Below are positions 1-64,000 of a stretch of DNA of 64,000 nt, one piece after another; position 1 is the first letter of the stretch; each line of letters starts with the position of its first letter. The stretch comes from Octopus vulgaris (Eukaryota), in assembly GCA_951406725.2 (NCBI GenBank), contig OX597822.1:59458001-59522000 (forward strand), given 5' to 3'. The position numbers and the translations under genes were made by a program. The notes under the pieces were generated by a model. That model was not told the DNA's origin. It was given only the letters and a program-made list of their open reading frames with translations, and did not search any database.

Positions 1-787
1 AAACAAATGGTATCCTGAAGGAGTAAGGTCGGGAGAATAAGTTGGATGAAGAAATTTTTCCAAACCGACCTCTTCGATCTTCTGTGATGTGATCATTGCA
101 GTGTGGTGTTGCGCATTGTCCCGATGAAACATCACTCGTTTTCGATTCACTAAAGCGGCTCTTTTTTCCTCCAAAGCTTGGTTCAAACGCTCTAATTGCT
201 GACAGTAGACTTGAGCATTGATTGTAACAATATAAAGTGAATTACGCCTTTGCAATCGCACCAGATAGAGAGAAAAACCTTTTTCCTATGAAGTTCCTTT
301 CTCGGTTGTGGTTGAGCATTTTCTCTTTTACCAAGCCACTGTTTACGACGTTTAACATTTCGATAGAAAATCCATTTTTCGTCACAAGTCTATCGAAAAA
401 GGGGTGAAATGAGTTTGCGAGAATGGAGAGAAGAGCAGATGTCAACTCGGGATTTGCGGTTGCTTTCGGACAATACATGTGGCACCTATTTTCCAAGTTG
501 AAGATGACGATGAACTGTTGCATGGTTTGAAGTAAGCTTTGCCAATTCTTCAACTGATAATGACGGATTTTCTTCAAGTAATGCCTCAAGGAGTTTATCA
601 TCAAACTCAACTGGACGTCCTGTTCGATATTCATCTTCAATTTTGCAAACGATCTCCTGCAAGTTCTTTCATTCAGGCACTTTCCCATAAACTGAGTGTA
701 TGTTTCGAGTCACTTCGGCTACAGAGTTATCTTTATTGTACTCATAAAGAATTATATGTGCCTTAAATGCTCCTTGGATACTTCCAT
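1..787 (-). mobile_element. Degraded mariner (DD34D-type) transposase, running off the window start
   Basis: The minus strand reads MEVSKEHLRH from the ATG at 787, then CLNERTCRR, VPHVLSE, DRLVT.DEKWIFY, FHRDNAQHH and HPTYSPDLTPSGYHLF across several frameshifts. A probable 5' TIR lies at about 2272-2305, beyond a nested element. Confidence 0.85.
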
Positions 788-816
788 GTTGAAAGGGTTT
801 TAATCAAAGCAATTTT

Positions 817-2151
817 AGGGTGTCCACGAAGTCTGGGTACATGGAATAAAATCATAACATAAACAAATAAATATAAGAAATAATAATTTTCCTTTTTTAC
901 TTTTGTTTAAATTAAATAAAAAAAATACTTTACTTTTCTAAATTTATTTGTTATTTTTTCTACAGATGATCGAATGATGGCTCTGTCTAAAGAAGAAAGA
1001 ATCCCAGATCGAATGATGGATCTGTCTAAAGAAGAAAGAATCGAGTTAGTATTATTAAGTGGACGAGAGGGATGGTCTTATCGCAAAATTGCGGAAGAAT
1101 TTAATCTCCGACACCCTTATAGGCAACCTATTTTTTTTACTGCCGTCGGGGAATTGATCAAGAAATTTAAAGAAACAGGCAGTGTTTTGCATAAACCCCG
1201 TTCCGGGCGACTAAAGACTTCAGATGAAACGAAAGAGGCTGTCATGGCTAAATTTTCTGCTAGCCTAAAGAAATCACTTCGTCAGACATCCACGGTGTTA
1301 GGTGTTCCAAAACCAACCATCCACAAAATGCCGGTTGAGGAAAAGTTTCATCGATACAACCTACCGATATTGCATCACTTAAATGAAGACAACCCTGATA
1401 GACGAATGTAGACGTACGAATGGTTTTCAGATAAATTGGATGAAAATATCAATTTTACGAAAAACTTTGTGTTGTTCAGTGAGAAAGCTACGTTTTATGT
1501 AAATGGTGAGGTCAACAGGCAGAATCTTCTATACTGGTCTTGAGGTAATCCACATTGGATGGATCCATCCAAACAGCAAGGCAGCAAAAAGGTGATGGTG
1601 TGGTGTGGTTTGTGGAAAGCTCATGTTCTAGGACACTTCTTCATTGAACATGTAACGGATGAGACTTATGTAAACATATTGAGAGACAAATTAATATCTC
1701 AAATTGAGCGCCTAGGCGAGGGCCTTCCGAATTGGTTTCAGCAGGATGGAGCCCCTACCCATTTTGCCACAACTGTTAGAGATTGGCTTAATGACACTTT
1801 TCAGCACTGGATTGGAAGAAGAGGTCATATGGAATGGTCCCCTCGTTCACCAGACCTTTTCCCCCCTTGATTTCTTTTTCTGGGTATGTTGAAAGAGAAA
1901 GTTTACTCAATAAAGATTACAGATTTAAAACACATGAGAGAACGCATTACCAGTCAGTGTGCTGGAATTGATGGCAATGTAGACTTATTTAATCAAGTTC
2001 ACCTGAATTTTGCAAGGCGCATCAATTTACGAATTGAAAATGATGGAAATCACTTTGAAAATATTATTTATTAACATTATAATTAAATAAAATTGTTTTG
2101 TTTTAAAAGTATGTGTTAATCCCCATGTACGCAGACTTTGTGGACACCGTC
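817..2151 (+). mobile_element. Tc1/mariner-superfamily transposon, rosa/Visitor (DD41D)-like, with TIRs; pseudogenised
   Basis: TIRs of about 27 bp: GGGTGTCCACGAAGTCTGGGTACATGG (818-844) and CCATGTACGCAGACTTTGTGGACACCG (2123-2149). ORF pieces 974-1411 (HTH region, KFKETGSV, PRSGR), 1559-1870 (FQQDGAP...WSPRSPDL) and 1886-2074. I count 40 residues between catalytic D2 and D3. Confidence 0.9.
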
Positions 2152-2640
2152 TATTATTTTGTAAAACAATATTGAATTAGTTTAAACGTACACGAATGTA
2201 TAAAAATAATTTTTAATTAAATTAGACATTTGAAAATACTATTAAATTTCATTCAGATCTAAAAAAATGTAAAATCTGACAGAACTGATTGGATGACTTG
2301 ATATATATAATCTATGATATTTTAGTAGGTTTCAAGTTTACAACACCTTGATATCTCAAGTTATCTCATTTTATATGCCTAAGACGTTTATTTTCTATTC
2401 TGGTTTTTATATATTTCTATACATTATATTTGTATCTATAATTTATTTTAAGCCGAAACATAATAAGATCCTTGTACAAATGAAAGAACAAGAATGTCCT
2501 CTGGAACTTTTATCTTCCACCGGTGTTTGTAATCGATGGTGACATGTGCGACGATGTTGCGACTATCTTATATTTTACAGAGAAATTGGAAGCCCCGAAT
2601 GTAAGCCAACACTTTATGCATAATACAATATTTATATTTC

Positions 2641-3152
2641 TCTATATATAATGGAAATTCTCCTGACCCGACCCGACCTGTGACACCAACACCATAGCGT
2701 CGACTGTGGGCTGGTAGCTGTGTACAGTCGGCCCAATTGGTATGTGTTCACAAAGTTCAAACGATTAATACGAAAAAACCCTCCAGGTTACATTCTGAAA
2801 ATTCATTTCTTTGCTGAATTTCTACAATGTTTACGGCGATTCGTTTTTATATCTTGATTTTTTTTATTTTTCATGCAATTTACGCATGCTTGCACGCGTG
2901 GTGAACACAGTTCACGTCAAACAGCTGACTGAGTAATGTTCACTATCCAATGCATGGGATAAGGCCTAAACAAACACATTATCGATTTTTGCACTTGCGA
3001 GATGAATTTCGGAACAGAAGTAGCGCAGTTCAATTTCATTCGCCTAAACTTTAAGTGACCCATCTTTGGTGGTTCTACGATTTGTTTGCTAGGAGGAGAT
3101 GTGCCGGGAAGTTAAACACACAGACACACAAGTTGAGTTTTATATATATAGA
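2641..3152. mobile_element. Possible non-autonomous Helitron-like remnant(s)
   Basis: Both ends resemble Helitron 5' termini facing inward: TCTATATATAATGGAAATTCTCCTGAC.. on + and TCTATATATATAAAACTCAACTTGTGTGTCTGTG on -. No 3' hairpin-CTAG was seen. Confidence 0.35.
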
Positions 3153-6100
3153 TTTTCGTAATCAATTAATACAGGCTTTTAACAAATGAATTTATAGTTG
3201 GATTCTCTTAATAAAAAATCCTACAAGAACCATCTTTGAATAGACGAAGAGAAGTCATTTTTGAGTTTGTTAAAGTAACAGATCAGAAATAATTACTTCA
3301 ATATGAACAGGCCATTTTAAAAGTTAATATTCCGGATAATATACTTTCTTTGATATCTTTCAATCTGATATTGCTTTACATTTTGTTTCAATTTTCACCA
3401 ATAGCTTCTAGTAAAAAATACAAAATGTTTACCATTGTTTCGTTTTTATAACTCTAAATTTTATTTATTTTCCGTCACAATTCACATTGACTTCGTTTTA
3501 TTTCTTTGAGTGCTTTTGGTTGAAGTAAAATTAAAATAAATGTATTATTTTACAAGTTTCAGTAAAGTGTGTATAATCTGTTCCAGATGCGAAGGCTGTG
3601 GGCAGAAATTGGTTAAAAATATCAGACAGATAAGATATCTAGGAAAAAAATCAATGTAATACTTGTCAGATTTTATATATATGTTAAACCGAGCAAATGC
3701 AGTCGCCATAAAAATAATTAAATTGCGGGGCTGTAGGATATACTCCAAATTGCTACATTACAAGGGTTCCATGTGACATTGGGAAGAATGTTCTGTGTCA
3801 CTGTTTGTAGGATCCGGCATGATATCAACAGCCTCTCTACTATTTGTTATTATTAGAAATGTGAATTATTTCGAGAATCTTTTCTATGTTCTAAGAAAAA
3901 TAAACAACAAAAACAAAACGAAACAAATTAATTTCAGCATGACTTTTTATTAACAATGAAGTCTTTCACTACATGTGGGTATTAACTAACATAGGGTTGA
4001 ATTACTGAGAATAGATCTAGTCTGGAATATATCGTATTCAATAGCAGTTACAAGTTGTAGAGGCTACCATAGAAGATATTGATTTAACATTGAGTTTATT
4101 GGTTGAAGCTGTCGTTTTAATATTCCATTTTCTTTCAGTCGAGGGTGTTTGGGGAAAATATATATTTCTTATGGAAGTTTGTGTTTAGAATTATATAATT
4201 GGAATCAACATTTTGGATATCTTTATAGAACAAAAGCATGATGCAGTGTATAATAAATATGAATATTTAGACCTCAGAATAGTTAATGGAAATAACAGGA
4301 AAAAGTATGGCAACGTGGATGAAAACCAATAGAAATGAACTAATAAACTCCTTATAGAATATGATAAGCGCTTGAAGATAGAAATATCAGACGACAAAGT
4401 CATGATGGTATAAAAGATTAAGGTCTAATGAGTTTAAGACCGATGATTAATGTGAGGAATGGTTAAAAGAAAGGAACATAAGTTTCAAGTTAATGAATAA
4501 AATTGTTGGATGGTTGATGTTACTAGCTCTTTTAAAAAAGTCGTGTATGCTGGTTATTAATACAAGTTCATTAGTCATATATTTGGCACTAACATCTGAC
4601 TAGTTTTCATGGAACCAGTGAGATTCACTTGCGATCAACGGGTTCGTTAGTCCCATCGAGTCTTAGATTGATGTATTTACAACTCCATAAATATTTCTCA
4701 GATTACGAATTTTGTAGGTCCGTTAAATCTCATTTTAACCAATAGATTTTTCGGGTTTCACCAAGTCCCAGTGGAGTCAAAATATTATCTAACTCCTCCA
4801 CAAGCCGGCTACAAAAAATATTGCTTATTTAATCACAACTTATTTATTCCACAAGAAATTGAATCAGGCTGAACATTTCTTAGCTCCATGAAAATGTAAT
4901 CAAAGAAATTGATCCAGTATTTTCTTAGATAAAAAAAATATCCAATATACAGTGACATTTTCAAAGGTTGACTTATTTATTAATTGATTCTTACAGGATA
5001 ACTTAATTGCTTTAGGAGTTTCTTCTGCTGACTTACTAAGATGGCAACATATTTTAATTTAGAGAAACTAGTGTAATCTAGTTATTCTAGATACTACTGC
5101 AGATTAATATCTCCTCATATTTGTTATTAGAGAAGTAGCGATGAAATGTTTTAGTAGAACAGACTTTCTACTCAGGAAAGTTTTCCTGTCTCAAGTTGGT
5201 ACCATCCATTAGCTGATTACCAAAACTATTATCAAGAAAATTCTTTAAAGTTCTATCCTATTCACATCAGAAATTCTATATCTTTTTTAGATATGTTTCT
5301 CATCAGAGTGTAAGACAATTATCCAATTAAGATTACATACAAACTGTTTGACCGGGAAAATGCAAAACCATAGTAGTTACTTTGTAAAACTTATTACGTA
5401 TTTTTCATTAGAACAAATTTGAGGAGCAAGGTTCAGATAGATGACGTGCTAAAACAAACACAGGAACTCTGACGTAATGTCTGACTGAATGAAATGTCAT
5501 GAAACCTATACAGTCCATATCATGAATTCATTTTCCGCAGCTGGTGTTTGTGTTGTGTTCATTGACAAATTGGCAAAGCGCTTATAACTTTTTACAGAAC
5601 TTGACCTAATTAGAATTAAATACACTTCCCAACAGGTAAATATACATATTGTTGGCTACTGGGCTAACCCAGAAAAAAAAAGTTTCTTGTCGACTAACAC
5701 TATGGAAATTTCTAATCTACGAACCGCTGTGTTTGGCATACAAGTGAACTAATTCTAAAATGTGAAGAAGTTATGTTTTTACTGATCATATATTAAATAA
5801 ATTGAAGGTAAGTTTTATTTGAAACACAAATTTATATTTTCACGAACTGAACTCTTATAAAATAAAAAAAAAAGTATGACGCATTTCTTTGTGTCTTTGA
5901 CTCCAACTAAAGTTTAAGAGCGCTACAGAGATATACTGATATACTGACCCGGATCTCCATTAGTTATCTCAAAGAGGAAACATTTTAGACAAAACAGAGT
6001 GTAAGACAAGGCTGTGTGGCTGTATTTATATTTTGTAAATTCTTTACTTACTTTATCACGGGATAGATGTAAGAGAAACAACAACAATGAACTAAAATAA

Positions 6101-7144
6101 ACGAGAATTTTAGCTTCTTATTGCCTACTCTGCCTCCTTTCTGTAGGTATTCTTCAAAGCATTTTAATCTACAAAATATAATAATCATGGTCTTCAAATA
6201 AAGCTAAGAAATTGGAAATATACTATAGCTAGTGTACATAATTGTTTTCTACACAACCCTTCTCACTGTGATACAGCTGATCGTGTATATCTTGGCAATT
6301 TTCAATCATCAAGTTCTATAAGCAATGGAAGCATCAAGGTCATCCGTAGTAGTACTGTTGAATCATTCAATGTCAATCTAATACAAAATATAGAGTAGCT
6401 ATTACAAGTACTCCTATATTAATGAAAATACCCCCTAAGGGCAAGGAAAGTTTTCATTTATCATTAATTCATAGATTATCTTAGCAAGAGAGTATTCAGA
6501 TGAAATTACCTTTCTTGTTGGAGACACTACCAACAAGTTAAGTTGTTGATTTACGAAAACTCCCGTGAAACACTTGATCATTTATTTCAATTGCTGTTTG
6601 TGTTGGTGAAACAACACAACCTGTCTTTTCCCTTATTTTTCTCTGTAACAGAGACTACCTATTTAGAGTTCTTGAAAAATATTTTGGTAACAGACATAAG
6701 TAGAAAAAATATTTTCAAGCACTTTCCAACCAACAGCAAGATAGTGCTCATCTACGCAAGGGTCTCAATATACGGCATTTCCTTAATGCTCAATTTCCAA
6801 GTCATTAATGGAATAAAAATGGACCGATAATTTGATAACCTAGAAGCCCTGATGTTTCTCTCTAAGATTGTTTTCTTTAGGGTTATTTTCGTGATCGGAT
6901 CTACAGAACAGCAATCATATACGGTAGGCATTTAAGGCAAGGAATCTAAGAAGTGATGAAAATTCAAGCAACAGTTTTGCGAAGATTTCATTTTCCCTGT
7001 TGAAATAAATGTTGAATGTGTGCCGAATAAGGCAGAACATTTTATCTCATATATTAAATAAAATAACAGCAAATGCTTATTCAAAACGAATACACTAGAG
7101 CATTATTGGTTAGATTAGAGAGTCTGTGTACACGCACACGAGTA

Positions 7145-7193
<49 letters not shown>

Positions 7194-7201
7194 GTATGTG
7201 T

Positions 7202-7515
7202 GAAGGCGCGTGGCTTAGTGGTTAGGGGCATTCGGATCATGATCGTAAGATTGTGAGTTCAATTCCCTGCGGCGCGTTGTGTCCTTGAGCAAGACACTTT
7301 ATTTCACGTTGCTCCAGCTGGCAAAAATGAGTAGTACTTGTATTTGAAAGGGCTGGCCTTGTCATACACTGTGTCACGCTGAATCTCCCCGAGAACTACG
7401 TTAAGGTTACACGTGTTTGTGGAGTGCTCATTCACTTACACGTTAATTTCACGAGCAAGCTGTGCCGTTGATAGTATCAGCTGGGACCCTCATCGTCGCA
7501 ACCGACGGAGTGCTC
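7202..7515 (+). mobile_element. tRNA-derived SINE, family B (CORE-like central domain)
   Basis: A box TGGCTTAGTGG and B box GAGTTCAATTCC, then GTGTCCTTGAGCAAGACACTT...AAAAATGAGTA. Related copies at 12729, 13086 and 27675. Confidence 0.85.
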
Positions 7516-7553
7516 CTTATGTAAGTATGTAAGTAGGTAGATGTGTATGTATA

Positions 7554-8060
7554 TACGAGGGGCGTTCATTAAAGATTTCTTCTGATCCACTTTCCAAGGA
7601 CTGGGATAAGCGAAACCTGGCATAATTATCAGTCTTTCTCTACATAGCCACCACCAATGGTGACACTTTTCTCCCATCTTTTTATGCAGCTGTGAAGGCC
7701 TCGTCCGTAGAAGTTGGTAGGTTGCGTCTGGAGCCAAGACTTTACCTCGGAAATAAGATCATCATCATCCGAAAAGTGCTTCCCCTTCAAAAACGACTTC
7801 ATGGTTGGAAAGAGGCGGAAGTTAGATGGTGTGAGGTCGGGAGAGTAAAGGGGATGAGGAATGATTTCATAGTCGCAGGAGTGTACTTACATCTGGGCAA
7901 CATGTGCGTTGTGAACTGAGGCGTTGTCTTGGTGGAGGCGGACTCCTTTGGTCAGCATGCCACGCCTCTCTGCTTTGATGGCATCCTGCAATGTCTGAAG
8001 CAGAGAAGCATAATTGTGGCGCCCTTTGCCAGAAAATCCATCGTCACTTCTCTACGCTGG
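7554..8060 (-). mobile_element. mariner 3' remnant
   Basis: TA plus TIR CGAGGGGCGTTCATTAAAG...GATCCACTT, similar to the TIR at 9784. The minus strand encodes QDNASVH and PLYSPDLTPSNFRLF. Confidence 0.8.
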
Positions 8061-8790
8061 TTCCAAAAGACTGAGCACCACGTTGCCTGCTGAGTGTTGA
8101 ACACGAGTCACTCAGGATGTTTTTATAATTATTATAGCCTCCACCTGTCCACGACTGATTAGCTTTTGGTTGAAACAACAAACATGGCCAGCAGTAGAGT
8201 TTCTCTGTGACGCTACTTTAATGCAAAGCCACTCAATCTGTTCATACTATTTTACCTGGAATGTTCGAATTCCAACTTTAATTTTCAATGAGGGAGCAGG
8301 CCCACCTGCTTGAAAAATTTTGTTTTTCTGCAACATTTCTAGCCCCAAATGGCTTATTTCTTTTTTATCTAGCACTATGTCTTTCTCCATTTCTAAGTTA
8401 AGAGTAAAAATAAGACAACCATGAAAAACAAAACTGATCTTTATTCAAAAGTGCACAGAACAACAGCAATTAAATAATGAAAGCGGAGAGCACAACAAAC
8501 ATCAGTGATCTGACTGTCGTCTGTACTCTTGACAAGAGATGTCAGTTAGTCCTTTACACCTACCGGGCTCGTTCGTATATCAAGAATAGACATAAACATG
8601 ATAAACTTTACGAATTAAGAAAATAGCTGAAAATTAAATGCTCGTCAGCTTTCTCACTAAGGATTATAACGCTTTTGACGCCATGGATAGAACTACGTTC
8701 CTTATACGTTCTTTAGAGGAGTCAACATCCATTGAATACAGCTGTAAGGCAAGGTACGCAGTGAAAACGTGGCACGGAAACTGAAAAAAA

Positions 8791-8862
8791 AGTATTCAGA
8801 TGAGCCCTAGTGTCAGGGACGAAGAAAATGCTAGAGCAGGAAACGGATGTGCGTATAAGACT
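8791..8862 (+). ncRNA. Degenerate hammerhead-like motif
   Basis: CAGATGA (U4 mutated), stem II GCCCTAG/CTAGAGC, GAAA, stem III ACG..CGT, site GTA, imperfect stem I. Confidence 0.4.
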
Positions 8863-9173
8863 AGCCAAAAAGAAAGGACAGGAGACGGGAAATGTAGATG
8901 ATAATATTACAGTAAGCAGTAGTATTTTTGCGATGAATATAAAACAAAACGGAACAACACTGAGCTAGAGTGCAAAGTGAATAAGAAGGAAAACATGATA
9001 AGGAAGTCATTTGGAAAATAACAGAGGAGAGAAGGATAAATGTACCTGCTATATATATATATATATATATGTACGTGTGTGTGTGTATGTATACAGTAGT
9101 ACCTCTTATCACGAATAAATCGTGCTTTATCTCCTGTCATTCTCATTTTCATTTAATACACCAATACCTCGTG

Positions 9174-9222
<49 letters not shown>

Positions 9223-9360
9223 ACTTATAAACAAGGGCAAAAGAAAAAAAGTTATAATGCCAAATATGCCGAAACTAGACATATCGTCCATAACCATATA
9301 ATTCATCACTATAAGCACGCGTATCGAAGAAAGCCGACAGAAATTTCTAAAAAATTTCCG

Positions 9361-9424
9361 TTACTATCATATCGGACCCGATTTCAGAGTTAATTCATAA
9401 GAACCTTCTCTTCGTCAGTAGTAA
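9361..9424 (-). ncRNA. Type I hammerhead ribozyme motif
   Basis: Minus strand: TTACTA CTGACGA AGAG-18nt-CTCT GAAA TCGG GT CCGA TA tga TAGTAA. Core, stem II and stem III are intact; stem I is offset by 3 nt. Confidence 0.6.
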
Positions 9425-9684
9425 ATGCGGCAAAGAAATAAATGAAATACCTACTTATACCCATGGAAGAAGCAAACACTAAGTCATGAGCACAATTAAG
9501 TACCCCAAATATATCCAAAATATATATTTATAAAGCACGAGATTTATTCAGAGTTGTTCGAAAACCAAGGTACAACTATATATATATAGTAGTACCTTGG
9601 GCAAGTGTCTTCTACTATAACCTCGGGCCGACCAAAGCCTTGTGAGTGGATTTGGTAGACGGAAACTGAAAGAAGCCCGTCGTA

Positions 9685-9715
<31 letters not shown>

Positions 9716-9783
9716 TTTTTCTTTTTGCTTGTTTCAGCTCAGAGCTGCGGCCGTGCTGATGCACCGCCGTTCATATATATATA

Positions 9784-11077
9784 CGAGGGACGTTCAATAA
9801 GTAATGCCCCTGACCCACTTGCAGTTGTTTGATCTAGCTGAAATTTTGCATGTGCAATTATTTATATCTCTATAGGTTAAGTGGCAAATTACAGCTCTGA
9901 ACTAATTGTGATTTCTTATTTACAGGTGTTTCAACTGAGTCAAGTGTGAAATGGAGCCTGTTGAGTGTCGAGCAGTGATCCGGTTTTTGTATTTTAAAGG
10001 ACGCACACCACGGGAGACTTTTGATGAAATGAAAGTAACTTATGGTGATGATGTCCCATCATATGACCTTGTAAAACGCTGGCATCGTGAATTCAAACAT
10101 GGTCGGAACTCCGTGGAAACAGCTCCCAGATCTGGTCGCCCCACTTCTGCCAGTCATGAGGCATCTATCCGTCAAGTTGAGGCTGCCATTTTGGAAGATC
10201 GACGCATAACAATTCGCCAAATAACCCATCAGGTCACGATTAGTACCGGGTCTGTGGAAACTATATCATTCATGCCCATTTACATATGCAAAAGGTGTCT
10301 GCCAGATGGATTCCCAGGTTGCTCACACCTTTCCAGAAGCAAGAACACGTCGAGTGCTCGAGGATGAATTTGGAGATGTGCCAAAAAGATGAGTCAAAAT
10401 TTTTCAAAAGACTGATTACACAGGATGAAACCTGGGTCCATCACTATGATCCAGAGACCAAAGCCCAGTCAATGCAGTGGAAGCACGGTGACTCACCTCC
10501 TCCAAAGAAGGCAAGGGTGCAGCCCTCCGCTGGCAAGTTCATGCTCACAGTCTTCTGGGACCAGGACGGAGTAGTGATGACAGATTTCCTGGCAAAGGGT
10601 ACCACAATTACAGGAGCCTATTATGCTTCACTTTTGAGGAAATTAAGAGAAGCTATCAAAATCAAGAGGCGGGGCAAGATCAGCAAAGACATCTTCCTCC
10701 TGCGGGACAACGCTCCGGTCCACAACTCGCGTGTCGCCAGATCAGAAGCACAGGCATGCGGCTATGAACTCGTCCCCCATCCCCCTACTCTCCTGACCTT
10801 GCACCCTCTGATTTTCACCTCTTCACAGTCATGAAGTTGTTTTTGAAAGGGAAGCGTTTCCCAGATGATGCAGCCTTGATTTCTGAAGTCACGTCGTGGT
10901 TGGAGGACCAAGCTGGGGTCTTCTAAAAAAAAATTTCCCAAAGCTGCATCAAACGATGGGAGAAATGCGTAACTCTTGGTGGTTCCTATGTAGAAAAAGA
11001 TTAATAACTGTGCCAAGTTTCGTTGCTCTTTTGCTATGGGAAGTGGGTCAGGGGCATTACTTATTAAACGCCCCTCG
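9784..11077 (+). mobile_element. Full-length mariner (DD34D, irritans-like), 1294 bp, 37-bp TIRs, TA flanks
   Basis: TIRs at 9784-9820 and 11041-11077 are near-perfect. The transposase shows WIPRLLT, ITQDETW, RDNAPVH and HPPYSPDLAPSDFHLF. Confidence 0.95.
9951..11005 (+). pseudogene. mariner transposase with at least two frameshifts and an in-frame stop
   Basis: ORFs 9951-10367 and 10286-10834 overlap in different frames. One C is lost in the PPYSPDL codons, and there is a TAA at about 10924. Confidence 0.9.
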
Positions 11078-11138
<61 letters not shown>

Positions 11139-11493
11139 GTCTGTGTTTGTCCCCCAGCACGGTTGACAACCGATGCTGCTGTGTTTGCGTCACCATAACT
11201 TAGCGGTTCGGCAAAAGGGACCGATAGAATAAGTACTAGGCTTCCAAAGAATAAGTCCTGGGGTCGATTTGCTCGACTAAAGGCGGTGCTCCAGCATGGC
11301 CGCAGTCAAATGACTGAAACAAGTATTATCAAATATTAGTAAAAATTTATAAAAATTAGTAAAAATTGTAGTAAAAACAGTCCATCTTTTGTCTGGTGAT
11401 ATATATATATATGTATATGTAAGCGCGTGTCTGTGTTATGTGTGTGTGTAAACATATACACACACACATATACATTTACATATCTATATATAA

Positions 11494-11548
<55 letters not shown>

Positions 11549-11559
11549 AATCTTGCTCT

Positions 11560-12258
11560 CACTCCTTCTTCTTCTCTTCACTCCTACCCTCCTCTCTTCT
11601 TTTCACTCCTAACCACCTTCTCCCTTCCACTCTTCCTTCATCGTCACCTCTCCCTCGTAACCCCACCCCTACACAATCCAACCCCACTTTCCCTATCCAT
11701 CCCACCCCACCCAAACCTTATACCCACTCCACCTCTACCCCACCCTCAGCCTAACCCAGACCCCATCCTTGCTTTCCCCACTCTCACCTCCCCCACATCC
11801 CAACACCACCACACACCACCACACCACAAACCACCATAACACACCACACCACATCACATCACACTACCACGCACACACTAGCACTGACCACTTCCCGGCA
11901 CCCACACCATCATCCACACACCTACACATGCATACACGCACACATCAAGATCACCAGCCGTCTTCTACACGCACATACATGCTCTCTTATACACACACAC
12001 ACATACACGCACCTTCGTTTTTGGATCACCACTACTTTATTATTTCCCCTTCTTCCTAGCTCTCCTGTGTGACCCTTTTGTCCGGCATTCGCCATGATAG
12101 ATCTCTAGCCACTACACATTCTTTATTTTCTCTCCCTGTTTCTTTCTGTGTTCCTTTCTGTGGAAGAGCGTAGGCTCAAAACCTTAAAGACTTTTTCATT
12201 TCCCCAGAGTTGTCTACACCACCTGTCGTCGTCTTTTGTTTTTTTGTGTGGATTCTCC

Positions 12259-12262
<4 letters not shown>
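11560..12262 (+). mobile_element. C/A-rich low-complexity tract ending in a possible PLE-type terminal repeat
   Basis: Pyrimidine/CAC-rich degenerate repeat, then a very degenerate hammerhead-like GGAAGAGCGTAGGCTCAAAAC (about 12162-12182), ending at (TA)n. Confidence 0.3.
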
Positions 12263-12306
<44 letters not shown>

Positions 12307-12333
12307 GTGTGTTTGTACAAACACACTCACGCG

Positions 12334-12373
<40 letters not shown>

Positions 12374-12728
12374 AGCCAGGCTGAACGGGTAAGAGCCGCG
12401 CTTTGCAAACATGTAGTTTCAGGTTTACTATCACTGTGTGGAATCTTCGGCAAGTTTCTTTTCCCATCCCTCTATGTCAGCCTAATCTTTGTGAGATTAA
12501 AATGAAGTATCGCGACCGATAGATTTTACATGTATCTCCAAGGGTGAGCCTCGTCACACGCTGTATCTTTCTGATTTTGTGTAAGGTTTACACAAAGAGT
12601 ACACGCTTTGAAGAATACTCAACCACTTGTACAGAGATTCAATTATTGTGGCTTCAGTTTATCAAACAACTGGAACAGTGGTGGTAGAAATCGACATAGG
12701 ATCTGTATGTACATATATGTGTGCACGT

Positions 12729-13034
12729 GAAGGCGCGCGGCTTAGTGGTTAGGGGTATTCGGCTCACGATCGTAAGGTCACGAGTTCGATTCTCAGAGGT
12801 TCGTTGTGTCCTTGAGCAAGACACTTTATTTCACGATGCTTTAGTTCACTCAACTGTCAGAAATGAGTAGTATATGTGATTGAAAGGTCTGTGTTTCGCT
12901 GAATCTCTTTGGGACCTATGTTAAGCGTACGCGTGTCTGTGGAATCTTCAGCCACTTGCACGTTGATTTTCCGAGCAGTTTGTTCCGTTGATCGGATCAA
13001 CTGGAACCCTCGTCGTCGTAAACGACGGAGTGCC
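12729..13034 (+). mobile_element. SINE family B with (GTA)n tail
   Basis: Colinear with 7202-7515. Confidence 0.85.
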
Positions 13035-13035
13035 T

Positions 13036-13071
<36 letters not shown>

Positions 13072-13085
13072 TGTATGTATGTGTA

Positions 13086-13330
13086 GAGGCGCGTGGCTTA
13101 GTGGTTAGGGTGTCAGCACCATGATCGTAAGATTGTGGTTTCGATTCTTGGACCGAGCGACGCGTTGTGTTCTTGAGCAAAACACTTCATTTCACGTTGC
13201 TCCAGTCCACTCAGCTGGCAAAAATGAGTAACGCTGCGATGGACTGGCGTCTCGTCCAGCTGGGGAACACATACGCCATTGAAACCGGGAAACCGGGCCT
13301 GTGAGCCTTGCTAGGCTTTAAAAGGGCATA
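13086..13330 (+). mobile_element. SINE with a family B head/core and a different tail
   Basis: The head matches family B. The tail GCGATGGACTGGCGTCTCGTCCAG...GAAACCGGGAAACCGG matches the tail of the SINE at 23312-23622. Confidence 0.8.
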
Positions 13331-13413
13331 TTTATTTATTTTTATGTATGTATGTATCTATGTTTGTTTCTTTGGGATTATTTTAAGGCTTTTCTTAGGT
13401 AAAATTTTAGAGT

Positions 13414-13576
13414 GGTAGGAGTGGCTGTATGGCAAGTAGCTTGCTTACCAACCACATGGTTCTGGGTTCAGTCCCACTGCGTGGCACCTTGGGCAAGTGT
13501 CTTCTACTATAGCCTCGGGCCGACCAAAGCCTTGTAAGTGGATTTGGTAGACGGAAACTGAAACAAGCCCATCGTA

Positions 13577-13634
<58 letters not shown>

Positions 13635-13848
13635 TGTGTGTGTGCGTCTATATGTTTGTGTGTCTGTGTTTGTTCCCCCAACATCACTTGACAACCTATG
13701 CTGGTGTGTTGACGTCCTCGTAACTTAGCGATTCGGCAAAAGAGACTGATAGAATAAGTACTAGGCACCCAAAGTCCTGGGTCGATTTGCTCGACTAAAG
13801 GTGGTGCTCCAGCATGGCCGCAATCAAATGACTGAATCAAGTAAAAAA
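13414..13848 (+). mobile_element. SINE family A, complete
   Basis: tRNA-like head GGAGTGGCTGTATGG...GGGTTCAGTCCC, internal (TA)n/(TG)n, tail ending TGACTGAATCAAGTAAAA. Confidence 0.9.
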
Positions 13849-15958
13849 GTGGTCACAAACAAATTGGCAAGGCTGTTTGGTTTATTCTAGAACACTTGAA
13901 GTTTTTGTTTACCTGAATTGGTTGACGCAAGCATATATCTATGCATATGCATACGGATAATTGGTTGCTACGTCAGGCAGATCGATTGGCTACATTGATT
14001 CGAGCTGCCATCGTGGTGTTAGGGTGTTTCTGAAAGGCATCAAAAACATAAAATTGAAAAAACAAAATTCAATATAACAGAAGCACAATTAATATATGTA
14101 CCAAGGAAACACACCCATCACATTATATCATTACTAATCATGACTAATACTCATAGAAAAATCTCATACTTTATAAGTACTCCGTCTCACAATCCCAGAT
14201 GATCTCCCACCGTGACCACATCTATGATATTACCAAAGCCACTTTTCAAAGCTTGACTTCTCTTCACAGTTCAGAAATCACTTCATCTCTTAATAGTTGT
14301 TGGTTCTTTACAAGACACGCCAGACGCCTACTTTAGAGTACTTATCCCTTATCCCGGCCAGTCCTTATAAAATATGGGTTACTTCCCTCATCCATCTCTT
14401 TTACTGCTACTGAAACGGTTCCTTAATTCCTTGTAGTTTTGGCGTAAGAAACCTTTACGGTATTATGTGTACACCTCTCGTATTCTCGATTTGCTTTACT
14501 TCCCAAAACAGTTCTCTTTCCTCCCTTCTCATAAACTCTTGATCCTGAAACTCTACCCCTGCTCAATGCTTTTTATTGCATAGTTAGAAGAACAAGGGTA
14601 GCACCCGTGACTCTTTACAGAGTATCTCCGACTGGTGAGAGGGAGCGAAAAAATTAGTTTCGCACTAACTCCAAATCTTACAATAGAGTGGACATCACGA
14701 AAGGCTCCTAAGACTGATTTAAGAATGCCAGCCAAAATCATGAATGGTCTCCCAACTATCCTTCAGCATAGTTTCCGTCTGCCAAGTTGCAAACACGACC
14801 TGCTCCCATATTCCCTGTAGATACTGTCCAGTCTGTTACTATTGTGTGAAGTGGTACAAAGTCTATGGGCACTGACCTGTTCTTTAGACAAAATCATATC
14901 TATATTTGACATAAGGTAACAGATTTATGACTTAGGTGTATAATTAATTGAGTCAAATAAACAGTATGTTACTAGTATTCAATTTATCCCCACCTTTGCC
15001 ATAAAAGGCAAAATCAACGTTAATGGAATCTAAGCTCAGAACGGAAAGGGATGTAATCAAAAATTGCATCATATCTAAACTATCAAACAAGGTTGAAATC
15101 ATTAAATGATTCAGCTTGTGGGTAAAAATTTTAGACTAAATTTCTTTCAATATGTTCGTTCTTCCACGTCCTGGGTTAAAATTCTATGAGAGAGAACCTC
15201 TATGTTTCACCTAACTGATTTCAGTAAAATGAATGCCTGTTATATATTGAGGTCCAATAAATCGACCATACCACCTCCCCTACAACAATTAATATTGTGC
15301 CAAGACAAATGTATTAATGTAAATAGTTGATTGTGCATCACGTTAGCTACAACACGTTAGCTGCACACTATAGAGAACCGAATATTATTTCAATTTTTCC
15401 CTATATTTTTTTTATTTAAAACCCTATAAAAGTTGGCCTTCACCTCTCCTTCATATGGAGTCAATAAAATAAGCACCAGTAGTAAACTGCAGTCGATTAA
15501 CTCATAACCTTTCGTGATTTTGTGACTACGTTTAGGAAATGACATAAATTTTAACTTTATACAAAATAACTGCCCAGTCACTTGGAACTATTATATCTGA
15601 AATTCCTTGAAATATTACAGAATGGATATTACAAATAAAGGAAATTCACATAATTTCTACTGCAGAAAGTATATTTATTTCTGAAGGTTAATAGTTCGCA
15701 GTGGAATTTTTGGTTCTTAAAAATTGTATTTCTGTTTAATGCAATTCTCGATAGAATTTTATTTCCTCATAATTTTTATTTCTTCATAATTTTACATTTC
15801 TTTTATAATGCATACATACAAATACACACACGTGTGCGTTTATATGTGTATATATGTACACATATACATACATGTATATATATATATATGTGTATGTATA
15901 TATACATATATATATACATATATATACATGTGCCTATATATACATATACACGTGTATG

Positions 15959-15996
<38 letters not shown>

Positions 15997-16055
15997 CATA
16001 TATATATGTGTGTGTGTGTAATGATGAACTGGCTAGGAGTGGGTTTACTAAGAGT

Positions 16056-16120
<65 letters not shown>

Positions 16121-16175
16121 GCATATATACATACAGACATACACATATGCACGCACGCACGTATATATATGTATG

Positions 16176-16210
<35 letters not shown>

Positions 16211-16459
16211 TCACAGAAGTTAATAAAAAAAAGCTGCCACAGCAGTAGTTGACACGTATTAAACTTATTCCTTACTTATCCGTGAAACTGAATGCACATG
16301 TACAAAGATAATATCATTTTGACATTAATAAGAGAAGATTTTGGACAAGACTGCCAAAAGAGGAATAATCCCGCCCACTAGACGAAACATTAACCACTAA
16401 AAACATAATATTTTCTTGATTTATTAACTGGACGCTTTAGGAGGAGAAGTTAATGTAGA

Positions 16460-16673
16460 TGAGTGTGCGTGTGTATAAGTGCCTATGTATATATTTATGC
16501 ATGCATATATATGTATGCGTATATATATATATCTATATATCTATATATCTACACACACAAACATATATATATATATGTTTGTGTGTGTAGACATATAGAT
16601 ATATATATATGTACACATACATAATATATGCATGCATAAATATATACATAGGCACTTATACACACGCACACTC
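16460..16673. repeat. Spacerless palindrome, arms about 105 bp
   Basis: GAGTGTGCGTGTGTATAAGTGCCTATGTATATATTTATGCATGC... is mirrored by ...GCATGCATAAATATATACATAGGCACTTATACACACGCACACTC around a (TA)n centre at about 16570. Confidence 0.9.
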
Positions 16674-17039
16674 AGTATATTAGTATATACATATATATAT
16701 ATATTCATACACACACACATATGTATGTAAATATGTGTGTATTTAAGTGTATGAATGCGTGCATTTTAAGTATGCGCATTGTATATATGTGAACGCAAGC
16801 GTGGCCGATTTGGTTAAGAAGTCTACTTCATAATTAGGAGGTCTATGGTTCGATCCCATAGAATTCCGTCGTCGAATACTCAGTCAGTCCCACATACATA
16901 TGTTATGTTTAAAGTTTGCATGTATATCTATTTGTATATATATGCATATGCATGCATGTTTGTGTGTATATATATATATATATATATAAATTCATAAAGC
17001 TGTACATACACGTACACACACACATATATGTATGTATAA

Positions 17040-17540
<501 letters not shown>

Positions 17541-17575
17541 ATATTTATATGTACATAATCATATATATATATATA

Positions 17576-17643
<68 letters not shown>

Positions 17644-18006
17644 TATATATATATCTGTATATAAATATGTATGTATATGTATATATGTATGCATCTATAT
17701 GTGTATATGTTCATGTATATGCATGCATCTGTATGTGTGTATGTGTGCGTCTGTGTGTTTTCTTAATAACCAGTTGACTGTTTCAAGAATATTTTTTTCG
17801 TCTATTGGTCAATACTGTTCTAATATCAAATGTATTTTGGGTTGGGACTATTCTATCCATTTCCCACCTCTTCCTGTGGGTTTTTCTTAACTGGTTTCAC
17901 AGAAACCAGCAAAACTAAGCAATATTCGATTTCTAGGAATATGTGTATATGTGCTGCTGTAAGTTCCTGTTTGAGTGTATCTGTGTGTCTGTGTGCACAT
18001 GAGTGG

Positions 18007-18068
<62 letters not shown>

Positions 18069-19800
18069 TATATATATGCATGTGTGTGCACGAGCGTGCA
18101 TGTGTATGTGTGTGTGTGCATGCGTGTGTGTGATTGTGGTGTGTGTGATTGTGGTGTGTGTGTGTGTAAGAGAGAGAGTGTGTGTGTGTGTGTGTGTGTT
18201 TATATATATACATATAGTAAAATTCATAAAGCTGCACTTAGAAATGTTTGTATTTATTATTCAATTGAAATCATTGATACTTTTTATTCACTTACACGAC
18301 TTCAAACCATCTTCAATTCATACATGAATATATAGAGGCATACATATATAAAAACATGCAAAGACACATACATACATCCATACATGCATACATCAACAAC
18401 CATATAAGCCGTTGTATACACATATATAAACACACATGTGTTTATATAGATGAATACATATGTATGTCTTAAAGAAAGTCAGACCGGCTGGCAGCGTAAA
18501 AGAGAGGGAGAGAGAGAGAGAGAGAGAGAAGGAGTGAAGGAAGTAGGCCGAGAGAGGGAGAGAGGAGAGAGAGAGAGAGAGAAAGTAAGAAAGAAAGAAG
18601 GAAAGAAAGAAAGATCAAAGCAGACAACTATGATTTTGTGCACATCCCTCTACAGGTTTTTAGTTTCAGATATTAAACGTAATGCGATGCTAGTGACCAC
18701 CCCTTTGCGTTGTTACACTGGTTGCTTTGTTAGGGGGTTCTGATACACCTACTTTCGGAGTGCACTATCAAGCAGCTCAGTTTAGGGACTTGCCCACCGA
18801 AACACCTACCTCTACAGCATATAATAGTAGTGGTCCAGCCGTATCTCTCACACATTTCTACTTTCAGCTGTTAGCAGTGGAATATGGTATTCAACACACT
18901 GATTTACCTCGGCAGTAAGATTACTTTTCTTTTATAGTTTTTGCTTCTTTTCCTTATCTTTCACTTCTCCACACTTTCGAATTCAGCAAAGTTTATCTTT
19001 CTAATTTGCTTTTTTATGTTGCAGCAGATATTCTGAAAAATGAAGAAAGGTAGCACTAGTTTACTATAGCGTCGTTTACTTAGTGCTGTAAAACATTGAT
19101 TTGTAACTTTGATACAGAGAGGCCCTGCATGCACTAAAAGAATGTTTCTTAGGTGTTGTTGCTGTTGTTGTTGTTCTTTATTCCAGGAGCAACTTTGATA
19201 TAGCAGACCATAACGATTACAGACATTTCAACTATGGCCATTATTTCCAGAAGCAGACAACATAACCCACCCTATTCTTCGTATATTTAGAATTGTTAAG
19301 GTACGAAAAACTCAGAGTAGAAACGGATCTTCTGCTTCGATATATATATGCTAATGTATAAATAGGTGCTAACATAAGTATATTATAACAAGTACCCACA
19401 TATATATGTATATATATGTGAATACGAACATATGCATATACATATATGCATATATTTGTCGTCTGCTATAGGCGGCTTGAATATAGCTTGAGTATATGTG
19501 TCTGGGAAGTTCTTCTCCAAGGAACCGGCTTGGAAAAAAGATTTCTGGTTTCAAACATCAGTTGCTAACCACGCATGTATGCCTTCTCTATGTCACCAAT
19601 GTTGATCAAGGAAGAAGCAAGTCCGGTGCTTTTTTGCGCTAGTGTCGTTCTACGTGTTACCATCAGGACGCTGAAAGCCGGAACAAATAGCGCAAGGTAT
19701 GCTACCTGCTATAACGAGTCCGCCAATTTGCCGCTACTTGTGTGCGTGTTTGTATTATATTATATAATGTTATATTATATTATATTATATTATATTATAT

Positions 19801-19864
<64 letters not shown>

Positions 19865-19961
19865 ACATATAGTAATATATATATCTATATCTATATATAG
19901 ACATAGACATATACATATAGTGATCACCCCTTTCTGTCTCTGTCTGTCTGGATCTCTTTTC

Positions 19962-20048
<87 letters not shown>

Positions 20049-20878
20049 GTCTCTGTCTGTCTATTTGTCTGTCTGTCTGTCTGTCTGCCTCTGTCTCTTT
20101 CTGTTTCTATTTCTTTCTCTCTCTCTCTCTCTCTCCACACACGCACAAACACACACGCACACACACAAACACACACACAAACACACACACACACACACAC
20201 ATATATTGTTATACATATCTATATGTCGCTGTGTGTTCCACTATGCTTACGTTACCTATCTCACCTCTCTCGCTCGCTTGTTCCTATATGTATCTATTTA
20301 CCTGTCTATACACGCACATGTCTATATGAGTTCTTGATTCAGATTATCTGGCAGGTGGTTTCGCTGCTGTAAATTTGGTGCTTTGTGGGGAGAGAGAGAG
20401 AGAGAGTATGTGTCAACGTATCAGAGCTGTGTCCATGTCTCCATGCAGTCACAGGAGAGAGTATTTCTATACTGCAAACTCTTTGCCGGTAATCTGCTGT
20501 GCATCAACTCGGATCTCAGCAGTAAAAATGCAGATTACAAAATTACTGAAAATTTGGCGGCGGGTAACTTGAGAACCAAAAGTATTATGCATATACATAC
20601 ATACATACATACATACACACATGCGTGCATGCATGCATGCATACACACACACACACACACATATATGGAGAGGCAGGGTCTGAAAAGTGTGCCCTGAATA
20701 TAATAGCAGAAGCACGTGTAACCTGCTGTAGCTGATTACATAATTCCTGTTTCCTTGCCACATCTTTAATTTCATATTATGCTCTATACTCACCATGAAC
20801 TTTACTTTGGAGCATATTTATATTGAGTGCTAACAGCTGGTTACCTGTATCGCTATGGGTAAGCAGAATCGTTATATA

Positions 20879-20974
<96 letters not shown>

Positions 20975-22169
20975 TATATAAAATATGTTATTTTTATATT
21001 ATATTATATATATATTTCATATTCTTTAGTTACAGCCCTTTGTATTCTAAATTCAAAAACTTTGCATTTCATTCATCTTGCCACGATAAAATTTGTACCG
21101 GTCAAGCACTAGGTTTAATGTAATTTCTGGCTTATGCCTATGTTCAAAATCCTTATTGTGAATAGTTACAAATACATATAAACGTGTAATAATTGTTTCT
21201 AATTTAGGAACAAAACCAGTGATTTTGGAGTGGAGGTAAGTTGATACCATCTACTCCAGTACTTGATTGGTATTTTGTGTTGATTATTCCAAAAGGATGA
21301 ACAGCAAATTTGGCCGCGGTGGGATTTTAACGTCCAAACGTAAAGAGCCGGCAGAAATATTGCAAAAGCGTCTTCCCCGACTCTCTCAGAGTTTTACCAC
21401 TTCGCCGACCTTACGTCTTCATATAGTCCTTTCTATTATTCTGCTACTGGTTCTTTGTAACCCAGTGCTACCTGTTACATGGACAGATGTTCGGCGACTA
21501 AACCGGCTCCTCCACTTGCCTCGCAGGTGAGGAGGGTGTTATGCAAACTCTGAAAAGCTAAAACAAGACCTGTCAAAAGACTTTTGAGCTATTTGTGAGA
21601 CACATGCCATCCGCACGAGTGATATCTCCTGGAATCCTTCCGCACTTGGGCTAGCAAAGCCGTGCAGCTGATCCAAGACCGTAGTCACGAAAACTCCTAT
21701 GAAAGACATACGGTACTCTCGAGTTGGAGTCGACGTCCCCGGCGATATGGCGTAGAGCGAAAAGTATTGACAGAAGGCCGATATTTTTGTTGTTGTAGTC
21801 GATTACATGGAGCCCAGTGCCCTGGTACTTAATGCATCGACCACGAAAAGATAAAAGGCAATGTACAATTTTAGGGCAGTGAACTGAATTGTTAGAGTGT
21901 CCGACGTGATACCTTGTGGTATCTGTTTCTGTGTTCTGATGGCAACCCATGCAGCAGCACTGATGCATAATTGTAACGGATTAGCATTTCTTTAGACAGT
22001 ATACTTGTAGTGACGTAAGGGAGACTCAAACTGATTAAGAAACCGGAGGACCGGCGAATCTTAGAACAAATTATCAAGCCTCTTCCTGACTGCTGATTGT
22101 ACCTCTCCACCTTGTTTATAAGCATTGAAATAACATTTTTATCAGATCATCTATTTCAACCGAAACGTG

Positions 22170-22266
<97 letters not shown>

Positions 22267-22348
22267 GTCTGTCTGTCTGTCTGTCTGTCTGTGTGTCTGT
22301 CTGTCTATGTATCTATCTATCTGTCTGTCTATCTGTCTCTCTGTCTGC

Positions 22349-22435
<87 letters not shown>

Positions 22436-22524
22436 CCTACCTTACTGTGTGTGCATGTATGTAGGTATGCATGCATCTATGTATGCATGTATTCATGAAT
22501 GTATGTATATCCATATGTATGTAT

Positions 22525-23070
22525 ACAGTGTATTAGGACTAAATTTGACTGTTTGTATATCCCATCCAAAAATGAAAGTACTTTTAAAAAATCCAAAAAG
22601 ATGTCGATTAGCTTATGACTGTGAGATAACAGTTTACTCAAAGTAACCTCCCTCGGCTTCAACGACGGTCTCAAGACGTCTCAAGAGCCTGCTGCATGTT
22701 TTCCTCACTATGTCCCCGGGAAGATCTTCGAACACCTCCTTGATCTTAGCCACCAGCTCGGCATTGGTGTTGGTAGCAGTGCGGTTCGTGATTTTCTCAA
22801 CCGTACCTCACACATAGTAATTCATGGAATTTCAATTGGGGGAAATTAGGAGGCCAGAAATTGGGGCTGGTGAAGCAGTACAGATTCTCCTAGAATCACA
22901 TCTGTCACTTCCTGGAGCTATGACAAGAAGTCGAATCCTGCTGTTACACATATGGCAACCCTCTCCAGACTGAGATTGACCACAGTCTCCAGCTGCCTCA
23001 TAACCGTCTGAATTGAGTTTAAGACCCCGTTCAAAGATGTTGGGATAAATTCCGGCGTGCAAGCGCAGTT
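22525..23070 (-). mobile_element. maT (DD37D)-like transposase remnant
   Basis: The minus strand reads QQDSTSCHSS..FTSPNFWPPN..NYYV..RLETVVEAEGGYFE* with about 37 residues of spacing. A TIR-like end lies at about 22525. Confidence 0.75.
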
Positions 23071-23311
23071 GCAATGCATACTGTATACCTTCTAGTCTCC
23101 GTTACAGCTGTCTATGTCACATTTTGCAATATTTTCAGTGTTTACAGAACATGTAGCAGCAATCATGATGCCGGCAGTTTGATACACGGCGCTGTATATT
23201 AGGTGTGAACAATAGTAAATAATTACATGCTGAATTTTATAATTATCCTGCAGGTTTTCAGAAAAGTAATCACGATATTTTGTCTAAAAATCTTTTTTTC
23301 CAGCTGCTTGG

Positions 23312-23622
23312 TTTAACACTTGTTTGTTCCTTCTCGAGCCACGCCTGGCTCATAAGGGCCGGTTTCCCGGTTTCTTTGGCGTATAGGTTCCCCACCTGGA
23401 CGGGACGCCGGTCCGTCGCAGGTGAACTGCAAGATGCAGGAGGAAAGAACGAGAGAAAGTTGTGGCGAAAGAGTCAGCAGAAGTTCGCCATTACCTTCTG
23501 CCGAAGCCGCGTGGAGCTTTGGTGTTTCGCTCATAAACACATACATCGCCCGGTCTGAGATTCGAATCCGTGATCCCTCGACCGTGAGTCCACTGCTCTA
23601 ACCACTAGGCCATGTACCTCCA
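23312..23622 (-). mobile_element. SINE family C (tRNA-Arg-like head)
   Basis: Head GAGGTACATGGCCTAGTGGTTAGAGCAGTGGACTCACGG..TTCGAATC, related to the copies at 41580 and 49820. Confidence 0.8.
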
Positions 23623-24056
23623 CAAATGCACCCTTTTAAAGCCGAGCCAGGCTCATGTTGGGTTATGGGGCGGTTCGGCAAATAACCCAATAGAATAAGT
23701 TTCCTACCTAAAAAAATAAGTACTGGGATCGATTTGTTTGACCAAACTTTTTCAGGCGGTGCATCAGTATAGTTATAGTAAAATGACTGAAATAAGTAAA
23801 ACATAAAAATAAGAGATCGAATACCTGTGTAAAGTGAAATGGCTAGAACAAAGGATAGAAACCTTGTTGGTTGTTGTTCGATGTTCCGAGAGCTTAACTC
23901 TAGTTTGAAAAAATTAACTAGCGTGAAGCAGAGTAGGAACAAAATAAATGTGGTTAAGGAGCCGATGACAACGTACTAAGCAAGTCGATATAATTATAAG
24001 AAGGCAATGTGATGTTGTGACATTTATGTATTAGCCGATGTCATCTAATCTAGTAT

Positions 24057-24856
24057 TTTTTTTTCTCTCCCGTCTGTCTTGATAGACAATGGGTCGCGCC
24101 AAGGGTTGGGCCTACTTTGATAATGAGCAGCGTCTGCTGTGACTGAACAGTCCAATTCTAGAGTGGCAGTCCCTGGTACAGTTGCTGCACACGAACATCG
24201 ATGGGTACGTGTGGGGTGTTGCTGCAGTTGTCCTCCTCCTGTCCCGCCTGTCCGACCACAGCTGTGCTCTCCTTTCCTCAGGCATGGAAACGCCTTTCCT
24301 CACTGTCCGACGCCAGGCAGAGCGGTCAGCAGCTGTTACCTCCCACGTGTCCACACAGATGTTGGCAGTCCTCAGGTCGCGCTTGCACACATCCCTGTAT
24401 CGTAGCTGTGGACGTCCCTTGGGTCGGGATCCCGTGGTGAGTTCGCTGTACAGGATGTCTTTAGGCATGTGACCGTCCTGCATGCGGCAGATGTGTCCTA
24501 GCCAGCGCAGTCGTCTCCGCACGAGGAGGGCATGCATGCTTGGCATATTAGTCTGTTCTAAGATGACTCCGTTTGGTACTCGGTTCTTCCAGGATATGCC
24601 AAGGATCCGTCGAAGACACCGCATGTGGAAGCCGCTGAGGCGGCATTCTTGCCGGGTGTATGTTGTCCAGCTCTCGCTGCCGTAGAGTAGGGTGCTCAGC
24701 ACGCAGGCTCGGTACACTGCGATCTTGGTGGTTATTGTGAGCATGTTGTTTTCTCACACTCTCCTGGAGAGCTTAGCCATGGCAGCAGTAGCCTTCCCAA
24801 TCCGTCTGTTCAGCTCCGGCTCGAGGGACAGGCTGCTGGAGACCGTCGATCCCAGG
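24057..24856 (-). mobile_element. 5'-truncated RTE-clade LINE (ORF2 C-terminus) with A-tail and 11-bp TSD
   Basis: ORF 24112-24744: LLYGSESW, RCLRRILGISW, RRLRWLGH, GRPQLRYRD and a C-terminal CxxC..HxxxC. TSD TAATCTAGTAT at 24046-24056 and 24857-24867. Confidence 0.92.
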
Positions 24857-25693
24857 TAATCTAGTATAACACTTGAGAAATGAAAGGTGACCTTGGTTGG
24901 AATTGAACTCGGAATGCAAAGAGTCAGAACAAATGCGGCAAAGAACTTTTTTCCAACGCTCTTAAAACTTCTAGCAGTGATGTAAGCACGAAGATAGCAG
25001 GAGGAGGAAGGGGAAGGGTCAATCGATCCATCTCAGCTTTGAAATATAGGTAATTGATTTCTTGTCTTTCTGTAGATGTTAACGCAGGTGAGCGCTGATC
25101 GGACCGGCACGCCTTTTATAATCAAAGGCCATCCAGGCGTGATTATGCCGTATTTTTGTGTGTCCAAGAACTATACCATTTTTTGGGGGGAAAGTATGGT
25201 GGGATTTGATGATTTGAGGGAGATTACGCTACTGTTTATTTCTAGCTGATTGACTGATTGTGTGGAAGGATTCTCGATGATTTGTCTCGATGTTGATGTT
25301 TGTGTTTCATTTGATTCTTTTGCTTTTCTACCACATGGTATGAAAGCTTTCTTTCGCGCCATTTTTTAAAATTACAAAGTGACATACCTCATTAAACAAA
25401 ACATGTGATATCATTTGTTTCCGTTGACTTTATATAGGTTTCATAGGCTAAAAACAAAAATGTTTTTATGCATGGGTAAAGGTGATTTTGTTTTACGTAT
25501 ATTATTGTTGATGTCGCCGTTGCTGATTTAATGATATCTGATTTAGCAGACGCATGACTACAAGCATTTGGTCCAACTACAAATATGATTTGCATCATTG
25601 ACATATTACCATATTCTTCACGATGTATGTGTGCCTCTCAGATCACTTTCTCCCGGTACATGTGGCACATATTTGGCGTAAATTCATATGTTC

Positions 25694-26110
25694 TTTTATC
25701 TTTTACTTGTTTCAGTCATTGGACTGCAGTTATACTGGGGAACCTTCTTGAAGGGTCTAGTCAAACATGTTGGGCCCAGTACTTATTTTTTAAAATCTGG
25801 TACTTATTCTATCGGGTCTATTGCCGAAATGCAAATCTTCGAGGACATAAACAAACCAACACCAGTTGTCAAACAGTGTATTTGGGCACCAAGCACAAAC
25901 ACACGCACACAAACACACGCACACAAACACACACACGCACACATATATATATGACGGGCTTCCACACAGTTTCCGTCTACCAAATTCACTCGCAAGATAT
26001 TGGCCGGCCTAGATCAATAGTAGAAGAGTCACCCAAAGTGCTGCGCAGTGAGACTGAAGCTGAAACCACGTAGTTGCAAAGCGATCATTTTACCTACACA
26101 GCTATGCCTG
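25694..26110 (-). mobile_element. SINE family A, diverged
   Basis: Recognisable tail and head in reverse orientation. Confidence 0.75.
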
Positions 26111-27674
26111 CATGTATAGCAACGTCTGAAGTGTCTTATATGTGATTGTATATAATAATTCTTAATTTAGTGTTGGAATATAAATAATTAGTTCGACCTC
26201 AGCATTTCATGCTTTAATGCAGACTTCGGCAAGATTCGAACTTAAAATGCATCCCGTCGTCAAGACATTGATTTGTCATATATGTTGAAGTTAAAATATT
26301 TGCTGGAAGTAGGGAGAACAATTAACTTTTGAGAGGATTGAAGTTGAGCCCAGGAGGTGGCTGGTACTTATTCTATGAACTTCTGATGATGAAAGACTAA
26401 GCAGACGTCGGCCAGTTTCAAACTCAAAACATAAAGGTTCATCATTAGATAACCGAGAATCAGTTTGTCCGATACTCCACCGATTCTGCCAATCCCCTTG
26501 AAGGGCAAGGCCATCAAGAAAATAGCCTTTAATACGCCAATGTCAATTTTTGTAAAGAAGGTGGTGGTGCTGCTGTAATGATCCTAATACAAAACTGATG
26601 AATGTCGTATTGGTTGCTGACAAATGTTGACAATTTTTGCATGAATTTCAACGCAGAACATACAAGTATAAGACTAAATATTGTAAAGCATCGAAGACTT
26701 AAAGATTTCTTTTACACGGTCTTAAGAGCGGATGAGGTGTAGCTTATAGAAAATTTAGGTGCTGATGGTTTTCTGTCACTATCCTTTACCAGTATTAATT
26801 ATTTTTTTTAACAAGCGTCGAGCTGCTTAACAGTACCTGTTAAAATGCTTAGCGGGATTTCTTCTGACTTTATGTTCTGAAGTCAAATGCCACCGGGGTC
26901 GACCTTAGCACTGGGATCGATGACATTGACTTGCACCTTCCTCCACAATTGCTCATCTTGTACCAAATTTTGAAATTAATATTATTAATTGATATTGAGT
27001 CCCTTAGTTATAAGCTTCTGATGGGTATTATACGTTCATGTTAGATATTGTTAAACACATTATGTTATAAACGTTATGTCTCAAATTTGAACGTGAAGTA
27101 TGTGCATATATAGCGAAGAGTTCCCCACTCCTGCTGTAGATGTAATGTTAATAAGATTTTCAAGGGAGACTACCCTGGAATGTTTTCCCATTGCCTTTAC
27201 TGAACTGAGTTGGCCTCTTTCAACAATTATAAAGTAGTTTCTTTTCTTACAGCAGTTGGGTGCATCTGCCTAAATGTTACAGCCAAATGCATTAAGCTAG
27301 CAAGATTTGAGTGCATTGACCACAGGTATCTCATATCACTTGTGATAAGTTAAGGGTCATCAGCTCACCAGCTGGTAGTCAGACATCCTCTCAACTCGAC
27401 CACTCAAGTGCAGCTCTCGAAGATTATTTTTGTTAGATATGGTGTCAATCGTTTTATAGTTTTGTATAAAATTCAATCATCATAAGCAAATCTCAATCCG
27501 TTAATGCATGTAAATTTAGGTGTTTCAAAATATGCAATGTCAACTCCCTCAAATATGTAAATCTCTCAACAAACACAAATTACAAGAGATCAGATAATCT
27601 CGAAACAAGTCAGTGCATTTAGTAGCGATATTGTTTACTGTAAATTTTTTTACAACACATTAGTGCTGTATTGT

Positions 27675-27995
27675 GAAGATGCATGGCTTAGTGGTTAGGG
27701 TATTCGGCTCACGATCGTAAGGTCGTGAGTTTGATTCCCGGCGGCGCGTTCTGTCCTTGAGCAAGACGCTTTATTTTACGTTGCTCCTGTCCACCCAGCT
27801 GGCAAAAATAAGTTGTACCTGTAATTCAAAGCGCCAGCCGTGTCACATTTTGTGTCACGCTGAACCCCACTGAGAACTGTGTTAAGGGTAGACGTGTCTG
27901 TGGAGTGCTCAGCCACCTGCACTTTGATTTCACGTGCAGGCTGTTCCGTTGATCGGATCAACTGAAACCCACGTCATCGCACTCGACGGAGTGCT
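27675..27995 (+). mobile_element. SINE family B
   Basis: Colinear with the copies at 7202 and 12729. Confidence 0.85.
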
Positions 27996-29587
27996 AGTTT
28001 TTTGTTCAGTGTTGTATTACATAGTGGTGTATTACACAGTAATAGTATAACTATTTATAGCGTATAAATATTATTGTATGTCACATTTAAGAAACTCTGC
28101 CGTGTAAAGTATTGTTGATATTTCTTGATATTTCTGAAGATTAAAAAATAAACAGTCAATATCAGATTTGAAAAGCTCAAGCGTTTTAAAACGCACTGTG
28201 CGCACGCACACGTGATATTATACAGATTTATAAATAATACATGCCACGAACAACACATATAGCACAGAAGCACTTCTACACGATTTGACACATACACATA
28301 CACACTCTGTGCGTGTAAGTGTGCGCATATATGCATGTGTGCTGTGCATATATATATATTACATATATACGTGTGTGTGTGTATGTGTGTATGTGTGTGT
28401 GTGTGTGTAAGTGTGTGTGTGAATCCATATGTATAGGCATGCAAGAGGTGTAAAGAACAAGCAAAGCAATCGCATATACGAACGCGTCTAGTTAGATAAC
28501 AGAAAAAGAAAGAAAAAAGAAAATGCAAAACTCTTGAGAAAAGCCACCGGGGAGTTATTTTACAGAAGACAAGTTTGGAATGCATTAGAGTTAGGAAAGA
28601 AGTTGAAAACTCTAGAGATGTGTGTTTGACTGAAGCTCATAGAAATGACTAGGTTAACAGATGGTCTGTTATTCGCTAGGTAGGGAGTCTGATAGCTATA
28701 ATCTATTCATTGTAAGTAAAATATAAAACATTTGTCGAGTGCAATCAAGTTCATTAGAATAGTGTAAAACATCGGTAAGTGGGCGGCTCCTAAAGTCAAC
28801 CAGACATGTATACACAGCATGCTCGAATAGTTAACAAGTTCATTTCGCAATCACGAGGTCATAAGTTCGATCCCACCCAAGAGAGCAAGGTTTTTTTTAT
28901 ATCCTAGCCACGGATCCACCCAAACTGTGTGAGTGGGGTTGAGCAGATGGAAACTGCGTAGGAAACTAGTGGCTCATATATTTAATCTAAAGATCTAGAC
29001 TTGTCAGACTCTTTTATGAAGATACACCCTGAGATTTACGTTTGGGACACATGTGCCTGTGGAATACACAACCACTTAAACCATTATTCAATTAGCAGGG
29101 AGTTCAGTTGAATGAGCAATTGAATACTCATCGTTGAAACTGACAGAGTTCCGTATCACATTTACGATCCATCAGTGTGTCCCACTGAAATCGTATCGAA
29201 AGTGTCTTCAATACGCTCCATAGATGAAGAAGGAGGAGGAGGATGAAGGGGAAGAGGAGGATGGTAAAGACAAAAATGGGTATGAGGAAGAGATGGAGGG
29301 CGAGATCGGTACAGAAATGTGTGATAAAGAAAAGTTCTATGTTTTATATCTTTCGAGGGAAAATTTGCAACGGGTAAAAGGAATTGTTGAGGGAGATAAA
29401 CCTGAATGATAAGGACACTGCGGGAGGTCGACTGATGACATCCTAACCCTAACCCACACATACTCACACACGCACACATACATATGCATATATATATGTG
29501 TGTATGCATATATATATATATATATATGTTTATATATATATATAGATATGGATATATTGTATATGTATACATACGTACACACACACA

Positions 29588-29650
<63 letters not shown>

Positions 29651-30249
29651 ACGCGCAACACATATTTTTGGAAAGTTTTGTCTGAAAGGAAAGAGAATCT
29701 ATATAAAATGGGAAAAAATGTTTTGTCATTCTAATTTGTGGGACGTGCCATGTAGGTCAGTCATTTTCAAACTGATATGTAAAAGCTTTGTATGTCATGA
29801 AATTCTGCCAAAAAAAAGGAGGGGGTAAAAGTGCTGATTGGTGTAAACAGAATGATGAAAATCGGCAGTAATATTTCTAGTAAAGGAAAAAAATAAACAA
29901 GTTGCGAAAAGTCAATAGTACCGAGAACCAATTTTTGATGTTTGTGTCGTTACGTTTAGGAATCAATTTTCACTGTATTTCACAATTTACAGTTTCAACC
30001 AAAATGGAATCATCGATTTAAATATGCAGATTTAAAACCGCTGACGCTACTCCCCACCACACACACACTCGCGCACACATACGTATGTATATATACATCT
30101 ATGTCGGGTCACTCGAAAGTACTACTGAAATACCTAACCCAGTACAACCTGTTGCATAATCAGGTTGTCGGCGACTAAAAGGGACGAAGGACAATGCTAT
30201 TCTTGTGTGAATTTGACATCAATATTATATCAGTATAGAATCAATTGAC

Positions 30250-31035
30250 CGACTTGGGTTATAGATAAACATTGACAATAGACCGACACTTTAACAATAG
30301 ACGACCGCCGGCAGTGTGTTAGATTGACAGTAACTGTTGACAGTCTGTCAGCAGAACAATGCACACACATTGTAGAAGGGACCATACAATGTACACAATG
30401 TCTAGTAAAGAATGTACAGAGAATGTTGTGCTGTGGTTATTAGTACATAACATGAATAGAGAATACAGAAAGGACCCTACACGATAAGCCAATACACAGA
30501 GAATGTGGGAATTAGTCTGAACACAATATACTACGTCAATACATCAACATTAAATTGGAAATAGACAGATAATGTACCAATAAATTGACATTGTGTATCA
30601 TGTCAAGATTTTGTCAATAGACCGACAGTTACTGATACTGACAAAGAATAACATTGACAATCGATTAACATCGACCATAAACAAACGTTGACAACAGACA
30701 ACCACTGGCAACTGACAACACTGATAATGCATCACTGACAATAGGAGTCAGTGAGACAATACAACCGCATTTTGTCAATAAACTGACACTGCATATAGAC
30801 TGACAATTACAATAGACAACACTTAGGCAATAAACGACCACTGACAACAGACCGACATTGACAATAGATCGACATTGTTAAATGTCTGATACTGTGTCAA
30901 TAGACAAAGACTGTGACAATAAAGACTTTGTCAAAACACCAACACTGACAATAGACCGACACTTTGTCCACAGACTGACATCTTGACTATAAACATGACG
31001 TTTGACTATAAACTCTAATAATAAACCGACAAACC
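30250..31035 (+). repeat. Degenerate minisatellite (unit about 18-20 bp, TGACAATAGACCGACAC) with an embedded dispersed repeat
   Basis: The unit recurs at about 30273, 30613, 30841, 30858 and 30945. Block 30355-30545 matches 33830-34020. Confidence 0.7.
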
Positions 31036-34000
31036 GAAATATAGTGACATGATACTCATAATTATCATATCGTTATGTTATCAATTTCCTTTTTCGTTTA
31101 TTTTTAAAGAATTTAACGAAAGAAAACATTGATGAAATAATGAATATCTTCTCTTTCTTTTTGTTTTCTTGCAACCACTCTAACATAATCTTACGTCGTT
31201 GTACAGATTCATTTAGTACAGTCCTTGACTTCAATATTTTATTTTCGAATGAAATTTGTTGAAACAATGTGGCGAAAAATATTTCTTTTTTTTTTCTAAC
31301 TTGTCTTTCAGTATAAAATCTAATATACAGATCAAAGAAGATTAATTTCTTACTTTATAGAATTCAGCACAATCACAGGAAAAGGGAATAAGTATAAGTA
31401 GCACAGAAGACATAAAGTAGCGTCTCAGTTTGGTGTATGGCTTCAGCTAACTGCCTTAACCATCTTCCAAGACGGTGTTCAGTTAAAAGATCTCGTATTG
31501 TATTTTACTTTAGTTTTGAGAGAAGGCACAAGAAATTTGTAATTTTAGGCTCAGAGCGTCAATGCCCGTTCCCAAAGCTTTAGCGATAAACGTTAACTGA
31601 AATGGCTTGAAGCAGAAACCACAATGGATTGCAGATTTGGTTGACAGGGGTAATGAGCAAACTTATACTTCTAATTGTGCGGGGGAAATATCTACAAATT
31701 ACATTCATAAAATTTGTTGTACTTTTAGAAATGCCACACATGTAGAGGCCAACAGGAAGTAAGAATGTATTGGAGAAAACTTCACAGTAAAACAGACGAT
31801 AAACAACAGTAAAATATGACAAGAGTGGTGCAGAGAGATAAGTGAAGATTAAAGAGAAAATGGTGGAATTGTAACGAAGTTGACACCAAGGAAACAGTTT
31901 TATGAACGAGAAAATATCCTGGGAATTATGGTAGATGATTTTAAACACAAGAAATCCTATTTTTAATTCACCCACCCGCTTTGTTTATGGCAAAATGTTT
32001 TGCTGAAACAAGAGTAATGAAAAAAGTATGAAAGCACCAAGGGACAAAATATATATCTGATATATATGTTTCATAAGATGTCTTTGTTTGTTTTCTTACA
32101 TTGCAATTACCAACGAAACTTAATTTAGTGATGGCGTGCAAATTTACTTTGAATTAGTTATCGAACATTTTAACAGGATGATACGAAAAGAAAAAAGTTC
32201 TGATATTTGAAAGACATTTTAGTCATCTAATAATTTTTAGCCGACTCAAGTGGGTAGGGAAATCTGGAATGAGGTGATTGGTTGAGATCGGATTGGCTGT
32301 TTGGACGCTGGCGATTTGGCATGACTGGTTGGGCATTGAATCTGTTTTGGTAATAGCTGGTCTTTGGCGATAGTACTTTTTGGCTTAGAAGTGCACACAC
32401 ACGCACACATTTAAAGACACACAAATATACGCACACACATTCGCACACGAGCATAGAATTATACACGTACAGGTATAATTGCTATTAATGTATTGCTATT
32501 AAGTAACATATGAAGAAATCAACATAAAAACATTTCAAACATTTTACACGAAAGGAAATGAGAAATTGATAATATATTTCTGTAAGAAACAACAAAAGTC
32601 AAAAGGATGTACATGTATACATACACTCACCTCGCACACATATAATCGAAGATTATTAGTTGATTCTTTTGTATCGCTGTTAAACCCATGAAGACCAGTG
32701 GGATAGCTACATTTCAGTGCTAAATTAATGCCGCATACATTAATTAAAAATCTTCAAAAACAATAAACCAAAAAGTGAATATATAAACAGTATCATTTCG
32801 ATAGTTGTAATTTTTAGGTCTAAACTAGTACCGACTTCAAATATAACCACATTGGAACTATTTCAAGTACAATACTACATTACATTATACGTTTTGGTTT
32901 CAAAAGCTGCATCTCTCTTCTATAATAACATATTAATCAACACTACACACCGTTACACCACAATTGCATTGCATTATATTGTAGTGAATTATATCTTGCT
33001 TACTCCCTTCACTAAACTGTACTATTGCAACGCCACACTTATGCACTGCCCTACACTATACAATATTATACAACTTTACAGTATCTGAAGGTGCTTAAAA
33101 TTTATAAATTTCTTCTCTAGCTTTTCTGTAGCGGAACAGATGGCCAAAACAATCAGACTACACATCGGGGTCTTCATATCCTTATTGTCCTACTATAATA
33201 GTCAGGTCAGGATTCTGAATTTCTCACTCTACCTAACAGTAACCAGATATCCGCTGCAATCTCCAGTTGTTTACTATCTTTAATCTGTATTTAGTATCTA
33301 CTTGCCACCACTTGTTGTTTACCGTTTCATGCCAGCCTCCTTTGTTTTCAAATTACGCTTTTTTGAATTGGTTTTCAAAGTTAATTTTGTAAAAGTCAGT
33401 TGCTAGCCTCTTCTATCCAATTCATGCCAAACATTGATATTGCATAAATCGAGTTAATTCATTTTACATTAATTTTATTGAATTCTGTGGGCTTAAGGAT
33501 AAAGTTAAACCTTACCGAGATTTATTGAAATACATTCAAGCAAGTTTGTTAATGTCAATATCAACAAAGTCAGTCAAGTTTGATAGAAAAGCTCTGAAGT
33601 CGAATTGAACTTTGTGAAGTCTAGACGTTCATTTTATTCTAATTCTGTTGTCCCAGTTTCTTCAAATGTCACATTAAAAAAGTTAAAACTATTAACTCCA
33701 CGTTTTACTAAAGTGGAGATCTTGATATCTTCGCTATATTGAGATGAAAATCGACATGTTTAGCAAAGATTTTCGTTAATGATGTGTCTTTCTCCAATAT
33801 TTCAGAAAATTCAAAGTGACTATAAAATACACATACATTGTAGAAATGACCACACATTGTACACAGTATGTGGTAATGACTATATAACATACGCAGAATG
33901 TGGTACTGTGGTTATTACTATATGACATGAACAGAGAGTACAGAGTGGACCATACATGATTAGCCAATACACAGAGTATGTGAAACAGTCTGCACACAAT

Positions 34001-34819
34001 GCGCTAATGAATACACATGCTGTGATAATGACTACCAAATATAGCATGATGAGTTAATAAGTATACAATATCTACAAACCAGGCAATAATCATATAATAA
34101 GGTAATGACATGATGTAGTAATAACCATAAAATGACGATGTAGAATAACCATATAATAAGGTAATGATATAATGTAGTAATAACCATACAATATAGACAG
34201 GATGATGTAGGGATCGCTAAACAATACACAGTGGGGGATCATTTTCACACTGTGGAACATTTAAATTTAAATTTCTTATTTTCGAGTTTGGTGATAATAC
34301 TTTTAGATGACTGCTTCAAGAAGTTATATATTTCTTCAGATAACACAGACAAACAATCTTTTATATTTATACAAAGAATATTCTCTATTTATACACCATA
34401 TATATAAACATTTGTTATAACAAAGCTTTTACATGTGTAGAAAGTAAGACACAAATTCTCGACTTTATTTGATGGATGAGAAATAATATTTATTATCTAA
34501 TTTTATATAAAGAAAGGGAAGACAGATATACATTCACACGTGCGCATGCACTAACACACATAAGAACATAAACATTCAGATACACATGTAGACACATATA
34601 TAGACATACTTACAGACAAGTGCGCGCGCACACACACGTACACACACGGGCATATACGGCAACATATGAACGAGGCCGCGCACACATATTTAAATATATA
34701 CATAGACACACATAGACAAACTTACATAAACTTAATGACCATTTTATTACTTATTACTTACAGTTAGTCAATGACCAGTTTATTTCTACAGAAGAAGTAG
34801 GCCAGTCATGCTGGCTGTG

Positions 34820-34910
34820 TGAGTCATGTAGGTGTGGTTTATATAAAGCAGGTAGCTAGGCGTGTATAAGATTAACTCAATGTTTCATTGAATTTTGAAA
34901 ACGGGTAAAA
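34820..34910 (+). promoter_or_regulatory. Candidate promoter and short non-coding first exon of the VWA gene
   Basis: AP-1-like TGAGTCA (34820-34826), TATATAAAG (34840-34848) and a possible donor G|GTAAAA at 34905. Motif evidence only. Confidence 0.2.
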
Positions 34911-35061
34911 TTAGAGGCTTAATTGACAAAGAGCAGAATATCTCCAGGACCAAGAACGTCAGTTCACATAAATATTAACCACGTACACGTTTGGTGCTTT
35001 GATATGCATGTATGTATATATGCATATATGTATGCATGTAGGTATATATGTCTGAATGTAT

Positions 35062-35107
<46 letters not shown>

Positions 35108-35403
35108 TGTATTACATGTATATGCATATATATATATATATGTATATATAGCTAGATAGATAGATAAATAGATACACATACACACACGTTTGTATTACAC
35201 AAATCTAGCTGGTGACTTGACGTGCGATTGAGTGTTGAAACTGTAACAGTTTCATCGTGGGAGACTCTTTCTAGTCATTTAATAACACAAATAAGAAAAA
35301 GACCTGTTAAATTCACTTCCGCCTCAAATGTTGTCAATGTTTTTTTCGCACAACTGCAACTAAGTAACTGTTCCACTGTTCTAGAACTGTGTCAGTAGAT
35401 TAG

Positions 35404-35466
<63 letters not shown>

Positions 35467-35559
35467 TTTCCTGAAATATTTGAAACCTCATATCTATTGA
35501 AATAACCGTAATAAGAATTCATATGATCACTTTTATTCTCATATTCACAGAAAACCACA

Positions 35560-35590
35560 TTAGGGTTAGGGTTAGGGTTAGAGTTAGAGT
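35560..35590 (+). repeat. Short interstitial (TTAGGG)n
   Basis: TTAGGG x3 followed by TTAGAG x2. Confidence 0.85.
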
Positions 35591-36904
35591 TTATAACACA
35601 TATTCATTTCCGTGTTAAGTCATTTCACTTCCATTACTAGGATTTCCTGGTACAATCTTTAACTCCATACTGACTCGACTTGTGACATCATACTAAATCT
35701 GGATACACTGCGCAGATACAACGTATTCAGCAATGTCACAACAAATCATTTAATCTGCAATATGCTTTCTATTCAGCAATAATTCCCATCGAACAGTTCT
35801 CAGCTGAATCTCTTCAAATTCTGTCCATAAATGTCATTAAGAAACAAGAGGAACTCCAAATATTTCGGTCACCAACAGAACGATTGATAATCGACCACTC
35901 TACAGTGGATTTCAAATTTCGGAATATGAGTTTCGTTGTGTGAGATTACGAGTTTTCGAAAGATTGTTCTTGGATGTCATAGTTGAAAGTAAGAAAAGTC
36001 TTTGAGTTGCGCCGTTTTTGATATCATGAATGGAGAAGATATGTAATAACATAATGTTTCGAGTTTTTGGCACAGAATTCAGTGGCAGTAACATGGCTCG
36101 GATGTCGGATAGGGTACAACTGCTGTACATGTGTAATATATATAATTTCGCGCAAACAATTGATGACCGGTCTCAACTTTGACTGCTCTAACGTGCATGG
36201 TTGTGAGTTGCTCATAAAGGTTTATCTGTGAGAGATAGAATCCCTCTTCGGTGAATGACACTTATTATCATACTATCCTTCTATTTGTACGCTATAAAGA
36301 TCATATGAGCTGATTTATGCAAAGTACAACTATTACAATTTCAGTATATTCTACTAAATTCTTAAATTGTTGATTGCTACTTAATTAGAAAGGTATTTTG
36401 GATAACTTTTGGCACACACCGTTTGGACGATGTCTTCAGCATACTTCTCTTGACATTTTTATGTTTATAATATCTTCCACATATCTACGGTTGTTTACAT
36501 ATACGTTAATTTGTAGATTAAACAAACACGGCATTTGATATTTATGACCACTGTCATGAAAGCATTCTGCAGAGTAATAAACAGAAGGGAAAAAAGAAAC
36601 TTGATTTTCAGTAGTTATCTCCTACTGAATATTGCATCCGAAAGTTTAAAAAACTTTCCCCATAAAACATAAATGCTGACGCGAGTCTTTACGGTCGAAA
36701 ACCTTCATAGGAGAGATAAAGATGTTTGTTATTAACTATCACGTGCTGTATTTACTTCACATCTGCTCTAATCAAATTACATAGAAAAATGCGTCACCAC
36801 ACGAAATAGATATAGGTCGTTTGAAGGCTGCTGCTGAAACTGCACTTTTTGCCTTGGTTCAACAGTATCTATCTGTATATCTAGACAAATGAATGCCTAT
36901 AACA

Positions 36905-36950
<46 letters not shown>

Positions 36951-37034
36951 ATAAATATATATATATATATATATAAATATATATATATATATGTATACAT
37001 ATATATATATGTATACATATATATATATTTATAA

Positions 37035-37070
<36 letters not shown>

Positions 37071-37096
37071 GTGTGTGTGTATGTGTGTAAATATAA

Positions 37097-37295
37097 GGCA
37101 GCGAGCTGGCTGGCAGAAACGTTGGCACACCGGTATTTGGTCTGTTTATACGTTCTGAGTTCAAATTCTGCCGAGATCAACTTTGCCTTTCATTCTTTCG
37201 GGGTCAATAAATTAAGTACCAGTGGCGTACTGAGGTCGATCTAATTGACTGGCTCCCCTCCCCACAAATTTCGGACCTTGTGCCTAGAATAGAAA
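37097..37295 (+). mobile_element. SINE family D (Nin/Deu-like domain)
   Basis: GGCAGCGAGCTGGC..GAGTTCAAATTC..CTTTGCCTTTCATTCTTTCGGGGTCAATAAATTAAGTACC. Related copies at 48377 and 62395. Confidence 0.75.
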
Positions 37296-38071
37296 CGAAT
37301 ATATATATAAGTATATGTATATGAATTATTAGTATATACATATATACTTATATGTGTATGTATATAGCTATATACATACATATCCATGCATATATTGTAC
37401 AGACACAGATGTATGCATGCATTTATGTATGTGCACATTCTTGTACGCACACGCTCAAATGTTTATGCATCTTTCTCTCCCTCTCTCTGTGCGTGTATAT
37501 ATGTAAGTATGTATGTACACATGTTGATACTCATATGCATACACCCAAATATATATACTGTGCGAATATCTGCAAATTTATGTGTAAATAGATGTATGTT
37601 AAACAACCCCCTCATCATATCCGCCTTTTCTTGCAAGAATTTTGATTTTGCCAATACTGACGGCGAGATATATGCAAGAGTAGAGTTTCTATAGACTAGT
37701 GGCAGCTCTGGCTTCATATCTAATATCGTGCCCAAGATCTACCACGAACAACTAAAATAACAAAAGATAAATGCACAGATAAATTCAATATTAATTTCTG
37801 TCAACATTTTATCTCATGAAAGCTGGTTTATATATCTGAAAACAGAGCAAGCCATTTTTCTATTTTAAGTGCTAAATAAACTGTAAAAGGTGGTGAAATG
37901 TTATTTTACGTTAAAATTTCTTTTTTTCTACAAAAATAAGATTTGCTAGTTAAACGAATGAAACAATAAATAAAAAATATTCCTTAGTAGAGTAGTTAAA
38001 TTAGGGTGGGAACCGGGTAGCATGAATTTCTCAAGGACACAAACAAGGAGATGAACATATATGTATGTATG

Positions 38072-38575
38072 TCATTATTAAGTTTATTTAAAGATTTCTT
38101 GCCAATAGAGAAAGAACCGGTTTCTACCCTAGATCTAAGGCGCTTTTATTGGAATTTCAATATCAACAACGGTATTTTTGTTTCTATGTATGTATGTATG
38201 TATGTATGTATGTATGTATGTATGTATGTTTTATGCGTGTATTCTCAATCATATAGTTTCATACCTAGGCATGCTCATATATATTTAAATTATAAACTTC
38301 TGGAAAGTTTTACAGATTTTTACGGTTCCAGTGATGGATTGGATCCGTAATCTTCGAATTACCTTCCTCCTTTCTAGTTTTGAGAAGCCTAATTTCTCAA
38401 GATTGGTATTTAGGTAGTGTGTTACATATCCCAAGGCCCCAATAATTACTGGTATAAACTTGAACTTGTAACTGCAGATTTCTCAGTTCTTCAGTATAGG
38501 TGTTCTCTTTCTCACTGATCTTCAGTTTTATGTTAACATCCGGTGGGCAACTAATTTCCACAACTGTGCACTGTG
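38072..38575 (-). mobile_element. R4/Dong-like non-LTR retrotransposon 3' fragment (RLE domain + 3' UTR) in (CATA)n
   Basis: The minus strand reads CTVVEISCPPDVNIKLKISEKENTY..IIGALGYV..ITGTVKICKTFQKF. The same 3' UTR recurs at 42495-42605 and at 53180-53430/54046-54082. Confidence 0.75.
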
Positions 38576-39664
38576 TATGTATGTATGTATGTATGTATGT
38601 ATGTATGTATGTATGTATGTATGTATGTATGTATGTATGTGTGTAGGCATGTATACATACATACATATGTATGTGTATATATATATGAGTGTTTATATCA
38701 GTAAAAAAGCAAACGATGTTAGACTGACATGGAACCGACTTGTCAACTAAGTTAATGGAGTGTTGACCGTAGCCTCATGGATATTTCTTCTTCAAATATA
38801 AAACGGTTTATAGAAATATACGTAGTTTATAAGGAACAAAGAGCCCAGTACTCACTGGAAATCGAATGTCTCTGTTTAGGACTGCTGAGCCGTTTCTTGA
38901 ATATAATCACATGAAATACATTGAGCTTTCGCAATGTTAATCTTTGGAACATGTGTAATTTGGTGGAATGACCAAGACTTCTAATATCCCTCGTTGTTCT
39001 CTTACTCATAGTATAAGGGTTTTGTAGCAAGAAAAAGACAGTATGGTATAATTTAGTGTAGATGGAATGAATAAAATTGTAATATTTACTTCATTTTATC
39101 CAGTGTCTTACTTGGTTAAGATTTTATTGAGAAATACATTGCAGGAATGATGTTCAATATTTCTTGTGATAGTTATTATTATTCTTGTATAATGTGAGCT
39201 AATACTACTGAGTACTGTTATTTACATAATGTTGTGTATAATATTATTTTGAACGCTTTGATATAGTGCTTGGTTCTTTCATCGTTCTAAAATATCATGT
39301 AAAAAAATGCATTCAAAATAGGCCATAGAAAGCGTAAACGTATGACTACAAACTCACAAACTGGATCACACTATCTCAAACTCCATGAAACGTGACTTTT
39401 ATCTGTAAAAAAAAAGTACCTAAATTATGTCTTGGAAACTAAATAATAAGTCAAAGAATCACTTATGCTATAAGCATAACCCACTTTTCTGAAAAGAACA
39501 GCACACTGTCTAGCAACATGATAACAGAAGCTATGAAAACAAATTGCATTTATTGTTGATCTAATCTCTAACAATAGCCACGAATATATTCAATGTTAAA
39601 ATTTGTCAGATAATTTCAAGACTTATTTCAACAGTGTATTAATGTTATATTTATATCTTTTCAG

Positions 39665-39706
39665 TGATTTTGCCGCTTGTACGGTGCGGTTACAACAGGC
39701 TACATG
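39665..39706 (+). CDS. Small phase 1-1 exon of the VWA gene (end of signal peptide)
   Basis: TATCTTTTCAG acceptor, 42 nt, G|GTGAGT donor. It reads xILPLVRCGYNRLH(E) and splices in frame to 44712. Confidence 0.6.
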
Positions 39707-41579
39707 GTGAGTAAAGCGATATGATATTTTCTGTGGGGATGCATGCGATTCTAAAAATAATGCCTATCGTAACATTGCCCTAGTTTTTGTTTCTTCATCA
39801 TTAGTAATAGACTTGTAAATGGTTTTCAAAATGAGCAGGTGAATATTTTTCAGTCACTTAATCTATTTGTAGTTAGTTTCTACTTAAATTTATAAACAAT
39901 CTTAGACTTTTAATAGTAATAATTATAATTTTTCTTGACACATAGTTCTTTCGTAAATCTACTGGGTTTTTTTTACTGATAGCTGACGAGCAAAACCAAT
40001 TCCTGTGAGATTTGAACGCAGAATGTCAAAAATATGCCTAAATATTGTGAGACATTAAATTTGACGCTCTATCATTTCTCCCAAATTATTGTTCTTGATT
40101 AAAATATGTCCAATTAGATATAATATTGGCAGCTAAATAGTTATAGATAATTAACCCTACAAGGCGGGTGAAGTGACAGAGATGTTGAGCGTCGGACACA
40201 ACTGCTTTGCAGTATTTAATATTGATGTCTTGTGTTCAAATTCAGCCAACGTCAGTTTTGTCTTTCAATCTTCCGGAGTCAACGAACCTGTCAAGTATTC
40301 AGAATGATTTAATGGGTTTGTCCTCTTCCGAGAATTTTGACCAAGGTCAAAACTCTTCTCACTCTCTATTTTTTTTTTTTATTAAAACATACTTCATTGA
40401 AATAGATACCTTCAATGAACTAGATCCTACTTAAACCTGTAATGTACTAAGTGCCATTGAAACAGATAGAATCAAAGTAGATTGCAGTTCGGTTAGGTAT
40501 CAAATATCGAGAGCTTGGAGAAGATACTTTAATTTATTGCGTTATTTCATTACATTCTTTGACAAGATAAATAACGCTACTTCCCCATCTTCATTTAACA
40601 ATTAATGTTTAGTAAACATATATTCCACATAAGTGTATAACTATTCTTCTCATCCCACTTAAAGCAAGAACATAGGGTAAATACTTACGCTTTAGAGAAG
40701 CTCTGTTGTAGATCACATCAGATGAGTTACATAAAAATCACATAGAAAAGCAAACCGTTGCGTAGAAATGACAACTGTGTTGGTCTGTACGAAAACTACA
40801 TCACACCTGCCGTCAATTTTGATAGTCATATTTGTGCCACTGATTTCTCAACAATAAACCATAATAAATTCAGGACGCAAAATAACACCCTACGAATTAT
40901 AATATGATGTTCACACATGGACCACTTTCTATAGAAAACAAAATACTAAACATAGAACACCTGAACATGTGAGTGACACAATTTGATGCTACATCAAGCT
41001 TCAATCTCCACTGTGACTGCTATTATATGAAAAACGAAAACAAAAGCCACCTCCCGACATATAAACATACAATACTCTAGATACTCTCGAATATTACTAC
41101 AACATTCTAAAACCACAATGTTCCCTACACTGCATAGAAGACACACAGATAGAAATAACTGGAGCATCAATAGCTTCACTGACCTCATATGCTGTGCTGG
41201 GTGCACTACACAACGATATGTCCAGAGGAATGACAACAGTCATATTGAGATCGAGTTCCCTTTGTCTGCCTGCGCTCTGCTCGCCACCAGAATCTTTGGA
41301 AATACAGAATTAGACAGTGTATTTAGATTGTGCGAAATCTGAGGTTGAATAGAAATAGGTTGGACAATGGAAAGTGTACAGTAAGTTAAAAGTGTCACGC
41401 TGATCCCTTATAATTCCTCCCTACATACTGGGGTGTGTAGTATGATATTTAGCTAAACAGAGAGATAGAATGACTGGGAAGATACATCTGTGGAAACGAC
41501 GTCACACTTCGCTGTTCGAGCGATTATCTGCGTCTGATCGGTTAGAGCTATCTTACATCTACACGGCGACGACAACAGT

Positions 41580-41822
41580 GTAGGCGCAATGGCCCAGTGG
41601 TTAGGGCAGCGGACTCGCGGTCGTAAGAACGCGGTTTCGATTCCCAAATCGGGCATTGTGAGTGTTTATTGAGCAAAAACACCTAAGTTCCACAAGCCTC
41701 CGGCGGGGTGGGTGAACCCCGCTGTACTCTGAAAGTTGTGGTGAAAGAGTACAGCGGGGTTCACTCACCCCCGCTGTACTCTTTCACCACAACTTTCTCT
41801 CACTCTTTCTTCCTAATTCTGC
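41580..41822 (+). mobile_element. SINE family C with an internal dup-inversion
   Basis: The head matches the 49820 copy; 41705-41797 is rearranged. Confidence 0.8.
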
Positions 41823-42109
41823 CACAAAGCAGAGGAACCATAGTGTAACCCACTATGGTGTGGTAAACTTTCAGACACTAGAGATTATTCTTTGTGGCTA
41901 ATGGCATGAGTCCAGATTGGAAGAAGAAGAAGAAGAAGAACAACAACAACAACAACAGCAACAACCACAGCAACAGGAGCATTAAGAAAAGCTGTGGTAG
42001 GCTGTGATCTTACAGCGACTTTGAAACAGTTAAGGCGTTAAGTGAGGTCTGTAATAGATCACAACAACCAATATCGTTAGAAACCAGTGTACCCATATCA
42101 CTTACCTTT

Positions 42110-42420
42110 ACCCGCGAACAACTCAATTTCTTCATCACGTTCGTCCGCTCCTTTCACTCAGTGATAGATTTCACATCCACTAATTCTACTCTTCCAGTTA
42201 ACTTTCTAAATATCTCTGTTTATATCGACCACACTAACTTACCCACCTCTATCTTTTACAAGCACACTGACTCTCTTGTTCCTTCTAACTTTCATCATTT
42301 CTACTGTTTTCTACACCCATTTCCTCTGCTGTCTCAAACCGAAACTCGAACTTTGACGCCCAGTCGTACTACATGGGCCACTACTTTATAAAACGTGGTT
42401 ACACCCGCCAACTGCTGGTA
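42110..42420 (+). mobile_element. Penelope-like reverse transcriptase remnant
   Basis: FITFVRSFHSVIDFTSTNSTLPVNFLNISV..TSIFYKHTDS resembles the PLE motif HPxxxFT..FLD..YxKPTDS. Confidence 0.65.
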
Positions 42421-42639
42421 CTACCTACCCTTACATACATACACACATACATACATACATATACACATACATACATACATACAAACATACATACAAAAAT
42501 ACCCTGTTGTTGATGTTGAGATTCTAATGAAGGAGCCTTGGATCTAGGTTAGAAACTGGTTCTTTCTCCATTGGCAAGAAATCTTGAAATAAACTGAATA
42601 ATGACGTACATATTAATATTCATATTCAGAGTAATACGT

Positions 42640-43700
42640 ATATTCAAAAGAACTATAGAAAGCCAGACTGACATATCAAATTGTCTTGCTATATCACGGA
42701 AAAAAAACTTGTAGCCAAAAATGAAACTACTGAACTGTCCGAAAATTATAGGTCCACTGCTTACCTAAATATTATGTACAAACTTTATACAAACTATCTC
42801 AACCAATTCCTTTAAGATCGTTTTAAGTCCATCAACATAGTGACTGATGAGCAAATAGACAGAAGGGGGCATGTAGATGTGCCTAACATTTAATAAACAA
42901 AACTGCCAGAGAGACATTGACAGTATAGGGCGATTATAGGTCCTGGAGCCTCTGCACTTGGCAAAAACACGTACTCACAAAGACCTAGGCATCAATCCTC
43001 CCATTTTACCACTGGTATTATAAATATTTCAGAGAAAATATTCCAAGGACTTTTTGCAATGTTGTTTATTTTGATATCAAATCTGTTAGCAATTCTTTAA
43101 CAAACATCCAATTGATACATGCTAGGGCCTACAACTGCTAGAGGTACCAATGTAATTCACAATTTCTTTGTTGGATGACCTGTACATGGGTATGTTTCCC
43201 GAATACTTATAGATGACACTAATATCAGTATGAAGCGAAGCCTTTCTTGGACACGTGGCCACTACATCACATCAATCTTCGAAGGTATATATCTTTGTGG
43301 TCCAAGATTGCCACAAAATACTTAATCAACAAAAGAGACAGTTAATCCTTTGGAGTTTCAGGATGCAGCCAAAAATATCGATGCCACATTTCTGTGGAAG
43401 ACATGATACATGTGGTCAGTGGGTGTCCAAAATATCAATATAACGCGACATGACACAGAGTAATATACAATGCCATCCGAAACGAAGAGTCTTTGGATAA
43501 ATATAGAGGATCTTGTTATTAAACACATACACTAACGTAAACCTCTGCCAAATGCAAACGCAACATGCCGAAGAGAGCCTTTCTTGGCACAAACAAGAAA
43601 AAGTGTGTATCATCATTGAGGCCATTGTCCTGCCAAAATCAAAGAGACAGCGGTAACTACAGACAACTGCTTCGAAACCTTCAGATCTTAAACTCAAACT
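42640..43700 (+). mobile_element. Heavily degraded R4-like RT remnant
   Basis: Fragments ENYRSTAYLNIMYKLYT, NIVTDEQ, IFQG, FFV.DDL and a late CxxC/H/C-like remnant. Confidence 0.6.
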
Positions 43701-43708
43701 ATAAACTT

Positions 43709-43873
43709 AGGAGTGGCTTTGTGGTAAGTAGCTTTCTTAAGAACTACATGGTTCCGGGTTCAGTCCCACTGCCTGGCACTTTGGGCAAGTGCTTTCTACT
43801 ATAGCCTCGGGCCGACCAAAGCCTTGTGAATTGATTTGGTGGGCGGAAACTGAAAAAAAGCCCGTGGTATATA

Positions 43874-43928
<55 letters not shown>

Positions 43929-44135
43929 ATACATTTGTGTGTATGTGTTTGTACCCCCAACATCGCTAGACAACCGATGCTGGTGTGTTTACGTCCCCGT
44001 AACTTAGCGGTTCGGCAAAATAGACCGATCGAATAAGTACTAGGCTTACAAAGAATAAGTCCCGGGGTCGATTTGCTCGACTAAAGGCGGTGATCCAGCA
44101 TGGCCACAGTCAAATGACTGAAACAAGTAAAAGGG
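43709..44135 (+). mobile_element. SINE family A, complete
   Basis: Head, internal microsatellite and tail. Confidence 0.9.
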
Positions 44136-44711
44136 AGTACAGGTGTAATTGGTTTTGTTTGTAAATACCTAAGTGACAATATGGAGAAGCTAGAGTTTTC
44201 AGAAAAAAATAATTCAGCCAGATGAGAAGAACATTACAATTTGTAAAAATATACAAGACTTTTCTTAAGTTCAACTTAGGAAATTGTTTTTGTTATTTAC
44301 AGCCCAACAATGGAGCTTTGTATCTTTGTTAGAAACCAGCTCCTTCCTCACAGGAAGATTTTAAATGATTAAGATAAAAGGGAACTCTTACACACAGACA
44401 CACATACACACACACACACACGCAAACACACACACGCAAACGTACAAGCACATGCACACATATACATTCATTGAGATACATATTCGGATGCACATGTAAG
44501 CATATAAACATATATATATATATATATACGTAGCATTCCACTCAAATGACATTTGCCACCACGGACAAATATTTGGGTTCCTGAAATTTAGTGACGTGTA
44601 ATATTAAGTTAATTACTTTCGGCTCGTTTGATGCATAAAACAAATTCATTGTAATTTATTTTCGTCTAGTAAGTTTTATTTGATACAATGAAATACGTAT
44701 TTCTTTTCCAG

Positions 44712-45278
44712 AAACATCCTGTAGTCATCCTGCAGACGTGGTATTTTTGTTAGACTGCTCAGGAAGCCTCAGAAGAGATGAATTTTATGAACAATTAAAC
44801 TTTATGAGGAATTTCGTATCTGAAGCTGATGTTTCACGAAGTGTCGTAAGAGTTAGTTTAGTGACATTCTCAACTTATCCCAGAACGGAATTCTTTTTAA
44901 AAGATTATCGCACCAAGCGAGATGTGATGGCTGCCATTAGCAGAACACGCTATCGTGGTGGACGGACTCATACATGGACGGCATTAGATTATATACGTAA
45001 ATACTCCTTTTCACCAAAATTTGGAAGCCGGCCGGGTGTTCCTAAAATCTTAATCGTAATAACAGATGGAGGCTCTAACGAGAGATATAAGACAATACGG
45101 TCTGCAAGATTGATGAAATCACGAAAAATACGAACATACGCTATTGGAATTGGGAATCAGTTAAATCATGACGAACTAGTAAATTTAGCCTCAAAGAGTA
45201 CTTTCATATTTCATGTACCGAATTCCCATTCATTGAAAAAGATCCAAAATGATGTTCGAAGAAATGTATGTCGCTCAG
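44712..45278 (+). CDS. VWA domain exon 1 of a matrilin/collagen VI-like secreted protein
   Basis: TTCTTTTCCAG acceptor, G|GTAAGT donor, 567 nt, phase 1-1. CSHPADVVFLLDCSGS (MIDAS DxSxS), GGRTHT, ILIVITDG, YAIGIG and a closing Cys. Confidence 0.93.
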
Positions 45279-45617
45279 GTAAGTGACTAATCTTAAATTT
45301 TGTTAGTAAAAACCTTATGATTAGTCTTTGAGAGAACACATAGTCTAGCAAGGATTGGCTCCTATGTATGGGTGTGGACATTATAGAACTCTGGAAAGAA
45401 TGAGAGAGATAATTTCTATAAATTTTGCTGCTCTTGTTTAAACCCGCGTGACATCTCATGAGAGTATTTATGTTCAGAAGCATTCAAGCCACGACTATAC
45501 CATCACTTTCTTGGGCACACACACACACACACACATGTAATTGTTAAAGAGGACAACAAACGTCAAGGCAAGGCAAACATCTCACGTCATATACATAATT
45601 ATTATTGAAAAAATTCA

Positions 45618-45656
45618 GTCTTACAGCTGTTTCTGGGATATTCCGTCATCAGAGAC
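45618..45656 (-). ncRNA. Minimal type I hammerhead
   Basis: GTCT CTGATGA CGGAATATCCCA GAAA CAGCTG TA AGAC. Confidence 0.75.
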
Positions 45657-45925
45657 AAATAGAGAAAAATAGAGAAAATGAGAAGGGTATATATTAATGG
45701 AATGACAATATAGAGGAAAGAAGTAAAGGAATAAAGAGAGAAGAAAATAGTACAACTTTCCGATGTTCATAAGTCTTTAGGTGCAATCCTGCATAGATCC
45801 ATGTAGGTAAAAATCCTGATATTGTAAACATCTCTCTCTTCATCCCCTTATTCCTTTACTCCCTTCCTCTATGTTGCCATTCCATCAATATATACCCTTT
45901 TCAATTTCCCTATTTTCCCCTATTT

Positions 45926-45981
45926 GTCTCTGATGACGGAATATCCCATACTCGGTAATGTCCCAGAAACAGCTGTAAGAC
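45926..45981 (+). ncRNA. Minimal type I hammerhead
   Basis: GTCT CTGATGA -29 nt- GAAA CAGCTG TA AGAC. Confidence 0.75.
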
Positions 45982-46321
45982 TTTTTTTCAATGACAATAA
46001 TGTATACGACTTGAGATGTTTGTCTTGCCTTAACGTTTGTTGTCCTCTTTAGCAATTATGAATCTGCTGCATCGGAAATTTGCAATGGCTCCATAACTAC
46101 CGTTTCGGCTATAACATTGGAACCCTAGTAATCCGTTACAGTATTAACCTAGCGTACGTAATCGTTTAATCACCTGTGAACTAAACTCCCATACCTTGTA
46201 TATATATATATATGAATTATTAACGTGGCTATTCGCAATTTACAACCGACAGGCAACAAGTACAGTCGTCACTAAAGTGACGGAGGGTGCAGGTCAGCAC
46301 CACTATTGCTAGAAATAAGCA

Positions 46322-46352
<31 letters not shown>

Positions 46353-46441
46353 TATATATATATACATATATATAAAAGAAGAAAGGAAAATGGAGGTTGG
46401 GAAGTTAATAATTGTTTATTTTAACAACAAATTAATAATCA

Positions 46442-46524
46442 TCCCTTACAGCTGTTTCAATTAATACTCATTAAATATTCAGTAAATATTAAATTCATAT
46501 GGTCTGAGCATATCTTCAGAGGGA
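46442..46524 (-). ncRNA. Minimal type I hammerhead with a long stem/loop II
   Basis: TCCCT CTGAAGA TATGCTCA...TGAGTAT.. GAAA CAGCTG TA AGGGA, with a 5-bp stem I. Confidence 0.7.
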
Positions 46525-46616
46525 AAATAATATACCATTCGACATTTTATATGCGTTTATGGATTCATTTTTGCAAACTCTTCATGAGGTTAGCACAACC
46601 TCAAATCGAATGTATG

Positions 46617-46655
<39 letters not shown>

Positions 46656-46659
<4 letters not shown>

Positions 46660-46950
46660 GTTAAAGAAACGTTTAGGTAAGACAAGCATCTCAATTCATA
46701 TACGTTATTATTATTGGAACATTCAAAGTCTTACCGGTGTTTCTGGAATATCTCACGGATATACCAGAAACAGCTGTAAGACAACGTTTGCTGTCCTCTT
46801 TAGCAATTATAAATCTGGTAAATGGGAAATCTACAATAGTTCCATAACTCCCGTCTCGGCTATGACCTTGGAGTCCTGGTAATCCGTTGTAGCACTTATC
46901 CAGGGTGCCTCGTTGTTTCGATCACCTGTGAACTAAACCTCCATATTTTG
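46656..46950. mobile_element. Internally deleted copy of the 45537 fold-back element
   Basis: Same termini and tail (..ATCACCTGTGAACTAAAC..). The hairpin centre at about 46755 lies within hammerhead stem II. Confidence 0.75.
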
Positions 46951-46981
46951 TGTGTGTATATATATATAGAGAGAGAGAGAG

Positions 46982-47049
<68 letters not shown>

Positions 47050-47094
47050 TTGGAGTTTTGCAGAGCAGATAATATATATATATATATATGTATT

Positions 47095-47305
47095 CTGTAA
47101 ATAATAATTATAAGCTTTAAGGGATAAGCGTTAACCGTGTATTTGCTATAGAATATAGTTTAATATTTGGGGTATACAGACTAATTTTTATAGCCAATAC
47201 ACTGTGAACGCTTAGAAGCTTAAAGTTTATAATTATTTACAGAGTTTGATAGTGAAGATATGTCTCATGCTAAGAGGTTAATTACAACATCCTCTGGCAC
47301 CTGTA
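47095..47305. repeat. Imperfect fold-back (arms about 70 bp) plus tail between (TA)n tracts
   Basis: CTGTAAATAATAATTATAAGCTTTAAG..AAGCGTT..GTGTATT.GCTATA is mirrored at 47180-47243. Confidence 0.7.
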
Positions 47306-48376
47306 TATATATTTATATAGGTGTATTACACCGCTCTGTGATCGTCTATTTATATCGACGTGATTTAGACCATGGAGTGTTAAGTGTTTTGGAAAAATTA
47401 GAAGCAGAAACATTAATCTCTGATTTCTTCTTGTTTGGTTGTTCAAAACTCCTTCAGTCAGAAGTTATGAAGCTAAATAACAAGTTTTGTAGCTTCATTA
47501 AGCTGACTCAATTGAAGATACACAAAAACTTAGTAAATTGTCATTAAATCTGAAGTTTACTGAATTACTGCTGTGGTGAGATAAGAAAATTAGATTTTTT
47601 CTAGGGTGGATCCCATTAGATTATCTTCTGTAGAATATAGAACATTCATTAAGTGTATTGATAAAAGATTATAAATGGGTGTAGGCATGACTGTCGTTAA
47701 GAAGCTCTCGTAGCAACCTCATGGATTCAGGTTCAATCCCAATGCGTGGTACTTTAGGCGAGTGTCTTCTATTATAGACTTGGGTTGATAAAACTGGTCA
47801 GAGAGGCTATTTGTGTTTTTAAGAAGCGGACGTAAACCATCACACGGTTTAACATCACCAGCTGACCTTTGATAGTGTCTACTCTATTGCATCCAGGCAA
47901 CCTTATTAATAGTGTGAAACAAAAAATAAAAGGAATCTAAAAAATGTGTTATTTATGTATTCAATACATTTTAATATTCCAGCGGCATGTATTTATACAT
48001 GAGATAAACTCTCAAGAAGTAACTAAGTTGAACCCCGCCCTAAAATATTATGAGATATCTTTTCTTTTTCGCTGTGGAAAGTAGGGTTTTATCACTTTTA
48101 GTTCTATATTTAAGAGATGAGGAATTATGTACATTATTTACATTCGACGGATATTTGTCCTCATCTTGTTTGTTGTTAACACAATGTTTTGGCTGGTCAT
48201 GTATGCAAAAATGGAGACCACCTACCCCTGTAGGATGAAGTTAAAATAATAGACAGAAAACACCACTGGAAAATACGAAAGCTAAAAGAAGTAGCACATA
48301 TACTAGGACACAACAACCTCCTAAGCAGACCGAGTGCAGATATGAGCAGCATATGGGAAACAGTATTAAGGAAGGA

Positions 48377-48611
48377 GTAAGGCGGTGAGCTGGCAGAATC
48401 GTTAGCACACCGGGCGCAATGCTTAGTGATATTTCGTCTGCGTTACGTTGTGAGTTCAAATTCCGCCGAGGTCGACTTTGCCTTTCATCCTTTCGGGGTC
48501 GATAAATTAAGTACCAGTTACGCACTGGGGTCGATGTAATCGACTTAATACCTATGTCTGTCCTTGTTTGTCCCCTCTGTGTTTAGCCCCTTGTGGGTAA
48601 TAAAGAAATAG
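48377..48611 (+). mobile_element. SINE family D with a 14-bp TSD
   Basis: GTATTAAGGAAGGA at 48363-48376 and 48612-48625; Nin/Deu-like core. Confidence 0.9.
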
Positions 48612-48675
48612 GTATTAAGGAAGGATAGAAAAATATTAGATTTATAAGCCCTAATATTCATTCCATAATTGCTCA

Positions 48676-48770
48676 CGAACATATGGCGTAGTGGTTAAGA
48701 GCGCGGGCTACTAACCCCAAGATTCCGAGTTCGATTCCAAGCAGTGACCTGAGTATTAATAATAATAACA
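48676..48770 (+). mobile_element. Very short tRNA-derived SINE with (AAT)n tail
   Basis: TGGCGTAGTGG A box, GAGTTCGATTCC B box, (AAT)n tail. Confidence 0.65.
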
Positions 48771-48792
48771 ACAGGTTCGAAATTTCCCCAAA

Positions 48793-48836
48793 GCACCTGA
48801 AGAAGGTTGGAGGGTATATCAGCGGAAACGTTGTAT
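48793..48836 (+). ncRNA. Minimal type I hammerhead (ACGT stem III)
   Basis: GCAC CTGAAGA AGGTTGG..TCAGCG GAAA CG TT GTAT. The partner arm suggests an ancestral CAGCC and GTGT. Confidence 0.6.
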
Positions 48837-49228
48837 TAACAACAAACAAGTTGAGAACAAATATCTATCGAATGTAAATTGTCACTTTTAGCTTCTATCT
48901 CGGTTCATGTAATGCACAGACGCTTTCTTCTTGGGGTAATCGCGTTTCATATCCAGTTATTTCTATGTATATAAAAGCAATTACATCGTGGAAGAATAAA
49001 TTTAGCTGTTTAAAACAGAAATTACTATACTAACTTTTCATTAATTTGTTCATAGTAAAAAAACATTTGTCGGTCACTGAATTTTAGACACATTTTAATA
49101 GTCTCAACTATTATGAAAAAAAAAGGAATTCAATGTATATCCAATTTGTGTTTGAACTGGCTAAAATGCATGTTTCTTTCAAACAAAGTATTTCAGTTTT
49201 AACTTATGGTCTTTATTTTATCCCTCAC

Positions 49229-49277
<49 letters not shown>

Positions 49278-49302
49278 CACACACACACACACTTACACGC
49301 AC

Positions 49303-49770
49303 AGAGGGCGTTCGGGCTAAATGTGACCGTTTGTATAAAAGGTAAAGAAAATACAATATGAAAATATTTTAAAAAATCAAATATGAACTGGCTGGGAGAT
49401 AACAGTTTACTCAAAGTAGCTACCCTCAGCCTCCACCGCGGCCTCAATATGGCCGTTCCTCTGTTTCCTCGGGAAGGTCTTCGAACAGCTTGATTTTAGC
49501 TACCAGCTTGACCTGAGTGAGGCAGGATGAGCGGTTGGTATCTCTCTCAACCGTGCCTCAAACATAGTATTTCATGAAATTAAAATCGGGAGAATTAGGA
49601 GAAGAAAGTGGAGCACGTGAAGTCGTACCCGTTTTCCATCAACTACTTCTGACTCTTTCCGGATGTGTTGCAAAGAGCCAATCTGCTGCCTCACATACGG
49701 CCTTACAATAGCAACCTTCTCTAGCCAGGGATTGACCACAGACTCCAGTAACTTCACAGATGTAGGGGTA
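49303..49770 (-). mobile_element. Second maT-like remnant
   Basis: Shares GAGATAACAGTTTACTCAAAGTA and the terminal sequence with the 22525 copy. Confidence 0.7.
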
Positions 49771-49787
49771 AACCCTGGCATGCAGAC

Positions 49788-49819
<32 letters not shown>

Positions 49820-49821
<2 letters not shown>

Positions 49822-50124
49822 AGGCGCAATGACCCAGTAGTTAGGGCAGCGGACTCGCGGTTGTAGTATCGCGGTTTCGATTTCCAGACCGGGCGTTGTG
49901 AGTGTTTATTGAGCGAAAACACCTAAAGCTCCACAATACTCCGGAAAGGGGTGGTGCGATCCCTGCTGTACTCTTTCGCCACAACTTTCTCTCACTCTTT
50001 CTTTCTTCTGTTGGCCTTCTCGCTTAACCAGCGGGGTGGCGTCATTTGAAGGCTAAAACAATACAAAGCGCATTGTGACCAGCGATGTGTAGCAATATCT
50101 GATAGCCTGGTCGATCACGGTGAT
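49820..50124 (+). mobile_element. SINE family C, complete
   Basis: tRNA-Arg-like head (..GGACTCGCGG..), then body and tail, between (TA)n and (TG)n. Confidence 0.85.
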
Positions 50125-50279
50125 ATTTATGTGTGTGTGTGTGTGTGTGCATGCGTGTGTGTGTGTGTGTGTTAATACATACAAATATACGCATAATTTA
50201 AGCAAATGTATTTGTAATTGAAACTACTTTTGTTATGAATGTAATTTATCTTTAAACAATATTTTTTCTTATTTTGCAG

Positions 50280-50872
50280 TTTGTGATATTTGGCCTGCTG
50301 ACATTGTATTCCTGTTGGACGATTCCACCAGTATATGGGACAACGATTATCAAAAACAACTCACATTCTTGTCTGAGTTTGTGAAAGATATCACTATTGG
50401 TCCAAAGAAATCACAAATAAGCGTGGTGACATTTAGTTCTCGGCCAAAGACACAATTTTGGCTGCGAGACCATTTGAGTAAAACGGAAGTATTGAGCGCC
50501 ATTAAACATATCGATCGAATGTATGGAGACACGTACACATCTGACGGATTACGAATGATAAGAGAACACAGCTTCTCACCTCGATACGGCGGAAGAATTA
50601 AAGCTTCACACATTGTTATTGTTATAACAGATGGCAAATCAACTATACCAACAGAAACTGTAAACCAAGCAAAAAAGCTACATGATACAAAAGCAATAGT
50701 ATTTGCAATCGGTGTCGGTCGCCGTGTTGACCCAATAGAACTAAATAGCATTGCAAGTGAACGTCAATTTGTCTTCCAGGTTGACAGCTACGATGCTTTG
50801 ACAACGATTAAAACAAAACTCTCTCAAAAAGTTTGCACACTTTCCATAACAAAAGTAGGAGAATGGGATTAA
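50280..50872 (+). CDS. VWA domain exon 2, probably the terminal coding exon
   Basis: CTTATTTTGCAG acceptor in phase 1. (V)CDIWPADIVFLLDDSTS, GDTYT, VIVITDG, FAIGVG, KVC, stop TAA at 50870. Confidence 0.92.
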
Positions 50873-52487
50873 AACAAAATACTTCAGATTTTAAGTACAA
50901 TAAGGTATTATTTGATTTCACACGCAAACGTGACAGTTCCATAAATTTAGATAGCTTTCGCAGTTATTATGTTTATAAGAAACCGAAGTGAAACTTGAGT
51001 GAAAGTTTTGAATATTTGATACTAAATTCGTTTAAGGGTTTGAAAAGCCTGAAAATATTTAGCACCCAATTTCACTGAAACGTTTGTCAGAAATACAAAA
51101 AGAGATTGTCTAGATGGAGTAGTTACCGAAAAAGTGTTGACATTCTTTTAAAGAGTTTGTAGCATAATTATTGATTATTTATTCTCCAACCCCAAATCCA
51201 AAAAAACATCGCTGAAGTGTATCGTATTTGGAAATACATTTAATCACGATGTGAAATTTACATTGAAAAACTAAAAATGAATGCTGCAAAAGGTGAAAGT
51301 ATTCAAAAGTCAATACAACTACTATTACATTCCGCGATATTGCAACAGAATAACTCAAACATTATTTTTCTGTTCTGTTATATTTTTCTCTCATATTTTC
51401 TGGAAAAAAGTGGTGAATATTGAAGAGATAACAAATATACTATAACACTTCTGTGATTTAAATTACCATTCATTCGTGACAGGAAGGCATTTTCATAAAG
51501 TTTTAACAAAGAATAAGGAAGTTAATAGTAACTAATTTATCATTGTACTACCATCACAATATCTTACATATTATTGTTAACATTTTAGCTTTGACTGGAA
51601 TTTAGGATTGTAACATTATGGAATCTGCAGTTGACTGCCGCAATGCTTAAAGAATCTGACAAAATACTTTCTGGTAGATGGTATTTTGTTGAGTTCTTTT
51701 TCACTTTGTGTTCGAACCCATGAAGTCGGTTTTGCATTTCATCCTTCCGAAGTCAATAAAATACATACAAGTCAAGTATGTTTTTCATCCATTGTCCCCT
51801 CTCCACAGAAAATTGTGACGCCAACGCTTAAATTGTGGTTTGGATGTTTGTTATCTTTTCCCTGACTGAGGTGACGTTCTTCTGTAAGAAATCATTTCAC
51901 CCAGGTGTACAATATAAAATGTTCAAAGAAAAATGAAAGAGAAAAAGAAAGAAATATGAACAACAATGAAAAACGATTTGTTAATATATGCAGTAGAGAC
52001 ATTAAAATTCAAAAAACTTATTGTTGAAGTTACGAAAATATATAACCAGAAATATGTTATCTTGAGTTACTTCAGATCGTTTTTTCATTAGCAAATTACC
52101 TTTTGTCAGCTTCTGGAAAGTTAGTTGGAGAAACGGTGTTTTTTTTCCCCACCATTTGTGATAGACTGAGGACTGAGACGAGCGATGGTGAAAAGAGACT
52201 AAACTAAAAGAATACAAAAGTACCAATACATACTTACTAATTTTACTCCAAATCCCATTCATTTTGTAAAACAATTTCGAGTAAACTAGTATTTTCTGTA
52301 ATTTATATTTGATACCAATTTGATAATAAAATGCGAAAACGAATAATAAATGGTTCTCGTCTTGATTATATAGGTATTTATCATTATGGAATACAAATAA
52401 AAACTTTTAATGTACATGTGTCTGTGGAATATATGAGTGATGTATGTGCATTGAGATTGTCTGAATACAAAATCAAAATCATATACA

Positions 52488-52927
52488 CTCTTTTACTTGT
52501 TTCAGTCATTTGACTGCGACCATGCTGGAGCACCGCCTTTAGTCGAGCAAATTGACCCCAGGACTTATGCTTTGTAAGCCTAGTACTTATTCTATCGGTC
52601 CCTTTTGCCGAACCGCTAAGTTACGGGGACGTAAACACACCACCATCGGTTGTCAAGAGATGTTGGGGAACAAACACAGACACACAAACACAAACACACA
52701 CATACATATAAACAGATATACGACAGGCTTTTTTCAGTTTCTGTCTACTAAATCCACTCACAAGGCTTTGGTCGGCCCGAGGCTATAGTAGAAGATGCTT
52801 ACCAACCACATGATTCCGGGTTCAGTCCTACTGCGTGGCACCTTGGGCAAGTGTCTTCTACTATAGCCTCGGGCCGAATAAAGCCTTGTGAGTGGATTTA
52901 GTAGACGGAAACTGAAAGAAGCCCATC

Positions 52928-52970
<43 letters not shown>

Positions 52971-53180
52971 CGTGTGTGTTTGTGTTTGTCCCCTGAACAT
53001 CGCTTGACAACCGATGCTAGTATGTTTACATCCCCGTAACTTAACGGTTCGGCAAAAGAGACCGATAGCATAAGTACTAGGCTTATAAAGAATAAGTCCT
53101 GGGTTCAATTTCTTCGACTAAAGGTGGTACTCCTGCATGGCCGCAGTCAAAATGACTGCAACGAGTAAAAGAGCAAAAGA
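52488..53180. mobile_element. Two family A SINEs fused head to head
   Basis: A minus copy at 52488-52794 abuts a plus copy at 52795-53180; both are 5'-truncated at the junction. Confidence 0.85.
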
Positions 53181-53439
53181 ATAGAGAAACAGCCTGTTTC
53201 AAACCTAGATCCAAGGCTCCTTCATTGGAATTTCATCAACATCAACAGGGTATGTATGTATGTATGTATGTATGTATGTATGTATGTATGTATGTATGTA
53301 TGTATGTATGTATGTATGTATGTATGTATGTATGTATGTATGTGTGTATACGTGCAGATTTGTATGTTTTGTTTTGTGTCTATCTTCTCATGCATATATT
53401 TGCATATCTAGACATGCTCATATATATGAGATTTGACTA

Positions 53440-53875
53440 ATAAGTATCCGACTAATAAGTATCCGTTCTAGCTCACTTCCGCTGCTTACAGCAGTGCTTG
53501 GAAGTAACGTATGTAGCGTGAGTTGGTTGTATTAACTATAGCAGAGAACTGAGCTGAGAATCTGCATCAAATTTTGGCAAAAGCTTGGCCATACTTGCTC
53601 ATAGGCCTACGCAAATTTGGATATGAGACGCGTGTCTGCCAAGTTTGTGCCAAAACTGCTTTCAGCTGACCAGAAGGACATTCAGGTTTCAGTTGCACAA
53701 AATCTCCTTGATTGTGTCGAGAACGATGAAAACTTTTTGGAAACTTTTCTAGGCCTCGAAGCAAGTATGACCAAGCTTTTGACAAAATTTGATGCAGATT
53801 CTCAGCTCAACTCGCTGTCATGGCTAATACGACGAACACACGCTACACACGTTACTTCGAAGCACTGCTGTAAAT
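53440..53875. mobile_element. mariner deletion derivative made of two inverted 5' ends
   Basis: 53487-53600 is mirrored by 53760-53873. The middle encodes MRRVSAKFVPKLLSADQK..ENDENFL. Confidence 0.75.
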
Positions 53876-54245
53876 ATCAGGTGGTAAGTAGCTTGCTTAC
53901 CAACCACATGGTTCCGGCTTCAGTCCCACTGCGTGGTACCTTGGGAAAGTGTCTTCTACTATAGCCTCGGGCCGACCAAAGCCTTGTGAGTGGATTTAGT
54001 CGACAGAAACTGAAAAAAGCCTACTAACATTTCCTGATTTGTATCTCATTATTCAGTTTTACTTCAAGATCTCTTGCCAATAGGCGCAGGAGTGGCTGTG
54101 TGGTAAGTAGCATGGTTACCAACTACATGATTCCGGGTTCAGTCCCAGTGCGTGGCACCTTAGGCAAGTGTCTTCTACTATAGCCTCGGGCCGAATAAAG
54201 CTTTGTGAGTGGATTGGATAGACGGAAACTGAAAGAAGCCCGCCG

Positions 54246-54278
<33 letters not shown>

Positions 54279-54333
54279 AGTGAATTGAAGAAATGGAGTT
54301 GAACGAAGATTGAACAGAATTCCTTTTATTGCA

Positions 54334-54413
54334 TTCTACACATGTTTCAAAAGCCACAATTTTCCAAATTCTGATTAAATAAGGATTCCATATTGTGGCT
54401 TTCTCTTCAGGAA
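54334..54413 (-). ncRNA. Hammerhead ribozyme in the PLE pLTR
   Basis: TTC CTGAAGA GAAAGCCACAAT-loop-ATTGTGGCTTTT GAAA CATGTG TA GAA, with a 12-bp stem II. Confidence 0.8.
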
Positions 54414-55026
54414 AAAAATAGGAATTCCGTTGGCAGAACAAAACAGAACAGAGGCGCAGCAAAGCAATTTGAACGAGGAGGCTCTTTAAGAGCCCATGGC
54501 TGAACTGATTATCAATGTACGTTGAAATCGGGTGGTGGGTGCGTTGAAGATATTTACAGGTCAGGCGGCGTTCAAATCCAGTAGGTGAGAGCAGGGGGTG
54601 TGGAGATGTTCTGTGTGACCAAAACTAAAATTCTGAATATTTTAAGAATACTGGGTGTATTTTTTGGGGGCGAGACAAAAACTACCTAGAAGCATGTATG
54701 TGTGTACTGGCCTATGTGTGCGCGGCCGTATGTTGGTAAAAGGCGCTACATAATGGTTACTGCTGAAAAATTCGTCAGGCGGCAGAAAATTATTTTTTGT
54801 GTTCGTGTGTTCGTCTAGGCCTGCTTGTCAAAAAATTAACGTCGTCAAAGAATCCTAAGGGTATATAAAATTCCAGCGTTTGCTTCCAAAACAAACCCCC
54901 ATTCGCCTAATGGGAGTAATTTCCCCTTGCAAGGGTTATTCATATTTCTTAAAAAGCTTTTTCAAAAATTATTTCCAAGGATTATTTTCATTTTAGTAGG
55001 GTAACAGGTGCTAATTATCTTAGGTA

Positions 55027-55415
55027 TCATTTATAAGCAAGATAAGTATAACGCCGCCAATGGGGACATCGAAAAGCCGACTGTAAAAGTCCGTTTACCA
55101 ACCGGTCTCTGGCGAACAATATGTGGAAAAGCTCAGAGACACAAAGATTGCACTTCCTTCTGCCCCTATCAAATGGGAGGGCCACCGACAAAATCGACCA
55201 TTCCAGCCTGAAACCTGAGTTCGCGTTCTTCAAACCCCATATAAGCTTGCTAAGTCCCGTAGCTTGGTATTTATTCACGTCGCGAAAAGTTGCGAAATGG
55301 TTGGAAATTCGCAAGGCCAATTTTGACGATGAGGCCCCGACATACGAGTAGACATCTGAGTCCGTGTAAACCTTACATTGGTAAATGGCATTTCTGATCT
55401 TGGAGTTACTCGACA
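55027..55415 (-). pseudogene. GIY-YIG endonuclease fragment of a PLE
   Basis: AIYQCKV..SYVGASS..RISNH..FR..GLSKLIWGLK..LEWSIL..KCNLCVSE. Confidence 0.85.
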
Positions 55416-55708
55416 AGAAATTGTGGCTTTTGAAACATGTGTAGAATGCAATAAAAGGAATTCTGTTCAATCTTCGTTCAACTCCATTTCTTCAATTCAC
55501 TAATAATATTAAAATTCAATTATCCGTACCAACGCACGGTTGCAACACCAAATGGTTTTATCTCACACCGTGCTTTCTTCTGCTGTGATTTTTGCTACCA
55601 AGGCATCGGTTAAACTTTTGATTAATCTGCAACAAGATTATTCATCTATATATATATATATACATATACATACATATATATATATATATACATACATACA
55701 TACATACA

Positions 55709-55741
<33 letters not shown>

Positions 55742-55825
55742 TTATATGTGCGTGTGTGTTTGTGTTTGTCCCCTGAACATCGCTTGACAACCGATGCTAG
55801 CGTGTTTATATCCCCGTAACTTAAC

Positions 55826-57818
55826 ATTTCGCCTGGAGATGTCGCTGTTGGAGATTGAGAAAAGTCTCACGAAAAGGAGAGAGAGGCGATAAGGAAGCTT
55901 AGGTTATAGAAAATATCGAACCCTAAAACTTTCTTTAAGTTTTCCAAAGAAACAGCCCCAGTACACCACAGAAAAGGACCCCTCTTCCAAAAAGATGGCT
56001 CCCTCGCAGGAAACCCAATGATGATAAATGAAATACTGAACGAACCGTTGCAAAGTGTGTTCACTACACCTCTGGGACACAGGTAAGTGAACAAACCGGC
56101 TGAATTCTTATCCATTTTACCTGTAACCAAAGAGGCGAAAATTGATTACATCAACATTAAAGAAGATATAACACTGACCGTAGACGAGGTTAGCACAAAC
56201 TGAGCTGCTGGCCCTGATGGATTCCCAGCAGTTCTCAAATTGTGCAAACCAACCCTTGCAATACCACTGCGGCTTCTTTTTTAGAGCTTTCTTGCAAGTG
56301 GTAAGCTTTCAGACAAACCGAAACAAAGGATAATATTGCTTATCAATAAGAGAGGAAGCAGGGCAGATGCTAAATATTATAGGTCTATCTCTCTGACCTG
56401 CCACATAAACAAAGTCATGGAAGAAAGTAAGTAATCGTGATCCTTGAAGACAATGACTTGCTGACTGACACACAACATGAGATTTCGACCGAGTAGAAAC
56501 TGCCTGATACAGCTCTTGCAATATTACGGTAGGGTGTTAAAATAGCTGCTAAATGACTCAAGTGTGATTGGGATATATTCCGACTTTGCAAAAGCCTTTG
56601 ACAAAGTCTACCATGGTATGATATGTCACAAACTGCGTGATCTCGGCATAGTCGGAAAACTTGGAGAGTGGCTGCAAAACTTTCTAAAAGATAGACGTCA
56701 GGCAGTGGTGGCCAATGTAGCCACCTCAAAGGAAACACAAATAGCAAGTGGTGTTCCACAGGGCACTGTCTTAGGACCACTGCTATTCTCAGACATATCC
56801 TCCGCTGCCCAGAGAGCCACCCTTGCTAGCTATGCAGATGACACAAAAGTCTCTCAGATAATACAAAATCCTGGAAATATTGCGCATCTGCAACAGGGGT
56901 TGAATGCAATATACAGGTGAGCTGAAGATAACAACATGCAGAATAATGCAGGAAAATTCCAAGCCCTGCGCTACCAGTCCACAAAGCTGAACGACGTGCA
57001 GACAGGATACACTGGCCCGGGAGAAATTGCAATCCTTGAATCAAAATCAGTGCGTGACCTGCGTATTGACATGAGCAATGTTGCATCTTTACAGGTCCAC
57101 ATTACTAATTTGGTAATAAAACGCAGACGGCTAGCTGGATGGGTCCTTCGAACTTTCAAAACTAGAGAAAAGGAGACAATGACGGTCCTTTAGAGGGAAT
57201 ACGTCTTCAGCCGCTTGCACTACTGCTCCCAACTGTGGTCATCACACAATATAAAATTAACGGTGGAACTTGAGGCAATCCAACAAAGCTACACAAAGAA
57301 AATCGTCTCAATGCAAGGCATCAGCTACTGGGAAAGACTGAAAGATTTAAACTCTGAAAGACTGAAAGATTTAAAACTCACCTCCCTGGAGTGAAGGCGG
57401 AAAAGATATGCAGTGGTATACATCTGAAAAGACCTGGAAGGCCTTGTCTCAAACTTTGGCATTGAAAATTATACAAACTGCAGAACGAGGCACCACTGCT
57501 TAGTAGCAAAGATCTCAGCATCACCATCAAGGTACAGGACCAAATACTGCAACAGCTTAGGTTCCAAGGGCCCACAGCTCTTCAATATCCTTTCAAAATG
57601 TCTGAGAGACATGTATAGTGTGGATGTAGGTATCTTAAAAAAAACTGGATTTCCTCCTGGCAAGGGTTCTAGATGACCCTACCTCACGGCAGGAAACAAG
57701 CCCTCATTCACCAAATGCCCCATATCACATGAGGTTTCAAATAATGGTGTAGCGCAGGCAACGGTGGTGCCCGAGCATGACTATATCTTTAAAGGTGAAA
57801 CATGTTAAAGATTTAAAG

Positions 57819-57822
<4 letters not shown>
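55826..57822 (+). mobile_element. 5'-truncated CR1-like LINE (RT remnant)
   Basis: AGPDG, NYRSISLT, DFAKAFDKV, SGVPQGTVLGPLLF, YADDTK; many stops; (TTAAAGA)-type repeat tail. Confidence 0.88.
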
Positions 57823-57870
<48 letters not shown>

Positions 57871-57872
<2 letters not shown>

Positions 57873-58353
57873 GTTTAAATATTTGTTGTGCAAGATTTTT
57901 TATGTGAAGTCGTGTGTTGAAACAGATATTGTTATATTTCGGAATGGTCATATTGCCAGTTTAGCCAATAAAAACACACGCACTATATATTTGGTGTTAT
58001 TTTGCTTCAGTGATATTTATTTTTTACATTAATCTTAATCTTATTTCGGCCAAAGTTCTTTCGTCACACTCCTGTGACCGCATCAGTGGTCCTTTGTTTT
58101 CTTCTCACTTACTTGTGTCTCTCCTTACTAACCGTCAGCCATTTTGTACAAAATGGCTGACGGTTAGTAAGGAGAGACACAAGTAAGTGAGAAGAAAACA
58201 AAGGACCACTGATCGTCACAGGAGTGTGACAAAGAACGCCGAAATAAGATTAAGATTAATGTAAAAATAAATATCACTGAAGCAAAATAACACCAAATAT
58301 ATAGTGCGTGTGTTTTTATTGGCTAAACTGGCAATATGACCATTCCGAAATAT

Positions 58354-58361
<8 letters not shown>
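57871..58361. mobile_element. Spacerless palindrome with arms of about 220 bp, a variant hammerhead and a ~55-bp tail
   Basis: 57926-58147 mirrors 58148-58361 about GT|AC; (TA)n on both sides. Confidence 0.9.
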
Positions 58362-58393
<32 letters not shown>

Positions 58394-58395
<2 letters not shown>

Positions 58396-58722
58396 TTTAG
58401 TGTAAAGATAAGAGCTTTTAATAGTTTATCGCATTGGAGATGCGGGTATTGGCAGATTTTTATACCACACATTGTGTCTCTAAGAATTGTGACACAAGGG
58501 GTGTTATGACTGAATAATCATCTGACAGGTCATACACCGCATGTCGGAAATGCTATTCACAGCGAGGAATCTGAGAGAGACGGCAATCATCTAGATGTAA
58601 CAGTCTCCAACCCAAGAAACTATCAGAAGCTCTTATCTTTATAATGTGTACAGTAACTGATATTTATCTTTCACTGGATGGAGTACCTTTTTGTTTATCT
58701 TACCTTAACGGAACTGTAAATT
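58394..58722. repeat. Older fold-back element (38-bp imperfect arms) plus tail
   Basis: 58403-58440 versus 58604-58641; CTGAGAGAGAC..GTCTC..GAAAC could be a decayed hammerhead. Confidence 0.5.
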
Positions 58723-59737
58723 ATATATACATATGCATACATATGTATGTGTGTGTGCGTGTATGTATGTAGAGAAGGAGAAAGGAGAGAGAAAGAGAGA
58801 GAGAGGAAGAGAGGGGAATAGAGGGAGAGAGAGGGAGAAAGAGGAGACAGATATGGTAAAGTAGGATAAACAAAAGCTTGAGTGATATATTTACATGGAG
58901 CACAAAATACAGAGTGTAAAATAAGAATTATGTAATGTCTTATCTCGACAGCTGTTTCAAGATGACCATGATTTACGTAATAACAATATTCAAGATTAAT
59001 GTATTATGTCTAGAGTAAATTGTTGAAGTAAGTTACGGTTCCCTTTTCACAAGTAGAGTGGCAAATACACATGCAGATATGTATATATGTATTAAGAGAA
59101 TAGAGTGTGCGTGACAAAGCCGTACAGTTTTGAATTATTGGTACAATCCACCCGATGAGCTTCTATACAACTTCCGTCTAACAAATTCCACTCAAACTTT
59201 ATAGAGGGAACCGAATTTGAAGAGAATGATATTTATCCAGGATACTATGGATTAAGATTGAATTCAGCACCAATTGCTGCAAAGCTAATTTTTAACCATT
59301 CGGCCATATTGGGCATATGTAAGTATGTATGTATGTATGTATGTATGTATGTATGTATGTATGTATGTATGTATGTATGTATGCATGCATGTATGCATGT
59401 ATGTATGTATGTGTGCGTGTGTGTGTGTGTATGAAAAATCACCTGTATACAACGTCTTTCCTCCATGACCGAGTGTTTTCGATGGGTGTGGTGTGAGACA
59501 GATTTCGAGTCTGAAGAGACATATGACGGTTCATAAGGATCATGTCCGTTATGCCATGGGTATACACACTTGGTGTAAAATGGTTTACATACATAGAGAG
59601 TTGATTGTGGTTATCTAAAAATATCGTACCGCAGAAATATATGATAACGCAGAACGCACTCCGTACAACTCGAACATAGGACTGTTAAACCAACACACAT
59701 CGAAATAATACGGTAAACCAACACGGTCGAACCCTGT

Positions 59738-61680
59738 CTTTATTTTAAGCACACGGGCTCATACAAAGAAAGGACGATACATGGACAGACAAGACACCAC
59801 CGTGTGGTACATAAAACATATAACGAATGAATTATAATGATAAAATGGAAATTAAATGTCTTACCTGTCCCCCCGCTCGCAGATAATGTCATTTAACTGT
59901 TTATGTATAACATTTTACACACAGTTCACTATTCTTTTTGTATCTTTTTTTAAAAGTCACTTTTTAAAATTTTTTACTTACTTACTTTCATCTGTCACTA
60001 TATATTCTATTAAATCCTCAAATGCCATTACCGGTGGCTGGCAATTCGTCAAACCGAACCTGTATCGGCGTTATTTCTATCATCACCCCGAACAGTTCTT
60101 TCAACTTCTGTCCTCTCTCTCTCAAGCAAGACTGCTTTGGCGTCTTCGTTGTACTCATTCGGTTTCCTTATTAGCCACAAGGGCCAAACATTGAGGGGGA
60201 CAAACAAGGACAGACAGGACACCACAGAGGGGACAGTACATAAAACAAATATGATGAGATGATTATACAATAATGGGGTTATGAATGGCTGCATGCGCCC
60301 CTCATCACATGCATTACCATTACTCTTTTCAAACTGTCCGTTTTTATCATGTATTTAACTAACATTTAATCATCGTCTACCATTACAATTATTTGAACCG
60401 TTATATGTTCTCTAAAATTGTTCTTTTTTTTCCGATATTATTAAACATAACATAAAACACTTACTCTTTCTTTTTCCTTTTTTTTCTCCTTTTTCTTTTT
60501 TCTTTTCCTTTTTCCTGTCGATTTGACATACTTATTTACTTTTTAGTAATATTTCATTAGTGGTTCGATTTCTACTAAATCCACTACTAGTGGCAATTCT
60601 TTAAATTCCACCCTTACTCCTGACGGGTCAATATTATCTCCATCTTCGTTGTACTCATTCACCTTTAATTTAACCCTAATTACATGTTCCATCTTGGTTA
60701 TTTTTTTTTCTCAATCTCCACACTTTTTTTTAAATAATTTATCATAGTCCGTAAGTGTTTCCATTTCTGTACTCCTTCCTGTCTTCCGTTATTAGTCTCC
60801 TCGGGTATCGGTTTCTCTTTCTTCTCTGTTTCTTTCTCGCTCGATGTTGTTGTCATCTCCCTTCTTTCTTCATTTCTTTTCTGCACCTTCGCTCTCTCCT
60901 TCGTGCTAGTTACTGGTATCGATATCCGTTTTCTCTCTGTATCTTCCTCACTTGATGTTGTGGACGTCTTTCTTTCTTCCTTTCTTTTCTTCGCGTTCGC
61001 TTTCTCTTTCATTTAATACCTGGTCTCACACACTGAGTCTCCTTTAAGCTTTCCTTTCGCTTCTTCATTGGACTCTTAGGTGGTGAGTCCGCGTTTCCCT
61101 CTCTCTTCTTTCTCTTCACCAGTGTGTACCTTTCTTCCACATTTTCTACATTCTCCTCGCCTACTGGCCTATACTCCTCCACGCTTTGTACCTCTTCCTC
61201 TCCTTGATGCTCCTGCTGCATCACCTCCACATCATATTTCTGGGGACACAGCTTTCATGTGTCCCCGTACTCAATGGTAGCAGATGGGTGATCTTCCCTT
61301 CACTACCACTCTTAGTTTCCCTTTTCAGGCAACACAACCTCCTCTGAAATTTTATGTAGGTCTGGTAAACTGATTTGGACCGTCACCTCGAGGCCGTATC
61401 CCCTGCAGTTTATCTCTGTTGTTCTTGTGACTTTCAGAATTTTCGTTTCTCCCTTCGTGTTGTAGAGGATGACTGCCACCAGCCACGTCTCGTCAATCTC
61501 CGGGGGCACTCTGCCAATCGTAACTCTGGCCGCACATTTGCCACAGTAGGTTGGCAGTAGTACCCACACTGACGACCTCAACGTGTTTTATCGCTTCTTG
61601 TTCGCTCACGAACCGCACCTCCACTGTGCCATACTTCTTTCCTTTAGTATAGAATGTCGTGAGGCTTTTTATGCCCTTTA
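59738..61680 (-). mobile_element. L1/Tx1-like ORF1-only element plus a tandem second 3' end
   Basis: ORF pieces RVTIGRVPPEIDETWL, VVVKGRSPICYH..GHMKAV (decayed zinc knuckle) and a K/E-rich tail. Two related 3' ends finish in AATAA-like signals at about 60165 and 59740. Confidence 0.65.
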
Positions 61681-62124
61681 GACATTCTCAAATAGGGAAG
61701 AAAACAATTAGGCAAAAATAACAATTCAATACACACACACACATTTATCTTTTTCGCCTGGAAGTGTTGTACACTAACAAATCAACTCAAGTATTTACTT
61801 CAGTCCGGAACTTATTCTATCGACTTCTAGTGCCGAACGACAAGGTTATGGGGACGTAAACAAATTAACACTGGCTGTCTTGCTGTGGTGGTGATCAAAC
61901 ACAGACACAAAGCACATATACATCGATACACTGACACACACTTATAAACACACTTATATACAGTTTCCCCATATCAAATTTATTCACAAACCATTAATAG
62001 GTCAGTGGCTATAGTAGAAATACATGTCAAGTTGTTGCACATTGTGATTGAACCCGAAATCTCGTGGTTGCCGAGCGAGCTTCTTGACAACACAGCCATG
62101 CTTACATCTATATATAATGTAATA

Positions 62125-62375
62125 CAGTCATCTCTCGCCGTACCGCGATTCACCTGTCGCGGTTCCCCTATCACGGTTCACCTATCGCGGTTCACCTATC
62201 GCAGTTTATCATTTAAGCTTACGTCGATTCCTCCGTGGTGTTGTCTTGCATTTATGATAAAATAAATATATACAAATTATAAAAAATACAGTACAGTACT
62301 GTTTCTATCACGCGGATTTTCACCTATCGCAGAGGGATTTGGAACGTAACACCCGCGATAGTGAATGGATTACTG
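62125..62375. mobile_element. Tigger/pogo-like MITE
   Basis: TA-CAGTCATCTCTCG.. and ..GGATTACTG-TA termini; internal repeated TTCACCTATCGCGG. Confidence 0.75.
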
Positions 62376-62394
62376 TATATACAATATATAAATA

Positions 62395-62610
62395 AGGCAG
62401 TGAGCAGGCTGAACTATTAGCGCAGAGCAAAAAAATTCTTAGCGGCATTTCGTCCGTCTTGACGTTCTGCGGTCAAATTCCGCCGAGATTGACTTTGCCT
62501 TTCATACTTTTGGCATCATATAAAATAAGTACCAGCTGAGTAATGCGGTCGATGTAATCGAGTTTTCCTCACTCCAAAACTTGCTGGTCTTGTGCCAAAA
62601 TTAGAAATAA
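62395..62610 (+). mobile_element. SINE family D, diverged
   Basis: Colinear with 37097-37295. Confidence 0.75.
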
Positions 62611-63322
62611 GTATATGTAAGCATTTAAAAAAATTTCGGTAACAAAGGCTGGATACATCGGTTAAGTGACTATGTACTTGGTTAGATATTCACTGATTTA
62701 TACCAACCCGATCTAGAATTCAATATAAATTGATTTCGATATGATGCTAAGAATATTTCTGTGTGAAGAACTTAAATATTCCTTGTAGTATAGTACAAAC
62801 GTAGCAGTGCCCAATGTCAACTTGCCCGATTTATTTCCACCAATTCCTGCGTCACGTTAGTAGAACATTTTTATAAATTGACAGCGTTTTTGCGTCGAGA
62901 TTTCCCACAATTACAGCATAGAAATTTCTTGAATAAAATTCTAAACAATCTCTTTCACGAAACAAGGTTATTCCCAGCTGAGACGTGGGCCCGAATAAGA
63001 GATGAGTGTAAGCCGTGCATTGTTGATTTTTGCGTCTCAATTGTTGATTTGAGACTTGCATGTGTGTGTGTGTGTGTGTGTGTGTCTGTAGAACAAAGAG
63101 CTTTTCTTAATACGCATTGTACTGTTGTTTAATTGTCTCTGAGAATAAAAGGCATATGTGTTTGGAGAGGTCTTCTACATACACGATAATTCAACGAGTT
63201 GATCGAACAATTTAAGCTCTAATCATGTAAACTTAAATATCTCCATGTTAGCTACAATTAAGGCAAATTGTTGATTTGAAACTTTGGAATATTTTTCTTT
63301 TTCTAGTATTTAAGTATTTGTA

Positions 63323-63360
<38 letters not shown>

Positions 63361-63369
<9 letters not shown>

Positions 63370-63742
63370 TATTAGAGACAAAACCACTATTTTGCAAAAC
63401 AAACAAGGAAAGACTTAATCAATACATAAAATTTTAATAAATAGTCAAAAAAACCGCCACTACAATTGTTTCTTGTCTTGATCGACAATCTTCAGGTGGA
63501 CTTCCAATAAGTCAGTTTCAAATTATGACTTATTGGAAGACAAGAAACAATTGTAGTGGCGGTTTTTTTGACTATTTATTAAAATTTTATGTATTGATTA
63601 AGTCTTTCCTTGTTTGTTTTGCAAAATAGTGGTTTTGTCTCTAATAATATTTTATAATATTTTACTATAAAATTGGATTTAATCCTAAATCTGATTTTTT
63701 CCCTGTAAATTTGGATTTATTCCCTAATATTTATTATTATTA
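63361..63742. mobile_element. Fold-back element (near-perfect arms of about 118 bp) with a hammerhead and an ~85-bp tail in (TA)n
   Basis: 63361-63478 mirrors 63538-63656; inner 14-bp inverted repeat at 63501-63539. Confidence 0.88.
63457..63499 (-). ncRNA. Minimal type I hammerhead with the full consensus core
   Basis: CCAC CTGAAGA TTGTC GATCAA GACAA GAAA CAATTG TA GTGG. Confidence 0.85.
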
Positions 63743-63746
63743 TATA

Positions 63747-63778
<32 letters not shown>

Positions 63779-64000
63779 GTACATGCACACACACATACAC
63801 ACGCACACACACTTATATACACATAACATAAACGTACTCTCGATACCATAAACATTGCATCCACCTTCAAAGTCGAAGTGAGTGAGGTAAAAGCAATGTA
63901 ATTTAATCCTACGTCTCCATTAATGCTGGTAAAAACGTCCTGTTTCTTTTAGACAGCATTTTCTAATCATCCATAAATATCGTAAACTATCATAAACCCT

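What the first reader, a model, noticed from the sequence alone, without database searches (positions are those of the whole stretch)
63361..63742. Best test candidate: an intact 43-nt hammerhead in a young hairpin
Seen: stem I CCAC/GTGG, stem II TTGTC/GACAA, the full core, palindromic CAATTG and a GUA site. The opposite arm has lost the ~22 nt carrying CUGAAGA. Known: a palindromic stem III allows dimeric cleavage in minimal hammerheads.
Basis: partly seen in the sequence, partly recalled or inferred. Interest (0 to 1): 0.7.

Follow-up and report, generated by a model that had tools for sequence, protein, structure and literature searches.

The report
Hammerhead ribozyme in Penelope retrotransposon remnant
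The self-cleaving RNA motif is really there, but it is the usual passenger of a short fold-back fragment of a Penelope-type jumping gene in an octopus-like genome, and related motifs do not cut on their own, so it is an ordinary find and a poor stand-alone test case.

Summary
The 43-nt type I hammerhead is real (minus strand 63499-63457). A relaxed descriptor finds 2 in the window against 0.027 per shuffled window. It sits in a head-to-head fold-back: 120-bp identical arms, a 14-bp apical palindrome, an ~85-nt tail on one arm, (TA)n on both sides. The other arm lacks 24 nt, not ~22. This is the published layout of Penelope-like element (PLE) insertions. The family is dispersed and high-copy in public runs. 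Three other hammerhead fold-backs lie in this window, one attached to a PLE GIY-YIG endonuclease fragment 79% identical to an Octopus protein. The dimer idea holds in silico and is published. 'Best test candidate' is not supported: helix II closes with U-A, not the conserved G-C; the proposed construct misfolds; a read-through transcript buries the motif; related minimal hammerheads are inactive alone or need the element's protein, so no cleavage would refute nothing. No RT/endonuclease ORF of this family was found. The scan reported this pattern before in another genome. Open lead: fold-back junctions of other copies cluster just 3' of the cleavage site.

The parts
63326..63363 (.). (TA)19 microsatellite, left half of the probable target
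   Evidence: sequence
63360..63525 (-). Left arm: pseudo-LTR-like unit (~166 nt) from the family's apparent 5' end (~63521-63528) to the first 3' end; carries the whole hammerhead; no tail
   Evidence: joints and loose ends of other copies at 63521-63528
63457..63499 (-). 43-nt type I hammerhead: helix I 4 bp, helix II 5 bp closed by U-A, palindromic helix III, GUA triplet; predicted cut 63461/63460
63463..63468 (-). Palindromic helix III/loop, the predicted dimer interface; a family variant (A to G at 63467) keeps pairing through G-U wobble
63501..63539 (.). Apical 14-bp palindrome with 11-nt loop at the inverted junction
   Evidence: z -6.68
63526..63656 (+). Right arm: inverted copy lacking 24 nt (stem I 5' strand, CUGAAGA core, stem II 5' strand, most of loop II) between AAG microhomologies; no hammerhead possible
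63657..63742 (+). ~85-nt tail present on one arm only; other family copies end either at 63656 or at ~63731-63742
   Evidence: loose ends at 63656 and 63731
63741..63764 (.). (TA)12 microsatellite, right half of the probable target
   Evidence: sequence

Best explanation
A recent, ORF-less fold-back insertion of the pseudo-LTR of an endonuclease-positive Penelope-like retroelement, carrying that class's minimal type I hammerhead, in an octopus-like genome. Shown here: the anatomy, and a dispersed multi-copy family with two alternative 3' ends. Inferred from published PLE work: an RT/GIY-YIG protein supplied in trans nicks both strands of a (TA)n tract and starts reverse transcription at two internal sites of the element RNA (63656- and ~63742-equivalent, which makes the one-sided tail). 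The two cDNAs run towards the RNA 5' end and are joined head to head, or one self-primes at the apical palindrome. One arm lost 24 nt by an AAG microhomology jump during copying or later repair. The hammerhead most likely works, if at all, in the active element's RNA as an RNA dimer through the palindrome and/or with help from the element's protein, trimming long or tandem precursors. At this locus it is probably a silent passenger, because read-through RNA forms a 120-bp duplex that buries its 3' half.
For: Anatomy. It matches the PLE layout in PMC8557442 (passages: inverted 5'-truncated copy, one-sided tail, (TA)n bias for Naiads and hypothesised for Neptune), PMC3846280 (passages and Discussion: 181-218 bp pLTRs, palindromes at the inverted junction, head-to-head order, solo pLTRs, microhomology deletions), PMC4209133 (parts 1-2 of 4: minimal hammerheads in pLTRs, opposite-strand pairs 100-700 bp apart, palindromic helix III) and PMC11167929 (parts 1-2 of 4: both strands nicked and extended, tail = distance between two RT starts). 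Family: 20 of 24 listed runs, from 13 studies, hold half or more of the sampled words. 2141, 1353, 129 and 137 contigs were laid in 4 of 4 runs, summed depth is highest over the tail and falls towards the 5' end, and other copies run into (TA)n at both 3' ends. None of the 15 listed substitutions or 8 listed indels hits a core position. Neighbours with the same layout: 54271-55645, where a hammerhead (54410-54337) follows a C-terminal GIY-YIG fragment (Atlas 0.96) whose relatives P0011, P0037, P0103 carry RT motifs upstream and whose closest named relative is an Octopus sinensis protein, 79% over 56 aa; also 45538-~46200 and 57872-58361. The 45.9-kb motif has the same design with different letters (other 4-bp helix I, other 6-nt palindrome, GUA) and no blastn similarity. 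Dimer fold. Burial in read-through RNA: hammerhead fold costs 31 kcal/mol, stem I probability 0.0. PLEs are reported as recently active in Octopus vulgaris (31 families, 336 insertions; PMC13282606 passages).
Against: No RT or endonuclease ORF of this very family was found: no genome is held, and tblastn of 154 fetched proteins hit only the 55-kb element, so PLE membership rests on architecture. The tail (~85 nt) is longer than the 30-40 bp usually described. Helix II is short (5 bp) and closed by U-A, off the published consensus. In the isolated 166-nt unit the hammerhead fold is not favoured either (stem I probability 0.0, 2.6 kcal/mol above the minimum). The family is young, so lack of core variants is weak evidence of selection. 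No listed contig piece spans the deletion junction (list cut), so the 24-nt loss could be an assembly error. Cleavage itself was not tested.
Confidence: 0.85

Rival explanations
1. A stray monomer or rearranged copy of a non-LTR retrozyme (tandem hammerhead repeat that spreads through circular RNA).
For: Short, AT-rich, non-coding unit with a type I hammerhead; retrozyme units are 170-400 nt (PMC7229834 passages). A preprint derives retrozymes from PLE pLTRs (10.64898/2026.07.22.740005, part 1 of 5).
Against: No head-to-tail repeat here and no second copy in the window. All 15 listed joints are forward skips, none goes back as a tandem junction would (5 more not shown). Helix I is 4 bp, without the 6-bp canonical design. 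One-sided tail and inverted arm are PLE traits.
Confidence: 0.05
2. The locus itself makes an efficiently self-cleaving RNA: the loss in the opposite arm leaves the core unpaired and two transcripts dimerise and cut without protein.
For: Full core and GUA triplet, which occurs in natural hammerheads (PMC1636495 passages). The double hammerhead is the cofold minimum of the 43-mer and of 202 of 486 boundary choices.
Against: In fold-back RNA the 3' half of the motif lies in the perfect duplex (31 kcal/mol penalty). Published relatives are inactive or weak without protein. U10.1-A11.1 closure. No sharp drop of family depth at the cut site, and no pile-up of ends listed (tables 2 and 6; contigs are a poor measure).
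Confidence: 0.05
3. A MITE-like or Foldback DNA transposon whose terminal inverted repeats happen to contain a hammerhead-like string.
For: Long perfect inverted repeats, no ORF, TA context.
Against: The repeats are asymmetric (one-sided tail), arm lengths vary between copies (15 listed joints), depth falls from 3' to 5' like a retroelement, and the hammerhead is far beyond chance.
Confidence: 0.03
4. The insertion is real but the 24-nt loss, and the perfect identity of the arms, are long-read or polishing artefacts at a palindrome; both arms hold an intact hammerhead. Compatible with the main explanation.
For: No listed piece spans the junction. In the 58-kb fold-back four of five arm differences are small gaps in one arm, the kind of error that, from my own knowledge, hairpins provoke in long reads.
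Against: The loss is clean and bounded by a 3-nt microhomology, a known PLE fate. The older 45-kb element has a similar 17-nt loss between short repeats in its helix II. Run X16 shows flat depth (127-135) across 63521-63559, as a spanning contig would give (not proven).
Confidence: 0.07

Closest known systems
Minimal type I hammerheads of metazoan PLE pseudo-LTRs (Cervera and de la Pena 2014, PMC4209133), especially the variants with a small palindromic helix III (Drosophila, rotifer, shrimp, mosquito)
   Same: Full core, 4-bp helix I without defined loop 1, palindromic 15.2-16.2/loop 3, dispersed single motifs, opposite-strand pairs within 100-700 bp, dimer design
   Different: Helix II only 5 bp; U10.1-A11.1 instead of G-C; no unpaired base after A9; 4-nt loop 3. 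The supplementary alignments of that paper were not read, so such variants may already be listed there.
Complex insertions of EN+ Penelope-like elements: pLTR, inverted 5'-truncated copy, tail (PMC3846280, PMC8557442, PMC11167929)
   Same: Head-to-head arms, palindrome at the junction, tail on one end, AT-rich/(TA)n target, pLTR of ~170-250 nt, microhomology deletion
   Different: No ORF at this locus; tail ~85 nt rather than 30-40; the autonomous partner and clade are unidentified
Non-LTR retrozymes of animals (PMC7229834)
   Same: Short non-coding AT-rich unit with a type I hammerhead, high copy
   Different: Not tandem; inverted layout; no canonical helix I/loop contacts; circular RNA untested

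Membership tests
Type I hammerhead, PLE minimal/palindromic type | Core CUGANGA and GAAA, U16.1, H17, flanked by helices I and II | tested here: met
Type I hammerhead, PLE minimal/palindromic type | Short helix I (4-5 bp), no defined loop 1 | tested here: met
   4 bp; feature
Type I hammerhead, PLE minimal/palindromic type | Palindromic 15.2-16.2/loop 3 allowing a dimer helix III | tested here: met
   cofold minimum is the double hammerhead; natural variant keeps pairing by wobble
Type I hammerhead, PLE minimal/palindromic type | Consensus traits outside the published descriptor: G10.1-C11.1 pair, extra base after A9, long helix II | tested here: not met
   U-A closure, no bulge, 5 bp; no variant listed at 63488 or 63473; traits
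Type I hammerhead, PLE minimal/palindromic type | Site-specific self-cleavage after H17 | not testable with these tools
   needs a bench assay
EN+ Penelope-like element insertion | Head-to-head inverted pLTR copies with a palindrome at the junction | tested here: met
   feature
EN+ Penelope-like element insertion | Tail on one end only, i.e. two alternative 3' ends | tested here: met
   ~85 nt, longer than the 30-40 bp described
EN+ Penelope-like element insertion | Hammerhead in the pLTR; AT-rich/(TA)n target; dispersed 5'-truncated copies | tested here: met
EN+ Penelope-like element insertion | RT plus GIY-YIG ORF bounded by this same pLTR somewhere in the genome | tested here: inconclusive
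   none in the window; no genome held; the GIY-YIG-bearing element at 55 kb is another family (no blastn match)
Non-LTR retrozyme | Head-to-tail tandem repeats, each with a hammerhead | tested here: not met
   no back-going joint among the 15 listed
Non-LTR retrozyme | Circular monomer RNA | not testable with these tools
   only contigs were available

The most novel reading that the evidence does not exclude
Octopus fold-back PLE copies keep a DNA record of the hammerhead acting on the RNA template in vivo. In other copies of this family 12 of 15 listed fold-back joints have an arm ending 2-25 nt 3' of the scissile bond (19 of 28 arm ends; none between loop II and the cut). In 4 of 4 clear fold-backs of this window one arm breaks or loses bases inside the ribozyme. 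If cleavage, or RT arrest at a dimerised ribozyme, sets these breakpoints, it would be in-vivo evidence for what PLE hammerheads do, which is open, and would extend the active consensus to U10.1-A11.1 motifs.
Probability: 0.12. Interest if true: 0.6.

Novelty: new member of a known kind. Interest (0 to 1): 0.22.

Why it matters
As it stands it adds one more family to thousands of known PLE-associated minimal hammerheads, here in a cephalopod. Five of the searches bear on prior print; none of their listings showed a paper on hammerheads in octopus PLEs, and the O. vulgaris repeat paper never mentions hammerheads or ribozymes, but closed-access papers, Repbase and supplements were not seen. The open question is the in-vivo role of these ribozymes. 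A young, high-copy family with many fold-back junctions is usable material for it: mapping junctions against the cut site is cheap and could show whether cleaved RNA is ever a template.

Tried and rejected
No whole genome is held, so copy number, an autonomous partner and empty-site alleles could not be checked. Rfam: 0 matches at gathering score in the window; the 10 weak matches around the element are hairpin look-alikes, none a hammerhead. Metagenome scan: 2 matches, both 20-21-nt chance hits in GC-rich contigs. Viral contigs: 0. Word-based search for long relatives of the 55-kb endonuclease fragment: 0 of 150 candidates passed; Pfam gave no family for it and only sub-threshold GIY-YIG for 3 of 13 relatives. 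Expression: no RNA holder listed on record; two runs guessed as RNA were laid as contigs only, so transcription, strand and ends are untested. Host gene: VWA exons lie on + at 44684-45283 and 50222-50869; no further VWA exon was found, so whether the element is intronic is unknown. Tail as ORF start: open frames cross the tail here and at 55 kb (there with an ATG), but not clearly at 45 or 58 kb; not used as evidence. A measured cost of U10.1-A11.1 was sought and not found; that it lowers activity is my recall. Cleavage as an obligatory step is rejected: in all four clear fold-backs of the window both arms extend 5' of the cut site. The binomial values for junction clustering (2e-7 and 3e-11) are not relied on: the two ends of a joint are not independent, only the best-supported 15 of 20 joints were shown, arms reaching 5' of 63537 map differently, and a U7 run offers microhomology there. 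Look-ups of earlier scan notes by sequence and by place found nothing.

Full report
Observation. The motif is as described. On the minus strand, 63499-63457 holds helix I (4 bp), the CUGAAGA core, helix II (5 bp, 6-nt loop), GAAA, a 6-nt palindrome and a GUA triplet, with the predicted cut between 63461 and 63460. A relaxed type I descriptor finds 2 motifs in the window against a mean of 0.027 in 1000 dinucleotide shuffles; a descriptor fitted to this motif after the fact finds 0 in 1000. The 43-mer is not specially stable (z -0.48) and Rfam has no hammerhead match. The arms 63360-63479 and 63537-63656 are identical over 120 nt. The second arm lacks 24 nt between AAG microhomologies, not ~22.

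What it belongs to. This layout is the one published for endonuclease-positive Penelope-like elements. Craig et al. describe an inverted 5'-truncated copy, a one-sided tail and (TA)n bias (PMC8557442, passages). Arkhipova et al. describe ~200-bp pLTRs, palindromes at head-to-head junctions, solo pLTRs and microhomology deletions (PMC3846280, passages and Discussion). Cervera and de la Pena found minimal hammerheads in pLTRs, mostly as dispersed singles, some as opposite-strand pairs 100-700 bp apart, with palindromic helix III (PMC4209133, parts 1-2 of 4). Frangieh et al. showed that a PLE protein nicks and extends both strands and that the tail is the distance between two internal RT start sites (PMC11167929, parts 1-2 of 4). 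No supplements were read; the 2014 alignments may already hold variants like this one.

The family. No genome is held. Of 24 listed public runs, 20 from 13 studies hold half or more of the sampled words. Laying 4 of them gave 2141, 1353, 129 and 137 contigs. Summed depth is highest over the tail and falls towards the 5' end; this is no copy number, but it shows a dispersed, 5'-truncated repeat. Other copies run into (TA)n at 63656 and near 63731, so both 3' ends are family traits. Joints and loose ends at 63521-63528 place the family's 5' end about 25 nt upstream of the ribozyme. None of the 15 listed substitutions or 8 listed indels touches the core. Three lie in the motif's loops: two in loop II and one in the palindrome (48% of depth in X3), and the latter keeps the dimer helix through G-U pairs (-21.4 against -22.0 kcal/mol). 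The family is young, so this is modest evidence of selection.

The neighbourhood. Three more fold-backs with hammerheads between microsatellites lie in the window: 54271-55645, 45538-~46200 and 57872-58361; a fifth candidate at 48136-48879 is decayed and unclear. They share no blastn similarity with this unit. At 55 kb the hammerhead follows the end of a GIY-YIG frame (55416-55030, minus). The Atlas ranks a GIY-YIG cluster first (0.96). Relatives P0011, P0037 and P0103 carry RT motifs and a cysteine linker upstream of the matched part (motif reading and clade likeness are my recall). Named relatives are from Octopus sinensis (79% over 56 aa) and Argonauta. So C-terminal-endonuclease PLEs with this very architecture exist in this genome, but that element is another family, and no ORF was found for the 63-kb family. 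PLEs are listed as recently active in O. vulgaris (PMC13282606 passages). Zero differences in 120 bp bound arm divergence at about 2.5% (rule of three), which fits a recent insertion unless conversion or polishing homogenised the arms.

How it likely works. Inferred: the family protein, in trans, nicks a (TA)n tract on both strands and primes two cDNAs at the two internal start sites; both run towards the RNA 5' end and are joined head to head, or one self-primes at the apical palindrome. One arm lost 24 nt by a microhomology jump. The hammerhead is built for dimers: the cofold minimum of two 43-mers is the double hammerhead, 9 kcal/mol below two monomers, while forcing a 2-bp helix III in the monomer costs energy. 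The 45.9-kb motif repeats the design with different letters. At this locus a read-through RNA forms the long duplex, and the ribozyme fold costs 31 kcal/mol. Even the isolated 166-nt unit does not favour it (stem I probability 0.0). I put the PLE remnant reading at 0.85.

As a test candidate. It is weaker than claimed. Helix II closes with U-A and lacks the extra base after A9, both off the published consensus; I found no measurement of that cost. GUA is natural and somewhat slower than GUC after purification (PMC1636495 passages). The proposed 63450-63510 RNA has stem I probability ~0.3 and its dimer minimum is not the double hammerhead; 63455-63503 gives 0.9 and the right dimer (202 of 486 boundary choices give the right dimer). 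Published relatives do not cut as monomers, cut weakly as dimers, or cut only with protein. Absence of cleavage would therefore refute nothing.

The open lead. In one search, 12 of 15 listed joints have an arm ending within 25 nt 3' of the cut site (19 of 28 arm ends after setting aside the two that reach the 5' end; none in 63537-63555; nearest 63558). In all four clear fold-backs of the window one arm is damaged inside the ribozyme: 24 nt lost here, 17 nt at 45 kb, a break at loop II at 55 kb, three small gaps at 58 kb. Against a cleavage footprint: no end falls exactly at the cut, a U7 run supplies microhomology, 5 joints were not shown, mapping is biased, depth shows no step at the cut, both arms pass the cut in all four window elements, the ribozyme lies near the apex where hairpins break anyway, and Frangieh et al. 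found uncut RNA to be the main template. I give it 0.12. One search listed no paper devoted to this.

Verdict. Observation confirmed; interpretation partly supported; new member of a known kind; interest 0.22. Two earlier scan notes from another genome reached the same reading; I saw them after stating mine and did not check them.

Noticed in passing
window 54271-55645: PLE fragment with the same layout: GIY-YIG frame end (55416-55030, minus), hammerhead with a 12-bp helix II (54410-54337, minus), 92-bp perfect inverted arm starting at the loop II/stem II boundary (55418-55509), ~135-nt tail with an ATG-started open frame, (TA)n both sides.
   Followed up: partly
window 45538-46200: Older fold-back ~250 nt after a VWA exon; plus-strand hammerhead from 45930 with palindromic helix III and GUA; the other arm lost 17 nt of helix II between short repeats.
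   Followed up: partly
window 57872-58361: 96% identical fold-back between (TA)n tracts with a decayed hammerhead; three of four small gaps in the right arm fall in the ribozyme; ~50-nt tail on the left arm.
   Followed up: partly
window 48136-48879: Inverted pair 625 nt apart (87% over 60 nt); decayed hammerhead-like core at 48797-48829; homology of the other arm begins in stem II 3' strand. May not be one insertion.
   Followed up: partly
window 63427, 63435, 63479 (family contigs in run X10): All 3 listed differences seen only in X10, a run guessed to be RNA, are A to G on the hammerhead strand and absent from both DNA runs. This would fit A-to-I editing of fold-back duplex RNA, but there is no matched DNA and the run type is a guess.
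   Followed up: no
window 63482-63507 (run X6): Family depth in run X6 falls about 15-fold across the hammerhead core (91,000 to 6,000), unlike X3 and X10: a divergent subfamily or truncation at the ribozyme.
   Followed up: no
window 44684-45283 and 50222-50869: Two plus-strand VWA-domain exons, 37% identical, of a host gene.
   Followed up: no
window 41731-41797, 47094-47243, 52488-53173, 53486-53873: Further inverted repeats: a short fold-back inside a dispersed repeat, an old AT-rich fold-back next to (TA)n, an inverted pair of a common repeat, and a 124-bp terminal-repeat pair; no hammerhead found in them.
   Followed up: no
P0007, P0011, P0012: Octopus and Argonauta relatives of the endonuclease fragment; P0007 and P0011 have asparagine-rich stretches, as described for rotifer PLE inserts; databases name P0007 as a kinase.
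   Followed up: no
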